Shown here: piece after piece, positions 1-64,000 of the stretch
How positions within the stretch are numbered: the first letter of the stretch is position 1
How the letters are laid out: the number at the start of each line of letters is the position of its first letter
From: an uncultured beta proteobacterium
GTDB taxonomy: Bacteria; Pseudomonadota; Gammaproteobacteria; Burkholderiales; JACQAP01
Assembly: GCA_963789945.1 (NCBI GenBank)
Contig: CAWBMN010000008.1
Span: 20,810 to 84,809 of the forward strand
DNA length: 64,000 bases
Reading direction: 5' to 3'
Translations under genes and position numbers: made by a program
The notes under the pieces: generated by a model
The model's database searches: none
The model's input: the letters and a program-made list of their open reading frames with translations, nothing else
What the model was told of the DNA's origin: nothing

Positions 1-607
1 CGATGTCGGGCCGCCTCTTGCCGAGCATGTCCCTCGCCACGCGCCTGAATGAATGTCCGTAGGCGTAATCCTGGTTGATCATGTAAAGCTTCTTCACGGA
101 CTTCTGGGTCGTCAGGACACCCGTCAATGCATCGATTTTCATGTCCAGGTTGGCATCGAAGCGGAAGTGCCAGAAATTGCATTTCTCCTCGGTGAGCGGT
201 GTGTCGGTCGCGCCATTGTTCAGGTAGAGGATCTCGCGCCCGGGATTGCGCTGGTTGTACTTGACCACGGCGTCGCTCAATGCGTGTGCCACGTGCGAAC
301 CGACGCCCTGGGTGATCAGCCGGATGTTCTGGTCGATCGCCTGCTTGAGCACCACGAGGCTTTCCTGCGGGCTGGACTTGTTGTCGAACAACACCAGTTC
401 CAGCCTGGCACCGCCCAGCACACCACCACGCGAGTTGACATCATCCACCGCCATCTGGGTATGGCGACTTCCCATCTCGCCCTGTAGCGCAGCTGGACCG
501 CTGAACGGATCGATCACCGCGATCCTTATGGTTTCGGCGGCGGCCATTGATATGCCGGCCGACCCCCATGCCAGTACGACAGCCGCACGGCATATTTTCC
601 GGATCAT
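1..607 (-). CDS. Branched-chain amino acid ABC transporter substrate-binding protein (LivK-like), truncated by the window edge
   Basis: Manual translation: MIRKICRAAVVLAWG...ETIRIAVIDPFSGPAALQG...VNSRGGVLGG...DNKSSPQES...CNFWHFRFDAN...MINQDYAYG; signal peptide plus periplasmic binding protein motifs. Not in the ORF track because the stop lies outside the window. Confidence 0.85.
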   Translation of the reverse strand, partial: MIRKICRAAVVLAWGSAGISMAAAETIRIAVIDPFSGPAALQGEMGSRHTQMAVDDVNSRGGVLGGARLELVLFDNKSSPQESLVVLKQAIDQNIRLITQGVGSHVAHALSDAVVKYNQRNPGREILYLNNGATDTPLTEEKCNFWHFRFDANLDMKIDALTGVLTTQKSVKKLYMINQDYAYGHSFRRVARDMLGKRRPDI

Positions 608-649
608 CTTGAGCCCTCGATCTTGTTCATCTGGCGGCCACGACCCGGC

Positions 650-2035
650 TCAGTCCAGGAAACCCACCGAGCGCGGCAACCACAGCGCAATCTCCGGGAA
701 TACGATCACCAGGATCAACCCGATGACCTGCAGCGCCACGAAGGGGATGATGCCGCGATAGATATGCGCCATCGTCACCGAGCGCGGCACCGTTCCCTTC
801 ATGTAGAACAGCGTGAAACCGAACGGCGGGGTCAGGAACGAAGTCTGCAGGTTCACCGACATCATGATGATGAACCAGGTGAGGAATACGATCGGCGCGC
901 CATCGCCGATGTGCGGGCCGAATTCCAGCCCTTGCAGCACCGGCGCAAACACCGGCAGGACGATGAGGCAGATCTCGATCCAGTCGAAGAAGAAACCGAG
1001 CACGAACACCAGCACCATCAGGAAGGTCAGGATTTCCCAGCCCGTGTTCAGCCCCATTGCCGCGAGAATCTCTTTGACGATATCGTCTCCGCCGAGCGAG
1101 CGGAACACGAACGAGAACAGCGTCGCGCCGAAGAATATGAAGAAGACCATGGCGTTGGTCAGCGCCGAGTTTTCGATGACCTCCTTCATCGCCTTCATGT
1201 TGAGCCGCTTGTTGAACCATGCGAGCAGGATCGCCCCGAAAGCGCCCACGCCTGCCGCCTCGGTCGGCGTGGCCCAGCCGGCGAAAATCGAACCCAGCAC
1301 CAGCACGATCAGGAAAGTCGGCGGAAGAAAGCTCTTGCCGATCATTTTCCAGAATTCGGCCCGGGTCTTGGGGCCGATGTCGGCCGGCAATGGCGGCGCA
1401 ACCTCCGGTTTGTAGAAACTCAACGTGCCAATATAGAGGAGATAGAGAAACGACAGGATCAGGCCGGGAATCACCGCCGCGGCGAACAGCGTGCCCACCG
1501 ACACCGACAACAGGTCGCCCATAATCACCAACATGATCGACGGGGGAATGAGAATTCCGAGCGTGCCGGCGGAGGCGATGGTACCGACCGCAAGCTCCTT
1601 TTTGTAGCCGCGCTCGAGCATCGTTGGCAACGCGATGAGTGTCAGCATCACGACGGAGGCGCCGACGATGCCGGTGGTCGCGGCCATGATGGTGCCCATC
1701 AGCGTCACCGACATCGCCAGACCACCCGGGATGCGGCGCGTGAGGACTTGCAGGCAATGCAGGAGATCGTTCGCTACGCCGCTGCGCTCCAGCATGGTGC
1801 CCATGAAAATGAACATCGGCACCGCAACCAGCACCGGGTTGGAGGCCGCCGAGCCCCAGATCCGCGGCAAAAGATTGAAGAACTGCACCGGATGAAAGAC
1901 GTCGAGCAGTATCCCCAGCCCGCCGAAGAAAATCGCCATGCCGCCGAGAACGAAGGCGACCGGATAGCCGCAGAAAAGCGCGATCGCGATGGCCAGGAAG
2001 AGGAGAATCGCCAGATGATGGGTCAACCATTCCAT
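650..2035 (-). CDS. dctM: TRAP transporter large permease
   Basis: Highly hydrophobic; GTLGILIPPSI, ATPTEAAGVG and LQTSFLTPPFGF motifs; start taken at MEWLTHH. Confidence 0.93.
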   Translation of the reverse strand: MEWLTHHLAILLFLAIAIALFCGYPVAFVLGGMAIFFGGLGILLDVFHPVQFFNLLPRIWGSAASNPVLVAVPMFIFMGTMLERSGVANDLLHCLQVLTRRIPGGLAMSVTLMGTIMAATTGIVGASVVMLTLIALPTMLERGYKKELAVGTIASAGTLGILIPPSIMLVIMGDLLSVSVGTLFAAAVIPGLILSFLYLLYIGTLSFYKPEVAPPLPADIGPKTRAEFWKMIGKSFLPPTFLIVLVLGSIFAGWATPTEAAGVGAFGAILLAWFNKRLNMKAMKEVIENSALTNAMVFFIFFGATLFSFVFRSLGGDDIVKEILAAMGLNTGWEILTFLMVLVFVLGFFFDWIEICLIVLPVFAPVLQGLEFGPHIGDGAPIVFLTWFIIMMSVNLQTSFLTPPFGFTLFYMKGTVPRSVTMAHIYRGIIPFVALQVIGLILVIVFPEIALWLPRSVGFLD

Positions 2036-2045
2036 GGCCTGATCC

Positions 2046-2609
2046 TCAATGTTTCCTGGCGCCGGCAAAAGCGGCCGCTTCACGCAGGCGCTCCGGGCCA
2101 TACAAGTACACGATCACGCGCATGAACACCGAAACGACCGCCGCGAGCAGCAACACCAGCCCGATGAAGATGAATCCTTTCGGCACCCAGCGCCACGGCA
2201 GGCCGCTCGGGTTCTCGGAGAACTCGTTCTGTTGCAGGGCGATCCAGAAAAAGTCGAAGCTGAAGTAGATCGCGATCAGGCAGTACGGCAGAGCGAAAAT
2301 CAGGCAGCCGAGGAACTCGGCCCAGGCATGCGTAGCCGGCTTGGCGTTGGCAAAGGCGACGTCGATGCGGACGTGCGTGTTCTTGATGTACGCCGCCCCG
2401 AGCCAGAAGGAGAAGAGCGCGGTGTGCAGGTGCCACTCCAGTTCCTGGAGGCGCGTGGATCCCATTCCCGGCATCTGGAAACCGGCCTTGCGCGACAGCA
2501 CGTCCATCACGATCACCGCCGTGCAGACGACGAACAGCCAGCCTGCGGCCATCGCGATTCTCTCCAGGACGCGGTTTATCGCGTCGCTGGTCTTCAGCAG
2601 CCGGTCCAT
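2046..2609 (-). CDS. dctQ: TRAP transporter small permease
   Basis: Four hydrophobic segments; LQELEWHL and HVRID motifs; lies between dctP and dctM. Confidence 0.9.
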   Translation of the reverse strand: MDRLLKTSDAINRVLERIAMAAGWLFVVCTAVIVMDVLSRKAGFQMPGMGSTRLQELEWHLHTALFSFWLGAAYIKNTHVRIDVAFANAKPATHAWAEFLGCLIFALPYCLIAIYFSFDFFWIALQQNEFSENPSGLPWRWVPKGFIFIGLVLLLAAVVSVFMRVIVYLYGPERLREAAAFAGARKH

Positions 2610-2636
2610 TGTTCTTGTCTCTCCCGGACGCAGGAC

Positions 2637-2660
2637 GGCGGCCGGCAACGGCCGGCCGCC
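2637..2660 (-). terminator. GC-rich hairpin between dctP and dctQ (mRNA-stabilising or attenuating)
   Basis: Perfect 10-bp stem GGCGGCCGGC-AACG-GCCGGCCGCC; no U tract. Confidence 0.5.
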
Positions 2661-2675
2661 GCACTTCTCAGCGGA

Positions 2676-3734
2676 TTACTGGTTCAGGTAGCCGTACTCG
2701 CGCCAGAGCGAATAGTCGGCGCGGAACTTCGAGTAGGAATCCCAGGCCTTCTTGAAGTTGGGGCTTTTCGCGGATTCTTCCGCGGCGACTTCGAGCCACG
2801 CCTTCTCGTAAGCCTTCATGATTTCCGGCGACCAGCGCATGATTTTGACGCCGTTCTTGTCGCGCATTTCCTTCATCGCCTTCCACTGGATCGCCTCGCC
2901 CTCGGCAATGATGTCGCGAATGGTATCCCCGCAAGCCAGTTCGATGATCGCCTTGTGCTGATCGGATAGCGAGTCCCACTTCTTCTGGTTGATGAACAGG
3001 TCGAGGATCGAGGCCTGCTGGTGCCAGCCCGGGAAGTAGTAGTACTTGGCGACCTGGTAGAAACCGAGCTTCTGGTCCAGCGCCGGCATCGAGAATTCGG
3101 TTGCGTCTATGGTGCCGAGTTGAAGCGCCTGGAAGATGTCGCCGGGGGCGAGCAACTGGGTCGAGACGCCGAGTTTTTCCATGACCCGTCCGCCGAGTCC
3201 GAAGAAGCGCATCTTCAGACCCTTGAGATCGTTGACCGTCTTGATTTCCTTGCGGAACCAGCCGGAGGACTCGGGTGAATGGATGCCGCAGATGATCGCG
3301 TGAACGTCGTGCTTGGCGAACATCTCGTTTTGCAGCTCCTGTCCGCCGCCGTAGTACATCCACGCCAGATACTCAGGGATTCCAGGTCCGAACGGTACCG
3401 TGGTGAACAAATTGAATACGGCGTCCGTGCCGGAAAAGAAGCCAGGGGCGGACCATGCCGCGTCCACCGAACCGCGGGCGACCGCCTGGATGGCCTGGAG
3501 ACCCGGAACGAGTGCACCGGGCTCGTGGATCTTCATCTCGATCGTCCCGCCGGAAGCGCGCAGCACTCTCTTCGCCAGCCTGGGTGCCGCCTCCCCGACC
3601 AGCGTGAGCGAGGTGGGATAGGTGCTGGTGACGTCGATCTTGACCTTGCGCGCGGCATCCTGCGACAAGGTGGTGGCGGGAATGATGACCGCGGCACAAG
3701 CCGCGGCAACAGCAATGATGATTGGCCGCTTCAT
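2676..3734 (-). CDS. dctP: TRAP transporter substrate-binding protein (TakP-like)
   Basis: Signal peptide; GWFRKEIKTVNDLKGLKMR, GTIDATEF and YYFPGWHQ motifs. Confidence 0.92.
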   Translation of the reverse strand: MKRPIIIAVAAACAAVIIPATTLSQDAARKVKIDVTSTYPTSLTLVGEAAPRLAKRVLRASGGTIEMKIHEPGALVPGLQAIQAVARGSVDAAWSAPGFFSGTDAVFNLFTTVPFGPGIPEYLAWMYYGGGQELQNEMFAKHDVHAIICGIHSPESSGWFRKEIKTVNDLKGLKMRFFGLGGRVMEKLGVSTQLLAPGDIFQALQLGTIDATEFSMPALDQKLGFYQVAKYYYFPGWHQQASILDLFINQKKWDSLSDQHKAIIELACGDTIRDIIAEGEAIQWKAMKEMRDKNGVKIMRWSPEIMKAYEKAWLEVAAEESAKSPNFKKAWDSYSKFRADYSLWREYGYLNQ

Positions 3735-3910
3735 GTTTCTCCTCCGGGTTACCAGATTCTTCAGGTCACGGCGTTCGATGCGCCGTGTCGCCGCATTACA
3801 ACCTCATTGCCAGCAATTGTCCAGCGCACCAGGGAAACGAAAGAAAGCCTCCCTCAAGAACGATCCCGGCATTGCGCCTCCGTCCTGGTCGTCCCACATC
3901 ACCGTTACCG

Positions 3911-5065
3911 TCAGCGCAGCGGCCGGAAGAACTCGCGGATATCCTGGGCCAGCAGCTCCGGCTGTTCGAGCGCGGCGAAGTGCCCGCCCTTGGGCATCTT
4001 CGACCAGCGGCGGATGTCGCTATACATCTTCTCCGCCAGCGAGCGCGGCGGACGCAGGATTTCCTTGGGGAACTCGGCGTAGCCCATCGGCACCTGGATG
4101 CGCGCGCCATCGGGGATCGGCCAGGGGCCGTGCATGCGCGCGTAGTACGGCCAGAACGAAGAACCGATTGCGCCGGTCACCCAGTACAGCATTATGTTGG
4201 TGAGCATGGCGTCGCGGCCGATGTAGCCGTCGAGGTCGCCCTTGTGGTCGCTCCAGGTGTGGAACTTTTCAACGATCCACGCCGCCAGACCGACCGGCGA
4301 ATCCGTAAGCGCGTAGGCAAGCGTCTGTGGCTTGGTGCCCTGGATCCAGGTGTAACCCGTTTCTTCCTTCATCCAGTGCGCACGCTCCTCGAAGTAACGC
4401 TGTTCGTCATCGTCGGGGTTGTCCGGCATGGCCGTGTCGCGCCTCAGGCTCAGCAGATTGATGTGAATGCCCGCCAGATGCCGCGCGTAGGCGTAACCCA
4501 GACGCGAGGTGACGAACGCGCCCCAGTCGCCGCCCTGCGCGGCAAAGCGCTTGTAGCCAAGCACGCCGGTCATCAACTCAGCGAACACGTCGGCAATCTG
4601 TTCGACCGAGAAGCGTTGCTGGTTCGGCGAAAAGGAGAACGTGTACCCGGGGAGCGAGGGCGCGATAACGGTGAACGCGTCCGCGGCGTCGCCGCCGAAA
4701 CGCGCCGGATCGGTGAGCATCGGTATCAGCTTGTGGAATTCGTGCACCGATCCCGGCCAGCCATGCGAGATCAGCAGCGGCATCGGTTTCGCGCCTTTGC
4801 CTTCCTCGCGGATATAGTGCACGTCGATTCCGGCGAGCCCGACCTTGTACTGCTTGTAGCGATTGATCTCGGCTTCGTGCTTGCGCCAGTCGTAGCGGTC
4901 GCGCCAGTACTCCACGAGCGACTTGAGGTAAGGCAGATCCGTTCCGTATTTCCAGTGGTTGTCAGGCACTTCGTCCGGCCAGCGCACGCGCGCGAGACGC
5001 GACTTGAGATCGGCGAGCACGTCGTCGCCGACATGCAGCCGGAACGGGGTCGGGGTAGCGGTCAT
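3911..5065 (-). CDS. Epoxide hydrolase (microsomal type, EHN domain)
   Basis: HGWPGS, GGDWG nucleophile elbow, DSPVGLAAWIVEKF, GGHFAALEQP. Confidence 0.92.
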   Translation of the reverse strand: MTATPTPFRLHVGDDVLADLKSRLARVRWPDEVPDNHWKYGTDLPYLKSLVEYWRDRYDWRKHEAEINRYKQYKVGLAGIDVHYIREEGKGAKPMPLLISHGWPGSVHEFHKLIPMLTDPARFGGDAADAFTVIAPSLPGYTFSFSPNQQRFSVEQIADVFAELMTGVLGYKRFAAQGGDWGAFVTSRLGYAYARHLAGIHINLLSLRRDTAMPDNPDDDEQRYFEERAHWMKEETGYTWIQGTKPQTLAYALTDSPVGLAAWIVEKFHTWSDHKGDLDGYIGRDAMLTNIMLYWVTGAIGSSFWPYYARMHGPWPIPDGARIQVPMGYAEFPKEILRPPRSLAEKMYSDIRRWSKMPKGGHFAALEQPELLAQDIREFFRPLR

Positions 5066-5219
5066 GATTTCTCCGGGTCAGGAATCAGCAACGCATGTTG
5101 GCCGTCGCGGGAGCAGACGTCCAATATATTGCCGCAATTCATTTGATACGCGTTGCGAATTGCGGCGGCAAGCCAAAGGGCCGCCCGCGGATTACAGGTT
5201 GCCCGCCGGGGGACAGGAT

Positions 5220-5864
5220 TTACTGGTGATAAGTCTTCGAGGCCTGCTGATCGTCCAGAGCGTCGCAAATGGCTTTGTTGGCGTGGAAGCCCACGCGAGA
5301 CGGGCTACCGACCAGCGACAGGAAGGCCTTCTGGATGGCGTACGCCTCCAACTCGCGGTAGTACCAGCGCTCACAGGGTTTGGCGTCTCCGCGTTCGTGA
5401 TTGACCTCCTGCACGTAATGCACCAACTCGTGCAATAGCACGGAACGGTCGAACAGGTTGGTTTCCGGTTTGAGGCGCTCGTCCAGGAAAATCCCTTCGC
5501 CCGGCTGATACGTGGCCAGCACGCGGCACTGCGAGGTACAAGCCAACTCCTGCAACCTCTCCTGCGGAACGCGAAGGATCTCCGGCACGGCAGTGGGCCG
5601 CGGGTATTTGGACAACTCATCGATGGCGGACAGCAAGGACGGCACCAGTTCGGCTTCGGTGAGCGGACGGGTGTCGCCCAGAAACCTATCGAACGTTGTC
5701 CGACCTTCATCCACATAATTGCTGTACATGCCGGGGGACTCGACGCCGCTCTGCTTGGATTTCGCGCGTTTGTCGGCGGCAAGGGCGGGCCACGCAAGGC
5801 TGAACGCGACCAGGAGACCCAGCAACAGAGTCCTAGTCTGACAGCGCGAAGCAAAAGATCCCAT
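5220..5864 (-). CDS. Secreted HEXXH (zincin-like) protein, DUF6647-like
   Basis: Signal-like segment ending ALA; SVLLHELVHYVQ...ELEAYAIQ; AAGGAG RBS before MGSF. Confidence 0.65.
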   Translation of the reverse strand: MGSFASRCQTRTLLLGLLVAFSLAWPALAADKRAKSKQSGVESPGMYSNYVDEGRTTFDRFLGDTRPLTEAELVPSLLSAIDELSKYPRPTAVPEILRVPQERLQELACTSQCRVLATYQPGEGIFLDERLKPETNLFDRSVLLHELVHYVQEVNHERGDAKPCERWYYRELEAYAIQKAFLSLVGSPSRVGFHANKAICDALDDQQASKTYHQ

Positions 5865-5935
5865 GCCACTCCTTTCCCCGACCACAATATCACCGTTGGT
5901 GAGGTGCGGCATAGAAGAAACGTGAAACGCGTTCA

Positions 5936-6117
5936 ACACGAAGGACACGAAGGGAAAACAAAATCACACGAAGGAAAAACTGACTACCAGTCCGGCACGC
6001 AATACTTTGTCCATATTCACGGAAGGGATAGCGTATCACTTGACCCGCCTTGTTTTGTATTCGTCAGTGCAACTCCTTCGTGATCCTTTATTTCCGTTCC
6101 ATCGTGTTCCTTCGTGT
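5936..6117. repeat. Intergenic inverted-repeat element with ACACGAAGG tandem arms
   Basis: Left arm ACACGAAGGACACGAAGG...ACACGAAGG; right arm CCTTCGTG...ATCGTGTTCCTTCGTGT. Confidence 0.75.
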
Positions 6118-6134
6118 AAAAAAAGTTATGGAAG

Positions 6135-7007
6135 TCACGTGGACTTCTCACCAGGGCCGAGAGGTTTCAGTGGCTCTGGCTCCGGCGCAACTGGCCGGGT
6201 CAGCGCCTCGATGGCGGTCGCCCTGTCCTTCGCACGCGCAAGCTGTTCCGCATCGAGCCGCGCGCCGAGAGCCTCCAGATCGCGGCGGTTCCGCTTCGCC
6301 TCGTCGGCATCGCCGGGCAGAAAACGCAGGTCGGCGACGCTGTACCACGCATATGCTTCCACGGGATCGGCGCCCACGCCGCGCCCTTCCGCATACATCG
6401 CGCCGATGCTGTGCATTGACGAAGCGTCGCCCTTGTCCGCCGCCTTGCGGAACCAACCCATTGCCGCGGCGTAGTCGCGATCCACACCCTTGCCCGTTTC
6501 GTAGAGCACGCCGATGTTGTACGTTGCCATGCGATCGCCCTGCTCCGCGGCGCTCTGGTACCAGGTCATCGCCATGATCAGGTCCTGCTCGACGCCGAGA
6601 CCGTTCTCATAGAGATCGCCGACGTTGTTCATGGCCCAGGCGTTGCCGAGAAACGCCGCCTGGTGCCACCACTTGAACGCCTCCTTGTAGTCCTGTTCCA
6701 CGCCGTTGCCCTTGGCGTACAGCAGTCCGATGTTGTTCATCGCAACGGTATAGCCGCGCTTGGCCGCTTCCTTCCACCAGTTCATCGCCTCCACCCAGCT
6801 TTGCTTGCCGTTGTAGCCTTTGGCCCAGAGCAGGCCGACGTTGTTCATCGCGCGAACGTCGCCCTGGCGCAGAAGCTGCGCGAGGTTGGCCGGGTCGAGC
6901 ATTTCCTGTCCCGGCGTGAGATCGGTGAAGGTCTCTTCCTGTTCGACCGCCCATGCGGCACAGGACAGCGATAGAAAAGCAGCAAGCATCAGTGACCGGG
7001 GCTTCAT
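6135..7007 (-). CDS. Secreted Sel1-like repeat protein
   Basis: Signal peptide; repeated AMNNIGLLYAKGNGVEQDYKEAFKWW-type units. Confidence 0.92.
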   Translation of the reverse strand: MKPRSLMLAAFLSLSCAAWAVEQEETFTDLTPGQEMLDPANLAQLLRQGDVRAMNNVGLLWAKGYNGKQSWVEAMNWWKEAAKRGYTVAMNNIGLLYAKGNGVEQDYKEAFKWWHQAAFLGNAWAMNNVGDLYENGLGVEQDLIMAMTWYQSAAEQGDRMATYNIGVLYETGKGVDRDYAAAMGWFRKAADKGDASSMHSIGAMYAEGRGVGADPVEAYAWYSVADLRFLPGDADEAKRNRRDLEALGARLDAEQLARAKDRATAIEALTRPVAPEPEPLKPLGPGEKST

Positions 7008-7079
7008 GCACATCTCCTGCAATTCGGACCGGACGATCGCCCGGCCCAATGGGTAGACCGGTAGCTGCGCACCGGGTTC

Positions 7080-7946
7080 CTAGGAAACCTCCAAAAGGAA
7101 GGGCGTAAGGTCGCGCAGCAACTCGTCCGGCGCCTCTTCGGGTATGAAATGTCCGCACTTGACCGGGTGGCCTCGCACGCTGGCGGCTTTTTCCTTCCAG
7201 GTGGCGAGCACGTCGAACAGGGTGTGCATCTTGCCGTACTCGCCCCAGATCACCAGTACCGGGCAGGCGAGCTTTTTTCCCAGGTCGCGTTCGTCGTCGG
7301 CAATATCCACGGTCGCCGCCGCGCGATAGTCCTCGAGTCCCGCGCGGATCGTCCCGGGCAGCCTGAAGGCGCGCAGGTATTCCTGGAACATCGGTTCCTC
7401 GATGGCGTCCTGGCGAAAGCACAGCGCCCGGAACATGTGCCGCAGGAAGGGCTCGGCACTGTTGGCCATCATGATCTCGGGCAGATCCGGCACCTGGAAG
7501 AAAAACCAGTGCCAGTACGCGGCGGCGAGTTCCTTGCCGGTGTCCCGGAATACGGTGTGCGTGGGCACGATATCGAGCACAGTGAGGTTTCTCACCTGAT
7601 CCCGGTAATCCATCGCCAACCGGTGCGCCACCCGCGCGCCGCGGTCATGACCGACCACACTGTAGCTTTTGAATCCCAGCGCGGACATCACTTCGCTGAT
7701 GTCCTTAGCCATGCTGCGCTTGTCGTAACCGTCGCGCGGCTTGTCGGAGTCGCCGTACCCGCGCAAGTCCGGGCACACCACGGTGAACTTATCCAGCAGG
7801 CCAGGCATGACTTTGCGCCACATCTGTCCAGTCTGCGGATAGCCGTGCAGGAGCACCACCGGCGCACCCTTGCCGCCGACCCATGCGTTAATGCGCACGC
7901 CGTTCGCGCGAATGGTCTGCTGCTGCGTTCCGGGCATGAAGGACAT
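7080..7946 (-). CDS. Alpha/beta hydrolase, haloacetate dehalogenase/epoxide hydrolase-like
   Basis: LLHGYPQT, GHDRGARVAHR, YWHWFF, CGHFIPEE. Confidence 0.88.
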   Translation of the reverse strand: MSFMPGTQQQTIRANGVRINAWVGGKGAPVVLLHGYPQTGQMWRKVMPGLLDKFTVVCPDLRGYGDSDKPRDGYDKRSMAKDISEVMSALGFKSYSVVGHDRGARVAHRLAMDYRDQVRNLTVLDIVPTHTVFRDTGKELAAAYWHWFFFQVPDLPEIMMANSAEPFLRHMFRALCFRQDAIEEPMFQEYLRAFRLPGTIRAGLEDYRAAATVDIADDERDLGKKLACPVLVIWGEYGKMHTLFDVLATWKEKAASVRGHPVKCGHFIPEEAPDELLRDLTPFLLEVS

Positions 7947-7950
7947 ATGA

Positions 7951-8064
7951 GTGACTGGTGACTGGTGACTGGTGACTGGTGACTGGTGACTGGTGCGGTG
8001 ACTGGAAAGAAATGGTAGCGCTTTTTAGCCTTTACCAATTACTAATTACCGGTCACCAATTACT
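7951..8064. repeat. Heptamer (GTGACTG)n array with a degenerate inverted arm
   Basis: Six perfect tandem GTGACTG copies plus one more nearby, then a TTACCAA/TTACTAA/TCACCAA-type inverted arm at about 8032-8064. Confidence 0.85.
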
Positions 8065-8069
8065 GTGTT

Positions 8070-9266
8070 TCACTTCCCCAGATACTTGCGCAAGCGTTCA
8101 ACTCCCTCCTGCCAGGACGGGAATGGGTTTCGGATACGAGAATCGCACGTGCTGCTTCGCCCGATACTCGCCGAAGTCTATTCCCGGCGCGATCGCCACG
8201 CCGGCTTTCTCCAGCACGTCCCAGCAAAAATGATAGCTGTCGGACGTGAGCCGTTCGCAGTTCGCGTAAACGTAGAACGCGCCTTCCGGCATCACCGGGA
8301 TGTCGAACCCCAGGCGGCGCAGTTCCGGCACCAGGAAATCGCGCTGCGCGCGAAAGGCGTCGCGGCGTTGTTCCAGCAGCGCAATGGTATCGGGATGGAA
8401 AGCGGCGAGCGCGGCCTTCTGCGCGATTTCCGAGGAGGAGATGAACAGGTTCTGCGCCAGCTTGTCCACCGCCGGCATGAATGCCTCCGGCACCACCATC
8501 CACCCCAGGCGCCAGCCGGTCATGCCGAAGTACTTGGAGAAGCTGTTGATGATGAACAGGTCATCGCCGAACTCGAGCGCAGTGCGGTCGCGCTGGCCGT
8601 AGGTCAGGCCGTGGTAGATCTCGTCCACGATCAGCACCCCGCCGCGCGCGCGCACCACGGCGTGAATGCGCTCGAGCTCGTCGTGCGCGATCTGCGTGCC
8701 CGTCGGGTTCGAGGGCGAAGCGATCAGCACGGCCGCGGTTTCCGCCGTCCAGTGCTTCTCCACCATTCTTGGCGGTGAGCTGGTAGGCGGTCGAAGCCTC
8801 CACCGGGATGCCGACCGGATCGCCCTCCATCGTGCGTACGAAGTGCCGGTTGCACGGATAGCCGGGATCGGTCATCAGCACCCGGTCTCCGGGCGAAAGT
8901 ATCGCACCCATCGTCAGCAACAGCGCGCCCGAGGAGCCGGTGGTCACGGCGATCCGCGAGAGCGGCACTTCCACGCCGTAGCGCGTGCGGTACCACTTCG
9001 ATATCGCTTCTCGCAACTCGGTGATGCCCAGCGACTGGGTATAGGCGACCCGGCCGGCCTGGATGGCGCGGATGCCGGCCTCGGCGATCAACGGCGCGGG
9101 TGGGCGCATCCGGCTCGCCCACCACCATGTTCGAGACGGTCCGCCCCTGCGCCTCCAACTCCCTTGCCCGCGCGATGAGTGCCATCACGTGGAACGGCTC
9201 GATGCCGTCCATGCGCGAGGCGAGGTGGGGACTGGCGTTGCGGGCAAGCTTCTCGGGGCGATTCAT
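8070..9266 (-). pseudogene. PLP-dependent class I/II aminotransferase interrupted by about 3 frameshifts (possibly sequencing errors)
   Basis: Pieces in successive frames: IEPFHVM..VGEPD / YTQSLGITELREAI..DPGYPCNRHF / SPSNPTG..DEIY..SFSKYFGMTGWRLGW / EGVERLRKYLGK*. Confidence 0.85.
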
Positions 9267-9440
9267 CCGGTTCTCGGCTCGTTGCGGCGTCCGCGCCATG
9301 CGCGATTTCCGATTGGGCGGACCGATGATCCAATTCTATGCCCCCGTAGCCGCCCGCCGCAATGAAGCGGTTCAAAAAACGGCGCCGAACGTCTACCATG
9401 ACGATCCTTTCATCCCCTCTACTTGGACAGGAACCCGGTA

Positions 9441-10376
9441 ATGAAAATAGCGATCATCGGCAGCGGCGGAGTCGGCGGCTATTTCGGCGCCCGTCTGGCT
9501 GCCAGCGGACAGGATGTCACTTTCGTCGCCCGCGGCGCGCATCTCGAAGCCATGCAGAAAAAAGGGCTCAAGGTATTGAGCGCGCTCGGCGACCTGCATG
9601 TGCCCGAGGTGAAAGCCACCAAAGATACGACGATTATTGGTCCGGTTGATGTCGTCATGATCGCGGTAAAGCTTTGGGCCACCGAGGAAGCGGCGCAGTC
9701 CGCAAAGCCGTTGATCGGTCCGAACACCGTCGCGGTGTCTTTCCAGAACGGCGTGGTTGCCGTGGACACGCTGCTGCCGATCCTGGGTAAGGAACACGTC
9801 ATGGGTGGCGTGGCGAACATTGCCGCGCTCATCGAAGAGCCCGGTGTGATCCGCCACAACGGCAACATGGCCAACCTGTTCTTCGGTGAACTCGACGGCA
9901 AACCCTCCGCACGTTCGCAGGCGTTCCTCGTTGCCTGCAAGATAGCCAACATCCAGGCCGAGCTGGTCACCGACATCAACAGGACGATCTGGGAAAAATT
10001 CGTGCGCCTGGTTACGCTCTCGGCCATGACTTCGCTCACCCGCATGCCGATCGGCCCGATCCGCTCCGACCCGGACACGCGCGCGCTGATGCAGCAGGTG
10101 ATGGAAGAGGTGCTGGCGATCGGCAAAGCCCGAGGGGTGAAGTTCGATGACGTGCTCATCGCCGACCAGATGTCCAAGGTCGATGGCTATCCGGCAACCA
10201 TGGTGGCCTCGATGTGCGGCGACCTGCGCCGCGGCAACCGGCTGGAACTGCCGTGGCTGTCGGGAACCGTGGCCAGGCTCGGTGACGAACTCGGCATTCC
10301 GACGCCTGCCAATCATTTCGTGTACGCGGCGCTCAAGCTTTTCGCCAACGGCCGTCCCGCCGAAGCGCAGGTCTAA
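9441..10376 (+). CDS. panE: 2-dehydropantoate 2-reductase family protein
   Basis: IAIIGSGGVGGYFG, QNG, WEKF, SMxxDL..G..LE motifs. Confidence 0.88.
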   Translation: MKIAIIGSGGVGGYFGARLAASGQDVTFVARGAHLEAMQKKGLKVLSALGDLHVPEVKATKDTTIIGPVDVVMIAVKLWATEEAAQSAKPLIGPNTVAVSFQNGVVAVDTLLPILGKEHVMGGVANIAALIEEPGVIRHNGNMANLFFGELDGKPSARSQAFLVACKIANIQAELVTDINRTIWEKFVRLVTLSAMTSLTRMPIGPIRSDPDTRALMQQVMEEVLAIGKARGVKFDDVLIADQMSKVDGYPATMVASMCGDLRRGNRLELPWLSGTVARLGDELGIPTPANHFVYAALKLFANGRPAEAQV

Positions 10377-10382
10377 GATACG

Positions 10383-10590
10383 TACACCCAGAGACACAGA
10401 GGCACAGAGGACACAGAGGACACGGAGAAGGCAATGGATGAATAATTCATGTTCGTGAGCAATCGCGGCAAATATGCGGTCTGATCTGCAGCGCCACCGG
10501 ATAGATGTTCGGTGCCGCGTCCAATTAGTCGCGACTTTGTTTTTCTCTCGTGACCTCTGTGCTCTCTGTGCCTCTGCGTTGGGTTTTGTA
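10383..10590. repeat. Intergenic inverted-repeat element with CACAGAGG(A) tandem arms
   Basis: TACACCCAGAGACACAGAGGCACAGAGGACACAGAGGACACGGAG ... CCTCTGTGCTCTCTGTGCCTCTGCGTTGGG. Confidence 0.82.
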
Positions 10591-10605
10591 CTTCGGGAGA
10601 CAACA

Positions 10606-11694
10606 ATGAAACTGACAATAAAGAACGTCCGTGCCAGAGCAGTGATGGTGCCGCTGAAGCGCCCGCCGATATCGGCCTCGGGAGCGCTGCCGGAAGCGGC
10701 ACTGGTGCTGGTGGACGTGGAAGCCGGCGACGGTATCACCGGGCATGCGTACCTGGCCGCGTACGGCAAGGCGATGCTGAAGCCCCTGGTCAGCACCACC
10801 GAGGCACTTGCCGAGATGATCAAGGGCGATGCGCTGGTGCCCTACGAGATCGACACCAAGCTGCGCAAGCGCTTCACGCTGTTCGACACGCCCGGGCTGG
10901 TCGGCCTTGCGCTCGCGGGTATCGACATGGCGGCATGGGACGCCTATGCCAAGGGACTTAGCGTACCGCTGGTCGGTGCGCTTGGGGGACAAGTCAGGCC
11001 GGTGCGCGCCTACAACAGTTGCGGATTGTGGATCAAGGATCCGGCGTTGCTCGCGGACGAAGCGGCGGAACTGCTTTCGGAGGGCGGTTACAGCGCGGTC
11101 AAGCTGCGCATCGGGCGGCCGAATTTCAAGGACGACCTGGCCGCGGTACGCAACGTGAAGAAGCGCATCGGCGGCGACATCTCGCTGATGACCGACTTCA
11201 ACCAGAGCCAGACGGTGACCGAGGCCATCCTGCGCGGGCGCGCGCTCGACGATGAAGGACTGTACTGGATCGAGGAACCGGTGCGCCACGACAACTACGC
11301 CGGCTGCGCGAAGATCGCTCTGGAGGTGAAGACGCCGATCCAGATCGGCGAGAATCTGCTCAACACCTTCGAGATGCAAAAGGCGATCGAAGCAAAGGCC
11401 GCCGAGTATTACATGCCCGACGTGCAGCGCATCGGCGGCGTCACCGGCTGGATGCGTGCCGCCGCGCTCGCGCACGCGCACCACCTCGAGATGTCCAGCC
11501 ATTTGTTTCCGGAGATCAGCGCGCATCTGCTGGCGGTGACGCCGACCTGCCACTGGCTGGAGTACATGGACTGGGCCAATCCGATCCTGCAGGAACCATT
11601 CGCGGTGAAGAACGGCAACGTGATCATCCCGGACCGGCCGGGCGTGGGCTTCGACTGGAACGAGGCCGCAGTGAAGAAGTACCTGCTGGCGTAG
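10606..11694 (+). CDS. Mandelate racemase/muconate lactonizing enzyme family protein
   Basis: AGIDMAAWD, KLRIG, DFNQ, WIEEP, GEN, SSHLF motifs. Confidence 0.9.
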   Translation: MKLTIKNVRARAVMVPLKRPPISASGALPEAALVLVDVEAGDGITGHAYLAAYGKAMLKPLVSTTEALAEMIKGDALVPYEIDTKLRKRFTLFDTPGLVGLALAGIDMAAWDAYAKGLSVPLVGALGGQVRPVRAYNSCGLWIKDPALLADEAAELLSEGGYSAVKLRIGRPNFKDDLAAVRNVKKRIGGDISLMTDFNQSQTVTEAILRGRALDDEGLYWIEEPVRHDNYAGCAKIALEVKTPIQIGENLLNTFEMQKAIEAKAAEYYMPDVQRIGGVTGWMRAAALAHAHHLEMSSHLFPEISAHLLAVTPTCHWLEYMDWANPILQEPFAVKNGNVIIPDRPGVGFDWNEAAVKKYLLA

Positions 11695-11751
11695 AATGGC
11701 TCATAGATGAGGTGCATCGATTTGTTGCACCCCAACATCGAGGAACCGGCA

Positions 11752-13137
11752 ATGACCCTTGCTGCAGCAGAACTCCAGACCGCGATCGACGAATTGCGCG
11801 TGATATTCAAGGATCGCCTCTCTACAAGCACCGGGGTGCGCGACCATCACAGCAAGGACGAATCCTGGCACCACCCGCACCGGCCGGACGCGGTGGTGTT
11901 TCCGAACTCCACCGAGGAAGTCGCCGAGATCGTCCGCATCTGCGCGCGGCACAACACGCCGGTCGTCGCCTATGGCACCGGCACCTCGCTCGAAGGCAAC
12001 GTCATTCCGCATCAGGGCGGCGTGGTGGTGGACCTGGCGAACATGAACCAGGTCCTGCGGGTGAATGCGGAAGACCTCGACGTCACCGTGCAGGCCCGCG
12101 TCACCCGCAAGGAATTGAACGTGCACATCCGCGACCAGGGCCTGTTCTTTCCCATCGACCCCGGCGCTGACGCCTCCCTCGGCGGCATGGCGGCGACCCG
12201 CGCGTCCGGCACCAACGCAGTCCGCTACGGCACCATGCGCGAGAACGTGCTGGCGCTGACCGTGGTGCTCGCCGACGGCCGCATCATCCGCACCTCGCGG
12301 CGCGCGCGCAAATCCGCCGCCGGTTACGACCTCACCCGCCTGTTCGTCGGCTCAGAAGGCACGCTCGGCATCATTACCGAAGTGACATTGCGGCTCTACG
12401 GCATTCCCGAGGCGATGGCCGCGGCGGTGTGCTCCTTCGAAGGCATCGAAGGCGCGGTCAAAACCGTGATCCAGACCATCCAGCTCGGCATTCCGGTGGC
12501 GCGCATCGAATTGCTGGATGACGTGCAGATGGACTCGGTGAACAAGTTCTCGAAGCTGAACTACCCGGTCAAGGACACGCTGTTCATCGAATTCCACGGC
12601 ACCGATGCGGGCGTCAAGGAACAGGCGGAGCTGGTGCAGTCGATCGCGGCGGAGCACGGCGGCGGCGAGTTCAAGTGGGCGACCAAACCCGAAGAGCGCA
12701 GCCATCTTTGGACCGCGCGGCACGACGTGACCTACGCCAACAAGGCATTGCGCCCGGGATGCGAAATCTGGGCGACCGACGTGTGCGTGCCGATCTCCCG
12801 TCTCGCCGAATGCATCCTCGAGACCAAGAAGGATCTCAAGAAAAGCTTCCTGACGGCGCCGCTGGTCGGCCACGTCGGCGACGGCAACTTCCACCTTGGC
12901 TTTCTGATCAACCGCGACGACCCGAAAGAAATTGCCGAAGCCGAGCGGCTGAACGATCGGCTGGTGATGCGCGCACTGGCGATGGACGGCACCTGCACCG
13001 GCGAGCACGGCATCGGACTGGGCAAGATGAAGTTCCTCACCGCCGAGCACGGCGAGGCGGTCGCGGTGATGCGCCAGGTCAAGAAGGCGCTCGACCCGCA
13101 GAACATCATGAATCCGGGAAAAATTTTCACGTTGTGA
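11752..13137 (+). CDS. FAD-linked oxidase, D-lactate dehydrogenase/GlcD family
   Basis: GTGTSLEG, FPIDPGADASLGGM, GSEGTLG, GHVGDGNFH, GEHGIG, NPGK. Confidence 0.92.
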   Translation: MTLAAAELQTAIDELRVIFKDRLSTSTGVRDHHSKDESWHHPHRPDAVVFPNSTEEVAEIVRICARHNTPVVAYGTGTSLEGNVIPHQGGVVVDLANMNQVLRVNAEDLDVTVQARVTRKELNVHIRDQGLFFPIDPGADASLGGMAATRASGTNAVRYGTMRENVLALTVVLADGRIIRTSRRARKSAAGYDLTRLFVGSEGTLGIITEVTLRLYGIPEAMAAAVCSFEGIEGAVKTVIQTIQLGIPVARIELLDDVQMDSVNKFSKLNYPVKDTLFIEFHGTDAGVKEQAELVQSIAAEHGGGEFKWATKPEERSHLWTARHDVTYANKALRPGCEIWATDVCVPISRLAECILETKKDLKKSFLTAPLVGHVGDGNFHLGFLINRDDPKEIAEAERLNDRLVMRALAMDGTCTGEHGIGLGKMKFLTAEHGEAVAVMRQVKKALDPQNIMNPGKIFTL

Positions 13138-13280
13138 AGGGACGAGGGGCGGGGGACGAGGGATGAGGGAAAAGCAAATCTTTCCTTAACCTTGTTTTAA
13201 GAGTTCTCAACCCTCTTCCCTCGCCTCTCTTCCCTCCTCGGACTTCCCTCGCCCCTCGCCCCTCGTCCCTCGCCCCTTCA
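13135..13280. repeat. Intergenic inverted-repeat element with GAGGGGC/GCCCCTC heptamer arms
   Basis: TGAAGGGACGAGGGGCGGGGGACGAGGG ... CCCTCGCCCCTCGCCCCTCGTCCCTCGCCCCTTCA around an AT-richer spacer. Confidence 0.82.
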
Positions 13281-13628
13281 GTGACCACGATCTACGGCAT
13301 CAAGAACTGTGAAACGATGAAGAAGGCGTTCGCCTGGCTGGACGATCACGGCGTACGCTACGACTTCCACGATTACAAGAAGGCAGGGATCGACGCAGCC
13401 AAACTCAAGGCCTGGTCGAAGCAGGCCGGCTGGGAAACGCTGCTCAACACCCGCGGCACCACCTGGCGCAAGCTGTCTCCGTCGCAGCAGGCAAATCTCG
13501 ACGAAGCCAAGGCGCTCAAGCTGATGAGCGAGAACCCGAGCCTGATCAAGCGCCCGGTACTGGACCACGGCGGCGCGCTGGTGGTGGGATTCGTGCCGGA
13601 GCGCTACTCCAATACATTCGGGAAATAG
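13281..13628 (+). CDS. ArsC/Spx family protein (YffB-like)
   Basis: IYGIKNCETMKKA, LLNTRGTTWRKL, PSLIKRPV. Confidence 0.9.
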   Translation: MTTIYGIKNCETMKKAFAWLDDHGVRYDFHDYKKAGIDAAKLKAWSKQAGWETLLNTRGTTWRKLSPSQQANLDEAKALKLMSENPSLIKRPVLDHGGALVVGFVPERYSNTFGK

Positions 13629-13638
13629 GAGATTGAAC

Positions 13639-15438
13639 ATGCGTCATCACGCCTTGGTGCTTGGCCTCCTGGCTCTGTGTTGTTCGCTCAACGCCAATGG
13701 CGCCGGACTCATCGACGACAACCGCCTGCTCAAAGCGCAGGCGGACCCGGGCAACTGGCTGAGTCACGGCCGCGATTACAGTAACCTGCGCTTCTCGCCC
13801 CTCAAGCAAATCAACAGGGCCAACGTCAAGAGTCTGGCCCCGGTCTGGACTTTCAAAAGCGGCGTGTCGTCCACCTTCCAGGCCACGCCGATCGTGGCGG
13901 ACGGAGTGATGTACCTGTCCCTGCCCTTTAACCATGTTGTTGCGCTGGACGCGAAGACAGGCAAGGAACGTTGGCGTTATCAGCACAAACGGCGCACCGA
14001 GAAGATGTGTTGCGGTCCCGCCAATCGCGGCGTTGCGGTGGCCTACGGCAAGGTGTTCATCGGCACGGTGGACGCGCGCCTGATCGCCCTGGATCAGAAC
14101 AGCGGCAAGCCGGTCTGGGATATTCCGCTGGTGGAGGGTCTCGATGGCGCGACGGAGAGGACCGATCAGCTTGGTGCCGATGATCCGCTTCGCAACAGCC
14201 GCGTCAGCGGGTCCACCGGTGTGGGCGCGAACATGGCCCCACTGGTCTACAAGGGCAAGGTCATCATCGGCATTACCGGGGTGGGCTACGGCCTGCATCT
14301 GGACTCCGAGCGCGAGGGCGCCCCGCTCGGGGCAGTCGTCGGTATCGCGGGGCAAAGTCAGCGGGCGGGCTTCTACGCGGCCTTCGACGCCAATACCGGA
14401 AAGAAGATCTGGCAATTCGACTCCACGCCGGCTTCGGGGTGGGAAGGCACGTTTCTCGAGACTACTGCCGACGGGGCGAAACTGGAACGAGACATCGAAC
14501 GAGAACGCGCCACGTTTGCGCAGTATCCGGATGCAGCCAGTCGCGGCGGCGGGTCGGCCTGGACCACTCCCGCCATCGACCCGAAGGAAAACCTGATCTA
14601 TGTCGGCGTCGGCAACCCTTCGCCGCAAATGGATGATTTGACGCGACCGGGTGACAACCTCTACACGGTGTCTCTCGTTGCACTGGACGCCGACTCGGGC
14701 AAGGTCAAGTGGCATTACCAGGAAGTCCCGCACGACATGTGGGGCTACGACGTGGCAAGTCCACCTGTGCTGTTTGAAGTGACGAGAGGCTACGACACGA
14801 TTCCGGCCATAGGCCAGGCGGGCAAGACGGGATGGTTCTATGTGATGGATCGCCGCGACGGCCGCTTGCTCTTCAAGTCCGAGGCCTTCGTGCCGCAACA
14901 GAACTTGTTCAAGCGACCTACCGCGGAGGGCATCGAAATCGCGCCGGGCGGCGCCGGGGGCGCAAGCTGGTCGCCGGTTTCTTTCGACACGCGCACGGGG
15001 ATCGCCTTTGTCGCGGCGATTCACTGGCCCATGCGTTACACGGTGAAGGAAATTCCAGCGACCGCGGACAAGGCCGCTCTGCGATACACGTCCCTGGAGC
15101 CCGGCGCCGGGCCGCGCTGGGGCGTGTTGAGCGCCATCGAAACCCGACTCTCCGGCAAGATCAAGTGGCAAGTGAAAACAACCGAGCCCCTGGTCGGCGG
15201 CGTGCTTGCCACCGCGGGTGATCTGCTTTTCATGGGTGAGGGCAATGGCAATTTCAACGCCTTCAATTCCGAAACCGGCGAATTGCTCTGGCAGGTCAAC
15301 GGCAGCGCCGGTGTGAACGCACCGCCTGTGACTTATCAGGTCGACGGCAGGCAGTACGTCGCAGTCGCTGCGGGCGGCAATGCGCTGTTCGGCTTCAAGC
15401 AGGGAGACGCGGTGATGGTGTTCGCCTTGCCGGAGTAG
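13639..15438 (+). CDS. Secreted PQQ-dependent dehydrogenase-like beta-propeller with a divergent active site
   Basis: Signal peptide; RFSPLKQIN, CCGPANRG vicinal cysteines, GNPSP, GDNLYT, tryptophan docking repeats, YQVDGRQYVAV. Confidence 0.9.
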   Translation: MRHHALVLGLLALCCSLNANGAGLIDDNRLLKAQADPGNWLSHGRDYSNLRFSPLKQINRANVKSLAPVWTFKSGVSSTFQATPIVADGVMYLSLPFNHVVALDAKTGKERWRYQHKRRTEKMCCGPANRGVAVAYGKVFIGTVDARLIALDQNSGKPVWDIPLVEGLDGATERTDQLGADDPLRNSRVSGSTGVGANMAPLVYKGKVIIGITGVGYGLHLDSEREGAPLGAVVGIAGQSQRAGFYAAFDANTGKKIWQFDSTPASGWEGTFLETTADGAKLERDIERERATFAQYPDAASRGGGSAWTTPAIDPKENLIYVGVGNPSPQMDDLTRPGDNLYTVSLVALDADSGKVKWHYQEVPHDMWGYDVASPPVLFEVTRGYDTIPAIGQAGKTGWFYVMDRRDGRLLFKSEAFVPQQNLFKRPTAEGIEIAPGGAGGASWSPVSFDTRTGIAFVAAIHWPMRYTVKEIPATADKAALRYTSLEPGAGPRWGVLSAIETRLSGKIKWQVKTTEPLVGGVLATAGDLLFMGEGNGNFNAFNSETGELLWQVNGSAGVNAPPVTYQVDGRQYVAVAAGGNALFGFKQGDAVMVFALPE

Positions 15439-15491
15439 GAATGCCTGGCAAGTTCGTCTGATCGAATGCAATCCGGAGTGGGAGCACAAAC

Positions 15492-17651
15492 ATGACGACT
15501 GGAAGATTGCGCCGCGGCATCACGGCGGCCGGAATCGCGATGCTGCTCGCCGCCTCCGCGGCGGCGACTGGTTCATATGCAGCCGATGCGGATTTCGGTA
15601 TCGGCGAGAACGATCTCGGCGGCCTCGTGAAAACCGCGAACGGGCGGGAAGCCGGCGTGTGGGTGATCGCCGAGACAATCGATCTTCCGACCCGATTCGC
15701 CAAGATCGTAGTCACCGACGACCAGGGGCGCTACATCATGCCCGACCTGCCGAAGGCGAGCTACAGCGTCTGGGTGCGCGGATACGGTCTGGTCGATTCG
15801 CCCAAAGTCCACGCCACGCCCGGGAAACGCCTCGACCTGAGCGCGGTCGTGTCGCCGAGCGCTGCGGCGGCGGCCGAATATTACCCGGCGATCTACTGGT
15901 ACTCGCTGCTGAAGATTCCCGCGAAGAGCGAATTCCCCGGCACGGGGCTGGATGGCAACGGCATCGACCCCGGCATGAAGATGCAGACCCATTGGCTCAA
16001 CATCGTGAAGACGAACGGCTGCATGGCCTGTCACGCGCTGGGCACGGTGGGTACGCGCACCATTCCGAAGGATTTCGCGCACATGACCTCCACCGAGGCG
16101 TGGGGGCGGCGCATCGCCTCGGGACAAGCGATGAACAACATGATCACCTGGGCGGGCCGGCTCGGCACCTCGCGAGCGCTCGCACAATGGGCCGACTGGA
16201 CCGACCGGATCGCCGCCGGCGAACTGCCGTTCGCAAAGCCCGACCGGCCGCAGGGCATCGAGCGCAATCTCGTGGTGACGATGTGGGACTGGAGCCGCCC
16301 GACAGCCTACATGCATGATCTGATCGGAACCGACCGGCGCAAGCCCACGCTCAATGCCAACGGGAAGTTCTACGGCGCGCCCGAGAACAGCACCGATTTC
16401 TGGCCGGTCCTCGATCCGCTCACACACACAGCGACGGAAGTCAGGCATCCCGTGCGCGATCCGAATACGCCTTCCCATAAGACCGATCCGATGGCGCCTT
16501 CCGCGTATTGGGGGCCGGACCCAATCTGGGACAGCCAGACCAGCACGCACAACCAGATGATGGACGAGAGGGGGCGGGTCTGGGCGGCGGCGCGCGTCCG
16601 CCATCCAAACAACCCCGACGATTGCAGGAAAGGTTCGGACCATCCGTCGGCGAAAGCATTTCCCATCGAGAGCGCGAACCGGCATCTGTCTATGTACGAC
16701 CCGGCCACGAACAAGTGGACACTGATCTCGACCTGCTTTCCGACACACCACGTGATTTTCGCCGAGGACGCCAACAGCACGCTGTGGACCTCGGCCGGGG
16801 TCGGCGGCCCGGGCGTGGCCGGCTGGCTGAACCGGAAGATGTTCGAGGAAACCGGCGACGAGATGAAGTCACAGGGCTGGACGCCCTTCATCCTCGATGC
16901 CAACGGCAATGGCAGGCGCGACGAATGGGTCGAGCCCGACCAGCCGCTGGACCCCGCGAAAGACAAGCGCATCGCGATCAACCTCTACAGCGTGGCGGTC
17001 AACCCGGTGGACGGTTCGGTTTGGGGAACCGCGCTTGCGCCGTTCCCCAGCTATGCCGTGCGCGTCGCGCCGGGAACTGATCCGACGCACACGGCAATTA
17101 CCGAGATCTACGAGCCGCCGTTGCCCGCCTACGGCGCGCGCGGCGGAGACATCGACCGCAACGGCGTGTTCTGGGCGTCGTTCGCGAGCGGCCATCTCGG
17201 CAGCTTCGACCGTCGCAAGTGCAAGGCACCGTTGAGCGGACCGAACGCGACCGGCAAACACTGCCCCGAAGGCTGGACGCTGTACCGCTTTCCCGGACCG
17301 CAGTTCCGCGATGTGCAGGACGACGGCAGCGCCGAGGCGAGTTACTACGTCTGGGTGGACTGGTTCAACACGCTGGGTTTGGGCAACAACGTGCCGATCG
17401 CGACGGGCAACACCAGCGATGCCTACTTCGCGCTGGTCAACGGCAAGTTCGTAACGCTACGCGTGCCCTACCCGATGGGTTTCTACGCGAAGTGGGGCGA
17501 AGGCCGCATCGACGATCCCAAGGCCGGCTGGAAAGGCCGCGCGATCTGGGCCACGGATTCCACCCGGACGCCGTTTCATTCAGAAGGCGGCACCCAACGC
17601 AGTGCCAGGGTCTACAAATTACAGATGCGACCCGATCCGCTCGCTCGCTAG
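15492..17651 (+). CDS. Secreted protein with a carboxypeptidase-regulatory-like N-domain and a CxxCH motif
   Basis: Signal peptide; EAGVWVIAET..TDDQGRY..YSVWVRGYGLVDS; CMACH; propeller-like C-terminal part. Confidence 0.75.
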   Translation: MTTGRLRRGITAAGIAMLLAASAAATGSYAADADFGIGENDLGGLVKTANGREAGVWVIAETIDLPTRFAKIVVTDDQGRYIMPDLPKASYSVWVRGYGLVDSPKVHATPGKRLDLSAVVSPSAAAAAEYYPAIYWYSLLKIPAKSEFPGTGLDGNGIDPGMKMQTHWLNIVKTNGCMACHALGTVGTRTIPKDFAHMTSTEAWGRRIASGQAMNNMITWAGRLGTSRALAQWADWTDRIAAGELPFAKPDRPQGIERNLVVTMWDWSRPTAYMHDLIGTDRRKPTLNANGKFYGAPENSTDFWPVLDPLTHTATEVRHPVRDPNTPSHKTDPMAPSAYWGPDPIWDSQTSTHNQMMDERGRVWAAARVRHPNNPDDCRKGSDHPSAKAFPIESANRHLSMYDPATNKWTLISTCFPTHHVIFAEDANSTLWTSAGVGGPGVAGWLNRKMFEETGDEMKSQGWTPFILDANGNGRRDEWVEPDQPLDPAKDKRIAINLYSVAVNPVDGSVWGTALAPFPSYAVRVAPGTDPTHTAITEIYEPPLPAYGARGGDIDRNGVFWASFASGHLGSFDRRKCKAPLSGPNATGKHCPEGWTLYRFPGPQFRDVQDDGSAEASYYVWVDWFNTLGLGNNVPIATGNTSDAYFALVNGKFVTLRVPYPMGFYAKWGEGRIDDPKAGWKGRAIWATDSTRTPFHSEGGTQRSARVYKLQMRPDPLAR

Positions 17652-18964
17652 TGCAGCAGCCGCGGCAGGAACATCGCCACATCCGGAATGAAGAGCACGA
17701 TCAGCAGGCCGATAACCTGCAGCGCGATGAAAGGCAGCAGCGACACAAAAATGTGATTGAGGCTGATCTCGGGTGGCGCCACCGACTTCAGGTAGAACGC
17801 CGCCTGGCCGAACGGCGGTGACAGGTAGCCCACCTGCATGGTGATGTTGAACAGGACCCCGAACCAGATCAGGTCGTAGCCCAGCGCGGTCACCGTCGGT
17901 GCGAAGATCGGCATGGTCAGCAGCATGATCGAGAACCAGTCCATGAACATGCCAAGCACCAGGAAGATCGCCATCATGATCAGGATGACGCCGATCGGCT
18001 CCAGCGGCAGACCGGTCATGATGCTCTTCAGGTAAGTGATTCCTCCCAGCAGATTGTAAACGCCGACCATCGCGTTGGCACCGATCGACAACCAGATCAG
18101 CAGGCCGCATGTCGACATCGCCGAGTACAGCGAATCGCGCAGCATTGCGAGGGTCAACGTGCGCCGGATCGCAGCCGCCACAGTCACTCCCGCCACACCC
18201 ATCGCCGCCGCCTCGCTCACCGACGTGATGCCGGTGTAGATGCTGCCGAGCACGGAAAAAATGATCAACAGCGGCAGAATGACGCTTTTGAGTGCCGCGA
18301 ACTTGGCCATCAACGGGATGTTGCGCATCTCCGCCGGCGCCGGCGGCCCGAGTTTCGGGTTGAGCCCACACCGGATCAGCACGTAGATAATGTAGATCAG
18401 TGCCAGGACCACGCCCGGAATCGTGGAGGCCAGGAACAGGTCGCCTATCGAGGTCGAGGTCGTGAGCCCGTAGAACACCAGCACGAGGCTCGGCGGAATC
18501 ATGGTTCCGAGCGAGCCGCCGGCACATACCACGCCGATTGCGAGCTTCGAGTCATAACGCAACCGCAGCATCTGCGGCAGCGCGACCAGGCCGAGCAGGA
18601 TGACCTCGCCGCCGATGATGCCGGTCATAGCCGCCATCACCGACGCCGCGATCAATGTCATGACCCCCACGCCGCCGGGAAGCCGCCCGGCCCAGATCTT
18701 CAACGCGTCGTACAGATCGTGCGCGACTCCGGATTTGTCGAGGATGTTGGCCATCATCAGGAACATCGGCACCGACAGCAGGACATAGGAGTTGACGAAG
18801 CCGTAAGTCCGGAAGGTGACGATCGCCAGGCTGTCCAGATCGGCGAACAGCGCGCAGAACACGACGGCGATCAGCCCGGTCGCGAACGCGATCGGCATGC
18901 CCAGAACGATGATCAGCAGCACGAAGGCCGCCAGCATCAGCAGCGAAATGATCTCGATGCCCAT
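17648..18964 (-). CDS. dctM: TRAP transporter large permease
   Basis: GGSLGTMIPPS, SEAAAMG, YLSPPFG. Confidence 0.92.
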   Translation of the reverse strand: MGIEIISLLMLAAFVLLIIVLGMPIAFATGLIAVVFCALFADLDSLAIVTFRTYGFVNSYVLLSVPMFLMMANILDKSGVAHDLYDALKIWAGRLPGGVGVMTLIAASVMAAMTGIIGGEVILLGLVALPQMLRLRYDSKLAIGVVCAGGSLGTMIPPSLVLVFYGLTTSTSIGDLFLASTIPGVVLALIYIIYVLIRCGLNPKLGPPAPAEMRNIPLMAKFAALKSVILPLLIIFSVLGSIYTGITSVSEAAAMGVAGVTVAAAIRRTLTLAMLRDSLYSAMSTCGLLIWLSIGANAMVGVYNLLGGITYLKSIMTGLPLEPIGVILIMMAIFLVLGMFMDWFSIMLLTMPIFAPTVTALGYDLIWFGVLFNITMQVGYLSPPFGQAAFYLKSVAPPEISLNHIFVSLLPFIALQVIGLLIVLFIPDVAMFLPRLLH

Positions 18965-18967
18965 GGC

Positions 18968-19489
18968 TCAGTCCTTCGCGCGCAGCGCTTTCAGGTCGCC
19001 GCGGATATTGGAGATCATCTGCACGATCATCAGCAGGGCGCCGATGACCATGGAAACCTTGACGATTACCGGTGTGGGCTGGGCCCACGCGGAACCGCCG
19101 ACCTCCCAGTCCTGGACCGACAGCCATGCCATGTTGAACGAGAACCAGGCAAACGCCACGAGATAGACGATAGCGAGAATCGAGGTGACGACATCGAAGC
19201 GCAGCCTAGTGCGCCGCGACAGGCGATCGTGCACTGCGGTGATGCGGATATGCTCGCGGCGCATCAGCGAGTAGGATCCGCCGATGAGGAAGGCCACAGC
19301 GATCGCCGTGGTGACGACGTCGTACACCCACACCGTAGGCGACTTGAAGATCACGTCGGCGACGACGTCGTAGATCGTCACGATGATCGACAGCGCAAAG
19401 CTAAAGCTCAGCGCCCTGGCAATCGTTTCGATCGCGCGATCGACGGCGTTTATCCCGGTTGCTTCCGCATCGGGTACCGATTCCGCCAT
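18968..19489 (-). CDS. dctQ: TRAP transporter small permease
   Basis: Four hydrophobic segments; HIRI motif. Confidence 0.88.
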   Translation of the reverse strand: MAESVPDAEATGINAVDRAIETIARALSFSFALSIIVTIYDVVADVIFKSPTVWVYDVVTTAIAVAFLIGGSYSLMRREHIRITAVHDRLSRRTRLRFDVVTSILAIVYLVAFAWFSFNMAWLSVQDWEVGGSAWAQPTPVIVKVSMVIGALLMIVQMISNIRGDLKALRAKD

Positions 19490-19520
19490 GATTTTCTCCC
19501 CGTCTTATTGTTGTTCGCGG

Positions 19521-19559
19521 GAACGAAGCGGGCGCGGCTCAAGCCGCGCCCGTGCGTTC
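19521..19559 (-). terminator. Hairpin downstream of the second dctP
   Basis: Inverted repeat CGGGCGCGGCT..AGCCGCGCCCG, extended by GAACG/CGTTC. Confidence 0.5.
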
Positions 19560-19579
19560 AGTTCCTTGCTGGCATACCC

Positions 19580-20605
19580 CTAAAGTTTGCCGATCGATTT
19601 CAGGAATTTCGTCTGGCTTTCGTAGATCTCCTTGGCCAGCGGGCTCTTCTTCGACCACTTCTCCCACACCTTGTGAGCAACCTGGCGAAACTCGCCCTTT
19701 TCCTTCTCGCCCCACTGGACCAGCGTGCCCGGATCGCGCTTGGCGGCGGCCTTGCGGTCCTCGAGTTCCTGGTCCATCCACGTGCGCATGCACCACTCGT
19801 CCACCGCGGCGGTCACGATTGCCTTCTGCTCGGCGGACAACGCATTCCACTTGCGCTTGCTCACGACGAAGTCGACCGAGTTCATGGAATGGATGCCCGG
19901 GTAGATCGCATAAGGTGCGATCCGGTTGTAGCCGGCCTCGTCGTTCACCGACAACGTGCCCCAGTCGGTCGCCTCGATCTTGCCGGTATCCAGCGCCGTG
20001 TACACCTCGGTGCCGGGCATCACCGACACCGATGCGCCCAGCGACGCGAAGATCTCGGCCGGGATGCCGTCGGGCGCGCGCATTTTCACGCCTTTGAAGT
20101 CGGCAATGGAGCGGATCGGCTTCTTCGACGGGATCGACTCCTGCCCGAGAATGATCGGGCCCATGAAAATGGCATCCCACTTGGCGGAAATCTTGTTCAT
20201 GACCTCCATCCCGCCGCCTTGCCGGTACCACATCAGCAGGTGCAGCGGATTGTCGTAGGCGGCTGTCATGTCCCAGAACGCCGCCGCCGGCTCCTTGCCG
20301 CCCTGGTACGCCATTGTTCCCACGGCGCCGTCGAGCAGGCCCGCCTTGATGGCGTCGAGCGCTTCGGCCTGCGGCACAATGGTCGCAACCGGGAAAGGCT
20401 GAATCTCCACCTCCCCTTTGGTGGCCTCCTTCACGCGCGCGGCAAAAGCCTGAAAATCCTTGTAGACCGTGGTGTTCGGCCCGTAGAGGTTCTGCACCTT
20501 CCACTTGTGCTGCGCCTCGGCTGTGCCGGCCGCGCCGGCCAGCGCCAGGCCCGCCAAAACGGCCAGGCTCGCGGACCTCGCAACGCCCATCAACGAACGA
20601 TTCAT
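19580..20605 (-). CDS. dctP: TRAP transporter substrate-binding protein
   Basis: Signal peptide ending AEA; DFKGVKMRAP, EVYTALDTGKIEATDW. Confidence 0.9.
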   Translation of the reverse strand: MNRSLMGVARSASLAVLAGLALAGAAGTAEAQHKWKVQNLYGPNTTVYKDFQAFAARVKEATKGEVEIQPFPVATIVPQAEALDAIKAGLLDGAVGTMAYQGGKEPAAAFWDMTAAYDNPLHLLMWYRQGGGMEVMNKISAKWDAIFMGPIILGQESIPSKKPIRSIADFKGVKMRAPDGIPAEIFASLGASVSVMPGTEVYTALDTGKIEATDWGTLSVNDEAGYNRIAPYAIYPGIHSMNSVDFVVSKRKWNALSAEQKAIVTAAVDEWCMRTWMDQELEDRKAAAKRDPGTLVQWGEKEKGEFRQVAHKVWEKWSKKSPLAKEIYESQTKFLKSIGKL

Positions 20606-20809
20606 CTGGCTCCTCCCGATTTTATGGCGACGGACCGTCGTGGCGATGTCCATCATGGATTTGGGAATGATCGGTCAACCATACCACGCAATCCGCATAA
20701 CGGATCGGACACAACGGCGTTTACCGGGGCGGCCAATTTTGCCGCGAGCGCGCCGGCCTGAATGGCCGGGGTCACTATGCGCTTCGCTGCTCAGGCAGTT
20801 CTCGCCTTG

Positions 20810-21550
20810 TTAACCCTGGATCAGCACGATGTCCCAGACGATGAGCTTGGCTTCGGACTCTTCCTTGTCGGTCGGCGGCAAGACCTTCGCGATCAGGCTG
20901 TCCTTAGCCCAGGACTGTTGCAGCAACGGGTCCTTATCGTTGAGCGCTTCTCCGGCGAAGTACATCTGCGTGATCAACCGGTTCACCTTGCCGGTGATAT
21001 CGAAGTGAACGTGGGGCGGACGCCAGTACTCGGGGACAACCGGGTACGCACCCGGCTTCACCGTCTTGAACCGGTAACGCCCTTCTGAGTCGGTGATCAC
21101 GGTGGCGTAACCGTCGAAATTGGGATCGCGAGGCGCCGGATTGCGATCATGCGGATGCGTGTAGCGGCCGGCCGCATTGGCCTGCCAGATCTCGAGCTTC
21201 ACACCGGGACAAGACTCCCCGCGAACACTCAGGACTCTTCCCATCACGTAGATGGGATTGCCGGCGGCCTTTCCGGAACGCCCCTTCAATTGCGTCAGAT
21301 CGTTGCCGCCATCGGCCGGCTTCTGGACCGGATAGAACGGTCCGAGAATCTGGTCCGGGGTCGGCATCGGTCCACGGGGGTCGAAGCCCGGTGAGTCCTG
21401 CGCTGCCGCACGCAATGGCGCGGCCAGCGTCGCGACACCGAGCGCCAGCGACATCTTCAGCAACCTGCGTCTCGATTGCAGTTCGTCGGGACAGGTGGGA
21501 AGCTGGTCGGTCGAGAAAGTCGGAACGAGAATTTTTCTTTCTTCGGTCAT
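20810..21550 (-). CDS. Intradiol ring-cleavage dioxygenase (protocatechuate 3,4-dioxygenase beta-like) with a Tat-like leader
   Basis: GPFYP, EIWQANAAGRY, KPGAYP, WRPPHVHF, LITQMYF; SRRRLLK followed by a hydrophobic stretch. Confidence 0.85.
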   Translation of the reverse strand: MTEERKILVPTFSTDQLPTCPDELQSRRRLLKMSLALGVATLAAPLRAAAQDSPGFDPRGPMPTPDQILGPFYPVQKPADGGNDLTQLKGRSGKAAGNPIYVMGRVLSVRGESCPGVKLEIWQANAAGRYTHPHDRNPAPRDPNFDGYATVITDSEGRYRFKTVKPGAYPVVPEYWRPPHVHFDITGKVNRLITQMYFAGEALNDKDPLLQQSWAKDSLIAKVLPPTDKEESEAKLIVWDIVLIQG

Positions 21551-21595
21551 GGTCCTGGTCCTTGGGTGTGCTATTGAAAATTCTTTCCGGGCGCG

Positions 21596-22330
21596 CTATC
21601 TCGCCGGCCTGATCCCGGCGGCCCAGGTGATCCCGCCGAGGATGTGCTCAAGGAACAACGGTTCCCTGTACGTCTCGACGGTATGCCCGAGTGCGGTATA
21701 CCAGGCGCGGCCGCCATCGTAGTCGTGGTACCACGCCATTGGATGGTTCGCGCCCATCCTACCGCCCCGATACGTCGATTCGTTGATCCGGATCAATACC
21801 GTGATATCGGAGGCGAGGTCATTGCGGAAGTCATACCATTCGTCGGTGCGCTTCCATTCGATGGGCAGGTGCCGGGTGGACTCGTGGGACGGGTCCACCA
21901 CTTTCAGGGTCGCCGGCTGGATAACGGGGTGTCTGCGGAAATAGTTTCCGACAAGGTCGCCGTACCAGGGCCAGTCGTATTCGGTGTCGGTCGCTGAATG
22001 AATGCCGACAAATCCCCCGCCGCGCCGAACGAACCTCTGGAACGCCGCCTGTTCACCGGGGTTGAAGATGTCGCCGGATGTGCTGAGGAAAACCACCACC
22101 CGGTACTGCGCCAGATTCGTGTCGTTGAAGACCGTGGCGTCTTCGCTGGCGTCAACGCGGAAATCGTTCTGCTCGCCCAGCGCCCGAATGGCGGCGATGC
22201 CGGAGGGAATCGAATCGTGCCGATATCCCGCAGTCTTCGAGAAAACCAGGACGGAAAACGCCGGTTCAGGCGATTCCGCACCGGCGGCTCCTGACGCACA
22301 AATTGACAGTGCGAGAGCGAGCCCAAGCAT
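21596..22330 (-). CDS. ThuA-like domain protein, secreted
   Basis: VLVFSKTAGYRHDSI, GGGFVGIHSATDTEYDW, DEWY, GRAWYTALGH. Confidence 0.88.
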   Translation of the reverse strand: MLGLALALSICASGAAGAESPEPAFSVLVFSKTAGYRHDSIPSGIAAIRALGEQNDFRVDASEDATVFNDTNLAQYRVVVFLSTSGDIFNPGEQAAFQRFVRRGGGFVGIHSATDTEYDWPWYGDLVGNYFRRHPVIQPATLKVVDPSHESTRHLPIEWKRTDEWYDFRNDLASDITVLIRINESTYRGGRMGANHPMAWYHDYDGGRAWYTALGHTVETYREPLFLEHILGGITWAAGIRPAR

Positions 22331-22369
22331 TACGGACCCGCAATAATCCACTCCCCAGGTTCTGGCCCT

Positions 22370-22411
22370 GGCGACGTTGACCACCTGTTCGATCACTTTC
22401 AGCATTGACAG
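22370..22411 (-). repeat. Degenerate copy of a C-terminal segment of the carbonic anhydrase gene (24343-24384)
   Basis: GGCGACGTTGACCACCTGTTCGATCACTTTCAGC vs GGCAACGTTGACCACCTGCTCGATCACGTTCAGC (3 mismatches); both encode VIEQVVNVA. Confidence 0.75.
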
Positions 22412-22425
22412 CCTGTGGTGTCCCC

Positions 22426-23487
22426 TCATCCCCGCTCCTTGCAGATCTGCGGGTCCACCTGGAAACCCGGCGCGGGACCATAGGCGCAGGCCGCTCCGTT
22501 TTTGTCCACGTGCGTCAGTTTCAGCGACCAGTCGGCGCCCCCATTGCACTGAGGATAATGCATCACGGAGAAGCGGTCGTAATCGGTGAGCGGCCGCCAG
22601 TTGTTGTCCTCGAAGCAGGTCCCGGATTCCGGGCGGGTGTGCTCGTGCCGCCAGCCTAGCGTGTGGCCAATCTCGTGGCGAAGAATCCCGACCAGTTGCA
22701 GGGCCCCGTCGGGATCCAGACGGAACGAGGATTCATCGATCAGCAGGTTGCGTTCGCCGCGTTCTTCGTTCGGGAAGAATGCCCGGGCCAGATATTGCCC
22801 GTACACGTTGACCGGCCGGATATCGAACACGACGTCGGCATTTTCGGCCGTGCAGTCGGCGTCCTCGGCCGCAACGTGGATGAAATCCACATCCGCGACC
22901 TGTTCCCAGGCGCCGGCGGCGGCCTCCATATCCTTGATGACCTGTCGTTGCCGGTCGCCGAAAGCACTGCTCACGCAGTACGTCAGACGCTTCCTGTGGT
23001 TCGAATCCCAGATGGCATTCCGGCCACCGACCTTGTGCACGATCAGCGCCCCCGGCACCGTTTCGGGTGATTCGCGCTTGATGCGCGTTTCAAAAAACTC
23101 CCGGAGCCGCTTGCGATCGGGGATGGCGATGTCACCGCTGACGATGTATTTGCCACCCGGGAACGGCTCCTTGTAAGTGGACTGCTCGAACGCTTCGAAG
23201 GCCAGGTCCGCCCATAGCCGGCACTCCTCCTTCGCTTTGCGCTCGAGTTGCGACATGGCCTCCGCGACAGTCTCGGGCGTGGCTTCCACCCGCTCCGTCG
23301 CGGGACGGATGTGCGTCCCGGCGGGGCTCTCTCCCGCCGGTTGCTGCAATTCCTCGTTAGTGGACTGCGTCGGCCTTTCGCAATCGGTGTCGGTCTCAGC
23401 GCCGATGGCGGGCGCAAAACCGGAAAACAAAAGGCAACTAAAGGCAAGAACGCATGCGCCTGGCAATACTGCCAAAAAGCGTCTCAT
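22426..23487 (-). CDS. Secreted metzincin metalloprotease (matrixin/M57-like)
   Basis: Signal peptide; LARAFFP, HEIGHTLGWRHEH, Met-turn SVMHY. Confidence 0.87.
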   Translation of the reverse strand: MRRFLAVLPGACVLAFSCLLFSGFAPAIGAETDTDCERPTQSTNEELQQPAGESPAGTHIRPATERVEATPETVAEAMSQLERKAKEECRLWADLAFEAFEQSTYKEPFPGGKYIVSGDIAIPDRKRLREFFETRIKRESPETVPGALIVHKVGGRNAIWDSNHRKRLTYCVSSAFGDRQRQVIKDMEAAAGAWEQVADVDFIHVAAEDADCTAENADVVFDIRPVNVYGQYLARAFFPNEERGERNLLIDESSFRLDPDGALQLVGILRHEIGHTLGWRHEHTRPESGTCFEDNNWRPLTDYDRFSVMHYPQCNGGADWSLKLTHVDKNGAACAYGPAPGFQVDPQICKERG

Positions 23488-23537
23488 ACGCTACCTCCCA
23501 CGCGCCGGGTTTTCCCGTGCGCAAAGCCAATGAATCC

Positions 23538-23993
23538 TTACTTCTTCAGACAAGGTTCCACCACGACATTGAACAACTCGACTTTTTCCGCCATCGCACG
23601 CAGTTCCAGCAGAAGCGCGCGCGCTGCGGCAACATCCTTCGCCTCGACGCACAGACGCGTCTCGCCTTCCAGGCCAATGCGTGTCTCCTTGAGCCTTATC
23701 ACCTCGCCGCGCTGCTGCGCGCCCTCTAGCAGCGTATGCGCTTTCCGAAGCGCACCGCGTGTCGGTTCCGGTACGCCCTTGCCCCGCGACAGCGCATAGA
23801 CTGCAAACTCGGCGCTCGATTTTTCCGCCGCCCGCGCTTCGCTCTTCACCCCGGAAGCCTCGCCAGATGGGGACAGTGCCGCCAGCGCAAGGATGCCCAG
23901 AGACAGAACGATCGACAGGGGACGCAGGCCACCCTTCGCGGCGTTCCTTTCCCGTGCCGCGTACCTTGGGGACCTCTCGTCCTCTTCTCGCAT
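23538..23993 (-). CDS. Hypothetical exported protein
   Basis: Hydrophobic N-segment; VYALSRGKGVP, IGLEGETRLC...VEPC; co-oriented just upstream of the matrixin; start uncertain. Confidence 0.6.
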   Translation of the reverse strand: MREEDERSPRYAARERNAAKGGLRPLSIVLSLGILALAALSPSGEASGVKSEARAAEKSSAEFAVYALSRGKGVPEPTRGALRKAHTLLEGAQQRGEVIRLKETRIGLEGETRLCVEAKDVAAARALLLELRAMAEKVELFNVVVEPCLKK

Positions 23994-24174
23994 CGTCCGC
24001 TCCCGTCCCGGCGGCCGGTCCGGCGCCGTCCGGGCATTTCCTTCTTTGTCAGGCTTCTTCCTCACAAGTTTCGCCCCGACTCGGGTGCCTTTGCGTCACG
24101 TTACGTTCCTCACGGCCTTGCTCCATCGCGATCTGTTGGTTCCGCGGCGCTGAATGGTCATCCAGCCGAAACGC

Positions 24175-24822
24175 CTAACGTTCTCCTGCCCCAACCGCTG
24201 ACGCATAACGTGCTTGCAGGTTTTCCGCCTGCGCGACGCTCATGCCGAGGTCGCGGATCAATCCATCCCGGATGCCGTAGATCCAGCCGTGCACGGTGAG
24301 CGTCTGGCCGCGCGCCCAGGCGTCCTGCACCACCGTGGTCTGGGCAACGTTGACCACCTGCTCGATCACGTTCAGCTCGCACAGGCGGGCGATGCGCTCA
24401 TCCCTCGCCTTCTTGCCGGCAAGCATATCGCGGTGCTTCTGGCCGACGTCCTGCACGTGGCGCAGCCAGTTGTCCACCAGCCCCAGCTTGAGATGATCGT
24501 GCGCGGCGATCACGCCGCCGCAGCCGTAATGGCCGCAAACGATGATGTGTTTCACCTTCAGTACATCCACCGCGTACTGCAGCACCGACAGGCAATTCAA
24601 GTCGGCGTGCACCACCACGTTGGCGACGTTGCGATGGACGAACACTTCACCGGGCGCAAGGCCGGTGATCTGGTTGGCGGGAACGCGGCTGTCGGAGCAG
24701 CCGATCCACAGGTACTCCGGCGTCTGCAGGTGTGCGAGCTGGTCGAAGAAATCCGGTTCGCGCTTGCGCACGCCTTCAGCCCAGGCGCGATTGTTCTTGA
24801 GTAGATGACTCAGGTCGTTCAT
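24175..24822 (-). CDS. can: Beta-class carbonic anhydrase
   Basis: WIGCSDSRVP, FVHRNVAN, GHYGCGG. Confidence 0.95.
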   Translation of the reverse strand: MNDLSHLLKNNRAWAEGVRKREPDFFDQLAHLQTPEYLWIGCSDSRVPANQITGLAPGEVFVHRNVANVVVHADLNCLSVLQYAVDVLKVKHIIVCGHYGCGGVIAAHDHLKLGLVDNWLRHVQDVGQKHRDMLAGKKARDERIARLCELNVIEQVVNVAQTTVVQDAWARGQTLTVHGWIYGIRDGLIRDLGMSVAQAENLQARYASAVGAGER

Positions 24823-25077
24823 GCGTGCGGCCCGGGAAGAATTGGCACGATCTCGTGTGGCCCGAAGTTTACCGGAGGCGCGAGACGCCGGGTTGCGAGG
24901 CAGCCCGGAAATCTGCGCCATTACAGCCGGGGGCTTCTTCGGCAGGCACCGCTCAACTGTACGTCGCGAATGGGGTCGTGTAACCTGATTGCGCGCGTGG
25001 AGACGATTCGCACATCGCTTTCGTGACTCGTGTCAGCAGAAGTACGTTGTCGTTCCCGACTCCCCGGAACCCCTCGA

Positions 25078-26061
25078 ATGAAATCAGCACAACTCAGCGC
25101 AATTGGCCCGGCGGAAAAATCGGTCCGTTGCATCGATGTCCCTGACCCGGGCGCCCCCGGCGCCGGCGAGGTGCTGGTCGATGTCGTCGCCTGCTCGATC
25201 AACCCGGCCGACATCCTGATAATCGAGGGAAAATACGCAACCAGGCCGACACCACCGTGCGCGCTTGGCATCGAGGGTGCCGGCACCGTCGCGGCTGTCG
25301 GGGCAGGCGTGACCAACCTCAAGGTCGGCGACAAGGTCATGAGCCTGGGTCGCACCAACTGGATCCAGCGCATCCGCGACAAAGCGGAGACCTTCGTTCG
25401 TCTGCCGAAGGAAGTGGACCTCGCGCAGGCTGCTATGCTGAAGGTCAATGTCGCCACCGCGCACCTGATGCTGACCCAGTATGTCCAACTGAAGCGCGGC
25501 GACTGGGTCATTCAGAACGCCGCCAACTCCGGCGTCGGCGTCGACCTGATCCGGTTGGCCCATGCCGACGGAATTCGCAGCGTCAACGTCGTGCGCCGCG
25601 CTGCATTGGTTGATGCGCTAAAGAAGCTTGGCGCCGACGTGGTCGTCGTCGACGGGCCGGATGTGGCACAGCGAGTCGCGAAGGAAACCGGCGGCGCAGC
25701 GATCAAGCTCGGCATCGACGCGGTTGCCGGCGCGGCCACCGGCCGGCTCGCGCAATGCGTGGCCGAAGGCGGCACGGTGGTCAATTACGGACTGATGTCC
25801 GGCGAGCAGTGCCAGATCGATGCGTCCCACTTCCTGTTCCGCGACATTCACCTGGTTGGTTTCTGGCTGGCCAAAGTGATGCGCGGCATGAAGTTCGACG
25901 AGATTCAGGGGCTGTACGGGAAACTCGGTGCGCGACTGCTGGACGGGACGATTCACGTCGAGGTCGAGGCCAGTTATCCGCTGGAGAAAATCTCCGATGC
26001 CATGGCCCACGCCAAACGTGAAGCGCGCGGCGGCAAGGTGCAATTGCGGCCCAACGGCTAG
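25078..26061 (+). CDS. MDR-family reductase (trans-2-enoyl-CoA reductase-like)
   Basis: INPAD, GIEGAG, IQNAANSGVG, YGLMSG, GFWL. Confidence 0.85.
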   Translation: MKSAQLSAIGPAEKSVRCIDVPDPGAPGAGEVLVDVVACSINPADILIIEGKYATRPTPPCALGIEGAGTVAAVGAGVTNLKVGDKVMSLGRTNWIQRIRDKAETFVRLPKEVDLAQAAMLKVNVATAHLMLTQYVQLKRGDWVIQNAANSGVGVDLIRLAHADGIRSVNVVRRAALVDALKKLGADVVVVDGPDVAQRVAKETGGAAIKLGIDAVAGAATGRLAQCVAEGGTVVNYGLMSGEQCQIDASHFLFRDIHLVGFWLAKVMRGMKFDEIQGLYGKLGARLLDGTIHVEVEASYPLEKISDAMAHAKREARGGKVQLRPNG

Positions 26062-26086
26062 GGAAGCTCTGCATGGAGAAGTTCAC

Positions 26087-26677
26087 ATGAAAAGCTTCGA
26101 ATTCTGGTTCGACTTCGGCAGCACGGCCTCCTACCTCGCGTGGACGCAACTCCCCGCCCTTGAAGCCGAGACCGGGGCCACCGCTGTTCTCAAGCCGATG
26201 CTGCTGGGCGGCGTGTTCCAGGCCACCGGCAATCAATCGCCGGCCAACATTCCCGCGAAGGGCAAGTACCTGTTTGTGGACTTCGACCGGTTTGCCGAAC
26301 GCTACGGCGTGCCATTCAAGGTGAACCCGAATTTCCCCATCAACACCCTGCTGCTGATGCGTGGTGCCATCGTTTTGCAGATGAAGGGCGACCCGCGATT
26401 CAGGGATTACTGCAACGCCATTTTCAACGCCATCTGGGTCGATTCGCTGAACATGAACGACCCGGCCACGGCAGCGGAGGCGCTGCGAAAGGCGGGTTTC
26501 GACGCCCAGGCCCTGGTTGCCGCGGCCAGCGAGCAGAGCACCAAGGACGCGCTCAAGGCCGCCACCCAGAAAGCCGTGGATCGCGGCGTCTTCGGCGCAC
26601 CGACGTTCTTCGTCGGCGACCAGATGTTTTGGGGGCAGGACCGGATGGATTTCGTGAAGGAAGCGCTGCAAAAATGA
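26087..26677 (+). CDS. 2-hydroxychromene-2-carboxylate isomerase / kappa-GST (DsbA) family protein
   Basis: FWFDFGS..SYLA, GVFGAPTFFV, FWGQDR. Confidence 0.9.
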   Translation: MKSFEFWFDFGSTASYLAWTQLPALEAETGATAVLKPMLLGGVFQATGNQSPANIPAKGKYLFVDFDRFAERYGVPFKVNPNFPINTLLLMRGAIVLQMKGDPRFRDYCNAIFNAIWVDSLNMNDPATAAEALRKAGFDAQALVAAASEQSTKDALKAATQKAVDRGVFGAPTFFVGDQMFWGQDRMDFVKEALQK

Positions 26678-26911
26678 ACGCCTGAAGGCGCGCGCGTGAC
26701 AAGGCATCCGCGCCCGTCGCACGGGGTTCGGAGAACGGCCCGTGACTTCCCATATGGGTGACGCCGAGCACGCCAATTAGCCAGGAGTCCGGACCGGTAC
26801 CCGTTGTTGTGTCGCATACTCTGGGTATCGAAAGTCGGAAGTAGCAAAAGCCATTATCTGGCCCTGTCGTTGTGGCGGAAGTCCGTTGCGTTTCGGGAGG
26901 GGAGGAAACGA

Positions 26912-28483
26912 ATGATCGTCCGCAGCCCGTATCCCGATGTAACCATCCCCGAGATGGCCTTCGATCGCTTCGTCCTGCACAAGGCCGCGGCGCTCGGCGA
27001 CAAGCCGGCCCTTGTCGATGTCGGTACCGGGTACACGTTGACCTATGCCCAGCTCGCTCTACGTGTTCGGCAATTCGCCTCGGGCCTTGCCAGGCGCGGG
27101 TTCCGCAAGGGCGACGTCATGGCGATCTTCAGTCCCAACCATCCGGACTATGCAGTGGCTTTCCTCGGTATTGCGGCGGCGGGGGGCGCGAGCGCGACGA
27201 TCAATCCCCTCTACACGGCGGACGAACTCACCGCTCAGTTGCAGGACGCCGGGGCGAAATTCCTGCTGACCATCCCGCCGCTGCTGGAACGGGCGAGGGA
27301 GGCCGCGCTTCGGTCGGGCGTCAAGGAAGTCTTTGTCATCGGCGCCGCGCCGGGCGTCGTATCTCTCGACGACCTGCTCGACCGCGAACCTTCAGAACCA
27401 GTTCATCAGTGCGATGCGCGCAACGACCTCACGGCGATTCCGTTTTCCTCGGGGACGACCGGCCGATCCAAAGGAGTGATGCTCACGCACTTCAACCTGA
27501 CGGCGAACATCCGCCAATGCCTGACTGCGGACATGATCGTGGAGTCCGACCGGGTGCTGGCCACGCTGCCGTTTTTTCACATCTACGGCATGGTCCTGAT
27601 CCTCGGGTTGGGGTTGTACCGGGGCGTGACGCTGTACACGATGCCGCGTTTCGATTTGGAAGTTTTCCTGCGCGCCATTCAAGATCGAAAGATCACCTAC
27701 GCGCCCTGCGTCCCGCCCATCGTCCTGGCACTCGCCAAGCATCCATTGGTGGACCAGTTCGACTTGAGGTCCCTCAGGCTGATTGCCTCCGGTGCCGCGC
27801 CGATCGCGGCGAGCACATTGCGCGCCTGCGCCGAACGGCTGAAGTGCAACATGATGCAAGGCTATGGCATGACCGAGGCGAGCGGGGCTACGCACCTCAA
27901 CGCGCGCGCCCTCGATCCGCAAAAGGCGACATCCATTGGCCCGCCGGTGCCGAACTGCGAGGCCAAGGTCGTCGATATCGTCAGCGGTGCCGCCCTCGGC
28001 CCGAAAGAGCAGGGCGAAATCTGCGTGCGGGGCCCGAACATCATGCGCGGCTACCTCAACCTCCCGGACGCCACGGCGCAGAGCATCGACGCCGAGGGCT
28101 GGTACCACACCGGCGACATCGGCTACGCGGACGACGAGGGGTATTTCTATGTCGTGGACCGGTTGAAGGAACTGATCAAGTACAGCGGCTACCAGGTTGC
28201 GCCGGCCGAACTGGAAGCGGTACTGGTGTCGCATCCGGCGGTCGCCGATGCGGCGGTGATCCCCAGCCCGGACGAGGAGCATGGCGAGATCCCCAAGGCC
28301 TTTGTCGTGCGCAAGGGCGAGTTGAGTGAGCAGGAAGTGATGGACTACGTCGCGGCGCGCGTGGCGCCCTTCAAGAAGGTGCGCCTCGTCGAGTTCATCG
28401 ACCAGATCCCCAAATCGCCCACGGGCAAAATCCTTCGCCGCGAGTTGCGGGAACGGGAGCGGCTTCGCATCGGCGCCGCCTAG
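26912..28483 (+). CDS. AMP-dependent CoA ligase (4-coumarate-CoA ligase-like)
   Basis: SSGTTGRSKGV, QGYGMTE, GEICVRG, HTGDIG, DRLKELIK, PKSPTGKILRR. Confidence 0.92.
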   Translation: MIVRSPYPDVTIPEMAFDRFVLHKAAALGDKPALVDVGTGYTLTYAQLALRVRQFASGLARRGFRKGDVMAIFSPNHPDYAVAFLGIAAAGGASATINPLYTADELTAQLQDAGAKFLLTIPPLLERAREAALRSGVKEVFVIGAAPGVVSLDDLLDREPSEPVHQCDARNDLTAIPFSSGTTGRSKGVMLTHFNLTANIRQCLTADMIVESDRVLATLPFFHIYGMVLILGLGLYRGVTLYTMPRFDLEVFLRAIQDRKITYAPCVPPIVLALAKHPLVDQFDLRSLRLIASGAAPIAASTLRACAERLKCNMMQGYGMTEASGATHLNARALDPQKATSIGPPVPNCEAKVVDIVSGAALGPKEQGEICVRGPNIMRGYLNLPDATAQSIDAEGWYHTGDIGYADDEGYFYVVDRLKELIKYSGYQVAPAELEAVLVSHPAVADAAVIPSPDEEHGEIPKAFVVRKGELSEQEVMDYVAARVAPFKKVRLVEFIDQIPKSPTGKILRRELRERERLRIGAA

Positions 28484-28576
28484 CGGGTTGCTGCGGTCCG
28501 CGTCACCTTCGTTTACCGTTCAAGGCTGCAGCATGAATCGAGTCCACTTGCAGGCCCGACCACTTTCGCCCTCTAT

Positions 28577-28613
28577 CACCCCTCGCCCCTTGCCCCTCGC
28601 CCCTCGTCCCTCA
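28577..28613. repeat. Solo GCCCCTC heptamer arm
   Basis: CCCCTCGCCCCTTGCCCCTCGCCCCTCGTCCCTCA; same unit as the right arm of the 13135-13280 element. Confidence 0.7.
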
Positions 28614-29480
28614 TTTCTTTGTGACCACAACCTCGAGATATTCGCCGGGCACGACGAGCGAGCTCGAGCCGGCTACGTTCAGGCCTTCGAGCAGCGCCGT
28701 AATGTCTTTGGTCAAGCCCGCCTGGCGAGCGGGTTCCAGCGCCGCATAAGCCTTGTGCGTGGGTCCGTAGAAGTTGCGGAACACCTCGATCCAGTGCGCG
28801 GCCGACCGGTAGCGGAAATTGAAGTTCCGCCGCACACAGCGAATGTCGATCGCTTCCGGGCCGAACAGCTCGACGATCCTCGGCTCGGCGCCCCACAGCG
28901 CAGGGGATTTTGTGCCGGCGGGCGGCGGCACGTAGGCACCGATCACGCGAAAGAGCTGGCCGATAAAACCTTCCGGCGTCCAGTTCGCCATGCCTATGCG
29001 GCCACCACTGCGAACCACGCGCATCAACTCGTGCGCTGCCTTATGGTGTTCGGGCGTAAACATCGCACCGAACGTGGACAGCACCACGTCGAAGGAGGCA
29101 TCGTCGAAGGGCAACGCCTCGGCATCCGCCACCTGAAACTGGACGTCCAGTCCCTCGGCCTTTGCCCGCGCCGCGCCCTTTTCCAGCAGATGCGGCACAT
29201 AGTCTGTCGAAGTCACGTTCGCGAAGCGCCGGGCGGCAGCCAGGGTGGCGTTGCCATTGCCCGCGGCCACGTCCAGTACCGCTTCACCGGCGCGCACGTC
29301 CGCCGCCTCCGCCAGCAATTCGCCGACGATCTGGAGCGTGGTGCCGACGATCGCGAAATCACCGCTGGCCCAGGTGGCCTGCTGGCGTTGCTTGATCGCG
29401 TTGAAATCGACATTGGCAGGGGCGGCAGCCGGCGCCATTGTCGGAGTGTTTGAAGTGCGGACGTTCAGTTCAAGATTCAC
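28611..29480 (-). CDS. Class I SAM-dependent methyltransferase
   Basis: VLDVAAGNGN, DAEALPF..SFDVV.STFG; GTG start after AAGGAG. Confidence 0.88.
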   Translation of the reverse strand: MNLELNVRTSNTPTMAPAAAPANVDFNAIKQRQQATWASGDFAIVGTTLQIVGELLAEAADVRAGEAVLDVAAGNGNATLAAARRFANVTSTDYVPHLLEKGAARAKAEGLDVQFQVADAEALPFDDASFDVVLSTFGAMFTPEHHKAAHELMRVVRSGGRIGMANWTPEGFIGQLFRVIGAYVPPPAGTKSPALWGAEPRIVELFGPEAIDIRCVRRNFNFRYRSAAHWIEVFRNFYGPTHKAYAALEPARQAGLTKDITALLEGLNVAGSSSLVVPGEYLEVVVTKK

Positions 29481-29534
29481 GTGGTTTCTCCTTATGATCG
29501 ATGGAAACAAATGGATGCGGGATTGGATGGGGCG

Positions 29535-30272
29535 TTACCGTGACCTGCCCGGCCACGGCAGGAGCATCCCGACCTGTTCCCGATAACGGCGATAGCGGTC
29601 CCCGAACTGCGCGATCAGGTCACGCTCTTCGAAATAGATGCCGATCAGGATGTAGCCGGTAGTCGCCACGGCAAAAAGAAGATGCCCCGCCGTCATGTGC
29701 GGCGTCGCCCAGAAGCCGAGCAGGAATCCGAGATAGATCGGATGGCGCACGTGACGGTACAGGAACGGCGTCCGGAATTCCGCTGCCGGCACGGTGCGGC
29801 CAAGCAGCCGCGCGAACACCTGCCGCAACCCGAACAGCTCGAAGTGGTTGATCAGGAAGGTGCTGGTCAGCAGCACCGCCCAACCGAGCCAGAATACGGC
29901 ATGCAGCGCCAGGACCGCGGTGCGGTTTTCCACTGTCCAGATCACCGGATCGGCGATCGGCCGCCACTGCCAGAGCAGCAGGGCGAGCGCCAGGGTCGCG
30001 GCCAGCACAAAGGTACTGCGCTCGATCGGCTCCGGCACGATGCGGGTCCACCAGCGCTTGAACGCGGGCCGGGCCATCACGCTGTGCTGCACGGCGAACA
30101 GGCCGAGCAGCAGCAGGTTTACGATCAAGGCCTCGGCCAGCGGCACCGCCGCCCCGCTGTCGATCGACTTCGGCACCGCCACGTTGCCCACGAAGGCGAT
30201 CGCGTACAGGAATGTCACGAGAAAAAAAGCATACGTTACGACGCCGTACAGGACTGTCAGGAATGCATTCAT
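29535..30272 (-). CDS. mddA: Methanethiol S-methyltransferase (isoprenylcysteine methyltransferase-like membrane protein)
   Basis: [60 protein letters not shown]. Confidence 0.82.
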
Positions 30273-31339
30273 GCAAGACTCCTTGAAGAAGAAGTGAGAA
30301 AGGTGTCGATCGTTGCGTCGACGCGTTCGGAATGTGTGATCGGGCCCAGGTGACCCACACCGTCAAACTCGACCACAGTTGCAGCCGGGAGCGTGTCGCG
30401 AAGCAGGATGGTCGCTCGACGCGCCGCCGCGGTCGTGTGCGTGCCGCTTATGAGCAGGCACGGCGTGTCCAGTGAGCGCAGCGCGGCGGCCGACCAGCGC
30501 TCGAAGAACGTCGCGATCCAGGCGGCGCGCAACGAGCGCACCGAGGCGACGAGCTTTGGCCGGCGCTCCCCGGGCATTGCAGCCCAACTGCCCGGGCCGG
30601 CCCAGTAGTCGATGAAGCGCTCGGTCGCGGCTTCGACCCGGCCGCTGTCGATCAACTGGATCGTCTCGTCGCGCACCGCTTCGATCTCGAGCGTTGCCGG
30701 ATCGCCCGGGCACAGGTGCGACAGGGTGCCCCACATCGTCGGCTCGTACAGCACCATCGATTGCACGCGCGCGCGGTTGGCAGCGGCAATTCTGAGCGCC
30801 ACGGCCGCACCGTAAGAGTGGCCCACCAGGTGCACGGGAGTATCGTCCGGCAGCAGTGCTTCGAGCGGCGCGGCCTCGTCGGCAAGCGTGAATCGACGCT
30901 CCCCCAGCCACGAGGGAGTCCTGCCATGGCCATAAAGGTCGGCGGCCACGACACGGAAGCGGGGTGCGAGGCGCTGCATGAGCCCCTGGTATTGGGCCGA
31001 GCTGCTGGAGAACGAATGAATGCAGAGCACGAACGGCCCGGTTCCGGCTTCGCGGTAATGCGGCAAGCGGTTCATCGCTGCGCTCACCGGCGGTTGTTGA
31101 ACGCCAGTGCGCTGTGCCGCGGGGTCGGCTTCGACAGGCACAGGACGCGCCGGCTCGCGCATCGTCGTGCGCGCTATCTCTGCCAGGGCCTCGAGTGTGA
31201 ACGTGCGGCCGTTGTTCGCCGGCCGGGCAAATACCGCATCCAGGACCGTCACCCCGGTGTCGCCGGCATCCGCGCCAGCGGGCAGCCGCGGCGAGTCGGT
31301 ACGCTCGCGCTGCGATGGGTTAGCGGTTGTCCTATTCAT
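30269..31339 (-). CDS. Alpha/beta hydrolase (start uncertain; hydrolase domain begins near 31074)
   Basis: DLYGHG, GHSYG nucleophile, GHLGP; stop overlaps the mddA start. Confidence 0.8.
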
Positions 31340-31570
31340 GATCGAGCAAACGCTTCATGCGATCGTTCAACATGCAGGCGTGGTCCGCCCATGCGGCTCC
31401 CTGGTGCATGCTCAGGGCGGAGAAATCGGTCGGTGCAATCATTGGGGAGATGCTCCTTGTAAGTTGGAATCCGCGGGACCACCCGGCTGCGAAAGAATTG
31501 TTGAAGAGCGATTGCAAGAGATCAGATTCCAGCATCCGTGCCCCCAGGTTGTCCTTGCGAATATCGTTGA

Positions 31571-31656
31571 TGATTGACAGCGGCGCCATTGTTCCGGGAG
31601 AGCGTGATTGATTCTTCACCAGGCATCCGGCACGCTTGATCGTGCGTCCGTAATTG
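31571..31656 (-). promoter_or_regulatory. Putative AraC-activated promoter, copy 1 (upstream of hydrolase-mddA-methyltransferase)
   Basis: Ungapped 86-nt match (about 80%) to 32831-32916; CGGAYG half-sites 21 nt apart on the minus strand. Confidence 0.7.
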
Positions 31657-31736
31657 CGCGATGACTCGAGGCCATCCCTGAGGAAAGAAGTAGTGCGCTT
31701 GGAAGTGGAACTCACTTTGAGTCGCTCCCGGACCGG

Positions 31737-31766
31737 CACGGCGGCGAGCCTTCACTCGCCGCCGTG
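31737..31766 (-). terminator. Hairpin downstream of the ferritin-like gene
   Basis: CACGGCGGCGAG-CCTTCA-CTCGCCGCCGTG, 12-bp stem. Confidence 0.6.
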
Positions 31767-31771
31767 TGGAT

Positions 31772-32752
31772 TCAATGCACCATTTCCATCGGCGCTTCGA
31801 CCTTGACGGGCACGGCGTAGGTGAGCGGCGCGAGCGCTGCCTGGATCCGCGTCATCTGCGCTTCACTGATCAGCGCACTCAGTATTTTCTGGAAGCGCGG
31901 TTCCATCACGCCCGAGACGATGAACTGCCATCGATAGGCTTTCAGCACGGTGGCATTGATCTGCATGGCGCGCGCGTCGTCGGCGGGAATGCCGGTCACG
32001 CCCAGGAAGTACGCGGCGTCGGATTTGGCCTGCGCTTGCAGGATGCCGTCCACACCGCCGACGAGAGCAATAAGATCATCGACCGCGGCATCACGCACCG
32101 CGTCCGATGTTAATTTCCCATCCTCGCGCACCCATTCCAGCTCGTCGAGGATCGCGTGCTGCGACTCCTCCTTCCAGTGAAACAGGAACACGTCCTTGTA
32201 CAGGCTTGACAGGCCGTCGTCGTCGGCAATGCTCGCGCGGTAGTGCGCCTGCGTGAACAACTCGATGTTGCAGGTCAGGGCCAGCACGGCCCAGGTGCTC
32301 TTTCCGAGCACGAACGATGCGACATCATTGGGCGCGACATCGAAGCGGTAGCCGGGCGGCATGCGATCGGCAGCGAGCTTTTCGATGCGACGGAACAGTT
32401 CCTGGTGCTTCAACTCCTCGTCCGTGAACCGCACGAGGGCTTCGAGCGCGGTCTGGTCGCCAAGCCAGTAATCCCGGCTGATCTCCAGTATCTTGGCGCT
32501 GATGAAGCGCTCGACCAAACCGAACATGTTGGCGTAGGTACGGCCCTGCACCTGGCTCAGAAAGCGCTTATCTTTCGGATTCAAAAAAGCCAGTTCATTG
32601 ACGCACGACAGGCCATCGGGCAGGAATTTGTTGCGCAGGTCGAAGTCGCGGCCGTGAATCACGTCGCGGTCGATGTCCCAGCGTATCCGCTTGGAGACTT
32701 CGATGGCCTTCGCGTAGCGCTGATGTTCTGGCGAAACATGGGCGGTTTGCAT
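31772..32752 (-). CDS. Ferritin-like di-iron protein of unknown function
   Basis: Two ExxH motifs (DEELKHQ, EESQHA) with preceding Glu residues (LVERF, NIELF). Confidence 0.7.
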   Translation of the reverse strand: MQTAHVSPEHQRYAKAIEVSKRIRWDIDRDVIHGRDFDLRNKFLPDGLSCVNELAFLNPKDKRFLSQVQGRTYANMFGLVERFISAKILEISRDYWLGDQTALEALVRFTDEELKHQELFRRIEKLAADRMPPGYRFDVAPNDVASFVLGKSTWAVLALTCNIELFTQAHYRASIADDDGLSSLYKDVFLFHWKEESQHAILDELEWVREDGKLTSDAVRDAAVDDLIALVGGVDGILQAQAKSDAAYFLGVTGIPADDARAMQINATVLKAYRWQFIVSGVMEPRFQKILSALISEAQMTRIQAALAPLTYAVPVKVEAPMEMVH

Positions 32753-32830
32753 GTTGGCTCCTTTGTCGCTTGATGGAAATGGTTGTTTGCTGCTCTCACG
32801 GCTGCGGAATTCAGTTGCGCAGACCGTTGG

Positions 32831-32953
32831 TGATTGTCAGCGGCGCCATTTTTCCGCGATGGTGTCATTGACGCTTCACTACGCGTCCGGCACACTTGAC
32901 CGCGCGTCCGCGATTGATCGCCAGACTTGATCGCGCGTCCACGCTACTTGATC
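32831..32953. promoter_or_regulatory. Divergent promoter region with AraC-type repeats, copy 2
   Basis: Duplicate of 31571-31656 plus further CTTGATCGCGCGTCC / CTTGATC repeats before the AraC start. Confidence 0.7.
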
Positions 32954-32978
32954 AATCCTCCACCGAACGCTCCATGCC

Positions 32979-33980
32979 ATGAGCCGCGATACGCTTTCGG
33001 ACCTGTTGCGCAGCGTGCGCCTGCGAGGTGCGGTGTTTTTCTACATCAGCTTTCGCGACCAGTGGTCGGCCGAGGGCTTGCCGGCGAAGCAGATCGCCGG
33101 CGGGGTGATGCCCGGCTGCGAACATGTCATGGAGTACCACATGCTGGCGAAGGGCAGCGGTTGGGCCGCGGTTTCCGGTCTGCCTCCGGTGAGACTCGCC
33201 GCGGGCGACATCGTGATGTTTCCGCAGGGGGATCGCCACGTCATCTCGAGCGCCCCGGGCCTGGAGCCGATTCCCGCAAACGCCGAATGGGTGTCCGCCC
33301 GCCGCAATGATCCCAAGCCGGTGCCCATTGCTTTTCACCACGGCGTCCGGGAACCGGGCGTATTGATGCCCATGGCGGATGCCGATGCGATCCTCGTGTG
33401 CGGTTTCCTGGGCTGCGATGTGCGCCCGTTCAATCCGCTCGTTGCGGCGCTTCCCCGGATCCTCCATCTGCCGGCCTCACGCGCCGGTGATTGGGTTGGC
33501 CGCGTGATCGACCAGGCGGTGGTCGAATCCAACAACAAGCGGCCCGGCGGAGAAGCCGTGCTCGAAAGGCTCTCGGAAATGATGTTCGTGGATGCGGCCC
33601 GTCGCTATCTCGATTCCCTGCCCGAGGATGCGACCGGTTGGCTCGCGGGACTTCGCGACCGTTACGTCGGCAAGACACTCGCGCTCATGCACGAACGTCC
33701 CGATCACGCCTGGACCGTCGATGATCTCGCCCGCGAGGTCGGCTTGTCGCGCTCCGCGCTGCACGAGCGGTTCGTGCAATACCTCGGGCAGCCGCCGATG
33801 CAGTACCTTGCCAGTTGGCGCATCCAGCTCGGCGCGCGATTGTTGCGCGAATCGAATCGCAATGTCGCGACGATTGCGCTCGACGTCGGCTACGACTCCG
33901 AAGCCGCGTTCTCGCGCGCCTTCAAGCGGATGGTCAGCATGCCGCCGGCCGCCTGGCGCAAAGCTCAGGCCGGTACGTAG
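32979..33980 (+). CDS. AraC family transcriptional regulator (cupin + HTH)
   Basis: DTLSDLL, WTVDDLAREVGLSRS, VGYDSEAAFSRAFKR. Confidence 0.93.
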   Translation: MSRDTLSDLLRSVRLRGAVFFYISFRDQWSAEGLPAKQIAGGVMPGCEHVMEYHMLAKGSGWAAVSGLPPVRLAAGDIVMFPQGDRHVISSAPGLEPIPANAEWVSARRNDPKPVPIAFHHGVREPGVLMPMADADAILVCGFLGCDVRPFNPLVAALPRILHLPASRAGDWVGRVIDQAVVESNNKRPGGEAVLERLSEMMFVDAARRYLDSLPEDATGWLAGLRDRYVGKTLALMHERPDHAWTVDDLAREVGLSRSALHERFVQYLGQPPMQYLASWRIQLGARLLRESNRNVATIALDVGYDSEAAFSRAFKRMVSMPPAAWRKAQAGT

Positions 33981-34054
33981 TGGATGCCCGGCGCTCTGTC
34001 TGTCTTCAAGAGTGACCGCATAACCCGGGATAGCTCAGCCCGCCCCTGCTCGAA

Positions 34055-36826
34055 TTACGGCTGACTCCCCCGACTCGTCTGCGGCGGTGCCCAGAAGATG
34101 ACTTCGAAGGAGTCCGCGGCCATCGCGGCGGACGCAGCTTGCGCGGTGCCAGCCACACGTATCTGCATCTCGCGTTGCTCGTCCTTGCCCGGATCGAGAT
34201 TGAACCCAACGGGAAACGGCGGCGCTGCGCGGATCTCGGGTGGCCGCGCAAAGATCTCGCGCAATTCCGCTACGCCCTCCCGGTCTCCGGCCTTCTCGTT
34301 AAGCGCCACCAGATGTTCGACCGCGCGCTTGTTTCCGAGCATCGCGGACTGCGAGTAAAACTGGAGGGCGGCCTGCTGGTTCTGCGGAACGCCTTCGCCT
34401 TTTTCGTATCTTTGCGCAAGAGCAAAGAACACGTCCGCAAGCTCTGTAGCCGCTTTCGCGTATCCCTGATCCAGGGCCGCCGACAGCCATTTCGCTGCTT
34501 CGAGGTCGTCGCGCACAACGCCGTATCCCTTGGCATGGAAAGTACCGAGCTTGTACTGCGCAGACGCAATGCCCGCCTCGGCGCCGGTGCGGTACCACGC
34601 TGCCGCACTTGAGGGTGCTGTGGGTGCACCGCGGCCTCCTTCGAAGAAGTCCTCCAGGTTGCCCTTCGCCTGCGGCACGCCGCGGCTCAGCGCCAGCAGA
34701 TACCAATCAAGCGCTTTCTTGTAATCGCGCTGTACAGCGAGGCCCCGGTCGTACATGACGCCGAGATTGTTCTGCGCCTTGCCGTTGCCCCCGTCGGCCG
34801 ACTTCTGCCACCACTGCAGCGCCTTCGCTTCGTTCTTCGGCACGCCCTGGCCTTGCGAATACATGATGCCGAGCTTGAACTGCGCCCACCGGCTCCGGTC
34901 CGCCGCCTGCTCGTAGAGTTGGGCAGCTTGCGCCGCGTCCTTCTTTCCGCCGCGGCCCTGTTCGAGCATTTCCCCGAGATCGACCATGGCCCGATAGTCG
35001 TCCTGCTTGACGCCGCGACGGTAGAGCTTGAGCGCCTCCGGATAATCCTGGGTCTTGTCGCTCAGCGAAGCGAGCCGGTACAGCGATTCGCCACCACCGC
35101 TCTCCATTGATTTGCGATACCACTTCTTAGCCTCGCCGAGATCCTGCTTGACTCCCGTCCCCTTCTCATACATCTGGGCGAGGTTCATTTGCGATATGCC
35201 GTATCCCTGCTCCGCGGCGCGCGTGTACCACTTGATCGCCTCGTCGTATTGCTTTTGCTGCTCGAATTGGAATGCGAGGTTGTGCTGGGCCTTCGCGTCG
35301 CCTTTTTCGGCCTGCGATGCCATGGTGTCCACGGGGGGAGCCGTTGAGGCGAGGTTTTTCCACATGCGATCGCTCATCGCTTTGGAGAGCGCTTTCGCCT
35401 CGGCGCTGTCTTTTTCCACGCCGACACCGCTCATCGCTTTCATCGAAACGAGCTTGATCGCCCGGCCGTCGTCGAGATCGGCCGCCTTGCGATACCAGGC
35501 CAGGGCTTCGACCTCGTTCTTCGGCGCGCCGTACCCGTATTCGCTCATTGCGCCCAGCAGCGTCATCGCTAGCGTCGAGCCTTTCGCTTCCGCAATACCC
35601 GCTTCGCGGCGCGCCTCGTCGAACTTCCCGGCGTGGGCGAGGGCACGCGCGAACTGAGCGCGATAGCGCAAGATGGACGGAAACTCCGCTACCGCCTTCC
35701 GGCAGGCGGGGATGGCCTGTTCCGCGTAGCGGCTCATGCAGTAGGCGCTTATGCCCGGCACGACTTTTCCCGGGTCGTACGCGTCCGCGGCGAACCGGTC
35801 GCAGGCATTCGCGCCCGGCTCTGCCTGCGCCGCGCGATCGCACGACTGATGCAGCCCCATCATCGCCCAGCGCCGCGATTCCGTCCGATCGCGCTCGACT
35901 CCCAGTCCGTTCTGGTAGAGCATGGCCATGCTCATCTGCGCCGGGCCGAAACCCGCTTCGGCGGCCCTGCGATACCAGGTCTGTGCCGTCGCGTAATCCT
36001 GCGGCACCCACTGCCCGGCCTCGTACAGATGGCCCACATAGTTCTGCGCCCACAATTCTCCCGCGCGGGCCAGACGCTCGTACCATGCGACCAACGCGGC
36101 CGTATCGGGCTCGACACGCCCGAGCTGCGCGATGCGCATGGGATTGCGGCGTCCTTCCGGCAGCGCTTGCGGCCGCTCACCTGCCTTTTTCCACCAGCGT
36201 TCGACCGCAGCCGGATCGGCGCCAACACCGCGCCCCCTGGCGTACGCGTCGCCCAGGATCTGCATCGCCAGCGGGTCGTAGCCCCCTGCCGCGCGGTGGA
36301 ATTGTGCGATTGCCTCAGCATCATCGGCCGCCGTCCCCCAGCCGTTGGCGACCATGACGCCCTGATTGAAAGCCGCGAGCGGATGATCCTTCTTCGCGGC
36401 GTCGCCAAAGAGCTTGAGCGCGGCACCGTAATCGCGCGCAACGCCGTTGCCGTCGGCGTACATCACGCCGAGCAGGACCATTGCCATAGACGAACCGAGC
36501 TCGGTTCCCAAGCGCGCTTCCCTCAATGCACCCACCGTATCGCCGGCGACAGCCAGCACTCGCGCATATCGCGCGTGCAGGCGAGCGGACTTGGGCTCGG
36601 TCTCCACCGCCTTGCGGCAGGCCTCGATCATCTTCGGCAGCTCCCTCGCCAGTTCATCGACCGAGTGGCCGTTTTGTTTCTCGCCCGAGCTTAAGAAATC
36701 CGCCCCGTTGAAATCGCACACCTGGACGGGAGACGGCCCGTCCGCCCGCAGCGGCGTGCAAACCGCCGCCAGTGCCGCGAGCAGGCGGGCCATTGCAATG
36801 ATTGTTCTCACGAAAGATATGGTCAT
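34055..36826 (-). CDS. Large Sel1-like repeat protein
   Basis: Many AQxxLGxMYxxGxGVxxD..A..WY units; two ACRKAV modules; start uncertain. Confidence 0.88.
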   Translation of the reverse strand: MTISFVRTIIAMARLLAALAAVCTPLRADGPSPVQVCDFNGADFLSSGEKQNGHSVDELARELPKMIEACRKAVETEPKSARLHARYARVLAVAGDTVGALREARLGTELGSSMAMVLLGVMYADGNGVARDYGAALKLFGDAAKKDHPLAAFNQGVMVANGWGTAADDAEAIAQFHRAAGGYDPLAMQILGDAYARGRGVGADPAAVERWWKKAGERPQALPEGRRNPMRIAQLGRVEPDTAALVAWYERLARAGELWAQNYVGHLYEAGQWVPQDYATAQTWYRRAAEAGFGPAQMSMAMLYQNGLGVERDRTESRRWAMMGLHQSCDRAAQAEPGANACDRFAADAYDPGKVVPGISAYCMSRYAEQAIPACRKAVAEFPSILRYRAQFARALAHAGKFDEARREAGIAEAKGSTLAMTLLGAMSEYGYGAPKNEVEALAWYRKAADLDDGRAIKLVSMKAMSGVGVEKDSAEAKALSKAMSDRMWKNLASTAPPVDTMASQAEKGDAKAQHNLAFQFEQQKQYDEAIKWYTRAAEQGYGISQMNLAQMYEKGTGVKQDLGEAKKWYRKSMESGGGESLYRLASLSDKTQDYPEALKLYRRGVKQDDYRAMVDLGEMLEQGRGGKKDAAQAAQLYEQAADRSRWAQFKLGIMYSQGQGVPKNEAKALQWWQKSADGGNGKAQNNLGVMYDRGLAVQRDYKKALDWYLLALSRGVPQAKGNLEDFFEGGRGAPTAPSSAAAWYRTGAEAGIASAQYKLGTFHAKGYGVVRDDLEAAKWLSAALDQGYAKAATELADVFFALAQRYEKGEGVPQNQQAALQFYSQSAMLGNKRAVEHLVALNEKAGDREGVAELREIFARPPEIRAAPPFPVGFNLDPGKDEQREMQIRVAGTAQAASAAMAADSFEVIFWAPPQTSRGSQP

Positions 36827-37000
36827 CTCGGTTGGGACTGGGAAGGTTTGCGACAGCATATCCCTTCCGAATTGGCATGGGGGTGCCCCGGTCCCGGCGC
36901 GCGTTCCCGATGAGAGAGCCCGCGCCAATTCACATAGACGCAGCCGAAGTCAGCTTGGTCTGAGTTGTCTCGTTGCTCGCGTTCCTTCTCGCGCGCCAGA

Positions 37001-37032
37001 AAAATCCCCGCTGGCGAAACCAGCGGGGATTT
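37001..37032 (-). terminator. Rho-independent terminator after phoX
   Basis: AAATCCCCGCTGG-CGAAA-CCAGCGGGGATTT inverted repeat with a U tract on the minus strand. Confidence 0.8.
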
Positions 37033-37093
37033 GAACGAACTAAAATCGAACGTGCAGACGGCGGGCGCTAAACGCGGATGAGCACCCTGTCAT

Positions 37094-38485
37094 TCAGTCA
37101 TCGTCACGATCATGATGACCGTCATCGTCGTGGTCGCGGTCACCCCTCCTGCACTTCGGGCACGGCGCGGAAATCATAATGGTACGATCGACGCCGCTGT
37201 CGGGGTGCTGCACGTTGACGTAAGCAACATTCGGCTTGAACTTGTCGAAGTACAACCCGGTGCTTTCAGCGCCTTTGGTCGACAGGCTCGCCCACTTGCC
37301 GATGGCTTCGGCCACGCCGTCATTGTCCTCGTCCTTGGCAAACCAGATGTCTTCGACCCCGCCCGGCTGGTCTTCCACGATGTACATGTTGCCGTCTGCG
37401 TCGATCGCCAGGTTGTCGGGATTCGCGAAGATGTTGCCGACAGGCAGGCCGGTGGCCATGTCGATCGTGTTGCGGCTGGCGAACAGCTTGACCGTGTTGG
37501 TGCTCAGGTCGATGGAGAACACTTTGTGGTTGGTCGTGGTCGCCACGAACAGCATCTGCTTGCCGTGCTTCAGGGTCTTGATCTCCATGTCTTCCGGGCG
37601 GTCGAAATCGGTGCCCCGAAAGGCCGGCAGGTTCGGTGTGGCACGGCCGTCGATGGCGGTCTTGCCATTGGGGTCGGTAACGATGACCGCGCCGGGCAGC
37701 GGCACGCCATTGAAGTCGGTCAGCGGGATCCAAGTGGCAGCCCCGGTGGCTTCTTCAACCGTGCCATCACCCACGCGCAGCACGGATGTCTGGCCGGTGC
37801 GAAAGAAGTAATCGCCGTTGTGGGCGTTCGGGTCCGTGGAGGTAAACCTGAAGATGTGGCTGTTGTCGCGTTCGTCGATGAAGTACAGGTTCTTCTTTTT
37901 ATCGAACGCCAGGCCTTCATGGGATACGCGTGGCAGAATGTCGCGATGGACGAAATTGATATCGGCCGGAGCGGCCAAGGGATTGGTGACTTCGAACAGG
38001 CGGCCGTAAATGCTGGTCGGGTTGGCACCCGGATCGCTCCACGATTCTTCGGCGGTCAGGAAGCCGCCCCACGGCGTCCAGCGGGATGCGTCGAAGGCCA
38101 CGTGGCTGTTCAGCGCAGGAGCGGCAGCCGGGCTGGACCAGATGGTGGTGGTGATCATGGTGCGCAGATCGGTGCGCTGGATGCCGGCCTGGCCGGTTTC
38201 GAACACTGTAAACAGGAACCGGCCGGCGTCGGGGCCGGTTTCGTTCGCGGTGTGCATGTCGTAGCTACCGGTATCGAAGCGGGTGGCCTGGGCGGGATCC
38301 CGGGCAACGATAGTCATCTGGCTGAAGTGCGGTGCGGACAGCCGGTAGGGGGCGGCCGCAGGCAGGGTGTCGACACCCACATCGCCAGTCATGGGAGTGA
38401 AATCTTTGAAGGACGTGCCGGCGGCAAGAGCTGAAGAGCCAGCCAGTGCCAAGCCGATCGCAAGCGAAAGATTCTTGAGCATCAT
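37094..38485 (-). CDS. PhoX/DUF839 family alkaline phosphatase-like protein
   Basis: TPWG..LTAEE, SHEG, FDRPED, NPDNL, VED, GAESTG, VNVQHP. Confidence 0.82.
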   Translation of the reverse strand: MMLKNLSLAIGLALAGSSALAAGTSFKDFTPMTGDVGVDTLPAAAPYRLSAPHFSQMTIVARDPAQATRFDTGSYDMHTANETGPDAGRFLFTVFETGQAGIQRTDLRTMITTTIWSSPAAAPALNSHVAFDASRWTPWGGFLTAEESWSDPGANPTSIYGRLFEVTNPLAAPADINFVHRDILPRVSHEGLAFDKKKNLYFIDERDNSHIFRFTSTDPNAHNGDYFFRTGQTSVLRVGDGTVEEATGAATWIPLTDFNGVPLPGAVIVTDPNGKTAIDGRATPNLPAFRGTDFDRPEDMEIKTLKHGKQMLFVATTTNHKVFSIDLSTNTVKLFASRNTIDMATGLPVGNIFANPDNLAIDADGNMYIVEDQPGGVEDIWFAKDEDNDGVAEAIGKWASLSTKGAESTGLYFDKFKPNVAYVNVQHPDSGVDRTIMISAPCPKCRRGDRDHDDDGHHDRDDD

Positions 38486-38641
38486 AAGGAATTCCTCTTG
38501 GTATTAAGCAAAGGTTGTACCGATACAGATCAGATTGGGAGCGATATCAAACCAACGAACAGAAAGTCGAATCCGAAAACCGCGCATCTCCAACCCTGGA
38601 GAAAACCTGCGCCGGCCATCAATCCATTCGGTACGTGGGGG

Positions 38642-38697
38642 ATGCTACTGGTCGAGCATGACAGGCTTGTTGCATTCGGATCGAAGAATCTTGACAC
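38642..38697 (-). promoter_or_regulatory. Pho-box-like promoter upstream of phoX
   Basis: Minus strand ATGCAAC-AAGC-CTGTCAT (11-nt period), TAGCAT -10 box 10 nt downstream, and GTGTCAA 33 nt upstream of CTGTCAT. Confidence 0.55.
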
Positions 38698-38920
38698 TTG
38701 CGTTTAGTGCCGCATCTACCCGCAGGAGCATTCACATGAACCGTAGCGATTGCCTTGAGAAAGGCGCGTCCGGCACTTGGAAGTTGAATCCACCAACCTC
38801 CACACGTCATCGAGATCCTGTTGATCGGGAGCGACACATTTTTGCGCTACGATCCCTGTGCGAGGAAAGTACAATCGTTCTGCCGATCCAGAATGGATTC
38901 GACCTTTATTGGAGAAATGC

Positions 38921-39682
38921 ATGAATAGAATCTGCTTATCTTTGCTAGCCGCGTTTCTGGCAACCGCCAGCCTCTCTGAACACGCATTGAGTCAGGATTC
39001 GATGGCGCTTGCGAACGCTGTCGTCGCGGCGGCGGATCGCAGCCCTGAGGATCGCGCGCTCGACGCCGGCCGCAAACCGGCCGAACTGCTCGCCTTCCTG
39101 GGCGTACAGCCGGGCTGGCGTATCGCCGACCTGGGTGCCGGCGGCGGCTATACGACCGAGTTACTCAAGCGGGCGGTAGGCAGCGACGGCGCCGTCTACG
39201 GACAGAACTCCAAGAAGTTGCTGGAGATGTTCCTGGAAAAGCCCTGGAGCGCGCGGCTCTCAAAGCCGGCAATGAAGGGTGTCGTGCGTCTGGATCGCGA
39301 TTTCGACGATCCCTTCCCGGGCGACATGCGTCCGCTCGACGCGGTCACGATGGTGCTGTTTTATCACGACACAGTCTGGCTCGGGGTGAATCGCGAGGCC
39401 ATGAACAAGGCCGTGTTCACCGCACTTAAGCCGGGCGGTGTATTCGTGATTGTCGATCACAGCGCGCGGCCGGGGGACGGTGTCGATGTGGCCAATACGT
39501 TTCATCGGATTGACGAGAATATCGTCAAATCGGAAATACAGGCAGCGGGGTTCGTGCTCGATGGCCAAGCCGATTTTCTCCGCAACAAGGACGACACCCG
39601 GGATTGGAACGATTCGCCGCGCGCCGCTGGCGAACGCCGTGGCACCAGCGATCGGTTCGTTCTGCGCTTCCGGAAGCCCTGA
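38921..39682 (+). CDS. Predicted secreted SAM-dependent methyltransferase (COG4798-like)
   Basis: Signal peptide; RKPAELLAF, DLGAGGGYTT, YHD, LKPGG, HRID, DRFVLRFRKP. Confidence 0.85.
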   Translation: MNRICLSLLAAFLATASLSEHALSQDSMALANAVVAAADRSPEDRALDAGRKPAELLAFLGVQPGWRIADLGAGGGYTTELLKRAVGSDGAVYGQNSKKLLEMFLEKPWSARLSKPAMKGVVRLDRDFDDPFPGDMRPLDAVTMVLFYHDTVWLGVNREAMNKAVFTALKPGGVFVIVDHSARPGDGVDVANTFHRIDENIVKSEIQAAGFVLDGQADFLRNKDDTRDWNDSPRAAGERRGTSDRFVLRFRKP

Positions 39683-39717
39683 CCATTGGCTTCTTCAAAA
39701 TGTTGGAATGAGCTGGA

Positions 39718-40197
39718 ATGAGTGAGATCACGCTGGTGTCCATTGTTGCGGCGTTGGCGTTGGCAACCGCGTCCGGAGGTTGTCTGGCGAATGACTCGAC
39801 GACACAGAAGGATGAGACCACACAGGTCGGGGCGACGAAGCCGGACGGTCCAGCGGTTTGGCCCCGTACCCGATTTTTTGCAAGCGAACTCCGGGGATTG
39901 CAGCTGGGAGATTTACAGGTGGAAGCCCATTTCTGCGGTTGCAACGACAAACCCAACAAACACTTCCCGTATTCCCTCGTCTTGCTGAAAACTTCGAAGG
40001 GAGACCTGGTTGCAAGGCCTGAGCGTCTGGAAGGGGCAGTGACCTACACGCCATTGGCGGTCAGGCGCGGAAATGAATACTGCGAACTCGAGTCGGAAAC
40101 GCAATGTCACGGCTCGTTCCCGGACCCGTGCGATTTCACCGACTATATGTACGGGCCCCATCTGGCACCGTTCTTCCCTACGTGCAAAGACGGATGA
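39718..40197 (+). CDS. Hypothetical Cys-rich exported protein
   Basis: Signal-like N-terminus; HFCGC and C-terminal cysteines; no recognised domain. Confidence 0.6.
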   Translation: MSEITLVSIVAALALATASGGCLANDSTTQKDETTQVGATKPDGPAVWPRTRFFASELRGLQLGDLQVEAHFCGCNDKPNKHFPYSLVLLKTSKGDLVARPERLEGAVTYTPLAVRRGNEYCELESETQCHGSFPDPCDFTDYMYGPHLAPFFPTCKDG

Positions 40198-40219
40198 CGC
40201 TGAGCTGTCCCGGGATTAC

Positions 40220-41452
40220 CTAAAAGGAATACGGCAGGTTCAGCGACAACGTGAGATCCGGGCTGTCGCCGCCGACACCCATCGCGACCGCGGGCTCCAT
40301 GAACAGACCGCGCGCGAGCATCCAGGTCATGCCGAATTGCAGCTGGTAGCGCTCGCGCGGCGGCGGAATCGAAACGCCATCCGGCGAAACCGTGTTCCGA
40401 TAGGTACCGACGAAAAGCGTACTGACAGCGAGGACGTCGTTGAGCGCGTACGTATAACCGAGACTGAAGCCGAAGTTGTTCTTGGCGAGGGATCGCTGCG
40501 AATCCGCCGGATCGATCTCCAGCCCATACAAGTAGCTGAATCCGGCAAAAATCACCGCGGGATCGTAACTCTTGGAAAACACCAAACCCCCGCCCACTCC
40601 TTGGTCGCCCGGCCCGGTAGGCAACACCACGTCCAGGCTCCAGATGATGTTGGGTCGACCTGCCGCTTCCCGCGAGGCAACGCCGAGCAATGAAAGGGAT
40701 GCGTCCCCGATGTAGTCATCGCGGGTGACGAGCGCCGAGGTTGTGCCGCTTATCGTGGCGTCGGTATAGGTCGTGTCGCGGCGCGATACCCCGGGCACTC
40801 GCGCCGTGATTTGCAGGTCGTTGAGCAAACCATAGCGCAACGCGGCGTTGGCGCCGACCGCACGCTGCTCCTGCCGAATGACCGGGAACAACGTCTGCTC
40901 GCTGTAGGAATAGAAGACGCCAAAGTCGACGGTCGCTGCGCCCCGCTTGAGGAGTACGCTTTGATCGCGCAAGGCGATTTCCTCGGCTGTGGGCGTCGTG
41001 GGGCGCTCGCCAACGGTGGGCGGCGGACTGCTTGCCGGAGGTTTTGTATCCGGCGCGGCTTGCGAAAGGCGCGTCGAGGATTCCGGCGCCGCGCCTCTCG
41101 CGCGCAACGCGGGTAGTTCCCCGGCAAGCGCTTCCGCTGGATCGAGATTGCTCGATGGCGCCGGCACTATGCGCGGCGCGCCGGTAAACTGTGCGTCCTT
41201 CAACCATTCGAGCAACGCGGCGCGCGAAAAGCGCCACGTATCGCCGACGCGACGAGCCGGGATGCGGTGCGCTTCGGCCAGTTCGCGAACCACCTCGGGC
41301 CGTACCCGCAACAGCAACGCGGCTTCGTCGAGATCCAGCACCTCCAGGCTCGGGCTGGCGTCGGCGGCCACACAAGACGACGCGACCGGCAACGTACTCA
41401 AGAAAACCAGCGCGACGAGCGCGAGCAGCCGATGGAGAGTGGAGCAGGCCAA
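40220..41452 (-). CDS. FapF/MetA-pathway-like outer-membrane barrel with an N-terminal excisionase-type HTH
   Basis: Signal peptide; LDLDEAALLLRV....IPARRVGDTWRFSRAALLEWL; Pro-rich linker; LRYGL, GD.SL, PTG, KSYDPAVIF; C-terminal LPYSF beta-signal. Confidence 0.75.
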   Translation of the reverse strand: MACSTLHRLLALVALVFLSTLPVASSCVAADASPSLEVLDLDEAALLLRVRPEVVRELAEAHRIPARRVGDTWRFSRAALLEWLKDAQFTGAPRIVPAPSSNLDPAEALAGELPALRARGAAPESSTRLSQAAPDTKPPASSPPPTVGERPTTPTAEEIALRDQSVLLKRGAATVDFGVFYSYSEQTLFPVIRQEQRAVGANAALRYGLLNDLQITARVPGVSRRDTTYTDATISGTTSALVTRDDYIGDASLSLLGVASREAAGRPNIIWSLDVVLPTGPGDQGVGGGLVFSKSYDPAVIFAGFSYLYGLEIDPADSQRSLAKNNFGFSLGYTYALNDVLAVSTLFVGTYRNTVSPDGVSIPPPRERYQLQFGMTWMLARGLFMEPAVAMGVGGDSPDLTLSLNLPYSF

Positions 41453-41456
41453 AGCG

Positions 41457-42296
41457 TTACCTGTTCGGGAAGAGCAAGGGAATCGGCTTGCCGATCTCCA
41501 TCAAGCGCTCCGCGCTCAGCACTTCCAGCGGAGTGTCGGGCCCGCCGGCGAGCCGCAAAGCGTAGCGCTCCGGCCAGTCGCCCGCGGCTCTCTCCACCGC
41601 AAAGACCACGCCGCGACCGGACTCGTCGGACCACATATCGAGGAAGCGATAGAGCGGCATGCGCACATTTCCGAGCGAAGGGTCGGCGAGATGCACGCGA
41701 TCGCCCCGCAGGCCCTTCAACACCGCAAAGTGCTCGTAGCCGTGGGGCTTGATGAACACGATCACCGGCCGTGACAGCTTGGCAAGCTGAGACCGATGAA
41801 CGCGGAACCCCTGCGCCTTGTGGCCGCGTTTTTGCGCGAGTTGCTGCAGATCGAACAGCGACAGCCCTTTTTTCTGAAGCGCAATGAGCTCTTCGGGCGA
41901 GAGCGGCTCGAGCAACGCGCGCAATAGCACGTCCTCGTCGACCGGATCGTTCAGTCCATAGGTCAGCAGGGTCGCGAGCGCTGCCGAACCGCAGGAATAG
42001 TCGTAACGTTGCTTCACGACGCCCGCATCGCGTAGCGCGCGCAGGGACCTGACGTTGAACTCAGTCCTGGCAGCGCCGGCCTTGACGACGACTTGCGCGT
42101 CCGGGCACCCGCCGCCGCCGTGCTCTGCGGCCGCACATGAACCGACACCGGCCCGAGGGGAATCGTCCTGCGGCGCTTGGGCCCATGTGCCCGAGGCCAG
42201 CGTCGCAGCGAATAACACCGCGAACGTTCGCACGCCCGCGACGCGGACCGCTTGGGCGCGACCGGTTTTCCAGGAAGGCTCGACTGCGTTCGACAT
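41457..42296 (-). CDS. Stand-alone C39 family peptidase (FapD-like)
   Basis: VVKQRYDYSCGSAALATLL, GLSLFDL, HFAVLKG..ADPSLGN (Cys-His-Asp triad); signal-like segment ending TWA. Confidence 0.88.
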   Translation of the reverse strand: MSNAVEPSWKTGRAQAVRVAGVRTFAVLFAATLASGTWAQAPQDDSPRAGVGSCAAAEHGGGGCPDAQVVVKAGAARTEFNVRSLRALRDAGVVKQRYDYSCGSAALATLLTYGLNDPVDEDVLLRALLEPLSPEELIALQKKGLSLFDLQQLAQKRGHKAQGFRVHRSQLAKLSRPVIVFIKPHGYEHFAVLKGLRGDRVHLADPSLGNVRMPLYRFLDMWSDESGRGVVFAVERAAGDWPERYALRLAGGPDTPLEVLSAERLMEIGKPIPLLFPNR

Positions 42297-42412
42297 GGGC
42301 GAAATAACACTACCACATCGCCAAGCGCTTACGGATTCACCTCGCGCTGCATGCGGACGTGAAAACGGCCCCTTGTCGGGGCCGTCTTGGATCTTGAGCC
42401 GATGTGAAAAGA

Positions 42413-42781
42413 TTAGCAGGGGTTCGTGCCTGTGCCCCCGCCGACGCACGTGTAGAGGCCACGTTTGACGAATGCTGCGTTGATGGCTTCGGCGTTCGTC
42501 TGGTAATAAAGCGCCAGCCTTGTCGTCGCGGCCGCCAATCTCGTGCGACCGGCCTCGGTCAGCGCGGCAGCGGTGTCGAACAGTGCCGCTGCGATGTTGT
42601 ACGCGTTCAGCTCGCCGGAAATCGCGTCCATATCCTGGGACGACAACGCCTGTGCTTCAACGCCTTGCAGCGCCGAAAAACCGCTGTCGTCCTGCGATTC
42701 GGCAAACGCCGGGGTCAACAATAGCGAGCCGCTGAGAACTGCGGCGGCAAACAGTGACGCTAAGGCTCTGATTTGTTTCAT
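42413..42781 (-). CDS. Small secreted protein with a double-glycine-like leader (candidate C39 substrate)
   Basis: GAGGAG RBS; Sec signal ending AFA; ALSSQDMDAISG motif; Ala-rich body; C-terminal C-x9-C. Confidence 0.72.
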   Translation of the reverse strand: MKQIRALASLFAAAVLSGSLLLTPAFAESQDDSGFSALQGVEAQALSSQDMDAISGELNAYNIAAALFDTAAALTEAGRTRLAAATTRLALYYQTNAEAINAAFVKRGLYTCVGGGTGTNPC

Positions 42782-43067
42782 GGCTGATGGCTCCTCATAG
42801 CGAATGCTGCCACCGTGGCAGCAGAAAGGACAACATATCATGAGTATTCATACCCTCCCTTGCAGATTCTTGGCTTGACCTATGTCAAACGTGGAACGTC
42901 CTTCGGCAAGCCTGGCGCCCATGAAGGTGCTCGCGCCCATGCCGGCCTGTTAAGTCATCGCCACCAGATACCTCAGCCGTTTCGAGTGGTGGCGCAAGTC
43001 CGATCCCTTATCCCCTTTTTCCTATTCCCTTAGGCAGTCGCCGCACTCGCCACCCAGCACAGGTTTT

Positions 43068-43165
43068 CCTCATCCCCGCGCCTGGCAGATCTGCGGGTCC
43101 ACCCGGAACCCCGCCGCGGGACCATAGGCGCAGGCCGCTCCGTTCTTGTCCACGTATGTCAACTT
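43068..43165 (-). pseudogene. Orphan 3' remnant of the matrixin gene (copy of 22424-22521)
   Basis: Ungapped match of about 95 nt with about 10 mismatches, including the stop codon; encodes VDKNGAACAYGP. Confidence 0.85.
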
Positions 43166-43224
43166 TCTCTGCATGCCAAGCCTTGTATCTTGAATTGCGA
43201 AGTTGAGTAGTGTTGCGTTCGGCC

Positions 43225-43251
43225 CGCCGCAGATCGTTACGCCGGGAAGTT
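43225..43251. repeat. 27-nt exact direct repeat of the amidohydrolase 3' end (47055-47081)
   Basis: CGCCGCAGATCGTTACGCCGGGAAGTT at both sites; spans the stop codon. Confidence 0.85.
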
Positions 43252-43418
43252 TCGAACCTGGACCGGCGGATTGTGGACCGGGGTCTGCGTGAACTGGGTC
43301 CTATGCATGCAACACCAAGCCAGACCACCCTTTCGTCTTTGTATTGGCGGTGCGTCGGCAAAGAACGCCGGATTCTGCGTCAAGTCCGCGATCCGGCTCG
43401 CGCGCAAAATTCGCCTCC

Positions 43419-44735
43419 ATGAACACGACCTCTTTGGCCCTCGATCACCTCCTGCGCGCCGTGGGCGATCCGGTCGCCGAGCTACGCGACATCGGTCTCG
43501 GTCATCCGGAGTTCGATCGAGCACAGACGATCCGGGCCGCAGCCGGCGTCCTCGCGAAAACCCCGGATACCTTTCCCGCAATCGCACAGGCGATCCGGGC
43601 GGTCGATGAGCTTGCGGCATCGCCACGAACACGCGCCCACCTTGCCGCGGCCAAAGCGTGGCTGTCCGGGAACCCGGTCCTCGCCGCTGAAAGTTATGCC
43701 TTCATCCTGGGCCGGTGGCCTCGGGATTTGCTGGCGCTGCGGCTCGCGCTGTCGTGCTACTTCTACCTGGGCTGGCATGAGCAGCTTTGCGCGCTCGTCG
43801 ATGCAGTAATCCCGGCGTGGAGGCGCGATCAGCGCGATTTCGGATTCGTGCTTGCCATGGCGTCGTTCGCGCACGCTGAAACCGGCGACGGAGCGCGCGC
43901 CGAGGCACTGGGGCGGGAAGCGCTGGCGGACGACCCTGCCTGCCCGTTGGGTGTGCACGCGGTCGCGCACGCGTTTGCCGGGTCCGGGCGGCACCGCGAC
44001 GGCGCGCAATGGATGCGCGATCAGCGTGGCCACTGGGCCACGCAGAGCCGCATGTGCACTCACAACGCATGGCATCTCGCCATGTTCGACGCCGAGGCGG
44101 GAAACGTTGCGTCGGCGCTGGGCATACTCGACACCTGGTTGCTTCCCGCCAGCGCGGGATCGGCACCCGATGCGTGCGACGCCGCTGCGCTGTTATGGCG
44201 CCTCGCGACCGACGGGGTGGACGTCGAAGGCCGCTGGCGCAAGGTTTCCGACGCCTTCGAACGGACAATGACCCCGGGTTTCTGGCCCTATATCGACCTT
44301 CATGCGGCTCTCGCACACTTCAGTGCCGGGCAAAGGGCGCGGGCGCAACGTCTGGTACATGAGATCGAGCGCTGTGCGGGAGGCAGCGACTACTCGGCGC
44401 TGCGGGCGCGGCACGTCACCCGGCCGGGTCTGCGTGCGCTCGGCGCCTGGAGCGAAGGCCGTTATGGCGAGGCAGCGGAGTTACTTGCAGGCCTGCAACC
44501 GGTTCTCGGCGACGTTGGCGGAAGCCGCGTCCAGCTCGAAGTCTTCAAGTGGATCGAGCACGAGGCCGTCCGTCGGCAGCACGCCGAGCAATGCCAGCAA
44601 CCTCGACCCCCAGCAGCAAAGGAGCAAGCCCTGCCCCGGATCAAAGGTGCTTTCTTCGAGCCGCAGAAAAAACGGATTGCCTCAAGCTCCGCGTTCACCA
44701 CCCGGCGCACAACCCCAATAGCCGTGGAGAGTTAG
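43419..44735 (+). CDS. TPR protein, TTC38-like
   Basis: WPRDLLAL, GVHAVAH, HNAWHLA, DAAALLWRL, GGSRVQ. Confidence 0.75.
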   Translation: MNTTSLALDHLLRAVGDPVAELRDIGLGHPEFDRAQTIRAAAGVLAKTPDTFPAIAQAIRAVDELAASPRTRAHLAAAKAWLSGNPVLAAESYAFILGRWPRDLLALRLALSCYFYLGWHEQLCALVDAVIPAWRRDQRDFGFVLAMASFAHAETGDGARAEALGREALADDPACPLGVHAVAHAFAGSGRHRDGAQWMRDQRGHWATQSRMCTHNAWHLAMFDAEAGNVASALGILDTWLLPASAGSAPDACDAAALLWRLATDGVDVEGRWRKVSDAFERTMTPGFWPYIDLHAALAHFSAGQRARAQRLVHEIERCAGGSDYSALRARHVTRPGLRALGAWSEGRYGEAAELLAGLQPVLGDVGGSRVQLEVFKWIEHEAVRRQHAEQCQQPRPPAAKEQALPRIKGAFFEPQKKRIASSSAFTTRRTTPIAVES

Positions 44736-44940
44736 GGAAGCTCTGACCAAGTTCCACATGCGCGACCGAGGCGATTCGGGTCGAGGGCAAGACGGCGAGG
44801 ACGCCGTGTAGCCGGACGGCTGTGACTCGTTAGCGGTACGCCCGTTTGCGGGAGCAGCCGTATAAGCGCTCCGTTTATTTTGGTCAACACAGCCTCCATG
44901 CGCTCCTACCCGCCCCGATGCTACGCTCGCCGAGTCCGGA

Positions 44941-45189
44941 GCGCACATAAGGAGGAGCCGACGCACGCTCCAGCGCAAGCTCGCCGAGGCGGACCTGACC
45001 TACCAGAAGCTGGTCGACGACACGCGACGAGACCTCGCGATGCGTCATCTCGAGGACCCGAGGCACTCCATCACCGACGTCACCTTCCTGTTGGGCTTCT
45101 CACAGCAAAGCGCCTTCACGCGCGCGTTCAGGCGCTGGACGGGCATGTCGCCCAGCGCCTACCGCGCGCAGCATTCCGTGGCCGCCTGA
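44941..45189 (+). pseudogene. AraC-family C-terminal HTH remnant
   Basis: Frame 1: SRRTLQRKLAEADLTYQKLVDDTR...ITDVTFLLGFSQQSAFTRAFRRWTGMSPSAYR; no start codon after the upstream in-frame stop. Confidence 0.82.
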
Positions 45190-45263
45190 AGGCGCGCCTG
45201 TTGCTGGCCCGAACCGGCTGCGAAACGGGCCGCCATCGGCACCGGGCCGTGCCCGTACCCTCT

Positions 45264-45300
45264 TGTCGCATGCGGATAAACGATTGACGCATCGGGTCAA
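45264..45300 (+). promoter_or_regulatory. Tandem AraC-type binding sites
   Basis: TGTCGCATGCGGATAA and TGACGCATCGGGTCAA, 21 nt apart, between the AraC remnant and a small-ORF operon. Confidence 0.5.
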
Positions 45301-45399
45301 GCGACTTCGTTCCCGCCAACGGACACTGTTCTCGCGCACTGGTCTTCCCGACCGGGGCGCTTCGAGCGAGACGCCCCGTGATGGGGACCAGGAGCGAGG

Positions 45400-45681
45400 A
45401 TGATGGACTACCGCGTTTTCAACATGTCGAGTGGCGAAGACGAAGACAGTACCGAGGCGCACGTGTTCGCACGCGCCTACCGCGGCGCCTGGCGCGCCAT
45501 TTACGGCTCCGAGCCGGCAGGACGGCATCAAATCCCCGCGTTGGGATTCGTCATGGACTTCGGCGGACGGACGTCGGCGCGAGTTGGCACTGCACACGCG
45601 GGCGCAGCACTCACCGCACGGTGCGCCGCACCCGCGTCCGCCGCTGAGGATGTCCCGCCCGGAGAGCGCCATGACAAATGA
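45400..45681 (+). CDS. Hypothetical protein
   Basis: AGGAG RBS; its end overlaps the next start. Confidence 0.5.
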   Translation: MMDYRVFNMSSGEDEDSTEAHVFARAYRGAWRAIYGSEPAGRHQIPALGFVMDFGGRTSARVGTAHAGAALTARCAAPASAAEDVPPGERHDK

Positions 45682-45925
45682 CCTCTGGGCGCGCGTTCAA
45701 CAACTGTTTGGCCAGCGCAGGCCATCACCGGCCCAGGAACTCGAACAGATACTTGCCGGCTGGCGCGCGGAGGCGCGAACCAGAAACTCCGGGGCCGCAG
45801 TCAAGCGCGAACGGCTTCACCCGATGAAGGGGTGGGTGCCGGATAGCCCCGAACGCGCTGCGGATGGCGTGAATCCCCAACGGAAGTTCCGGCATCCGGC
45901 GCATGACCAGACCAGGTCAAGGTGA
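45671..45925 (+). CDS. Hypothetical protein (MTNDLWARVQQLFG...)
   Basis: GGAG before ATG; stop overlaps the next GTG (GTGA). Confidence 0.45.
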   Translation: MTNDLWARVQQLFGQRRPSPAQELEQILAGWRAEARTRNSGAAVKRERLHPMKGWVPDSPERAADGVNPQRKFRHPAHDQTRSR

Positions 45926-46320
45926 ACACGCATGCAGCAATGCTCGTCGCCACCGGCGCGGCGGGCTTCCTCGTAGGCGGCGCCGCGGGCGCGGCTGCCG
46001 GAGTTCTGGCGTGGACGGCCGTGCTGATCGCATGGTGGCGGCTCCGGCCCCGCAACGTGCAAGTCCTGCCGGGACCCGCGGAGCAGCCACAGCCTTCTAC
46101 CTACGCGGATTTCGACGAGGTGATCGAACGCCTCGACGACCGCGCGCGGGAGCGCAACTGGAGTCTTGGCAAGCGCTTCGAAATTGCCCGCTTGGCCTGC
46201 GAGAACCGGTCGATTTCAATCGACGAGCTGGAGAGCCTCTACGATCGGGGGCTCAGATCCGCGCCTGAAAAGACACGACAGAACACCCCGGAAAGCCCGG
46301 AGGATGACGAATCGGTGTGA
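45922..46320 (+). CDS. Hypothetical membrane-anchored protein
   Basis: Gly/Ala-rich hydrophobic N-terminus and a charged helical C-domain. Confidence 0.55.
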   Translation: MNTHAAMLVATGAAGFLVGGAAGAAAGVLAWTAVLIAWWRLRPRNVQVLPGPAEQPQPSTYADFDEVIERLDDRARERNWSLGKRFEIARLACENRSISIDELESLYDRGLRSAPEKTRQNTPESPEDDESV

Positions 46321-46497
46321 CTGTGGCTATGTGATTGGCATCTGATTGGTGATCAGTGCCATACGGGGTTCATGCGCAGGAGCATCCGGGAACGCATGAA
46401 ACCCGGGTTAGTTCAGTCACACCCGATTTATTCCGGGCCGGATGGATTCGCGTACGTGGCGCCTGACCCTATCGCTCCTAAGGCGCCACAGACGTTA

Positions 46498-46944
46498 CTA
46501 TTTCTCGGGCAAATAGGTTGCCTGACGCGCAATAAGCTTCCAGCTTTGCCCGTCCTTTGCCCAAACATGCAAATACCGGGAATGAAGAGTCTTGTCTTCG
46601 CCTCGCAGTTTTACGTCGATGTGGGCAACGCCGGTCACCAATGCCACTTCCCCAAAATCGCGGACCTTGGCCTCATCCCGGACGGCCTTCTTGACGACGG
46701 CCGTGCCGGACTTCAGCAATTCGATAAACGCGTTCTTGGTCATCAAGGCGCCGGCGGCCGTGTTGTAAAAAAATTCGTCAGCCAGCAAGACATCAAGAGA
46801 TTGCCAGTCGCCACCAATCATCGCGTCGTACCGACGATTTTCCAGCACATTGAGTTCTTCCTCGATGCTCGCCGAAATGGCTGCGCCCGGAAGCAAGGCA
46901 ACGACAACCGTAAACAGCGACAAGACGCTTGTAATCCTGTTCAT
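46498..46944 (-). CDS. NTF2-like (DUF4440) secreted protein
   Basis: Signal peptide; LLADEF..G..K, VRDFGEVALVTG, YLHVWAK..W. Confidence 0.82.
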   Translation of the reverse strand: MNRITSVLSLFTVVVALLPGAAISASIEEELNVLENRRYDAMIGGDWQSLDVLLADEFFYNTAAGALMTKNAFIELLKSGTAVVKKAVRDEAKVRDFGEVALVTGVAHIDVKLRGEDKTLHSRYLHVWAKDGQSWKLIARQATYLPEK

Positions 46945-47066
46945 GTGTGCTTCTCCCTTCATTTGAGTAAAAGTGGCGAAGACTGGCAACCGGGAAATTG
47001 AATTGGGCCAGAGTGAGCTGTCCCGGGTTTGCTGTTTCTGCGCTAGCTAAACCGCGCCGCAGATCG

Positions 47067-48752
47067 TTACGCCGGGAAGTTCCGAATCAGTATGCCGGGA
47101 TTGCCGCAGTTGGCGAGCGGTCCCGCCTCATCGACAACGCGTTGCCCGTTTACCCAGACCCCTTTCAGGCCGAGCGGCGGAATATCCACCCGGCTCGCTC
47201 CCGCGGGCAGATCCGAAATACGGCGTTTCTCGCCGCGGCCGACGGTGTGCGGGTCGAACAGGATGACATCTGCGTATGCGCCCGGCACGAGGCGGCCGCG
47301 ATCCGGAATGCGATAGGCATCGGCAGGACGGCTTGTCACCATCTGGACTGCCTGCTCCAGGGTCAGGTCGCCCCGCTCGCGGACCCAGTGGCCGAATAAA
47401 TGCAATCCGTAGCCTGCGTCGCACAGGAAGGACAGATGCGCGCCCGCGTCACCGAGGCCAAGGGCCGCACACGGGTGGACCAGCAGATCGCGCACCTTCT
47501 CCTCGTCCACATTGAACAGCTTGCAGTCGAACAGCGTCTGCATGCCTCCGTCGAGCGCGTGATCGAACACCCAGTCGAAGGGATCCTTGCCCGCCGCGCT
47601 TGCAAGGTCCGTGACCCGGCGGCCGACGAGCGATCTGAACTTCGGATTCGGCGTGTCGTGCACATGCATGTGTTCGAAGGAGTGATAGGAAAAGCGAACG
47701 GGCACCCCCTTTGTGCGCGCTTCCGCCTTGACGGCCTCCCGGAACGATCGATCCTTTAACAACTGCAGGTAGCGATCGGTACCCAGCGCTTCCATGGCCG
47801 GGCGCCAGGCGAGGATCGCATGCAGCGGGTAGGGCAATGACAGGGTGAATTCCATGCCGAGCGGATAACATGCCACCTGGCCCCACAATTCGCGACCGCG
47901 ACGGCGGGCGGTTTGGATTTCGTCGAACTCGGACACGACGCGGTCGGGATCGTTCGGGTCCGTGAACATCGCGGCGATCATCACCGGACGGCCGTTGCGT
48001 GCCGCGACGTCTTCGAGCCAGGGTACGGTGGTGGTCATTCCCTTGGTGAGCATGAACACGCCCTTGCCGGCTTCGCCGAGCGCGCCGGTGAGTTCCAGCA
48101 ATTCGTGTTCGCCGGCGAAGCGCGAAGGCATCGGGACGCCGCCTTCTCCATTGTGTTGCTCGAGCGTGGAGGTCGAAAACCCGATCGCGCCCGCGTCCAT
48201 AGCCTCACGCACAATGCGTTTCATCTGCGCGACCTCGGCATCGGTGGCCTTGCGCTTCATGGCGTCCTCGCCCATCACGTTCACGCGGACCGAGGAGTGT
48301 CCGCAGAACGAGGCCACATTGGGCACTGAACCCTTGCGTTCCAGCAGATCGAGGTACTCCGGGTAGGTTTCAAAGCCCCAGTCGATGCCCGCGCGCATCG
48401 CTTCGAGAGGCATGCCTTCCACCTGCCCGAGATTGCGCAACGTCAGGTCGCGATGCCCCGGCTTGCAAGGCGCGATGGTGAAGCCGCAGTTGCCGATGAC
48501 GACCGTGGTAACGCCGTTACCCGGCGACGGTGTGGCGAAGCTGTCCCAGGTGAGCTGCGCGTCGTAGTGCGTATGCAGATCAACGATGCCCGGCGCCAGC
48601 ACTTGTCCGTCCGCGTCCACGCGCGTTTGGGCCGAGCCGAGATTTTGTCCGACAGCCTCGATGCGGCCGCCCTTGATGGCGACGCCCCCTTTTATGGCCC
48701 GACCACCGAGGCCATCGATGACCCGGGCGTTTTCGATCACGAGATCGTGCAT
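47067..48752 (-). CDS. Amidohydrolase, N-acyl-D-amino-acid deacylase family
   Basis: PGIVDLHTHYD, GVTTVVIGNCG, DAGAH, RGRLVPGAYAD. Confidence 0.92.
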   Translation of the reverse strand: MHDLVIENARVIDGLGGRAIKGGVAIKGGRIEAVGQNLGSAQTRVDADGQVLAPGIVDLHTHYDAQLTWDSFATPSPGNGVTTVVIGNCGFTIAPCKPGHRDLTLRNLGQVEGMPLEAMRAGIDWGFETYPEYLDLLERKGSVPNVASFCGHSSVRVNVMGEDAMKRKATDAEVAQMKRIVREAMDAGAIGFSTSTLEQHNGEGGVPMPSRFAGEHELLELTGALGEAGKGVFMLTKGMTTTVPWLEDVAARNGRPVMIAAMFTDPNDPDRVVSEFDEIQTARRRGRELWGQVACYPLGMEFTLSLPYPLHAILAWRPAMEALGTDRYLQLLKDRSFREAVKAEARTKGVPVRFSYHSFEHMHVHDTPNPKFRSLVGRRVTDLASAAGKDPFDWVFDHALDGGMQTLFDCKLFNVDEEKVRDLLVHPCAALGLGDAGAHLSFLCDAGYGLHLFGHWVRERGDLTLEQAVQMVTSRPADAYRIPDRGRLVPGAYADVILFDPHTVGRGEKRRISDLPAGASRVDIPPLGLKGVWVNGQRVVDEAGPLANCGNPGILIRNFPA

Positions 48753-48998
48753 ATGTCACCTTCTATGGCGCTCTGGTGCGTGGCACATTCTAGCCCGCTT
48801 TTTTTTCACAGAACCGCCCCTTCGTTTGGCTAAGGCCTACCCTGAGCGGACATTCGGAGAAGCGCCGACTCCTACACGGTAAAGCGTGAATACGTCACAG
48901 AACGCGAGTACCGCCGAATCCTGCCGGACTAGCCGCTGCCTGCCGCCTGCGCCCTACCGTGCTCTGGTAGCGACGCGTTTACAAGTCGTTGGCCTCTC

Positions 48999-50546
48999 CT
49001 ACTGGACGACGTCCAATCGGACGGCGCCATTAGTTACGAAGAGCGCTCGTACCGCCGTGTCGTCGAGCGCGACGCCTATTAACCGAAGGTCGGAAACAGT
49101 GCCGGTCAGACGGACAGTGGATTGGGTCTGATTCAGCGCGGCGGTCAGGCGAACCGTCAGATCGTCGATGCGGCTGCCGAGGTCCCAATGCAAGGACGAT
49201 GCGATGCGTTCCCTGATCTGTGATTGACCGATCCAGTCATATTCGCCCACAAGTACGTTGCGAGTATCCTGCGTGTAGTCGAAATTGTCGATCCGTAGCT
49301 CGCGGGAGTTGGGGTCATACGAAGGTATACCCTGCGCGTAGATTCTCCCCGCGACGTCACCGTCTACGTCGATCGCAGCAACGATATTTTCACTCGACGG
49401 ATACAGCGATATGTTCCTAACGCGAAGCGTATGCCCCACCACGGGCAATGTCTTCCCGACAAGCTCTCGCCGCACGCGATTCTCAAGTTCAGTAAACAGA
49501 ACGCCGACTGGCACGGCAACATGGAATCCTTGGTCGGTGCTTTTGGAAGTGCCCAGTGGCGGCAAGTCCGGTCCAACCACGGCTGGCGACACCGATTCGA
49601 GGACTCGGGGCCGAGCAGCGATATTCACAGTAAAGGCTAACTGCGCGCCGCTACTTTGCAGAGTCGAGACGCTCGCGGATTGCGGATCGATCTGTAGCCA
49701 CAGGTGATGCTCCGCGTCAATTGGAATTGGATTGCGCAACATGTCCCACGCTCTCGCGGCAAGACTACGAAGGTCACCGTGCTCCACAACAAATCGGTCC
49801 AAGTCCTTCGCTGATGCGTTCAACGGTCCGCGAATCACACTCACCGCTTGATCCGTTACGTCCTGAGTCTCCAAGCCGCCGGGAGAGATAATGCAACGGT
49901 CTCCGGGGGCAGCATCTACCGCAAACTTCGATATCACTCGCCACTCAGGAGTGAGCACAATCGGGCTATCAATTACTATTGGAATCGTGCGACGTGACGC
50001 ATTTTCATTGTCCTTGTGTCGGTTGCACCAAGGCTCGCCCTGACAGCCACAGCTGGCAGTCCACCAAGCATCAAATGCTACTCTGACTCGCAGCGCGTAC
50101 CGAATGGTGGTAACAACCCGCAGGTCCGATCCACTGAGCGCCACCTTAAATGGGTCGCGCTCGACGCGGTACCGCAGCTCTGTATGTGGATCGTCGTTGA
50201 CCTTTAGCCACCACTTAGAGTCCTCAGGTGGACCGTCATTTGCACCCCGCCCCGGCCCAAACATGTTCGCCCGCTTTGGCACCACCGACTCCAACGCCGT
50301 CACAGCAGGGCCAATGTCGAGGTGAACCGAAAGCGAGATACTCGACATCTCCGGAGCGGACAATTCGACTCCGCTATTACTCACCGGTGCTGAAATGGGC
50401 GGGAGATGCCGCACGGACATCTCCGGAGCGGACAATTCGACTCCGCTATTACTCACCGGTGCTGAAATGGGCGGGAGCTGCCGCACGCTGCAAGCTATTG
50501 TCGCAAGACTGAACGCGGTCACCGCTACAAAAGTAGGTACCGTCAT
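48999..50546 (-). CDS. DUF4403-like lipoprotein
   Basis: Lipobox-like LATIAC; AWDML..PI, LWLQIDP, GRIY..G.P.YD; lower GC than the flanks. Confidence 0.7.
   Translation of the reverse strand: MTVPTFVAVTAFSLATIACSVRQLPPISAPVSNSGVELSAPEMSVRHLPPISAPVSNSGVELSAPEMSSISLSVHLDIGPAVTALESVVPKRANMFGPGRGANDGPPEDSKWWLKVNDDPHTELRYRVERDPFKVALSGSDLRVVTTIRYALRVRVAFDAWWTASCGCQGEPWCNRHKDNENASRRTIPIVIDSPIVLTPEWRVISKFAVDAAPGDRCIISPGGLETQDVTDQAVSVIRGPLNASAKDLDRFVVEHGDLRSLAARAWDMLRNPIPIDAEHHLWLQIDPQSASVSTLQSSGAQLAFTVNIAARPRVLESVSPAVVGPDLPPLGTSKSTDQGFHVAVPVGVLFTELENRVRRELVGKTLPVVGHTLRVRNISLYPSSENIVAAIDVDGDVAGRIYAQGIPSYDPNSRELRIDNFDYTQDTRNVLVGEYDWIGQSQIRERIASSLHWDLGSRIDDLTVRLTAALNQTQSTVRLTGTVSDLRLIGVALDDTAVRALFVTNGAVRLDVVQ
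50344..50487. repeat. In-frame 72-nt tandem duplication
   Basis: Two near-identical copies encoding VR(Q/H)LPPISAPVSNSGVELSAPEMS. Confidence 0.92.
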
Positions 50547-50640
50547 GAACGGTGTTCTCAATCGCTTGCCTGTCTTCCATAGTGCCGCCTCAGCTCCCGC
50601 AATCGGGAAAGTGTTGCACGTTTGCGTGGCCCGAGGGAGT

Positions 50641-50809
50641 CTTCATGATCTCCGGACGGGAGATCAGCCGGCGCGCACGCTTTGAGGCCCGGAATCTCTG
50701 GAAGTTATAGGATGCGCTTATGGCCTGAACACGTGACTCTGAGAGCAAGTGTGGCCTCTCTATTCTTGCGCTTGAATCAGAAAATCAGAGCCTTGCGGCG
50801 GTCCGACCC
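50641..50809. repeat. ~165-bp dispersed repeat (MITE/REP-like), copy 1
   Basis: TTCATGATCT..AGATCAGCC..GCGCACGCTTT...CTTGAATCAG...CTTGC..CGGTCCGACCC; similar to 57215-57383 and 58642-58800. Confidence 0.78.
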
Positions 50810-50943
50810 GATAAGCGAATTACCCGATCGGCATTCCGTCATCGATTTCGCAGCGTTGAACGTTATGTGGCTTCGGCATCAGAGCCGATACATAGCGTGA
50901 TTCCACCCTTGATAGGGTCAATCCAGTCTGAAGGAGAAAGCAA

Positions 50944-51240
50944 ATGAATGACAACATCGAATCGGCGCGCCGTCGAATGCTCAAGTTAGGAGGCGCGGCC
51001 CTTGCCATGGTTCCGCTCACGGCTCTCATTGGCAGGACATACGCTGCGACCAACGCGGCGATGCGTGCCGCTTTCAAGTATCAGGACAAGCCTGATGGCG
51101 ACAAGGCCTGTCGCGGCTGTGTTCAATTTGTCCCGGGAAAGACGGCCAAGGCATTGGGAGGTTGCAAGATATACCCCGGTGATACGGAAATTTCTCCCAA
51201 TGGCTACTGCACTGCGTGGGTTGCTACCCCGAAAAAATAA
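50944..51240 (+). CDS. High-potential iron-sulfur protein (HiPIP)
   Basis: Tat leader ARRRMLK; YQDKP..CRGCVQF..GGC..ISPNGYCTAW. Confidence 0.9.
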   Translation: MNDNIESARRRMLKLGGAALAMVPLTALIGRTYAATNAAMRAAFKYQDKPDGDKACRGCVQFVPGKTAKALGGCKIYPGDTEISPNGYCTAWVATPKK

Positions 51241-51363
51241 TCTGCTCCGGAAATAACCCTTAGGTGCCGATTCAGTAAGGCAGAGCATTGCTTTGCTTTT
51301 GGGCCAATCTGGAATCATCGGTGAAAAATCGATCTCCGACCGACACTGATCGACCATGGTCGC

Positions 51364-51609
51364 TTAGCCTCGATCAAAAAACAGCCCTGCGCACAGGGCA
51401 GCTCCAGCAACGTACAGCAACCAGGTCTGCGAGATAGCATAGGGGTAGAGCATCAGCGCGACGCCGAGCCACTTGGTCGTATTACGCTGAGCTTTCTTGC
51501 CGTATCGATAGGCGGCGAAGCCGATTATGCCGAAAACGACGGCGCCAAAAATATAAGCCGGGCTGGGCAAGGTGAGGCCGAGAGACTGCAAATCCTGCAA
51601 GTTGTCCAT
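51364..51609 (-). CDS. Small membrane protein
   Basis: Three hydrophobic segments; FGIIG..YRYGKK, LMLYPY. Confidence 0.7.
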   Translation of the reverse strand: MDNLQDLQSLGLTLPSPAYIFGAVVFGIIGFAAYRYGKKAQRNTTKWLGVALMLYPYAISQTWLLYVAGAALCAGLFFDRG

Positions 51610-51685
51610 AGGGTCGTGTCAGCAAGGCTCTGCTAGATTGATTGATGCTGATCCAAGTCGGACCCGGTCAGTACATTTGCCGCTA

Positions 51686-51748
51686 AAGGGACGGGTCAAT
51701 TTTCGATTTTAGATCAGCTTCTTCGTCTGAAAAATAAATCCGCCCCTT
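51686..51748. repeat. REP-like inverted pair
   Basis: AAGGGACGGGTCAATTTTC ... GAAAAATAAATCCGCCCCTT imperfect inverted repeat. Confidence 0.5.
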
Positions 51749-51850
51749 CCGGCACGGCCGCAAGGCCCCAATTATCGCGCTCCTTGAATTGCTCAGAATT
51801 TCTCCCAGGCCGTATCATCCGGAACGGGGCAGTGAGAACGGGGGCGGCAT

Positions 51851-53086
51851 ATGTTCGCATGGCTGAAAGAGCTGGATGGCCGGGAGCGCAAGACGCTGAT
51901 CGCCGCGGCCGGGGGTTGGGCGACCGACTCGGTCGATGTCATGGTCTTCACTTTTGTCGTGCCTACCCTGATTGCGGTGTGGGGCATGTCGAAGATCGAA
52001 GCGGGCTGGATCACCACTGCGACGGTCATCAGTTCGGCGATCGGCGGCTGGCTGGCAGGCGTTCTGGCGGACCGATACGGCCGTGTGCGCATTCTTCAGT
52101 TGACCATCGCCTGGTTCGCGTTTTTTACCTTCCTCTGCGGATTCACGAATTCTTTCGAACAGTTGCTGGTCACGCGCTCGCTGCAAGGCCTGGGATTCGG
52201 CGGCGAGTGGGCGGTCGGTTCGGTGCTGATCGGGGAAATGATCCGCCCGCAGCACCGCGGCAAGGCTGTGGGCACGATGCAAAGTGGATGGGCGGTGGGC
52301 TGGGGTGTGGCGAACCTGCTTTACCTGTTGTTGTATTCCGTGCTGCCGGAACATCTGGCGTGGCGGGCATTGTTCTGGGCCGGGATTCTTCCGGCACTGC
52401 TGGTGCTCTACATCCGGCGCAACGTGCAGGAACCGGAGGTCTATAACGCGACCAGAACCAAGGCGAAGGAACGCGGCAGCCACTTCCTGGAAATCTTTTC
52501 GCCCGGATTGTTGAAGACCACGGTGCTCACCAGCCTGATGATCACCGGCATGATGGCCGGTTACTTCGCGGTGTTTTTCTGGTTGCCGACGTTCCTGAAA
52601 ACCGAGCGCGGATTGTCGGTATTGAACACCGGTTTGTATACCTTTGTGGTGATCTTCGGCTCTTTCGTCGGTTACCTGGCGGCGGCCTATGCGTCCGATC
52701 ATTTGGGACGCAAGAATACTTTCTTCCTGTTTGCAGCGGGCTCGGCGGTCATCGCCATCCTGTACACGCAGATTCCGATCAGCGATACGCTGATGCTGTT
52801 CCTCGGATTCCCGCTCGGCTTCTTCGTTTCGGGCAATTTCAGCGGATGCGGCCCTTTCCTGACCGAACTGTACCCGAGCCGCGTGCGCGGTTCGGGCCAG
52901 GGGTTCGTGTACAACTTCGGGCGCGGCATGAGCGCCTTTTCGACGCCGTTGGTCGGTTACCTGAGCAGCACCATCACGTTGGGCAAAGCCATCGGAATGG
53001 TGGCGATTGTCGGCTTTGCGGTGGTGATTCTGGTTGTGGCGCTTCTGCCGGAAACCCGCGGCAAGACGCTGGTGGTCTACGACTGA
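51851..53086 (+). CDS. MFS transporter
   Basis: GVLADRYGR, GFGGEW, SDHLGRK, LPETRGK. Confidence 0.92.
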   Translation: MFAWLKELDGRERKTLIAAAGGWATDSVDVMVFTFVVPTLIAVWGMSKIEAGWITTATVISSAIGGWLAGVLADRYGRVRILQLTIAWFAFFTFLCGFTNSFEQLLVTRSLQGLGFGGEWAVGSVLIGEMIRPQHRGKAVGTMQSGWAVGWGVANLLYLLLYSVLPEHLAWRALFWAGILPALLVLYIRRNVQEPEVYNATRTKAKERGSHFLEIFSPGLLKTTVLTSLMITGMMAGYFAVFFWLPTFLKTERGLSVLNTGLYTFVVIFGSFVGYLAAAYASDHLGRKNTFFLFAAGSAVIAILYTQIPISDTLMLFLGFPLGFFVSGNFSGCGPFLTELYPSRVRGSGQGFVYNFGRGMSAFSTPLVGYLSSTITLGKAIGMVAIVGFAVVILVVALLPETRGKTLVVYD

Positions 53087-53099
53087 AAGGCCGCTCATC

Positions 53100-53912
53100 G
53101 TGCCCATGATCGAGACCGGATCCGGTGCGCTCTATTACGACCTGTGCGACGTGGTGCCGGCGTGGGTCGACAACCCGCAGACGATTGTTTTCCATCACGG
53201 CATTGCGGCCAACACGCACATCTGGGCGGAATGGCTGCCGGTGCTCGCCACCCGTTACCGGCTGTTGCGGTTCGACATGCGCGGATTCGGCAAATCGGTG
53301 CAGCCGCAACGCGATTATCGTTGGTCGTTCGATGGGCTGGTGGCTGACTTACTGAAAGTGGCCGATGCGGCAGGCGCCGAGCGCTTCCATCTGGTGGGCG
53401 AGTCGATAGGCGGCACGGTGGCGCTCGCCTGCGCGCTTGCTGCACCGCGCCGACTGCTGAGCCTCACGCTTTCCAACGCCGCCGCGCGCGGCGGGCTGGT
53501 CGCCAACGTCAAAGGCTGGCGCGACGTTCTCGCGCAGGAAGGTCAACCAGGCTGGGCGAGGCAACTGATGGAATCGCGTTTCCATCCCGGCGCGCTCGAT
53601 CCCAAGTTGCACGCCTGGTATCTGCGGGTGCACGAGACCTGTTCGATGGACGCAACGCTCGGCTTGGCGGATTTGCTGCTCGGCGCGGACCTGACGCCAC
53701 GATTGGGCGAAATTACCGTACCGACCCTTTTGTTCAGTCCGCAATCCAGCCCCTTCATCCCGCTGGAAGTGATGGCGGCGATGCGCGCGGCGATTCCCGG
53801 CGCCGAGTTGCAGGTCTTCGCCCATTCCAAACACGGGCTGCCGCTGTCTCACGGCCGCGCTTGCGCCGAAACGTTGGCCGCGTTTCTGGCGCGCCGCTGC
53901 GTGCCCCGCTGA
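53100..53912 (+). CDS. Alpha/beta hydrolase
   Basis: FHHG, DMRGFG.S, GESIGG, C-terminal HG. Confidence 0.85.
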   Translation: MPMIETGSGALYYDLCDVVPAWVDNPQTIVFHHGIAANTHIWAEWLPVLATRYRLLRFDMRGFGKSVQPQRDYRWSFDGLVADLLKVADAAGAERFHLVGESIGGTVALACALAAPRRLLSLTLSNAAARGGLVANVKGWRDVLAQEGQPGWARQLMESRFHPGALDPKLHAWYLRVHETCSMDATLGLADLLLGADLTPRLGEITVPTLLFSPQSSPFIPLEVMAAMRAAIPGAELQVFAHSKHGLPLSHGRACAETLAAFLARRCVPR

Positions 53913-53980
53913 TCGAGGAGTGCCACGCGAACTTCGAATGCCGGCTCTACGACCGCAGCCAGTGAGCTGGCCCGGATTTC

Positions 53981-55097
53981 TCACTTGATGTGTTTGACCA
54001 ATTGCCTCGGTCCGACTTCCCCGCCATACACATTGCCCTTCGCATCCACCGCCAAACCCTCCGCCGCGCTGGTTCCTTCCATCTCCAGCGGATCGGGGAT
54101 ACGGTACAGGACACGGCCGTCCTTCAGGCTTCCGATTCGAATTCCCCTCTTCCAACCGGGGTGGGCTGCGAAGGGAAGTCCGTTCGATTCGGAGTCCGCG
54201 ACATAGATCATGTCGTCGCGTATGTAGATGCCGCTTGGACGGCTGAACTGCGCCCATTCGGCAATGAACTTGCCGTCCTGATCGAGAATCTGGATACGCA
54301 TGTTCCCCCGATCGGCGACGAATAGCCGTCCTTGAGAATCCAGGGCGATATCGTGAGGCGTCTTGAATTCGCCTGGCGCCGATCCCCACCGGCCAAATGA
54401 TTTGACGAACTTGCCGTCCTTCGTGAATTTCGAGATGCGCCCGACACTATCCGGACCGGCGCCGGGGTACTGCCCCGCATGGCCTTCGGCGATGAAGATG
54501 TCGCCGTTGCGTGCGGTCACGACGCTGCACGGTTCGGTCAGGGCAAGCGGCGGATTTCCCGCTACACCTGCAGTGCCGATGGTCAATAGCACCTTGCCAT
54601 CCGGGCTGAATTTGACCACGACATGGCCCTTCGGCTTTTCATCCGGGTGTCTTCTTGCGCTCCCGGTCGTTGGCGCTTCTGCCGTCGACGACCCAGATAT
54701 TGCCGTCCGCATCCACATAAATCTTGTGCGGGAAAATGAACAAGCCGGCGCCAAAACTCTTCAGAAGTTTTCCGGAAGAATCGAACTTCATGACCGGCGC
54801 GACGGTGGAACCGGCGCAGCTGTCGTACGCAAACGGGGATTCTCCAGGGGGGATGTCCGGATTCGCGCCGCACCGGTTTGCGACCCAGACGGATTCTCCG
54901 TCGTTGTCGATCGCGACCGCGTTCAAGGCTCCCCATGTCCTCCCCTCGGGAAGATCTCCCCACGGTGCAATGGTCTGGTAAGGGTTGGGAAGATCATTCG
55001 TCGGCTGGGGATCGCCCTCCCCGTATGCGCTGCCGCCGCACAGCGTCATTACGGCGACCATCACGATCAGTGACATCGATTGTTCCTTGGCCGGCAT
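53981..55097 (-). pseudogene. Secreted NHL-repeat (peptidylglycine lyase-like) protein with a frameshift near 54645
   Basis: N-part (PNPY..W..LPEGRTWG, FIFPH) and C-part (GHVVVKFSPDGK, FKTPH, VADRGN.RIQ) lie in different frames. Confidence 0.8.
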
Positions 55098-55402
55098 GAG
55101 CTTGCTCCTCGAAAAGATCGCGTTTTTGCGACGTTCGCTCTTGGGTTTCGTAGCGCGCAGTAGCGATTATGCGCACTGGAGGCCAGGCCAGACACCATTT
55201 CCCACCGACCCTATTTGCTCGCTGCCGTATGTGGGCCCTACCGTCGCTTGGGAGTGACAACCCTCCACCTCTGATACGGGCTAAGTATCTGTTTCCAGAT
55301 GCAGGTAAGGCGAATGGCATGATACGTGCGGTTGACACACAGGCGCGAGGTATTTCCCCCGTGCCGCGCCTGGGTAATTCAAGTGAAAATCGAGCACCGA
55401 TC

Positions 55403-56149
55403 ATGCGAATGAACACCACCCTCGTAATCAATCCAAAGGGCGGGTCGGGCAAGACTACCGTCACGACCAGTCTCGCCAGCTATTTTGCCGCCAGGTCGGT
55501 GCCCGTAACGGTCATGGATTACGACCCCCAGGGATCGAGCCTCAACTGGCTACGTCTGCGCGATTCGTTTCGGAACCGGATTTACGCCGCCAATGCCGCG
55601 CCCCAGAGAGGCAACCGGTTGCGCGGGATTGAGATGCATGTGCCACCAGACACGCGACAACTCATTATCGACGCGCCGGCGGGCGCTTCCGGCCTTTTAA
55701 TCCAGGAGATGCTTGCCCGGGCGGACTGCATCGTGGTCCCGGTCGCGCCTTCGGCAATCGATATTCATGCCACCGCCAACTTCATTCGGGAATTGCTGCT
55801 TGCGGGCCGCATCCGGATGCGCAATATCCGCCTGGGGGTGGTCGCCAACAAGGTTCGCAATTCCATGCCGACCTACGAACCGCTCGAGCGCTTTCTCAAA
55901 TCTCTCAGTTTGCCGCTGCTGAGCCGCCTTCGCGATTCCGACGTCTATCTCCAGGCCGTGGAATCCGGATTGGGGCTCTTCGAAATGGACGAGGCGACAT
56001 CGAAATCCGAGCGCGAGCAATTCCGGCCCGTTGCCGAATGGGTGGAAGGTCCGCAGTCGCAGCTGAAGTCGCAGCAGATCGGGGCCGACCGAAAAATCAT
56101 CCAACTGCCCAGCCACCCACGCCTGCTTGCCGGCGTGGGATCGAATTGA
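55403..56149 (+). CDS. Orphan ParA/MinD family ATPase
   Basis: Deviant Walker A NPKGGSGKTT, DYDPQGS, IIDAPA; no parB nearby. Confidence 0.88.
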   Translation: MRMNTTLVINPKGGSGKTTVTTSLASYFAARSVPVTVMDYDPQGSSLNWLRLRDSFRNRIYAANAAPQRGNRLRGIEMHVPPDTRQLIIDAPAGASGLLIQEMLARADCIVVPVAPSAIDIHATANFIRELLLAGRIRMRNIRLGVVANKVRNSMPTYEPLERFLKSLSLPLLSRLRDSDVYLQAVESGLGLFEMDEATSKSEREQFRPVAEWVEGPQSQLKSQQIGADRKIIQLPSHPRLLAGVGSN

Positions 56150-56214
56150 AAAATCGACTGACCCCGTTCAGCACGATAATCACGACGTCACGGGCTTTCA
56201 CGACAGTCACGTAG

Positions 56215-57048
56215 TCACGGCACTTCGAACGGCTCTAGCGCGCGAATCGCCGCGAGCAATGCAGCGTCGAACGCATCGGGCTCTGCGCGCTCCGCCCCGC
56301 ACATTGCATCCAGCCCGGAGCGGATGTCTTTTTCCAGAATTCCGATCGTATTGTTGGCTTCGTAACCCTCGCGCGACCAGTCGATGTCGTGGAAGTGGTC
56401 GCCGAACCAGGTCGATCCGGAACTGGCCTTCATGACTGATCGCAGCGCTTCCAGGTCCACGCCCAACTCGCGGGCGCGGGCGTAGGCACGGCGCACGGCT
56501 ACGACGGAGGCGCTGGCCACGTAATTGTTCAGAACCTTTGCCGTCATGCCAGCGCCAAGGGGCCCGAGTCTGAACACATGCTGACCCATGGCCTGGAATA
56601 GGGGCGTCAACCGGTCCAGAGCGTCATCGGGCCCGCCCAGCATGAAGCTGAGCTTGCGCAGACGTGCCGCATGCGGGGCGCCAGACATGGGCGCATCGAT
56701 GAGGGTGACGTCAAGCGGAAGCCGGCTGCGCAACTCCGGCATGAAGCGCGGCGACAAGGTGGAGCTCACGATCAACGTGCCCGGATACTGCGCGCGCGTG
56801 AACAAGGCCTGACGATCGAAGCACAGCTCGCGGCTCTGCGTCACATCCCGAACTACTGAGATGACAACCTGCACGCGACTGGCGAATTCCGTGGGGTCCT
56901 CGAGCATGCGTAACCGGAAGGAACCGAACTCACTGGCGGGACGGACATCGAGCCCCCAGACTTCATAGCCGGCGTGCTGCAACGCCTGTGCCATCGGCAA
57001 TCCCATCGAGCCGCAACCAGCGACACCCACTACCGGGCTCTTGCTCAT
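56215..57048 (-). CDS. NAD(P)-dependent oxidoreductase, 3-hydroxyisobutyrate dehydrogenase family
   Basis: GCGSMGLPMA, DAPMSG, GAGMTAKVLNN, KD. Confidence 0.88.
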   Translation of the reverse strand: MSKSPVVGVAGCGSMGLPMAQALQHAGYEVWGLDVRPASEFGSFRLRMLEDPTEFASRVQVVISVVRDVTQSRELCFDRQALFTRAQYPGTLIVSSTLSPRFMPELRSRLPLDVTLIDAPMSGAPHAARLRKLSFMLGGPDDALDRLTPLFQAMGQHVFRLGPLGAGMTAKVLNNYVASASVVAVRRAYARARELGVDLEALRSVMKASSGSTWFGDHFHDIDWSREGYEANNTIGILEKDIRSGLDAMCGAERAEPDAFDAALLAAIRALEPFEVP

Positions 57049-57214
57049 GTCGAACTTTCGCTCCCCATCGATCGGTCCTGGTCATTGTACGGGGCATGCG
57101 CTGAGGGCCCCAACCGCCAAGGTATTTGCGAAATTCGCTTTGGGAAGTCGTGAAGGCGCATGTCGCGGCATCGCCGAAGTATCCGGAGACAGTTCACTGC
57201 CGGGGCGAGGGGGC

Positions 57215-57383
57215 CTTCATGATCTCTGGACGAGAGATCAGCCAGCGCGCACGCTTTGCGGCGCAGAAGCTCTAGAGCTTAATGCGTGCTTTTCTAGTTT
57301 GAGAACTTGTCTCTAAGAACAAATGTGGGCTCTCGTGCTTGCTCTTGAATCAGATAACCAAAAACTTGCCGCGGTCCGACCCC
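57215..57383. repeat. ~165-bp dispersed repeat, copy 2
   Basis: CTTCATGATCTCTGGACGAGAGATCAGCCAGCGCGCACGCTTT...AAACTTGCCGCGGTCCGACCCC. Confidence 0.78.
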
Positions 57384-57436
57384 GCTGAGGCAGGCCCGTG
57401 CTTCCCCTAGCCCGATCCGCTGGGTCCCTTGCGCTT

Positions 57437-58288
57437 TCAGTCTTCCTCGCCGAAGAATTTCAGGATTTCTTGCACCGCCCATTCCGGCTTCTCTTCCGGA
57501 ATCCAGTGTCCGCAGTCCTCGACGACGCCGCCGCGCACGTTGCTGGCCACGCGCCGCCAGGATTCGAGCGCGAGCATGCCGCGTCCCCGGCCCTTCGCCC
57601 CGCCGTAGCAGAGGATCGGCATCGGCAGCTTGCCCTGCGCGAGGAAGGCCTCGTTGTCCTTCACGTCCTGCGGCGTGGCGCGATAGAGATTGAAACCGGC
57701 GTGCATCGCGCCCGGCTGGCGGTAGCAGCGCAGGTACTCGGCCTGCGCTTCGTGCGGAATCGCGTTCGGCCGCGCGCCCCACACCCTGTAGAAGAAGCCG
57801 AGATAGATGTGCTCACGCCCGGCGGTAAGTTCCTCCGGCAAGTCCGTCTCCCAGTGCAGGCCGTGGTGCCAGCGGTTGTTGAACATCACCGGCGTGCCGT
57901 CGCCCGGCACGGGCACGTCGAAGATCACCATTCGCCGCACCGCCTCGCGATGCTGCGCGGCCAGCGAAAAAGCCGTCGGCCCGCCCCAGTCGTGACCGAC
58001 GACGAAGAACGCTTCTCGCCCGAGCACGTCATGCATGAGACGCCAGACGTCGTTGGCGATGGTCTTCTTGTCGTAGCCGCCTTCCGGTCGGGAGGAATCA
58101 CCAAGACCGCGCAGGTCCGGCGCGACTACGCGGTACTTCTTCGCCAATCCGGGGATGACGTCGCGCCACATGTACCAGGTCTGCGGCCAGCCGTGCAGCA
58201 GAACGACCGCAGGGCCCCTTGCCGGCGGTGAGTAGTGGAGTCGGACGTCGCCGAGGTCGGCGAATTCATGGCGCGGGGATTCGGGCAT
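57437..58288 (-). CDS. Alpha/beta hydrolase (epoxide hydrolase-like)
   Basis: LLHGWPQT, DLRGLGDS, GHDWGG, CGHWIPEE; apparent compensating indels near 58215-58232. Confidence 0.88.
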   Translation of the reverse strand: MPESPRHEFADLGDVRLHYSPPARGPAVVLLHGWPQTWYMWRDVIPGLAKKYRVVAPDLRGLGDSSRPEGGYDKKTIANDVWRLMHDVLGREAFFVVGHDWGGPTAFSLAAQHREAVRRMVIFDVPVPGDGTPVMFNNRWHHGLHWETDLPEELTAGREHIYLGFFYRVWGARPNAIPHEAQAEYLRCYRQPGAMHAGFNLYRATPQDVKDNEAFLAQGKLPMPILCYGGAKGRGRGMLALESWRRVASNVRGGVVEDCGHWIPEEKPEWAVQEILKFFGEED

Positions 58289-58578
58289 GGTCGGTTCGAA
58301 TGGATCGCGGCATCGGTCAGTACGCTGCCTCCCGCGCCCGCGCACCGCGGAGAAGCCGCCACGCCGGTGCGACCACCGGCGCGGCGCAATCATCGCACAC
58401 CGGGGCTACTGCGCTTGTAAGCGACCTACCGAAGTCCGTTGTATGCCGCGTGTGCGTTGCGAAGCATATCTCGGCGGCGACCTGACGATCTGTCTAGAGA
58501 AAAGGCGGCCTTTATGCAATATACCAAGCGCGACCCGGCTCTCGCCCCTCCGTCTGGCTAAGGCCTACACCTAATGCC

Positions 58579-58626
58579 TACACCCAACGCAGAGGCGCAG
58601 AGTACGCAGAGTACGCAGAGAAAAAC
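58579..58626. repeat. Left arm of a CGCAGAG tandem repeat (inverted partner at 62268-62316)
   Basis: TACACCCAACGCAGAGGCGCAGAG is the exact reverse complement of 62293-62316. Confidence 0.82.
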
Positions 58627-58641
58627 AGAAACGTTGGGGTG

Positions 58642-58800
58642 TTCATGATCTGTAGCTGAAATATCAGCCGGCACGCACGCTTCGAGGCGCAGAGAGCTTA
58701 TAGCGTGCTTTTCTGGTCTGAAAACGTGCCTCTAAGCTCAAATCGGGGGTCTTTTTCGTACTCTTAAATCAGAGAATCAGAAACTTGCTGTGGTCCGACC
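58642..58800. repeat. ~165-bp dispersed repeat, copy 3 (a short partial end also lies near 58935-58960)
   Basis: TTCATGATCT..ATCAGCCGGCACGCACGCTT...AAACTTGCTGTGGTCCGACC. Confidence 0.75.
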
Positions 58801-58982
58801 TGACTGAAGGCGGTGCTAAACCTCGACTTCTTCATTCCAACCTCCTGGCTGAAAATGTGCCAGAAAGTTCTACTTCCAAGATGTCCGGTTAATGGGGAAG
58901 CTTACGCTATGACGATAGCCAGATCTCAAAGCACGATCAGAAACTTGCCGCAGTCCGACGCGGTTGGGATCTGGGCCATAGA

Positions 58983-59556
58983 TTACTGTTGCATCCAGTG
59001 ACACGGCAGTTGTGCACCGCTGATATTCGCATGCAGTTGCGCGAACGACGGGCTCTTACACGCTATCGCTGAAGCTTTGCATTTTTCTAACAATCGAACA
59101 CCATCTACTCGCTCAGAGTAGGTCTGATTGTTCTTTCGGAATGCTTTCGACAACCGGCCTTTTCCACCGTTTCCGTCAATGCCAGGTGCCATGTCCACTA
59201 TGAGATCTTCTAGGCAAGAGCTTGCGCATCAGCAATAATCCAATTCGACCATGCGGTCCGCCACATGGGCACAAAGCGGAATAGTCACACCTAGTTGCGT
59301 TACTTTTTCGATTAGGGGCAGCCTCCATATCTGCAGCGGACATTTCACGCTTTTCTCTATCGAGAATTACAATTACCTGTGCCGGCCTATAGGTTACATC
59401 TACTATGGCTTTTATCATGATGGCGAGTCGTTCGATCGCCACATCCTCCCCATTCGAAGGAATCTTTCTAATTACGGACTTCCCCTCACATTGCTTTTGC
59501 AGAAAATCCTTTTCCAAATCCCCCTCTACGATAAAAACCACTTTACCCTTAGGCAT
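58983..59556 (-). pseudogene. TOPRIM-like (DUF4276-type) partner of the ATPase, frameshifted in this sequence
   Basis: MPKGKVVFIVEGDLEK...VILDRE; C-part DG..GK..Y...DG.RL....SPSF in another frame; start overlaps the inferred ATPase stop. Confidence 0.6.
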
Positions 59557-60917
59557 CGTCAAGGGCTCCCGATAATAGAAACCCAAACCAAATCCAGAAC
59601 TGCCAATCAACTTGCGCAAATGTTGAGGATTGCGCACGCGACGCGCCTCTGTACGGCCTCGCCGAAAAGATACAACTATCACCTCTTCTGGTTCTGCGGC
59701 ATTTAGAATCGTCTCGACTGATGTGTCGACATGAACATGAAAGAGTTATCTTGCAATTGGTTTCTAACTAATTTGACGGCCTCTCTTTGAACAAATGGAT
59801 GCACGAAGTTCTCCGGTTCCTCTATCGCCATGATATTGGAGTTCGTAAATACCGCCGTTACGAATGCCATCCATTTGAGCGTACCATCCGAAAGTGCGGC
59901 CAGCGGTATTTGGGATTTCGCGGGTCCCGCAAGAGTGATCCGGACACGGATCGTGTTCTCGAACTGATCGTTCGTCACAGCTAGATTTGCCATTGCCGGA
60001 TAGGCCAGCTTGAAGAACTCTATTAGGCGATCTAATTTAATTCCGCGGGAAAACGGAACGTCAGTTGCTCGATAAATAAACCGGAAGTACCCTGGATCTG
60101 ACCTTGGTTTTCCACGCTTCAATGCGAATAGGCTCGCATACAAACCAGAGCCGTCTGGGCGAATACCTGGAGTTTTTGCGGAGTCCTCCGGGAGTCGTAT
60201 TCGACTTGGGTGAGGATTAAATATCATCCCTCTACCGAAATCAGAATACAGCGGCCCACCGAGTTCACTCGGTAGGAGTGCATATGCTAGAACAATTAGG
60301 GGTGCGTCGGAACTTACACTTTTCTCTACCTGTTGAATTGGAGTTAGCTCTGGAGTCTTTCCTGATGAGACATAGATTGGGGAGAATTTGATACCCTCAA
60401 TCAAATTGAGGTGGTCGCAATTTACACTCCCATCTGCATTTCCTGAAACCTGCACTTCCGCACTCCACTCAGTGATAGCCCGTGGGTCAACATCAGGGTC
60501 TTGTGCAACGCTAAATCGTATTGATTGCTTCGCGAAAAAAACACTCTCTCGATCATCTGACAATTCCAAGGTGAAGGCATACTTGTAGTATAGGATTCGA
60601 TCATCTTCTTGTTCGTCTTCTGCGCGTTGGCGATGCCGAAATCTGGCATCGGCCTTGATCTTTCCGAAAACCTTCGCTTTTATCTGTGATTGATACCGAT
60701 TGGCACCAAGCTTCCTAAAAACAGCACCGCTTCCACCGAGATTACTCACAATTGTCGACAGATCGTTTACCGCTAGTTCCGTAAGGAATTCAAGAAAACT
60801 AATGACGTTAGTTTTTCCGCTACCGTTTGGGCCAACCAGTAAATTCAGACCCGGTCGGATATCTAAACGAAAGCGATTTAGAGATCTGAATCCGTCGACT
60901 TCAATGCTTAGGATCAT
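59549..60917 (-). CDS. ABC/AAA_21-type ATPase (C-terminus frameshifted near 59720)
   Basis: GFRSL, Walker A GPNGSGKT, LSDGT signature, IEEPENFVHP, STH; continues as ETILNAAEPEEVIVV in a shifted frame. Confidence 0.85.
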
Positions 60918-61091
60918 GGTCAGGCTTCTCGAGCGTAGTAACAGTCACACCTTCATAGACTTGAGTCGGCGTATTCGCGATGACAATAAGTTCAAAAACC
61001 GGGTCAGGCCTGCGTAATTGCATTGTGGCGCAGCCCCGATGCCATTAGCCATGATAGAACCATTTTGAACTCCAGAGCTCGCGTCGCGGTC

Positions 61092-61271
61092 CTACCGATC
61101 CTCTCCCACGAAACCCTGCTGAATACTTGAGAGGAGCTTCAACGCCTCAGCCGGCAGCGGCCCCTTCTTCGCGCTCTGGGCGGCGTGGTCCAGTTGTTTC
61201 AGGGTGGAAAGGCGCACCAGCGTCGTGGTGAGATCCGGGTTCGACAGGACGTTGCGTATCGAGGTTTCCAC
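61092..61271 (-). pseudogene. Degenerate 3' copy (about 180 nt) of the aldo-keto reductase gene
   Basis: Encodes VLSNPDLTTTLV.LSTL.QL.HAAQSAKKGPL.AEALKL.SSIQQ.FVGE.R*; matches about 63363-63543. Confidence 0.9.
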
Positions 61272-61317
61272 GCGCCGGGGTCAGCGTAACGACACACATT
61301 AAGTGGATACCGGAAAG

Positions 61318-61458
61318 CTAGGCTTTCTTCCTCTTTCCAGAGCGTCGCTTCGCCTTTCTTGCGGGCTTCTTCGCCATCTTCTTTCTTGCCGGACGCTTCT
61401 TGGTGGATTTCTTCTTAGCCGAGGATTTCTTTGCGTGCTTCGCGAAACCGTTAGTCAT
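61318..61458 (-). CDS. 46-aa Lys/Arg-rich histone H1-like peptide
   Basis: MTNGFAKHAKKSSAKKKSTKKRPARKKMAKKPARKAKRRSGKRKKA*; ATGA overlap with the upstream stop; GGGAG RBS. Confidence 0.65.
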   Translation of the reverse strand: MTNGFAKHAKKSSAKKKSTKKRPARKKMAKKPARKAKRRSGKRKKA

Positions 61459-62012
61459 TGGGTTCTCCCTTTGGGCGGAAAAACTTGGTGTACGGCCTTC
61501 ACATAGTTGGACATAGCGTTACGCGCGGAAAGCAGAAGCGCAACACCGGTTAAAGTTAGTACTACCCAATATGGCCAATCAACGGTGGGCCCTGGGGCAA
61601 AAGCACGAGCTGGGATCCAGAGCAATAAAGCAGTAAGAGTGTTCGCATAGAATTGGTAGTAGCGGTAGAAGTTGTCTCGGATGGTAAGCAAGACAGGTAG
61701 ACACCCGCCATCCACCCGAGACCAATCTAGAGAAAGTCTTTGCACTGCAAAGCGCCCCAACGCAGGCCAATGAATAACAGTGTCAATAATTATCCATCTC
61801 AGTCCGCTTACAACAAGACCAAAGGATACGGATGCAAGTAGCACGAAGAGGAATAGCCCGACACTTTGTTCTTGGTCACTTGCAGCTGCCATCCATGCCG
61901 CAGCAACTGGCAGATGATATGAAACCGCATGGACTACCACAAAGCCAGGCGCCACAAATGCAAGGACGGTACCGAAGTCGAGGCCCGATGGGAATTGAGT
62001 TTCAGAGGCCAT
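61455..62012 (-). CDS. Hypothetical 4-TM membrane protein
   Basis: Hydrophobic segments; APGF, RYYQFYAN; lower-GC context. Confidence 0.7.
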   Translation of the reverse strand: MASETQFPSGLDFGTVLAFVAPGFVVVHAVSYHLPVAAAWMAAASDQEQSVGLFLFVLLASVSFGLVVSGLRWIIIDTVIHWPALGRFAVQRLSLDWSRVDGGCLPVLLTIRDNFYRYYQFYANTLTALLLWIPARAFAPGPTVDWPYWVVLTLTGVALLLSARNAMSNYVKAVHQVFPPKGRTQ

Positions 62013-62267
62013 TGGTAGACTTGTTAAGAAACGCGATTGCCATCAAGCCGTCACATTTTCCTGAAGCGCTTAGCGCCACGAATGGCGGGAAGGGATCGGG
62101 TATTTCTTGCACTGCCAAAGTATACAAAAGCCAAGAACTGACTCGATTCTACGCGCGAAGATCTAAATCGTCCCCACAAACCTCACAAAGATGTCCCACT
62201 CCACCTTTGAGAATCTGCTGCACGTATCAACTTCCGGATTGTCGTCTCTCCATTCTCCTTCTCTTTA

Positions 62268-62316
62268 GTTTTTCCTCTGCGATCTTTGCGCCCTCTGCGC
62301 CTCTGCGTTGGGTGTA
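62268..62316. repeat. Right arm of the CGCAGAG repeat
   Basis: GTTTTTCCTCTGCGATCTTTGCGCCCTCTGCGCCTCTGCGTTGGGTGTA. Confidence 0.82.
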
Positions 62317-62335
62317 AGCCTGAAGCGGCATACAC

Positions 62336-62411
62336 CTACCGAGCCTCCCCCACGAAACCCTGCTGAATGGTAGAGATGAGCTTCAACGCCTCGGCCGGCA
62401 GCGGCCCCTTC
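62336..62411 (-). pseudogene. Second degenerate 3' copy (about 76 nt) of the aldo-keto reductase gene
   Basis: Encodes KGPLPAEALKLISTIQQGFVGEAR*. Confidence 0.88.
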
Positions 62412-62651
62412 AATCTCCCGGGGTATTGTCCCTTCAAAGAGTGTCACGAGAATCCGGAACGGGCACTTCGTGATCCTTTATTTCAGTCTTGTCACGGCAT
62501 TCAGCGCATTTAATGCATAGCACCAATTCGATACGTGCTCTATATTTCTTCACAGATAAGAGGATGATGCGGCATTGCACCAATCGGCTTTTCAGTAAGC
62601 CGGGCGCCGGCCGATCCCTTTCGGTCAGCGGATCTCATAAGGAGTATCGCA

Positions 62652-63077
62652 ATGACAAAGTTCAAATCCCTGTTTGCCGCCTTCCTTGCCGGGGCTTCTC
62701 TCAATGCCTTCGCCGCCGACTGGAACATGGTGTCGTCCTCGGCTGAGGAGCAAGTGTTCGTCGACTCGCAAAGCCTCATCAAGGGTACGGACAACATCAT
62801 CCAGGTTCGCATACTCGAGAACTTCGCCGACACGAGGAACATGGGTCATGGTTTTTACGATCACAAGTCCCGATTCATGTTGATGGCGGTTGACTGTGAG
62901 GCCGGTGCTGTCAGCTATGAGCAGTGGAGTCTGCATGCCGATGCGCTCGGCACCGGCGCCACGGTATGGGCCGACGGCATGCAAGGCGGTCCGGCCTTCT
63001 TCCGCCCTGAAGCCGGAACCGGCTACGAACGCGTCTTGGAAACAGTCTGCAACGTCTCGATCGCGATGCGGAACTGA
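62652..63077 (+). CDS. Surface-adhesin E family secreted protein
   Basis: AAGGAG RBS; signal ending AFA; W..V.....VFVD..S, DC, C-terminal VC. Confidence 0.72.
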   Translation: MTKFKSLFAAFLAGASLNAFAADWNMVSSSAEEQVFVDSQSLIKGTDNIIQVRILENFADTRNMGHGFYDHKSRFMLMAVDCEAGAVSYEQWSLHADALGTGATVWADGMQGGPAFFRPEAGTGYERVLETVCNVSIAMRN

Positions 63078-63121
63078 TTTTTGTTTCAGGAACACGCACT
63101 CACCTTTTAGCAATGTGGGTT

Positions 63122-63360
63122 TCCCCTTGTGGCGCGCCGAGCAGCTCGACTCGACGAGGGGAAGTCGACGAGGACTGTTCGAGTCCCATGGCAGGGCACG
63201 TTGTGTGTGCCCTGCCAGGTCGAGTTCCGCAGTCGCCTCGTCGAGTCAGGCAGCACAGGGCCACCCCTGATAAGGGGCGCGACACCGGGGCGGCCTTCTT
63301 TTGGTTCCTTTTCTTGGCCGCGCAAGAAAAGGAACTAGCCGCCGGGCTACCCCCGGCCGG
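63122..63360. repeat. Highly structured intergenic element (multi-hairpin repeat or ncRNA candidate)
   Basis: Stems GACTCGACGAGG/CCTCGTCGAGTC, GGCAGGGCAC/GTGCCCTGCC, CCCCT/AGGGG, GTTCCTTTTCTTG/CAAGAAAAGGAAC, GCCGGG/CCCGGC. Confidence 0.7.
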
Positions 63361-63362
63361 TT

Positions 63363-64000
63363 CTACCGAGCCTCGCCCACAAAGCTCTGCTGAATACTTG
63401 AGATCAGCTTCAGACGCCTCGGCCGACAGCGGCCCCTTCTTCGCACTCTGCGCGGCGTGCTCCAATTGTTCCAGGGTCGAGAGGCCCACCAGCGTCGTGG
63501 TGAGATCCGGGTTCGACAGGACGTAGCGTATCGAGGCTTCGACCAGGTTCTTCGCATATCCCCGCTTTACGACTTCACCGAACCGCACCGCGCGGGCCAC
63601 GTCGCCGGCATAGCTGGAGGCCGAGCCGATCGGGTCCACGCTCTGCATGCCGAGCGGATGCCGGGTTTCGACGCCGCTCAACGCGCCACCCGCCAGCACA
63701 CGGATGCCGATGGTCCCAACGCCGCTCGCATGCGCGCGCGCAATGAGATTGCCGTAATCCTGGGCCGGGTAGTTAGACGGCAGCTTCGCCCCCGCGCTTG
63801 GATTGAGCAGGTTGTAGCTCACCTGGGCTGTTTCGAAAGCATCCAGAACACTGTGAATGGCCGGCGTGTCACCCAAAGCCGTAAACCCGAAATGGCGCGC
63901 CCTGCCCTGCTCTCGCAAGCGCGCGAAGGCGGGCAGCACCTGTTCGCGCACAGACTTAGGGTCGATGACTCCTTCGCGCTTCGCGTCGGAAATCGGATTG
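63363..64000 (-). CDS. Aldo/keto reductase, 5' part outside the window, with an apparent 1-nt insertion near 63413
   Basis: L.EQGRARHFG, AQVSYNLLN, IRVLAGGAL, TTLVGLSTLEQL; the natural end LKLISSIQQSFVGEAR* lies in the neighbouring frame. Confidence 0.85.

What the first reader, a model, noticed from the sequence alone, without database searches (positions are those of the whole stretch)
40220..42781. Minimal Fap-like export module (substrate + C39 peptidase + FapF-like barrel) whose substrate does not look amyloid
Seen: three co-oriented genes. They encode a 122-aa protein (Sec signal, then ALSSQDMDAISG, resembling double-glycine leaders of the LSxxELxxIxG type), a stand-alone C39 peptidase with an intact Cys-His-Asp triad, and an outer-membrane barrel ending LPYSF. 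No ABC transporter is present. Known: Pseudomonas fap operons pair the C39 peptidase FapD with the barrel FapF to export Asn/Gln-repeat amyloid subunits. Here the only candidate substrate lacks such repeats, is Ala-rich and helical-looking, and ends in C-x9-C. Inference: a two-step route (Sec, periplasmic C39 cleavage, dedicated barrel) exports a different product, such as a pilin-like fibre, bacteriocin or signal.
Basis: partly seen in the sequence, partly recalled or inferred. Interest (0 to 1): 0.85.

Follow-up and report, generated by a model that had tools for sequence, protein, structure and literature searches.

The report
Three-gene peptide export cassette, Fap-like
A soil bacterium carries a self-contained three-gene cassette that appears to make a small helical peptide, trim it in the periplasm and push it through a dedicated outer-membrane pore related to the Pseudomonas amyloid exporter.

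Summary
On the minus strand lie a 122-aa precursor (42413-42781), a periplasmic C39 peptidase (41457-42296) and a 410-aa outer-membrane barrel (40220-41452). Opposite-strand genes flank all three.

- **Barrel:** it is a true FapF relative (PDB 5o65: sequence E 1.4e-14, fold E 5e-16). It scores far below the curated FapF and FilC cut-offs.
- **Synteny:** the small gene is followed by the C39 gene in 34 of 38 informative metagenome loci.
- **Leader:** its leader (F-S-A-L-Q-G ... E-M-x-A-I-x-G) defines 84 representative clusters. Their cargo after one invariant Gly is hypervariable, mostly cationic and helical.
- **Docking:** a complex model places exactly this leader on the catalytic Cys/His (score 0.74, best control 0.02).
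- **Distribution:** the cassette was not found in 9 of 9 same-genus genomes.

Best reading: Sec export, periplasmic C39 cleavage, then release of a roughly 65-aa helical hairpin. The product's role is unknown; bacteriocin-like is favoured and fibre subunit is the rival. Non-amyloid C39/FapF-like systems are already in print (Neisseria Nap, Acinetobacter Fil), so this is a new variant, not a new kind. Nothing is shown experimentally.

The parts
42413..42781 (-). Precursor gene, 122 aa. It comprises a Sec signal peptide (residues 1-27), a conserved leader (28-56/57) and a helical-hairpin cargo (about 57/58-122) ending in C-x9-C.
   Evidence: ORF and translation. GAGGAG lies 8 nt before the ATG. 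46 homologous clusters. Alignment A1. AF2 helices 48-58, 60-76 and 80-106.
42611..42700 (-). Leader-coding part (residues 28-57): F35-S-A-L-Q-G40 ... L46-S-x-x-D/E-M51-x-A-I54-x-G56. This is the best-conserved stretch of the protein.
   Evidence: Invariant F35, L38, G40, Q44, I54, G56. A leader-only profile finds 84 representative clusters. Interface residues 34-46, 48 and 51-58 in the complex model.
42361..42388 (-). Terminator-like hairpin with a U-run between the precursor gene and the C39 gene. It is a likely partial terminator that keeps precursor mRNA in excess.
   Evidence: Centroid stem of 11 bp, -20.7 kcal/mol, z -3.15. The same ACGGCCCC-loop-GGGGCCGU-UUUC element occurs in 29 of 50 distinct metagenome tails, some with changed but still pairing stems.
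41457..42296 (-). Periplasmic C39 cysteine peptidase, 279 aa from the ATG at 42296, with its own Sec signal. The frame is open from the GTG at 42449.
   Evidence: Pfam PF03412 E 4.3e-18. NCBIfam FapD 95.8 bits and FilB 94.4 bits, both under their cut-offs. Q147/C153/H240/D256 invariant in 18 of 18. PDB 6mpz E 1.3e-06.
40220..41452 (-). Outer-membrane barrel of the FapF superfamily, 410 aa. It comprises a signal peptide, an HTH_17 domain, a disordered Pro/Ala-rich linker (88-154), a conserved short helix (157-165) and a beta-barrel (173-410).
   Evidence: The start lies 4 nt after the C39 stop.
41198..41341 (-). Excisionase-type winged HTH (HTH_17) domain of the barrel protein, residues 38-85. 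It is predicted to be periplasmic.
   Evidence: PF12728 E 1.7e-11, 44.6 bits against a cut-off of 27. TIGR01764 E 3e-09. AF2 gives helix-helix-hairpin-helix over 41-87, pLDDT about 80-88. PF12728 is on record for 107 of the 120 listed homologues.

Best explanation
This is a self-contained, horizontally scattered three-gene secretion cassette that works in two steps.

1. The 122-aa precursor crosses the inner membrane by Sec and loses its signal peptide (inferred from sequence).
2. In the periplasm its roughly 30-residue leader docks on the Sec-exported C39 cysteine peptidase. The peptidase cuts at the single invariant Gly: after G56 or, in the canonical double-glycine register, after E57 (inferred; docking is modelled, cleavage is untested).
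3. The roughly 65-residue helical-hairpin product leaves through the FapF-superfamily barrel. In this clade the barrel's periplasmic coiled coil has been replaced by an excisionase-type HTH_17 domain (homology shown; transport inferred from Fap).
4. A hairpin after the precursor gene probably keeps the precursor in excess over the machinery.

The product is most likely a diffusible, bacteriocin-like or surface-active peptide. The leader is conserved. The cargo across the family is hypervariable, short, mostly cationic and helical, and sometimes encoded in tandem copies.
For: Module integrity:
- Opposite-strand genes flank the three genes, and only 4 nt separate the C39 stop from the barrel start.

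Homology:
- C39 Pfam E 4.3e-18.
- Barrel against FapF: PDB E 1.4e-14 and Foldseek E 5.3e-16, TMt 0.68.
- Catalytic Q/C/H/D are invariant in 18 of 18.

Linkage:
- The C39 gene follows the small gene in 34 of 38 loci with room.
- C39 plus barrel are present in 17 of 18.
- No other neighbour is conserved.

Leader:
- It is the most conserved part of the precursor.
- Used alone, it retrieves 84 representative clusters, 80 of them 34-180 aa long.
- Many matches stop at the invariant Gly.
- In the 61 of 85 sequences that fitted my motif, cargo after that Gly had median length 51 aa and net charge +1 to +6 in 51 of the 60 longer than 9 residues.

Docking:
- ipSAE 0.74, best of 3 controls 0.02. This mark was reached by 58 of 80 solved complexes and 2 of 110 mismatched pairs.
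- The runs agree in at least 63% of contacts, and the partner's pLDDT is at least 64.
- The interface is leader residues 34-46, 48 and 51-58 against C39 152-154 (catalytic Cys) and 238-241 (His).
- C39-leader complexes have been solved, so this pass may reflect likeness only.

Other:
- Tandem precursor copies in 6 of 63 loci.
- Only one leader-bearing gene and one C39 in the own genome.
- Conserved hairpin after the precursor gene.
- Precedents: FapD is periplasmic and its Cys is needed for secretion (PMC5557850, passages read). NapP/NapF with GG peptides (PMC11798529, passages read).
Against: - There is no experimental datum for cleavage, export or activity.
- Only one Gly is conserved. The residue after it is Q, E, A, R, K, L, F, M, G or T. 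So the site is not a canonical GG/GA/GS, and the register is ambiguous.
- No immunity-like gene is conserved with the cassette, which is unusual for a self-toxic bacteriocin.
- The window's own cargo is nearly neutral (about +1, counted from the translation), not strongly cationic.
- 4 of 38 loci with room lack a C39 gene after the small gene: L028 (orphan beside cytochrome oxidase genes), L038, and L051/L052 (only a barrel fragment).
- The role of the HTH_17 domain is unexplained.
- The barrel and C39 models have only moderate confidence (mean pLDDT 70).
Confidence: 0.55

Rival explanations
1. Same machinery, but the product is a structural subunit. The helical hairpins would polymerise on the cell surface into a fibre or matrix layer, as proposed for Fil fimbriae or Fap fibres, rather than acting as a free peptide.
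For: - The two characterised relatives that build something (Fap amyloid, Fil fimbriae) make fibres. NCBIfam names FilB 'pilus system C39 family peptidase' and FilC 'pilus system protein'; both match here (E 7.3e-27 and 2.3e-07). Fil fimbriae and monomeric FilA are reported in PMC3498257 (passages read).
- No immunity gene is present.
- An attenuator after the structural gene, as found here, is by my recollection typical of pilin operons.
- A C-terminal disulfide loop is present in 28 of 36 aligned family members.
- One family member with the same leader has a 131-residue Q/N/W-rich cargo (P0235).
Against: - Cargo is hypervariable between close relatives and often only 15-50 aa. That fits diversifying peptides better than a self-assembling subunit.
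- No minor-subunit, nucleator or chaperone gene is present.
- The small protein matches no FilA, FapB/C/E or pilin model at E up to 0.1.
- The fold search gave only generic helical hairpins, Z at most 7.8.
Confidence: 0.25
2. The small protein is not cargo but a processed accessory of the pore. It would be a FapE-like initiator, plug or regulator that C39 cleavage activates, while the real substrate is encoded elsewhere or is absent.
For: In the Fap system the only protein with clear N-terminal processing is the minor component FapE, and FapD may also cut FapF (PMC5557850, passages read). Residues just after the Gly (E-L-N-A-x-D-I-A-A) are also conserved within the close family, which is not expected of a pure leader/cargo boundary.
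Against: - No other leader-bearing gene was found in the 91%-complete own genome. There was only one further match, at E 0.0043, inside a 628-aa open frame.
- Across the wider family everything after the Gly diverges.
- Tandem precursor paralogues and orphan copies are typical of cargo.
Confidence: 0.1
3. A decaying remnant of a larger Fap/Fil-type operon with no present function.
For: The cassette was not found in 9 of 9 same-genus genomes. Remnants exist elsewhere: L051/L052, and an in-frame stop in the C39 gene of L003.
Against: - All three frames are intact here.
- Catalytic residues are invariant.
- The same three-gene order recurs in dozens of loci at 48-83% protein identity.
- Contigs from RNA libraries touch all three genes. 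This is weak, because DNA carry-over is not excluded.
Confidence: 0.04

Closest known systems
Pseudomonas Fap system: FapD (periplasmic C39 peptidase) and FapF (trimeric 12-stranded barrel, PDB 5o65)
   Same: Both have a Sec-exported C39 peptidase with an intact Cys/His beside a barrel of the same fold. Barrel against FapF: sequence E 1.4e-14 and Foldseek E 5.3e-16. The peptidase matches the FapD model at E 2.2e-27. A conserved short helix precedes the first strand, where FapF has its plug.
   Different: - Scores are far under the equivalog cut-offs: 63.7 against 700 bits for FapF and 95.8 against 330 for FapD.
- There are no FapA/B/C/E genes and no N/Q-repeat amyloid subunit.
- The periplasmic coiled coil, said to be present in all FapF homologues (PMC6173795, passage read), is replaced by an HTH_17 domain.
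- On a barrel-only tree the HTH-bearing barrels split from the coiled-coil/FapF-type ones with 98/98 support.
Neisseria nap island: NapP (C39), NapF (FapF homologue) and GG-motif peptides NapA-C (PLoS Biol 2025, PMC11798529)
   Same: This is the published case of a stand-alone C39 peptidase plus a FapF-like channel proposed to process and secrete small, cationic, bacteriocin-like, non-amyloid peptides. It lies on a horizontally acquired island.
   Different: - I could not compare sequences. None was available to the tools, and the paper's S1 Fig with sequences and cleavage sites is a supplement I could not open.
- The nap island also has a regulator, a holin-like gene and an immunity-like gene.
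- The paper's model makes the pre-peptides in the cytoplasm and suggests that a holin-like protein may carry them across the inner membrane. The precursors here carry a clear Sec signal.
- The passages I read mention no HTH domain for NapF.
Acinetobacter Fil fimbriae: FilA subunit, FilB (C39), FilC (NCBIfam NF050078, NF050079)
   Same: A C39 peptidase is paired with a FapF-related outer-membrane protein. The peptidase matches FilB at E 7.3e-27 and the barrel matches FilC at E 2.3e-07.
   Different: Both scores are far under the cut-offs (94.4 against 475 bits; 30.5 against 630). The Fil operon is larger, filA to filF by my recollection rather than from a call. The product is a long curved fimbria (PMC3498257, passages read). 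No FilA-like match was found for the small protein.
Class II bacteriocin/microcin export by C39-ABC transporters (PCAT1, LahT; PDB 4ry2, 6mpz)
   Same: Both have a C39 fold and catalytic residues (PDB 6mpz E 1.3e-06). Both have an amphipathic helical leader with hydrophobic residues spaced as in L-S-x-x-E-L-x-x-I-x-G-G (consensus recalled). Both pair a conserved leader with variable cationic cargo.
   Different: - The peptidase is free and periplasmic, not fused to a cytoplasmic ABC transporter.
- The precursors carry a Sec signal ahead of the leader.
- Only one Gly is conserved.
- An extra conserved F-S-A-L-Q-G block lies upstream and also contacts the peptidase in the model.
- Outer-membrane passage is by a dedicated barrel.

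Membership tests
FapF (NCBIfam NF058560, equivalog) | Whole-protein score at or above the curated cut-off of 700 bits | tested here: not met
   63.7 bits, matching only residues 277-410 plus a weak second stretch. A true FapF from the same class scored 766.5 bits (L085).
FapF (NCBIfam NF058560, equivalog) | 12-stranded barrel fold of PDB 5o65 | tested here: met
   Foldseek top hits are all FapF chains, best at E 5.3e-16, TMt 0.68, 23% identity over 296 columns. AF2 shows 13 strand elements between 173 and 409, two of them probably one broken strand.
FapF (NCBIfam NF058560, equivalog) | N-terminal periplasmic coiled coil with Q-layers | tested here: not met
   Residues 38-85 are HTH_17. AF2 gives a winged-helix fold with no long helix. 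Coiled-coil-looking N-termini, judged by eye, are seen in the FapF-type barrels of other genomes. PMC6173795 states that all FapF homologues have the coiled coil.
Fap operon | Adjacent amyloid subunit genes (FapB/FapC/FapE) with Asn/Gln-rich repeats, and FapA | tested here: not met
   Only three genes lie between opposite-strand neighbours. The small protein is Ala-rich and helical and matches no Fap model.
FapD (NCBIfam NF058616, equivalog) | Score at or above 330 bits | tested here: not met
   95.8 bits.
Peptidase_C39 (Pfam PF03412) | Gathering score, and catalytic Cys/His with the oxyanion Gln and the Asp | tested here: met
   65.9 bits against a cut-off of 22. Q147, C153, H240 and D256 are invariant in 18 of 18.
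FilB / FilC (NCBIfam NF050078 / NF050079) | Scores at or above 475 and 630 bits | tested here: not met
   94.4 and 30.5 bits.
HTH_17 (Pfam PF12728) / excisionase domain (TIGR01764) | Gathering score | tested here: met
   44.6 bits against 27 and 37.1 against 28.8. DNA binding is not implied, because the domain follows a signal peptide.
Double-glycine leader peptides of class II bacteriocins | Gly-Gly, Gly-Ala or Gly-Ser at the cleavage site, with hydrophobic residues at -4, -7 and -12 (consensus recalled) | tested here: inconclusive
   If G56 is placed at -2, then I54, M51 and L46 fall at -4, -7 and -12. But the next residue is E here and Q/E/A/R/K/L/F/M/G/T across 61 family members. No curated leader family matched at E up to 0.1.
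Neisseria Nap system | Sequence relationship of NapP, NapF and Nap leaders to these three proteins | not tested
   No Nap sequences were available to the tools, and the supplement with them is closed. The likeness is of architecture only (PMC11798529, passages read).

The most novel reading that the evidence does not exclude
This would be the type locus of a widespread but unannotated soil-bacterial peptide secretion system.
- A Sec signal and a dedicated leader tag a hypervariable family of cationic helical peptides for a periplasmic C39 peptidase.
- Export runs through a FapF-superfamily pore whose coiled coil has been swapped for a DNA-binding-type excisionase fold. That fold would be repurposed in the periplasm as the docking site for the leader or the peptidase.
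- If so, this is an ABC-independent route for Gram-negative bacteriocin-like peptides.
- At present its pore is annotated 'excisionase family DNA binding protein' in 50 of the 120 listed public records (the rest are unnamed or 'hypothetical protein').
Probability: 0.3. Interest if true: 0.8.

Novelty: new variant of a known kind. Interest (0 to 1): 0.6.

Why it matters
- **Scope of the platform.** The pair 'periplasmic C39 peptidase + FapF-like barrel' would be a general two-step export platform with exchangeable cargo, not an amyloid speciality. This locus adds a third cargo class beside Fap amyloid and Nap peptides, one that has its own recognisable leader.
- **A tractable substrate.** That leader gives the still-unknown substrate rule of FapD-type peptidases a clean model. 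It is a short precursor with one invariant Gly and a confident docking model.
- **An unusual domain swap.** An excisionase-type HTH sits behind a signal peptide on an outer-membrane barrel. This is an unusual domain re-use and a systematic annotation error: at least 180 clusters match the barrel, and JGI names 50 of the 120 listed 'excisionase family DNA binding protein'.
- **A mining handle.** The hypervariable cationic cargo could be mined for soil antimicrobial or surface-active peptides.

Tried and rejected
- **Small protein against curated families.** Pfam gave nothing. NCBIfam gave only a chance-level Btc22 hit at E 0.042.
- **Fold search of the small protein.** Against 48,161 PDB chains I found only generic helical hairpins, Z at most 7.8, in the range the tool calls common.
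- **ESM Atlas.** It returned only unnamed 'hypothetical protein' clusters, top score 0.90, probably the protein's own family.
- **Promoter and terminator scan.** It found 0 promoter-like sites and missed the hairpin, because its T-run rule needs 5 T. I found the hairpin by eye and folded it.
- **First hairpin survey.** My first flag was badly designed because the U-run fell inside the scored window. I replaced it.
- **Mobile-element hallmarks.** There are no flanking direct or inverted repeats of note and no tRNA between 25 and 55 kb. GC content is not distinct. Same-genus genomes have the flanking genes in other arrangements, so no clean empty site could be shown.
- **Conserved neighbours.** None beyond the three genes. 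One cytochrome-c-like neighbour recurs in 7 related loci only.
- **Fetching FapF, FilC or NapF from named control genomes.** The 14 controls hold none. The tree therefore has a bona fide FapF (L085) but no FilC or NapF.
- **Literature.** Five searches found no paper on an HTH-bearing FapF-like barrel or on this leader. This covers only the held library.
- **Supplements.** They are closed. S1 Fig of PMC11798529 (Nap sequences, predicted cleavage sites) and Supplementary Fig. 18/20 of PMC5557850 could bear on leader similarity.
- **RNA evidence.** The only material was contigs from RNA libraries. X18 gave 289 nt with 0 mismatches inside the barrel gene. X20 gave two contigs at about 90-96% identity over the C39/barrel junction and the C39 5' part. 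X19, whose RNA status is only a guess, gave 239 nt with 1 mismatch over the small gene. The tool warns that DNA can be present and that contigs show neither strand nor level. I treat this as no more than a hint.
- **Habitat.** Most run labels read 'soil metagenome', but every holder had under a third of the sampled words. I name no habitat beyond what the metagenome record titles suggest.


Full report
**What is there**

Between two plus-strand genes (39718-40197 and 43344-44735) lie three minus-strand genes.

The first gene, 42413-42781, encodes 122 aa from an ATG that sits 8 nt behind GAGGAG.
- It has a signal peptide ending AFA|ES.
- A stretch of about 30 residues follows, containing F-S-A-L-Q-G and L-S-S-Q-D-M-D-A-I-S-G-E.
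- It ends in an Ala-rich part with C-x9-C.

About 27 nt after its stop comes a GC-rich hairpin followed by UUUUC, at 42361-42388 (centroid -20.7 kcal/mol, z -3.15).

The second frame is open from a GTG at 42449. The hairpin lies inside that extension, and the only other in-frame start is the ATG at 42296. That start gives a 279-aa protein with its own Sec signal.

The third gene starts 4 nt after the second one stops and encodes 410 aa ending LPYSF.

None of the ten neighbouring ORFs I scanned between 34 and 47 kb is an ABC transporter. They are a Sel1-repeat protein, a PhoX-like protein, a methyltransferase, a DUF4440 protein and unknowns.

**What the parts are**

*Peptidase.* It is a C39 domain: Pfam E 4.3e-18, 65.9 bits against a cut-off of 22. 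Its nearest curated models are FapD (E 2.2e-27) and FilB (E 7.3e-27). Both score far below their cut-offs, 95.8 against 330 and 94.4 against 475 bits. In an alignment of 18 homologues, Q147, C153, H240 and D256 are invariant.

*Barrel.*
- It matches FapF by sequence: NCBIfam E 1.3e-17 and PDB 5o65 E 1.4e-14.
- Its AlphaFold model (mean pLDDT 70) has FapF chains as its ten best Foldseek hits, the best at E 5.3e-16, TMt 0.68 and 23% identity.
- It is not a FapF in the curated sense. It scores 63.7 bits against a cut-off of 700, whereas a real FapF from the same class scores 766.5 (L085).
- Residues 38-85, behind the signal peptide, are an excisionase-type HTH_17 domain (Pfam E 1.7e-11; TIGR01764 E 3e-09). 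The model shows helix-helix-hairpin-helix there.
- A disordered linker (88-154) follows, then a short conserved helix (157-165) just before the first strand.
- The FapF literature states that all FapF homologues have a periplasmic coiled coil (PMC6173795, passage read). This clade does not.

**Is the barrel family real?**
- At least 180 clusters match the barrel. PF12728 is on record for 107 of the 120 listed. JGI names 50 of them 'excisionase family DNA binding protein'; the others are unnamed or called 'hypothetical protein'.
- On a tree of the last 275 residues of 25 chosen rows, the 13 HTH-bearing barrels separate from 12 coiled-coil or other FapF-type barrels with 98/98 support. Rows L074, L075 and L076 come from unpublished genomes.

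**Is the small gene part of the system?**
- It has 46 homologous clusters at E up to 0.01.
- A scan of metagenome contigs gave 63 loci.
- In 34 of the 38 loci with at least 600 nt after the last small-gene copy, a C39 gene follows on the same strand.
- In 17 of the 18 loci with at least 2200 nt, both C39 and barrel follow (near-duplicate loci not removed).
- The exceptions are an orphan copy beside cytochrome oxidase genes (L028), L038, and L051/L052, where only a piece of the barrel follows.
- Six loci have two tandem copies.
- No other neighbour is conserved.
- The hairpin after the small gene recurs in 29 of 50 distinct downstream tails, some with changed but still pairing stems.

**The leader**
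- Within the family the best-conserved stretch is not the helical body. It is residues 35-63, with F35, L38, G40, Q44, I54 and G56 among the invariant positions.
- A profile of this stretch alone (A5), run against 1.84 billion representatives, found 84 proteins at E up to 0.001 and 12 at E up to 1e-10.
- Eighty of the 84 are 34-180 aa long with the match near residues 20-60. Four are long repeat proteins that I take as spurious.
- Many matches end at the invariant Gly.
- I analysed the 61 of 85 sequences that fitted a strict motif (24 were left out; see Tried and rejected).
  - The cargo after the Gly has median length 51 aa (range 7-131).
  - Net charge is +1 to +6 in 51 of the 60 cargos longer than 9 residues.
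  - Twelve of the 61 have two or more Cys.
  - There is little sequence in common, from Trp-rich 15-mers to a 131-residue Q/N/W-rich tail in P0235.
- A distant HTH-barrel/C39 pair in an unpublished genome (G296) has a leader-bearing longer protein beside it.
- So the leader behaves as a portable tag.

**Does the leader meet the peptidase?**
- A complex model of C39 residues 120-330 with precursor residues 28-122 scored 0.74; the best of 3 controls scored 0.02.
- That mark was reached by 58 of 80 solved complexes and 2 of 110 mismatched pairs. The runs agree in at least 63% of contacts, and the partner's pLDDT is at least 64.
- The confident interface is precursor 34-46, 48 and 51-58 against peptidase 152-154 (the catalytic Cys), 238-241 (the His) and the strand 213-218.
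- C39-leader complexes have been solved, so the pass may show likeness only. It does not show cleavage.
- The register is open. Canonical spacing (hydrophobics at -4, -7, -12; recalled consensus) puts G56 at -2 and the cut after E57. The variability of the next residue (Q 20, E 18, A 10, R 5, K 3, and one each of L, F, M, G, T) fits a cut right after G56.

**Distribution**
- The own genome (91% complete) has one C39 gene and one leader-bearing gene.
- The barrel was not found in 9 of 9 same-genus genomes (95-100% complete). It was found in 2 of the 400 other genomes sampled from the order.
- In a sample of 400 other genomes of the class, the only match along nearly the whole protein, HTH domain included, was in G296, an unpublished genome (E 2.5e-49). 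The other 32 matching genomes had partial matches only: the barrel part without the HTH domain, or the HTH domain alone.
- The cassette's DNA was not found in 5 of 5 same-genus genomes, although those genomes do hold the flanking genes at 70-87% identity.
- No integrase, tRNA or terminal repeats mark the insertion.
- The cassette is therefore sporadic and presumably moves horizontally, but how it moves is not shown.

**How it most likely works**
1. Sec export of the precursor, the peptidase and the barrel. This is inferred from the signal peptides.
2. Recognition of the whole leader by the periplasmic C39 and a cut at the invariant Gly. The docking is modelled; cleavage rests on analogy with FapD, whose catalytic Cys is needed for secretion (PMC5557850, passages read).
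3. Passage of the roughly 65-residue hairpin through the barrel, by homology with FapF.
4. The hairpin after the first gene would give more precursor than machinery.

The HTH_17 domain has no tested role. A docking site for the leader block F-S-A-L-Q-G, or for the conserved C-terminal tail of the peptidase, is my guess only.

**What the product does**

This is the weakest part. Four features argue for diffusible bacteriocin-like or surface-active peptides:
- a conserved leader;
- diversifying, short, cationic, helical cargo;
- tandem paralogues and orphan copies;
- patchy distribution.

The published Nap peptides are of this kind (PMC11798529, passages read). Three points keep a fibre or matrix role alive: no immunity gene is conserved, this copy is nearly neutral in charge, and Fap and Fil both build fibres.

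**Comparison and novelty**

Known systems of this kind are Fap (amyloid), Fil (fimbriae; known to me from NCBIfam names and PMC3498257) and Nap (cationic peptides).

New here:
- a separate barrel clade with an HTH_17 domain in place of the coiled coil;
- a defined Sec-plus-leader precursor family with one invariant Gly;
- the minimal three-gene form.

I found no paper describing these in five searches of the held library. I rate this a new variant of a known kind, with interest 0.6.

Noticed in passing
window 44815-44860: A short sequence of about 30-45 nt just downstream of the 463-aa gene recurs at 82-100% identity on many different contigs of four same-genus genomes, on both strands. It looks like a REP-type dispersed repeat.
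   Followed up: no
window 34055-36928 (-): A 957-aa secreted-looking protein made almost wholly of Sel1/TPR repeats (Pfam Sel1 E 1.2e-82, 11 stretches). It lies 3 kb from the cassette and was not conserved with it.
   Followed up: partly
window 38858-40197 (+): A methyltransferase-like protein with an N-terminal signal peptide is followed by a 159-aa Cys-rich protein with a lipoprotein-like N-terminus. Both are also present in same-genus genomes that lack the cassette.
   Followed up: partly
L003 5177-5872: In an Acidobacteria-labelled MAG the C39 gene of an otherwise similar C39/HTH-barrel pair has one in-frame stop, and no small precursor gene was detected upstream. This could be a decaying copy, a sequencing error, or a mis-binned contig.
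   Followed up: partly
L101 (G443:C8:37500-45000): A distant C39/HTH-barrel pair (barrel 25-29% identical) sits directly downstream of what look, by eye, like a two-partner-secretion-type large beta-helical protein and a FhaC-like transporter gene. An 85-aa Sec-signal ORF further upstream has a leader-like E-G site. This hints that the pair can serve other cargo.
   Followed up: partly
L102, L103 (unpublished genomes G039, G308): Upstream of C39 plus coiled-coil FapF-like barrels lie Sec-signal small proteins of about 100-110 aa with a GG-like site and Gly/Cys/Ala/Thr-rich tails. This would be another cargo type for the same platform. The observation rests on unpublished genomes.
   Followed up: partly
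L051 and L052: An intact precursor gene with its hairpin is followed only by a short piece matching barrel residues 338-384. This looks like a deletion remnant of the cassette.
   Followed up: no

Follow-up and report, generated by a model that had tools for sequence, protein, structure and literature searches.

An excisionase-type helix-turn-helix domain between a signal peptide and a FapF-like outer-membrane barrel in a conserved three-gene cassette

The HTH_17/excisionase fold normally binds DNA inside the cell, in the cytoplasm. In the window analysed here, a 64,000-nucleotide stretch from an uncultured beta proteobacterium, a first-pass annotation had read a signal-like segment, an HTH_17/Xis domain, a proline-rich linker and a barrel in one frame. 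Is this fusion genuine, and, if so, what would a DNA-binding fold do on an outer-membrane protein? The single frame was borne out: positions 40220..41452 (minus strand) form an uninterrupted 410-aa open reading frame, with a TTG start 5 nt past the stop of the upstream gene. From the N-terminus, the protein comprises a signal peptide, the HTH_17 domain, a disordered Pro-rich linker that holds a leader-like motif, a probable plug segment and a predicted 12-strand barrel. The HTH domain (residues 38–85; 41198..41341, minus strand) matches Pfam HTH_17 (PF12728; E 1.7e-11, 44.6 bits, cut-off 27) and TIGR01764 ‘excise’ (37.1 bits, cut-off 28.8).

An assembly or indel error might have fused a small excisionase gene to a barrel gene, or translation might truly start past the hydrophobic segment. 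The TTG start codon, the in-frame GTG codons at residues 28 and 38 and the name ‘excisionase family DNA binding protein’ given to many homologues in IMG would all agree with such an artefact. Against it, our own domain HMMs recover the continuous layout in independent assemblies of two phyla, at 62 of the 73 related loci that include the N-part of the barrel, and place HTH and barrel together in 97 of 150 cluster representatives (the best ones, clustered at 50% identity). Among the matches listed, PF12728 is present in the precomputed annotation of 107 of 120 homologues. The named records are metagenome-assembled genomes of Burkholderiales/Betaproteobacteria and Acidobacteriota/Terriglobales. 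Of the HTH-bearing representatives, 95 have 15 or more residues ahead of the HTH, and in 84 of these a strongly hydrophobic 11-mer precedes it (median pre-HTH length 34 aa), as judged by a hydropathy heuristic rather than by SignalP, and a barrel without a signal would be unable to get to the outer membrane. Continuity of the frame also held at the read level: contigs of three independent soil DNA runs contain no indels over the parts they cover (run X3 covers 41043–41627), where the share for every sequencing run holding the stretch is at most 0.30 and uncovered parts carry no information. Two ‘skips’ occur in single low-identity contigs of run X1 and were given no weight.

The first-pass annotation had itself named an indel artefact, absence of the architecture from every other genome and a start downstream of the signal segment as grounds on which its reading would fall. 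Many independent genomes share the layout, the covering contigs are free of indels and the hydrophobic segment is conserved upstream of the HTH, so that none of the three grounds applies. As far as sequence data can decide, the artefact is already refuted, and we give it next to no credence. We conclude that the fusion of an HTH domain to an outer-membrane barrel is genuine and conserved. It is widespread among soil bacteria and so far undescribed; no description of an HTH_17 or excisionase domain fused to a FapF-like barrel was found in a search of mostly open-access literature. Many such outer-membrane proteins are mis-annotated in IMG under the excisionase name.

The signal peptide (residues 1–30; 41363..41452, minus strand) is hydrophobic and ends in a small-x-small site, with a probable signal-peptidase I site after residue 30, and hydrophobic N-terminal segments are kept in the homologues in our alignments. 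Cys 27 was considered as a lipoprotein cysteine and rejected, since the preceding residues depart from a lipobox, and homologues have His or Pro at –1. Cleavage by signal peptidase I a few residues past Cys 27 is therefore more likely than lipoprotein processing, judging from the residues around the site. Because it is located between a Sec signal and an outer-membrane barrel, the HTH must be exported. By homology with FapF, we infer that it would stay periplasmic and flexibly tethered, at the position of the FapF coiled coil. A scan of 39600–43500 gave no promoter-like sites, and three terminator-like sites where 4.0 were expected. One metatranscriptome contig (X18) is identical over 40526–40814; it may be carried-over DNA and does not demonstrate expression.

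The barrel (residues 173–410; 40223..40936, minus strand, followed by the stop codon at 40220–40222) is FapF-like, in line with the comparison to FapF in the first-pass annotation, by NCBIfam profiles, AlphaFold2 (AF2) and Foldseek. It matches NCBIfam FapF (NF058560) at E 1.3e-17, with 63.7 bits against an equivalog cut-off of 700 and a best stretch aligning residues 277–410 only, and FilC (NF050079, putative pilus system protein) at E 2.3e-7, with 30.5 bits against a cut-off of 630. The AF2 model of the full-length protein has a mean pLDDT of 66; with this model, the top Foldseek matches of the barrel are the FapF entries 5o65, 5o67 and 5o68 (E 3e-15, target-normalised TM 0.63–0.66, 22–24% identity), which points to a 12-strand barrel of the FapF type. 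NalP and EstA are weaker structural neighbours than FapF, and no autotransporter Pfam family was matched at E up to 0.1 when a type Va autotransporter was considered. As to a COG4313-type barrel, 4rl8 is a structural neighbour; the protein itself has no match to Phenol_MetA_deg (PF13557) at E up to 0.1, and 8 of 10 distant family members scanned do match it, 7 of them above the cut-off of 22. In FapF, the coiled coil at the place taken here by the HTH is reported to be periplasmic and trimeric (PMC5557850) and to be required for secretion (PMC5557850, PMC6173795).

What the channel might carry is suggested by its neighbours. The barrel gene is the last of a conserved cassette that comprises a gene for a small Sec-exported protein, a gene for a periplasmic C39 peptidase and the barrel gene; more than 25 loci contain all three. 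The peptidase gene (41457..42449, minus strand, as listed; probable start at Met52, nt 42296, followed by its own signal peptide) encodes a product that matches Pfam Peptidase_C39 at 4.3e-18 and, both below their cut-offs, NCBIfam FapD (2.2e-27; 95.8 bits, cut-off 330) and FilB (7.3e-27). Gln147, Cys153, His240 and Asp256 are invariant among the 35 sequences aligned and are read as the catalytic set of the peptidase. This gene lies immediately upstream of the barrel gene in 50 of 50 loci with enough sequence. The small gene (42413..42841, minus strand, as listed; probable start at Met21, nt 42781) occurs in 29 of the 33 loci whose upstream sequence reaches 2600 nt or more, and is duplicated in tandem in L072–L074. 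Its product, the probable substrate, has a Sec signal peptide followed by a double-glycine-type leader (residues ~55–77), conserved as LSxxEMxxIxG, and a ~65-residue helical part (alignment A3, 35 sequences), with a Cys pair at the end in most homologues; it matched no Pfam or NCBIfam family. If aligned to the canonical double-glycine motif, the last residue of this leader is Glu/Gln, not Gly. A search of the same mostly open-access literature for FilB/FilC with C39 returned nothing. Of the fap operon context, the cassette has the FapD/FilB-like C39 gene only. Synteny with the barrel is confined to the small gene and the C39 gene, and no competence, nuclease or DNA-handling gene is conserved alongside. 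The earlier suggestion that the channel handles nucleic acid thus gains no support from a cassette made up of a small leader-bearing protein and a C39 peptidase. Taken together, the architecture, the cassette and the export of the HTH are highly probable.

The HTH domain itself was then compared with its DNA-binding relatives. AF2 predicts a beta-alpha-alpha-beta-beta-alpha arrangement (pLDDT 72–87), and Foldseek places the domain near BldC, the excisionases RdfS and Pukovnik Xis, and the MerR family, with target-normalised TM of 0.69–0.80 to BldC chains. By sequence the relation to BldC is marginal (profile search, E 0.05–0.065). A single-sequence search against PDB sequences returned only OT3 (E 0.025), taken as noise. 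The domain is under constraint: over 47 genes, its median dN/dS of 0.16 is below that of the pre-barrel segment (0.23), the barrel (0.27) and the linker (0.57). Its residues show signs of a move away from DNA. The 97 periplasmic-type domains have a median net charge of 0, compared with +3 for 22 ordinary HTH_17 domains taken from genomes of the same order; both sets span –4 to +7, and the Mann–Whitney p of 4e-5 overstates the difference because each set contains related sequences. Where 73% of the ordinary domains have Thr in the recognition helix, the periplasmic-type domains have Glu/Asp/Val; the Ser and Tyr/Arg positions of this helix are likewise altered, and profile alignment to BldC gave the same kind of replacements. 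Hence the exported HTH, with acidic residues in recognition helix and wing tip, lacks the polar or basic recognition helix and the net positive charge typical of DNA-binding members. Conservation in the wing is high: 96% and 99% at two Arg positions, 95% for Trp and 96% for Phe.

These features bear on whether the domain could bind polyanions or nucleic acid outside the cytoplasm, anchoring the channel to periplasmic or extracellular DNA, peptidoglycan stems or lipid head groups. The Arg residues in the wing and at the start of helix 2 have been kept, with higher conservation than ordinary HTH_17 domains show, and as they stand at positions where ordinary domains contact the DNA backbone, some capacity for non-specific polyanion binding is conceivable. 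AMIN is a cell-wall-targeting module, and its occurrence at the same position in a nested relative hints that envelope anchoring would be acceptable for this slot. A net charge of about 0, the acidic recognition helix and wing tip and the lack of a conserved DNA-handling neighbour argue the other way, as does homology to FapF, by which the HTH would be periplasmic rather than surface-exposed. We consider polyanion binding improbable. Its DNA-specific form, in which the Arg-rich wing would tether the channel to periplasmic or extracellular-matrix DNA and couple secretion to DNA, is slightly more improbable still; the charge-neutral domain and the loss of the usual Ser/Thr/Tyr positions of the recognition helix weigh against the nucleic-acid role that had first been entertained. 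If true, it would mean a DNA-binding fold working outside the cytoplasm within an outer-membrane machine.

A use of the fold in protein binding has a precedent. MerR-like CbpM is among the structural neighbours of the HTH, in an entry determined in complex with protein (3ucs); the match is weak (rank 34, E 0.28). Complex prediction with the C39 core, the small pro-protein and the HTH gave 0.60, 0.00 and 0.00 in three runs and counts neither way.

Between the HTH and the barrel lies a variable Pro/Ala-rich linker (residues 86–145; 41018..41197, minus strand), which is predicted to be disordered (AF2 pLDDT <50 for residues 88–156), varies in length and sequence in alignment A1 and has the highest of the dN/dS values given above. 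Within it, residues 112–120 (41093..41119, minus strand) form a motif of the pattern acidic-L/M-x-x-I/L/V-x-G/A-R/K-G that parallels the leader of the small substrate protein and is a candidate docking or cleavage site for the C39 peptidase. The core motif is found in 51 of 91 HTH-type linkers (mean of 1.6 in composition-preserving shuffles of representative linkers) and in 9 of 25 HTH-less linkers (shuffle mean 0.8). It is also found in a coiled-coil relative (L003), in an AMIN relative (P0216), and in P0220 and P0244.

This enrichment, together with the likeness to the substrate leader and the presence of the motif in L003 and P0216, would fit an HTH that is a removable pro-domain: the C39 peptidase would recognise the linker motif of the barrel protein itself and cut off the HTH and motif, so that the HTH would serve in folding, targeting or keeping the channel inactive before cleavage only, and the mature channel would resemble the HTH-less forms. 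Natural short forms do begin just ahead of the plug segment, and the FapF authors raised the possibility that FapD acts on GG/GA motifs in the FapF linker (PMC5557850). The core pattern is, however, missing from 40 of the 91 HTH-type linkers, the residue before the presumed cut is Arg/Lys, not Gly, when aligned to the canonical leader, and the lowest dN/dS of the four segments is not obviously expected of a discarded domain. Such removal of the HTH therefore seems to us unlikely, if the least so of the other roles considered for it.

The conserved pre-barrel segment (residues 146–172; 40937..41017, minus strand) is nearly invariant across alignments A1 and A2 and is kept in distant relatives. 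It is probably the plug helix; the helix that AF2 places there is short and of low confidence, so that the plug role rests on analogy with FapF (PMC5557850). The first-pass annotation had offered the HTH as a possible plug, which is unlikely given this separate conserved segment downstream, present also in HTH-less relatives.

Is the HTH required in the slot ahead of the linker? Relatives have other modules there: a coiled coil in L003 and L004, each beside a C39 gene and L004 also beside a small GG-leader gene, an AMIN domain in P0216, and beta-rich domains in P0244, P0250, P0258 and P0260. The module is absent in P0093, P0094, P0108, P0112 and L069. In a quick, midpoint-rooted tree of the barrels, HTH-less forms and the AMIN form branch from within HTH clades, while the beta-rich clade and the coiled-coil pair lie outside those dominated by the HTH. 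The HTH is thus an accessory module and not part of the core. The HTH-less relatives L019, L058 and L069 keep the same peptidase and substrate genes, and capture by the HTH is accordingly not essential. In L019 the C39 protein carries a POTRA_2 match (PF08479, 3e-8). The idea that a POTRA domain on the peptidase offsets loss of the HTH was rejected, since POTRA-C39 proteins also accompany HTH-bearing barrels (L071–L074) and HTH-less L069 has a plain C39.

The swapping of modules could also be read architecturally, with the HTH replacing the trimerising coiled coil of FapF and joining three barrels or forming a periplasmic platform, with no substrate binding. It occupies the position of that coiled coil, which a 2018 paper describes in all FapF homologues (PMC6173795). 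Relatives with a coiled coil occur in one genome of the same genus and in one of the same order. Some structural neighbours of the HTH multimerise, as BldC does on DNA. Against such a role, relatives without an HTH or without any module exist, and the fold is not known to trimerise in the absence of DNA. The trimer interface of FapF is, moreover, formed by the barrels themselves, according to the FapF paper (PMC5557850). We regard an oligomerisation role as quite doubtful.

Our preferred reading, to which we assign a probability of about 0.5 as a whole, is a Fap-type cassette in which the exported HTH acts as a protein-directed adaptor or gate control. The three-gene cassette would secrete in two steps, with the barrel protein as its outer-membrane channel. 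The small protein with its double-glycine-type leader would be exported by Sec, then processed by the stand-alone periplasmic C39 peptidase, and would exit via the FapF-like plugged 12-strand barrel. The HTH would no longer read DNA. At the channel, its conserved Arg/Trp wing face may capture the acidic leader-bearing substrate, or the peptidase, or both, and the domain may act through the linker on release of the plug. For the adaptor or gating role of the HTH, as opposed to DNA binding, we consider the odds roughly even.

The Fap-type route of Sec, periplasmic C39 peptidase and plugged FapF-like barrel then appears to belong to a wider modular class of exporters of small proteins with a leader. 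Its periplasmic N-module slot appears swappable, and a DNA-binding fold in this slot would be an unusual repurposing of a domain across compartments. The role of the N-terminal domain and linker and the target of the periplasmic C39 peptidase were left open by the FapF paper (PMC5557850). A compact three-gene cassette, offering a candidate substrate leader and a motif in the channel linker, would be a tractable system for these questions.

Compared with the HTH_17, excisionase and MerR DNA binders (BldC, RdfS, Pukovnik Xis), the domain described here belongs to the same family above curated cut-offs and shares the predicted fold, hydrophobic core and wing. In contrast to them it is fused to an outer-membrane barrel behind a signal peptide, is charge-neutral where they are basic, and has acidic or aliphatic residues for the Thr/Ser/Tyr of the recognition helix. 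CbpM, which binds the CbpA J-domain, uses the same fold class for protein–protein contact, but CbpM is cytoplasmic and the structural match is weak. With the double-glycine/C39 export of bacteriocins and microcins by ABC transporters, the cassette shares an LSxxE(L/M)xxIxG-type leader and the invariant Cys, His, Asp and Gln. Here, however, the peptidase is exported as a protein in its own right rather than forming a domain of an inner-membrane ABC transporter, the leader comes after a Sec signal peptide, and the outer membrane would be crossed by the barrel instead of a TolC-type duct. With FapF and FapD it shares the barrel fold, the same order of signal, periplasmic N-module, disordered linker, probable plug and barrel, and in both systems there are an adjacent stand-alone periplasmic C39 peptidase and Sec-dependent substrates. 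The N-module is HTH_17 here and a trimeric coiled coil in FapF; the cassette has three genes with no FapA/B/C/E-like genes, and the small protein, which matches no Fap family, differs from a repeat amyloid subunit in being helical, at ~65 residues, with a double-glycine-type leader and, in most homologues, a Cys pair at the C-terminus. Among the sister barrels (L003/L004, P0216, P0244, P0250, P0258 and P0260), the probable plug segment and the barrel are common to all, and it is the N-module that differs.

The barrel gene occupies 40220..41452 of the window on the minus strand, starting at a TTG codon 5 bases past the stop codon of the upstream gene, and its product has 410 residues. A hydrophobic signal-like segment with a small-x-small site at its end (residues 1–30) is followed by an HTH_17 domain (residues 38–85; Pfam PF12728, E 1.7e-11, 44.6 bits, cut-off 27; TIGR01764, 37.1 bits, cut-off 28.8), a Pro/Ala-rich linker (residues 86–145), a highly conserved pre-barrel (plug) segment (residues 146–172) and a beta-barrel (residues 173–410). 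The barrel matched the NCBIfam profiles FapF (E 1.3e-17) and FilC (E 2.3e-7), with scores far under the equivalog cut-offs of 700 and 630, respectively. An AlphaFold2 model of the full protein (24 homologues in the alignment, mean pLDDT 66) contained a beta-alpha-alpha-beta-beta-alpha domain at 38–89, disorder at 88–156 and a barrel at 173–409; its closest PDB matches were the FapF structures 5o65, 5o67 and 5o68 (E 3e-15, target-normalised TM 0.63–0.66, 22–24% identity). From these domain, profile and structure matches, the first-pass annotation, which had described an HTH placed after a signal-like segment and running in one frame through a Pro-rich linker into a barrel, was therefore correct throughout.

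We asked whether this fusion could be an indel artefact joining two genes, or whether the true start could lie downstream of the signal segment. When 1.84 billion cluster representatives were searched with a profile, 124 matched below 1e-30; among the best 150 representatives, scored with our own HMMs for each part, 97 had HTH plus barrel, 49 barrel alone (many of them fragments) and 4 HTH alone. The HTH was in frame with the barrel in 62 of the 73 loci containing the N-part of the barrel, the window included. Fifteen named-genome loci came from metagenome-assembled genomes of Burkholderiales/Betaproteobacteria and Acidobacteriota/Terriglobales, two more were labelled Gammaproteobacteria and Enterobacteriaceae, and a metagenome scan supplied 69 further loci. 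By a hydropathy heuristic, applicable to the 95 of 100 HTH-bearing representatives with at least 15 residues ahead of the HTH, 84 had a strongly hydrophobic 11-mer before it (median pre-HTH length 34 residues); those lacking it appear to be fragments or to have miscalled starts. Where contigs from three independent soil DNA runs covered the stretch, they carried no insertions or deletions. As far as sequence data allow, both an artefact and a downstream start are excluded, and we regard the chance of an artefactual fusion as negligible. In a large protein collection, the precomputed annotation placed PF12728 in 107 of the 120 homologues listed out of 180 (identities 52–100%). Many of these are named "excisionase family DNA binding protein" by one public source, probably a systematic misannotation that arises because the short HTH is the only part with a Pfam model.

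The barrel gene is single-copy in its own genome. No full-length match was found among 36 same-genus genomes searched, and a 71%-identical copy was present in 1 of 24 same-order genomes; the cassette is therefore patchily distributed. Soil metatranscriptome run X18 yielded a 289-base contig that matches window 40526–40814, within the barrel gene, without a difference; since carried-over DNA could be its source, it does not demonstrate expression.

The gene directly upstream encodes a C39 peptidase (Pfam, 4.3e-18; NCBIfam FapD, 2.2e-27, and FilB, 7.3e-27, both scoring under cut-off). Its homologues start at the position of Met52, after which a signal peptide follows, and Gln147, Cys153, His240 and Asp256 are invariant among 35 sequences. 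In all 50 loci whose sequence extended 1300 nt or more upstream, a C39 gene preceded the barrel. Upstream of it lies a gene for a small exported protein (42413–42841, minus strand), which matched no Pfam or NCBIfam family. An alignment of 35 homologues gave the order Sec signal peptide, strongly conserved LSxxEMxxIxG-type segment and a helical-looking part of ~65 residues with a terminal Cys pair in most homologues; the leader is of double-glycine type, with an invariant Gly followed by Glu or Gln. The product resembles a signalling or bacteriocin-like peptide whose export takes two steps. Of the 33 loci whose upstream sequence reached 2600 nt or more, 29 contain the small gene; in L072–L074 it occurs twice, in tandem, ahead of the C39 gene. 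The four loci without it come from an acidobacterial lineage (L017, L098–L101) in which the C39 reading frame is split into two ORFs at one common place, no small gene was found at the locus and the HTH-barrel gene is intact. Read at the DNA level for L017 only, the C39 gene (5195–5884) has an in-frame TAG at 5510–5512, where relatives have Gln. This lineage may carry a decaying cassette or may keep the barrel for another use. Besides the small gene and the C39 gene, no conserved neighbours were found in related loci. In the window the cassette is flanked by two 463-aa ORFs, one with a signal peptide and a His/Asp-rich tail (37094–38485, minus strand) and one matching no Pfam family (43344–44735, plus strand); neither turned up in the related loci searched. 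In six loci (L019:4619–5929, L058:430–1767 and L071–L074) the C39 protein has an N-terminal domain matching the POTRA_2 region of the L019 protein (ShlB-type, PF08479, 3e-8), and such peptidases accompany both HTH-less and HTH-bearing barrels.

The HTH is the most constrained of the four segments compared: median pairwise dN/dS over 47 distinct genes was 0.16 for the HTH, 0.23 for the plug segment, 0.27 for the barrel and 0.57 for the linker. Modelled alone (44 sequences, pLDDT 75), it kept winged-helix topology, and its structural neighbours were BldC (target-normalised TM 0.69–0.80), the RdfS and Pukovnik excisionases, P2 and lambda DNA-binding proteins and the MerR family, with a weaker match to CbpM bound to a protein partner. 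Its surface has shifted relative to ordinary members. When 97 periplasmic-type domains were compared with 22 ordinary HTH_17 domains of same-order genomes, median net charge was 0 versus +3, with overlapping ranges and a p of 4e-5 that overstates the difference because the sequences are related. Where the recognition helix begins, 73% of ordinary domains have Thr; the periplasmic type has Glu (37%), Asp (15%) or Val (12%) instead, and the Ser before and Tyr/Arg after that position are also altered. The wing is more conserved in the periplasmic type (Arg 96% and 99%, Trp 95%, Phe 96%). Profile alignment with BldC gave the same replacement pattern. We consider polyanion or DNA binding outside the cytoplasm improbable.

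The plug segment is common to all barrel relatives, whatever precedes it. The N-terminal position is filled by an AMIN domain, a cell-wall-targeting module, in one cluster representative (P0216 residues 63–139; PF11741, 2.7e-11), by beta-rich domains without a Pfam match in four (P0244, P0250, P0258, P0260) and by a coiled coil in two loci (L003, L004); in P0093, P0094, P0108, P0112 and L069 the signal peptide leads directly into the plug segment. A quick maximum-likelihood tree built from 102 barrel domains (midpoint root; careful search unfinished) nested the HTH-less and AMIN forms inside HTH-bearing clades and placed both the clade with beta-rich domains and the coiled-coil pair outside them. 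Its starred branches force at least seven changes for the label "short", some rows of which are truncated gene calls. The swapped modules and nested forms thus mark the HTH as an accessory that is old and mostly kept but open to loss or exchange, and P0216 suggests replacement by AMIN. That the HTH serves as an oligomerisation domain, as the first-pass annotation had proposed among other roles, is unlikely given these HTH-less barrels, even with coiled coils in the same position.

Within the otherwise variable linker, a motif of the form acidic-L/M-x-x-I/L/V-x-G/A-R/K-G (residues 112–120, nt 41093–41119, minus strand) mirrors the leader of the small protein. The core motif was present in 51 of 91 HTH-type and 9 of 25 HTH-less representative linkers; 200 shuffles gave mean counts of 1.6 and 0.8 (maxima 6 and 4), an enrichment of ~30-fold and ~11-fold, respectively. 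Carriers include P0133, P0134, P0136, P0216 and P0220. GG/GA motifs in the FapF linker, with FapD cleavage raised as a possibility, are described in passages of PMC5557850. The motif is a candidate site at which the C39 peptidase may dock or cut. It is found whatever the N-module: L003, with its coiled coil, and P0216, with its AMIN domain, both carry it. Cleavage there could make the HTH a removable pro-domain, a minor possibility.

The HTH would most likely be a protein-directed adaptor or gate-control module. Judging from topology and FapF homology, it is probably exported and stays periplasmic on a flexible tether, where it could recruit the leader-bearing substrate or the peptidase, or the two together, to the channel and affect how the plug is released. 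Passages of PMC5557850 propose the same role for the coiled coil and linker of FapF.

No paper on an HTH_17 domain with a FapF-like barrel, or on this cassette, was found in the literature searched, which included few subscription journals. We regard the cassette as a variant Fap-type outer-membrane secretion system with a repurposed DNA-binding fold as a periplasmic module of presumed adaptor or gating function; the fusion itself is real, conserved and surprising. It offers a simple system for open questions on FapF-type channels. A same-genus genome (L004:1134–3329, minus strand) encodes a small protein of 128 aa with a canonical GG leader after its Sec signal, a C39 peptidase of 211 aa and a 369-aa barrel with a coiled-coil N-module, so that coiled-coil and HTH versions both occur within one genus; in a same-order genome (L003) a C39 gene lies close to the coiled-coil barrel on the opposite strand. 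FapF homologues all have coiled coils according to an excerpt of PMC6173795, and FapF itself has a coiled coil at the N-terminus, where the window barrel has HTH_17. On this comparison, Fap would appear to be a specialised case within a wider class, to which the L004 and window cassettes also belong, that combines Sec export, a periplasmic C39 peptidase and a plugged barrel.

Follow-up and report, generated by a model that had tools for sequence, protein, structure and literature searches.

The window analysed here is a stretch of 64,000 nt on contig C8 of assembly G000, to which contigs C5 and C7 also belong. It ends within an aldo-keto reductase (AKR) gene, and the region downstream of this gene holds two partial copies of the AKR 3' end, hereafter called tails, with other genes between them (Table 1). 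Genomes of relatives are designated G001, G002, G019, G021, G023, G028 and G036, and metagenome contigs by numbers preceded by L.

Table 1. Features of the AKR locus, listed from the AKR gene towards the far border of the variable region (positions in the window)
Feature	Position	Strand	Basis or remark
Resident AKR gene, 3' two thirds	63363..64000	-	Pfam PF00248; gene leaves the window, to ~64350
Structured multi-copy element, 239 nt, inserted 4 nt past the AKR stop	63120..63358	-	Second copy at C7:386216-386448
Adhesin-E family gene	62652..63077	+	Pfam PF16747; convergent with AKR
AKR tail copy 1, 77 nt, last 25 codons and stop	62335..62411	-	Repeat search, nhmmer
Dispersed heptamer-repeat hairpin element, one arm, directly distal to copy 1	62256..62321	.	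Many short matches across contigs
Cargo: 185-aa membrane protein, unnamed family	61455..62012	-	Homologue search
Cargo: 46-aa Lys/Arg-rich peptide; start overlaps membrane protein stop	61318..61458	-	ORF
AKR tail copy 2, 180 nt, last 59 codons and stop, frame intact	61092..61271	-	Repeat search, BLAST, nhmmer
Low-GC (44-49%) pair, candidate defence cargo distal to copy 2	59176..60917	-	Pfam, PADLOC
HEC-01A/AriA-like AAA ATPase (AAA_21/AAA_15)	59703..60917	-	Family match
168-aa ORF, no family match	59176..59682	-	ORF
Remainder of variable region	57105..58800	-	Repeats, Pfam, synteny
Alpha/beta hydrolase gene	57437..58393	-	Flanked by ~170-nt repeats 57206-57382 and 58636-58800
NAD-binding dehydrogenase gene, conserved; far syntenic border of the hotspot	56215..57048	-	Pfam

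Further copies of the structured element next to the resident AKR gene were found in G021, G023 and metagenome contigs, while G028 is devoid of it. Folding of this element gave an MFE z of -6.46, 13 of its pairs display compensatory change, and no Rfam family matched anywhere in 56000-64000, the element included, at E <= 1. In contigs from three out of four public runs, position 63079 is joined to 63363/63367 without the element. The adhesin-E gene forms, together with ~190 nt upstream of it, a module that is kept in C8, G023, G001, G028, L055 and L059. An initial annotation of this DNA had listed this gene in the minus-strand order of the locus; it is indeed present downstream of the AKR gene, but it lies on the plus strand.

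The cassette between the two tails is composed of the membrane protein and the basic peptide, neither of which matched a family in Pfam or PADLOC. Homologues of the membrane protein numbered 61 at E <= 0.001, and its genome matches were mostly to Planctomycetota and Acidobacteriota, with identities of 26-52%. What had been annotated as an ATPase pair distal to copy 2 comprises one ATPase, accompanied by a partner ORF that belongs to no matched family. Towards the far border, DNA matches of 91-97% in G001 and G023 end at the dehydrogenase gene, and synteny with these two genomes restarts only at or below 57104.

Extent and origin of the AKR tail copies

The source of both copies is the AKR 3' end at 63363-63543 on the minus strand. 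The repeat search returned a three-copy family (61091-61167, 62335-62411 at 91%, and 63362-63438) and a 130-nt repeat pair of 90% identity (61142-61271 and 63414-63543). Throughout the whole assembly, BLAST matched copy 2 at four places only, three on C8 and one on C5 (E 1e-89 to 1e-23), and an nhmmer profile built from 19 AKR tails recovered the same tail copies in G000 and no others. The two downstream repeats of the AKR 3' end reported by the initial annotation are thus real. When the three ends were aligned, all of them ran to the TAG, after which the sequences part ways. With identities of about 90-91% in the repeat search, this agrees with the earlier description of copies that stop exactly at the stop codon and have diverged from the gene.

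The position given for the AKR stop, 63363, holds in part. As assembled, the resident gene carries one extra base at ~63413-63415 that is absent from both copies and from all relatives, in which the AKR orthologues are 328 aa long. Because of this base the frame as assembled reads on to 63100; only in the corrected frame does it end at 63363. Both AKR versions in G000 carry frameshifts.

The identities of the copies provided insights into their origin. Copy 2 matches AKR genes at 87-89% identity. Copy 1 shares 94-95% with functional alleles, compared to 82% and 88% with its positional counterparts in G023 and G001, and 86% with the resident AKR, so that AKR genes of other species are nearer to it than the adjacent one; as the tails are short (77 nt), these contrasts depend on few positions. 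That copy 1 is nearer to functional tails than to its counterparts suggests that it may have been refreshed through recombination. Its differences from functional alleles are mostly synonymous and, as in copy 2 and the tail of L126, fall mainly at third codon positions. Counted by first, second and third codon position, copy 2 differs from G023 at 5/4/17 sites, similar to the 1/3/15 of a functional pair (G028 and G023), whereas the old tail of G023 is evenly struck (4/6/4). This third-position bias indicates that the tails of C8 were once parts of other functional alleles and did not arise by duplication in place.

The interval between the AKR and dehydrogenase genes in relatives

The AKR-to-dehydrogenase interval is hypervariable in this uncultured Burkholderiales genus and is framed by syntenic conserved genes on both sides; its length is 6.3 kb in C8, compared to 27.5 kb in G001. 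Judged by family matches, its cargo consists mostly of defence and toxin-antitoxin genes, namely a HEC-01A-like ATPase in C8 and G001, GajA/GajB and Mrr_cat in G021, an AbiJ-like protein and an M78/DUF6932 protein in G028, HigB/DUF1902 in G002, and BrnT/BrnA in L126. At the position matching that of the C8 ATPase, G001 encodes a different pair, AAA_21 plus DUF4276 (HEC-01A/B). Descent of both pairs from one ancestral neighbour of the AKR gene was considered and rejected, as the proteins align only over ATPase motifs and the DNA nowhere; by these alignments, the two pairs are distinct systems that occupy the same place. The order in G001 is adhesin-E, a 77-nt tail, ~15 nt that resemble the flank 3' of the copy 2 stop, and the HEC-01-type pair. 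This corresponds to the arrangement of C8 minus the membrane cassette and one tail, with diverged flanks.

Extra AKR tails recur in relatives, and independent events differ in their left boundary, of which there are four or five, at 77, 180, ~320 and ~590 nt from the stop. The 77-nt left junction is common to C8, G001 and G023, the 180-nt boundary belongs to C8, and a ~320-nt tail follows a BrnT/BrnA pair in L058 and L126, which come from two separate metagenomes. G002 carries a frameshifted AKR fragment (codons ~134-219), with its left boundary at codon ~134, 3 kb downstream of its intact AKR gene. Homology is lost within 0-15 nt of the stop codon in ~15 different lineages, and the post-stop sequences fall into several unrelated groups. 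Fragments of other genes also occur inside the hotspot, pointing to illegitimate joins there; G019 and G036 contain hydrolase pieces, and G028 has a truncated binding protein.

The view of this protein-coding gene end as a hotspot of serial accumulation, with different cargo between tails and no integrase in view, was upheld, and the pattern recurs in relatives. Full AKR paralogues in relatives had been named as the observation that would speak against it; no tandem full-length copies were present at any locus of this genus, in 12 further genomes and in metagenome contigs of at least 77% identity. A distant contig, L130 (64% identity), contained further AKR-like pieces.

Recombinase search and duplicated tails at other genes

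Integrative elements regenerate the 3' end of their target gene and leave the displaced end as a direct repeat, usually at tRNA genes, and the initial annotation had invoked them for this locus. No recombinase family was detected among 30 ORFs of the ~27-kb interval of G001, 88 ORFs downstream of the AKR gene in nine other relatives, or 58 ORFs of 13 metagenome contigs (a scan that left out L061, a near-copy of L059), which leaves no integrase among 176 ORFs downstream of the AKR gene in relatives. PF00589 has seven matches in G000, all on contigs other than C8, and the 68 ORFs at nine other tail loci of this assembly gave no integrase match. Together with the varying tail lengths and the presence of the same signature at unrelated genes, these results argue against integrative elements that regenerate the gene end.

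The duplicated-tail signature was found at three or more other genes of G000, the tails of which are unrelated in sequence. An alpha/beta hydrolase tail (178 nt, 96.6%) occurs around a 9-kb two-partner-secretion insert, an HlyD-type tail measures 92 nt and a Ysc84-type tail 204 nt. At the hydrolase locus, three of five relatives displayed an uninterrupted gene-to-flank site with a single tail, the only clean empty site seen. No common motif was visible by eye among the tails, nor at six cargo/tail junctions. Local paralogues are common in G000, and a genus-wide search with the HlyD-tail locus ended in a tangle of paralogue matches.

Among 80 other genomes, just 2 have direct repeats on the flanks of the membrane-protein family, and a gene tail was identified as the source of neither; this rarity suggests that the cargo does not come with an insertion device. 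G000 encodes RecA and has a ComEC-family gene. The ComEC family also matches 10 of 14 control genomes, so the presence of the two genes argues only weakly for recombination.

Explanations for the tail array

We consider it somewhat probable that the array was built by integrase-free insertion and displacement anchored on gene-tail homology, as proposed for Rhs arrays. In the recombination pathway that we infer, incoming DNA that carries an AKR tail beside foreign cargo would pair with a chromosomal AKR tail, which may be the end of the gene itself or a remnant of older date. The route of entry could be a circle, through a single crossover, or a linear piece with both ends matching the tail, and the outcome would be cargo placed between two tail copies and older material displaced distally. 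The first tail at a locus would result from one putative illegitimate join, which would fix its arbitrary left boundary; thereafter, the unit of cargo plus tail could enter any relative that has the gene. The most economical order of events in the window would begin with an old module of adhesin-E and 77-nt tail, as in G001 and G023, followed directly by a defence pair as in G001. At a later step, the membrane-protein cassette, bringing along a 180-nt tail, would have recombined into the 77-nt tail.

Integrase-less cis-mobilizable elements (CIMEs) accrete in tandem alongside integrative elements, and the array could in principle be such a series of site-specific elements, with the AKR tail in the attachment site and a tyrosine or serine recombinase that was lost or acts in trans. 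Direct repeats of a gene's 3' end, restoration of the gene and displacement of older units to a distal position make up the classic architecture of this process, the breakpoints cluster at the stop codon, which could reflect a preferred site, the hydrolase locus offers clean single-tail empty sites, and the products of the seven PF00589 matches in G000 could act in trans. Tycheposons, as described in their preprint, also have tandem elements separated by partial tRNAs (bioRxiv 10.1101/2020.12.28.424599). We nevertheless regard this origin as unlikely, given that none of the 176 ORFs downstream of AKR and none of the 68 at the other tail loci matched a recombinase, that the repeat length varies per event from 77 to ~590 nt with no constant extent or core, and that the targeted genes are unrelated and display no common motif that is visible by eye. 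Moreover, the cargo family is repeat-flanked elsewhere at 2 of 80 loci only, and no tail copy sits elsewhere in G000 as a resident attP. Quite improbable is an origin from decayed tandem AKR paralogues, or from duplication of the gene end in place, with drift and later cargo insertion. The longer frameshifted fragment in G002 and the frequent local paralogues of G000 speak for it, but no locus of the genus, in the 12 further genomes and the contigs of at least 77% identity, holds a tandem pair of full-length AKR genes, the sequence after the tails differs from the first bases on although duplication units would share their flanks, and the third-position bias and the proximity of copy 1 to the AKR genes of other species speak against it.

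An artefactual origin of copy 2 and its cassette, with the alleles of two co-assembled strains strung in series by the assembly, is highly improbable. G000 does hold a second copy, ~88-90% identical, of the neighbouring 182 kb starting at the AKR gene, which indicates either a mixture of two related genomes or a large duplication in this assembly. Its contamination is given as 4.63%, both AKR versions are frameshifted, and the copy 2 arrangement was found in one assembly only. Parts of the stretch were detected in 20 of 24 public runs, the best of which held 0.21 of its words and none of which reached half; contigs from four public runs cover only the regions of adhesin-E, the 239-nt element, AKR and copy 1, and 60600-62160 is almost bare. 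Against an artefact, the left junction of copy 2 leads from unique cassette to the middle of an AKR tail, which repeat misjoins would presumably not create, the copy 1 junction was found independently in G001, G023 and one public contig, and the 320-nt junction in two separate metagenomes. A joint of 61175 with 63455, considered as an excision product, was rejected; it reflects a 151-nt AKR contig of a relative split between two homologous places.

Homology-anchored recombination, which the initial annotation had offered as its alternative, therefore fits the variable tails, the lack of a recombinase and the unrelated target genes better than integrative elements do. The nearest relatives of the membrane cassette reach 69% identity at best and belong mostly to other phyla, so that relatives as the source of DNA are unsupported for this cassette, and a predicted donor allele with the order AKR, membrane cassette, tail was not found.

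Hotspots of horizontal transfer between conserved core genes occur without recognisable mobile elements, and the minimal mobile elements of Neisseria are a related case. The AKR interval resembles these in its position between syntenic genes, its content that varies per relative, and its defence and toxin-antitoxin cargo; two-flank exchange leaves no duplicated tail, whereas the AKR tails show anchoring on one flank only. According to Jackson et al. (2009, PMC2935791), Rhs arrays consist of an intact gene with a string of dissociated 3' fragments behind it, interspersed with laterally acquired material, and for the tip arrays that report proposes homologous recombination with circular intermediates, a model in which no integrase is required. 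Like these Rhs fragments, the AKR tails are detached 3' pieces that stand after an intact gene, vary in length and belong to its own clade. What is repeated in the Rhs arrays described there is the conserved core, to which a new toxin tip is fused as cargo, together with an immunity gene. In contrast, the AKR locus repeats the complete tail of an enzyme gene, unfused to toxin tips and ending at the normal AKR stop, its cargo (adhesin-E, membrane protein, BrnT/BrnA) consists of separate genes, and the gene product is unchanged.

For the T6SS effector-immunity arrays of Vibrio cholerae, Kirchberger et al. (2017, PMC5361080) proposed homology-facilitated illegitimate recombination. As in the AKR array, the modules of their account are added serially beside a conserved anchor and old ones shift distally, with no integrase; orphan immunity genes are retained there under selection, whereas the AKR locus retains non-functional tails and unrelated cargo. 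Tycheposons share with the AKR locus the target 3'-end repeats that separate stacked units, with newer ones beside the intact target, but the preprint cited above describes fixed-length attachment sites cut by an element-encoded recombinase, carried by some members, and neither was found at the AKR locus.

The tail array at the AKR gene exemplifies, with good support, a process that was proposed earlier for polymorphic-toxin loci and is here extended to an ordinary enzyme gene, and G000 shows the pattern at no fewer than four genes. It bears on how transfer hotspots and defence islands that lack mobile-element machinery gain genes. Duplicated tails would be a readable footprint of one-sided, homology-anchored insertion, recording the number, the rough order and the alleles of the events; if this holds widely, sequence alone could suffice to date hotspots and to trace their donors. 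More tentatively, we propose that a gene tail may act as a portable homology arm, so that, once a cassette has gained such a tail, RecA alone could insert, stack, refresh or delete cargo plus tail at that gene in any relative. If true, integron-like accretion would have a counterpart that needs no integrase, operates at many ordinary genes and helps to build defence islands.

Copies of the aldo-keto reductase 3' end

Downstream of the resident aldo-keto reductase (AKR) gene, on the minus strand, lie two additional copies of its 3' end. The initial annotation had described both as ending at the stop codon and as diverged from the gene, and sequence comparisons agree with this. A repeat search of the window recovered a three-member repeat family and a 130-nt repeat pair, and in a gapped alignment all three AKR ends reach the TAG, with divergence starting past it. 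BLAST against the whole assembly matched the 180-nt copy only to these three places and to a fourth on contig C5, where a second AKR gene ends, and a profile of 19 AKR tails found no further copies in the assembly beyond this set.

The AKR stop had been placed at 63363. Copies and gene do align to the TAG, but the assembled frame continues to 63100 because of one extra base at about 63413-63415, which has no counterpart in either copy or any relative. The second AKR gene (C5 locus L003, about 1201-1229) is frameshifted as well when compared with the relatives' 328-aa orthologues, which makes sequencing error a reasonable suspicion for the extra base; the frameshifts may be sequencing errors or genuine lesions. 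The assembly comprises 4.47 Mb in 18 contigs, and a segment of C8 starting exactly at the AKR gene is collinear with C5. This doubled segment represents either two related genomes in one bin or a very large duplication, and C5 served as a further AKR-locus allele in our comparisons.

Coordinates of features (window positions unless a contig or locus is named)
Feature	Position	Description
Resident AKR gene	window end, minus strand	3' two thirds; Pfam PF00248
Copy 1 of AKR 3' end	62335-62411	77 nt
Copy 2 of AKR 3' end	61092-61271	180 nt
Three-member repeat family	61091-61167, 62335-62411, 63362-63438
Repeat pair	61142-61271 / 63414-63543	130 nt, 90%
Adhesin-E gene	62652-63077	between copy 1 and resident AKR
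Structured element	63120-63358	239 nt
Two-gene membrane cassette	61318-62012	185-aa membrane protein of unnamed family, 46-aa Lys/Arg-rich peptide
Repeats flanking alpha/beta hydrolase gene	57206-57382, 58636-58800	about 170 nt
Further copy of these repeats	50632-50809
Second repeat family	44733-44965	about 233 nt
Heptamer-arm hairpin elements	62445-62472, 62256-62321, 58570-58630
Pieces resembling the window's alpha/beta hydrolase	L033 (G019) 11922-12050; L031 (G036) 1453-1569	65-74%, about 40 residues
Collinear segments	C8:84163-266416; C5:982-188952	about 182 kb, about 86-93% identity
Cargo directly past AKR and the 239-nt element in G021	L029 3960-9737	Mrr_cat nuclease gene and Gabija-type pair GajA/GajB
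Alpha/beta hydrolase gene, tail duplication	C1:303641-313947 (L133)	178-nt tails, 96.6%, bracketing 9-kb two-partner-secretion insert
HlyD-type gene, tail duplication	C1:327847-329759 (L134)	92 nt
Ysc84-type gene, tail duplication	C11:410747-413458 (L135)	204 nt
O6-methylguanine methyltransferase-type gene, tail duplication	C2:354572-362195 (L137)	195 nt

The differences between copy 2 and the AKR gene of the related genome G023 are distributed over codon positions as 5/4/17, comparable to the 1/3/15 between the functional genes of G028 and G023. Copy 1 and the tail on metagenome contig L126 share this third-position bias; the G023 tail is hit evenly (4/6/4). Since the differences fall mainly at third positions, the C8 tails diverged within working genes, as opposed to decaying in place as duplicates of the resident AKR. 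The AKR ends of L126, G023 and L111 match copy 1 at 94-95% identity, and the resident gene matches it at 86%; the tails occupying the equivalent position in G023 and G001 match it at 82% and 88%, respectively. Small as the numbers are over 77 nt, they point to an overwriting of copy 1 through recombination with a functional allele.

A variable interval downstream of the gene

Of the genus's 36 other species genomes, 12 yielded an AKR orthologue in a DNA search; the unpublished G032, one of the 36, gave no match. Synteny on the AKR side is kept in relatives. On the far side, synteny in G001 and G023 returns no higher than window position 57104, at an NAD-binding dehydrogenase gene, and the interval between the two genes measures 6.3 kb in the window and 27.5 kb in G001. 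Its content differed in every genome compared. In G028 an adhesin-E gene abuts the AKR stop, with an AbiJ-like protein and an M78/DUF6932 protein further along, and G001 carries a histidine kinase, adhesin-E, a 77-nt tail and a HEC-01A/B-type pair. An unnamed gene follows in C5, G023 and G018, a methyltransferase, DUF1902 and HigB follow in G002, and msrB follows directly in G022. In G021, GajA is divided between two ORFs. The window's distal genes, in DNA of 44-49% GC, had been called an ATPase pair: one is a HEC-01A/AriA-like ATPase, while its partner is a 168-aa ORF with no family assigned. The interval is a hotspot of gene transfer whose cargo consists mostly of defence and toxin-antitoxin genes.

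Extra AKR tails recur here. G001 and G023 have one of 72-77 nt each, with the left junction of copy 1 and adjoining the conserved adhesin-E upstream region. The 15 nt past the copy 2 stop resemble those past the G001 tail; farther on, the DNA and ATPase proteins of the two are unrelated. In G002 an intact AKR is followed, 3 kb farther downstream, by a frameshifted AKR fragment that starts at codon ~134 and is truncated by the contig end. Two of the 80 metagenome loci fetched using the AKR protein (L058 and L126) share an identical cargo/tail junction at a 320-nt tail distal to a BrnT/BrnA pair. Overall, four or five left boundaries are independent. Full AKR paralogues at the tail positions, which would contradict accretion, were sought: tandem full-length AKR genes occurred at no locus of the genus, and the contig L130 (64% identity) has extra AKR-like pieces.

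The hotspot also holds an alpha/beta hydrolase gene, whose flanking repeats are 75-78% identical among their three window copies and have a related copy in the G028 hotspot. Short pieces resembling this hydrolase near the AKR end in G019 and G036 suggest that it formerly adjoined AKR.

Cargo and dispersed elements

The membrane cassette lies between the two copies, and the start of its peptide gene overlaps the stop of the membrane-protein gene. The arrangement of cassette and copy 2 is known from one assembly, contigs from the four public runs aligned to the window cover neither of the two, and a donor allele was not found among the relatives' AKR loci examined. A large protein collection yielded 61 homologues of the membrane protein at E <= 0.001 (best 69% identity); in species genomes the family is found mostly among Planctomycetota and Acidobacteriota (26-52% identity), and direct repeats surround the gene at only 2 of 80 loci. 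The cargo is therefore foreign, with no visible insertion device. Invariant residues of the family include W40, R72, D77, R117 and a QFY motif at 120-122.

The 239-nt structured element is a matter separate from the tail repeats. It is multi-copy: C7 holds another copy, and more occur in G021, G023 and metagenome contigs. G028 and contigs from three of four public runs show the adhesin-E/AKR junction without it. It folds strongly (z -6.46), with 13 base pairs showing compensatory change across six copies, and had no Rfam match. In L059 and L061, copies stand on both sides of the adhesin-E module. The second repeat family has no BLAST similarity to this element; its first 83 nt also occur by themselves at over 20 sites in the assembly, and G023, G028 and G033 have many further occurrences (90-100% identity). 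Heptamer-arm hairpin elements edge copy 1: a minimal CACGAAG...CTCGTG hairpin separates it from the adhesin-E upstream region, and an arm-like heptamer repeat lies directly distal.

Tail duplication at other genes and its possible mechanism

We compared the assembly with itself for local direct repeats, retaining those of low copy number and filtering by where they lie with respect to ORF ends. Several genes have their last 90-200 nt repeated a few kb downstream, the repeats finishing at the stop or within ~25 nt of it; other loci are less clear. Past the alpha/beta hydrolase gene on C1, the insert encodes a 2166-aa TpsA-like and a 529-aa TpsB-like protein. Its empty site, a single tail with the gene passing directly into the distal flank, is present in three of five relatives (G023, G001, G033); this overlap was not seen in G028 and G021. 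At L134, L135 and L137 the intervening cargo has no assigned function.

The initial annotation had seen no integrase, and Pfam scans bear this out: no recombinase or transposase family was found among 30 ORFs of G001, 88 of nine other relatives, or 58 of 13 metagenome contigs (omitting L061, a near-copy of L059), and none of 68 ORFs across nine tail loci matched an integrase. Because the longest-ORF criterion used was crude, with minimum lengths of 60-90 aa, genes that are short or overlapped by others could have escaped. Elsewhere the assembly has seven PF00589 matches, none of them on C8.

The integrative-element reading nevertheless keeps some weight. Tail-repeat architecture is the hallmark of the integrase model (tycheposon preprint, bioRxiv 10.1101/2020.12.28.424599), breakpoints cluster at the stop codon, and a recombinase may act in trans. 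The lack of recombinases in the scanned ORFs, the varying left boundaries and the unrelated target genes speak against it. Together with the tails' origin in functional alleles and the further gene fragments found within the hotspot, these same observations fit recombination anchored on gene-tail homology, which had been offered as the alternative. The order of insertion events is inferred, and the founding join of a tail would be illegitimate. In our own proposal, a linear 'tail, cargo, tail' fragment could also enter a naive gene end via ordinary double crossover. For Rhs tip arrays, PMC2935791 proposes circles excised and inserted through homologous recombination, the same mechanism that we favour at AKR. 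PMC5361080 and PMC2884548 propose homology-facilitated illegitimate recombination for T6SS immunity arrays and for dimorphic loci in general, respectively, which resembles our reading of the AKR locus.
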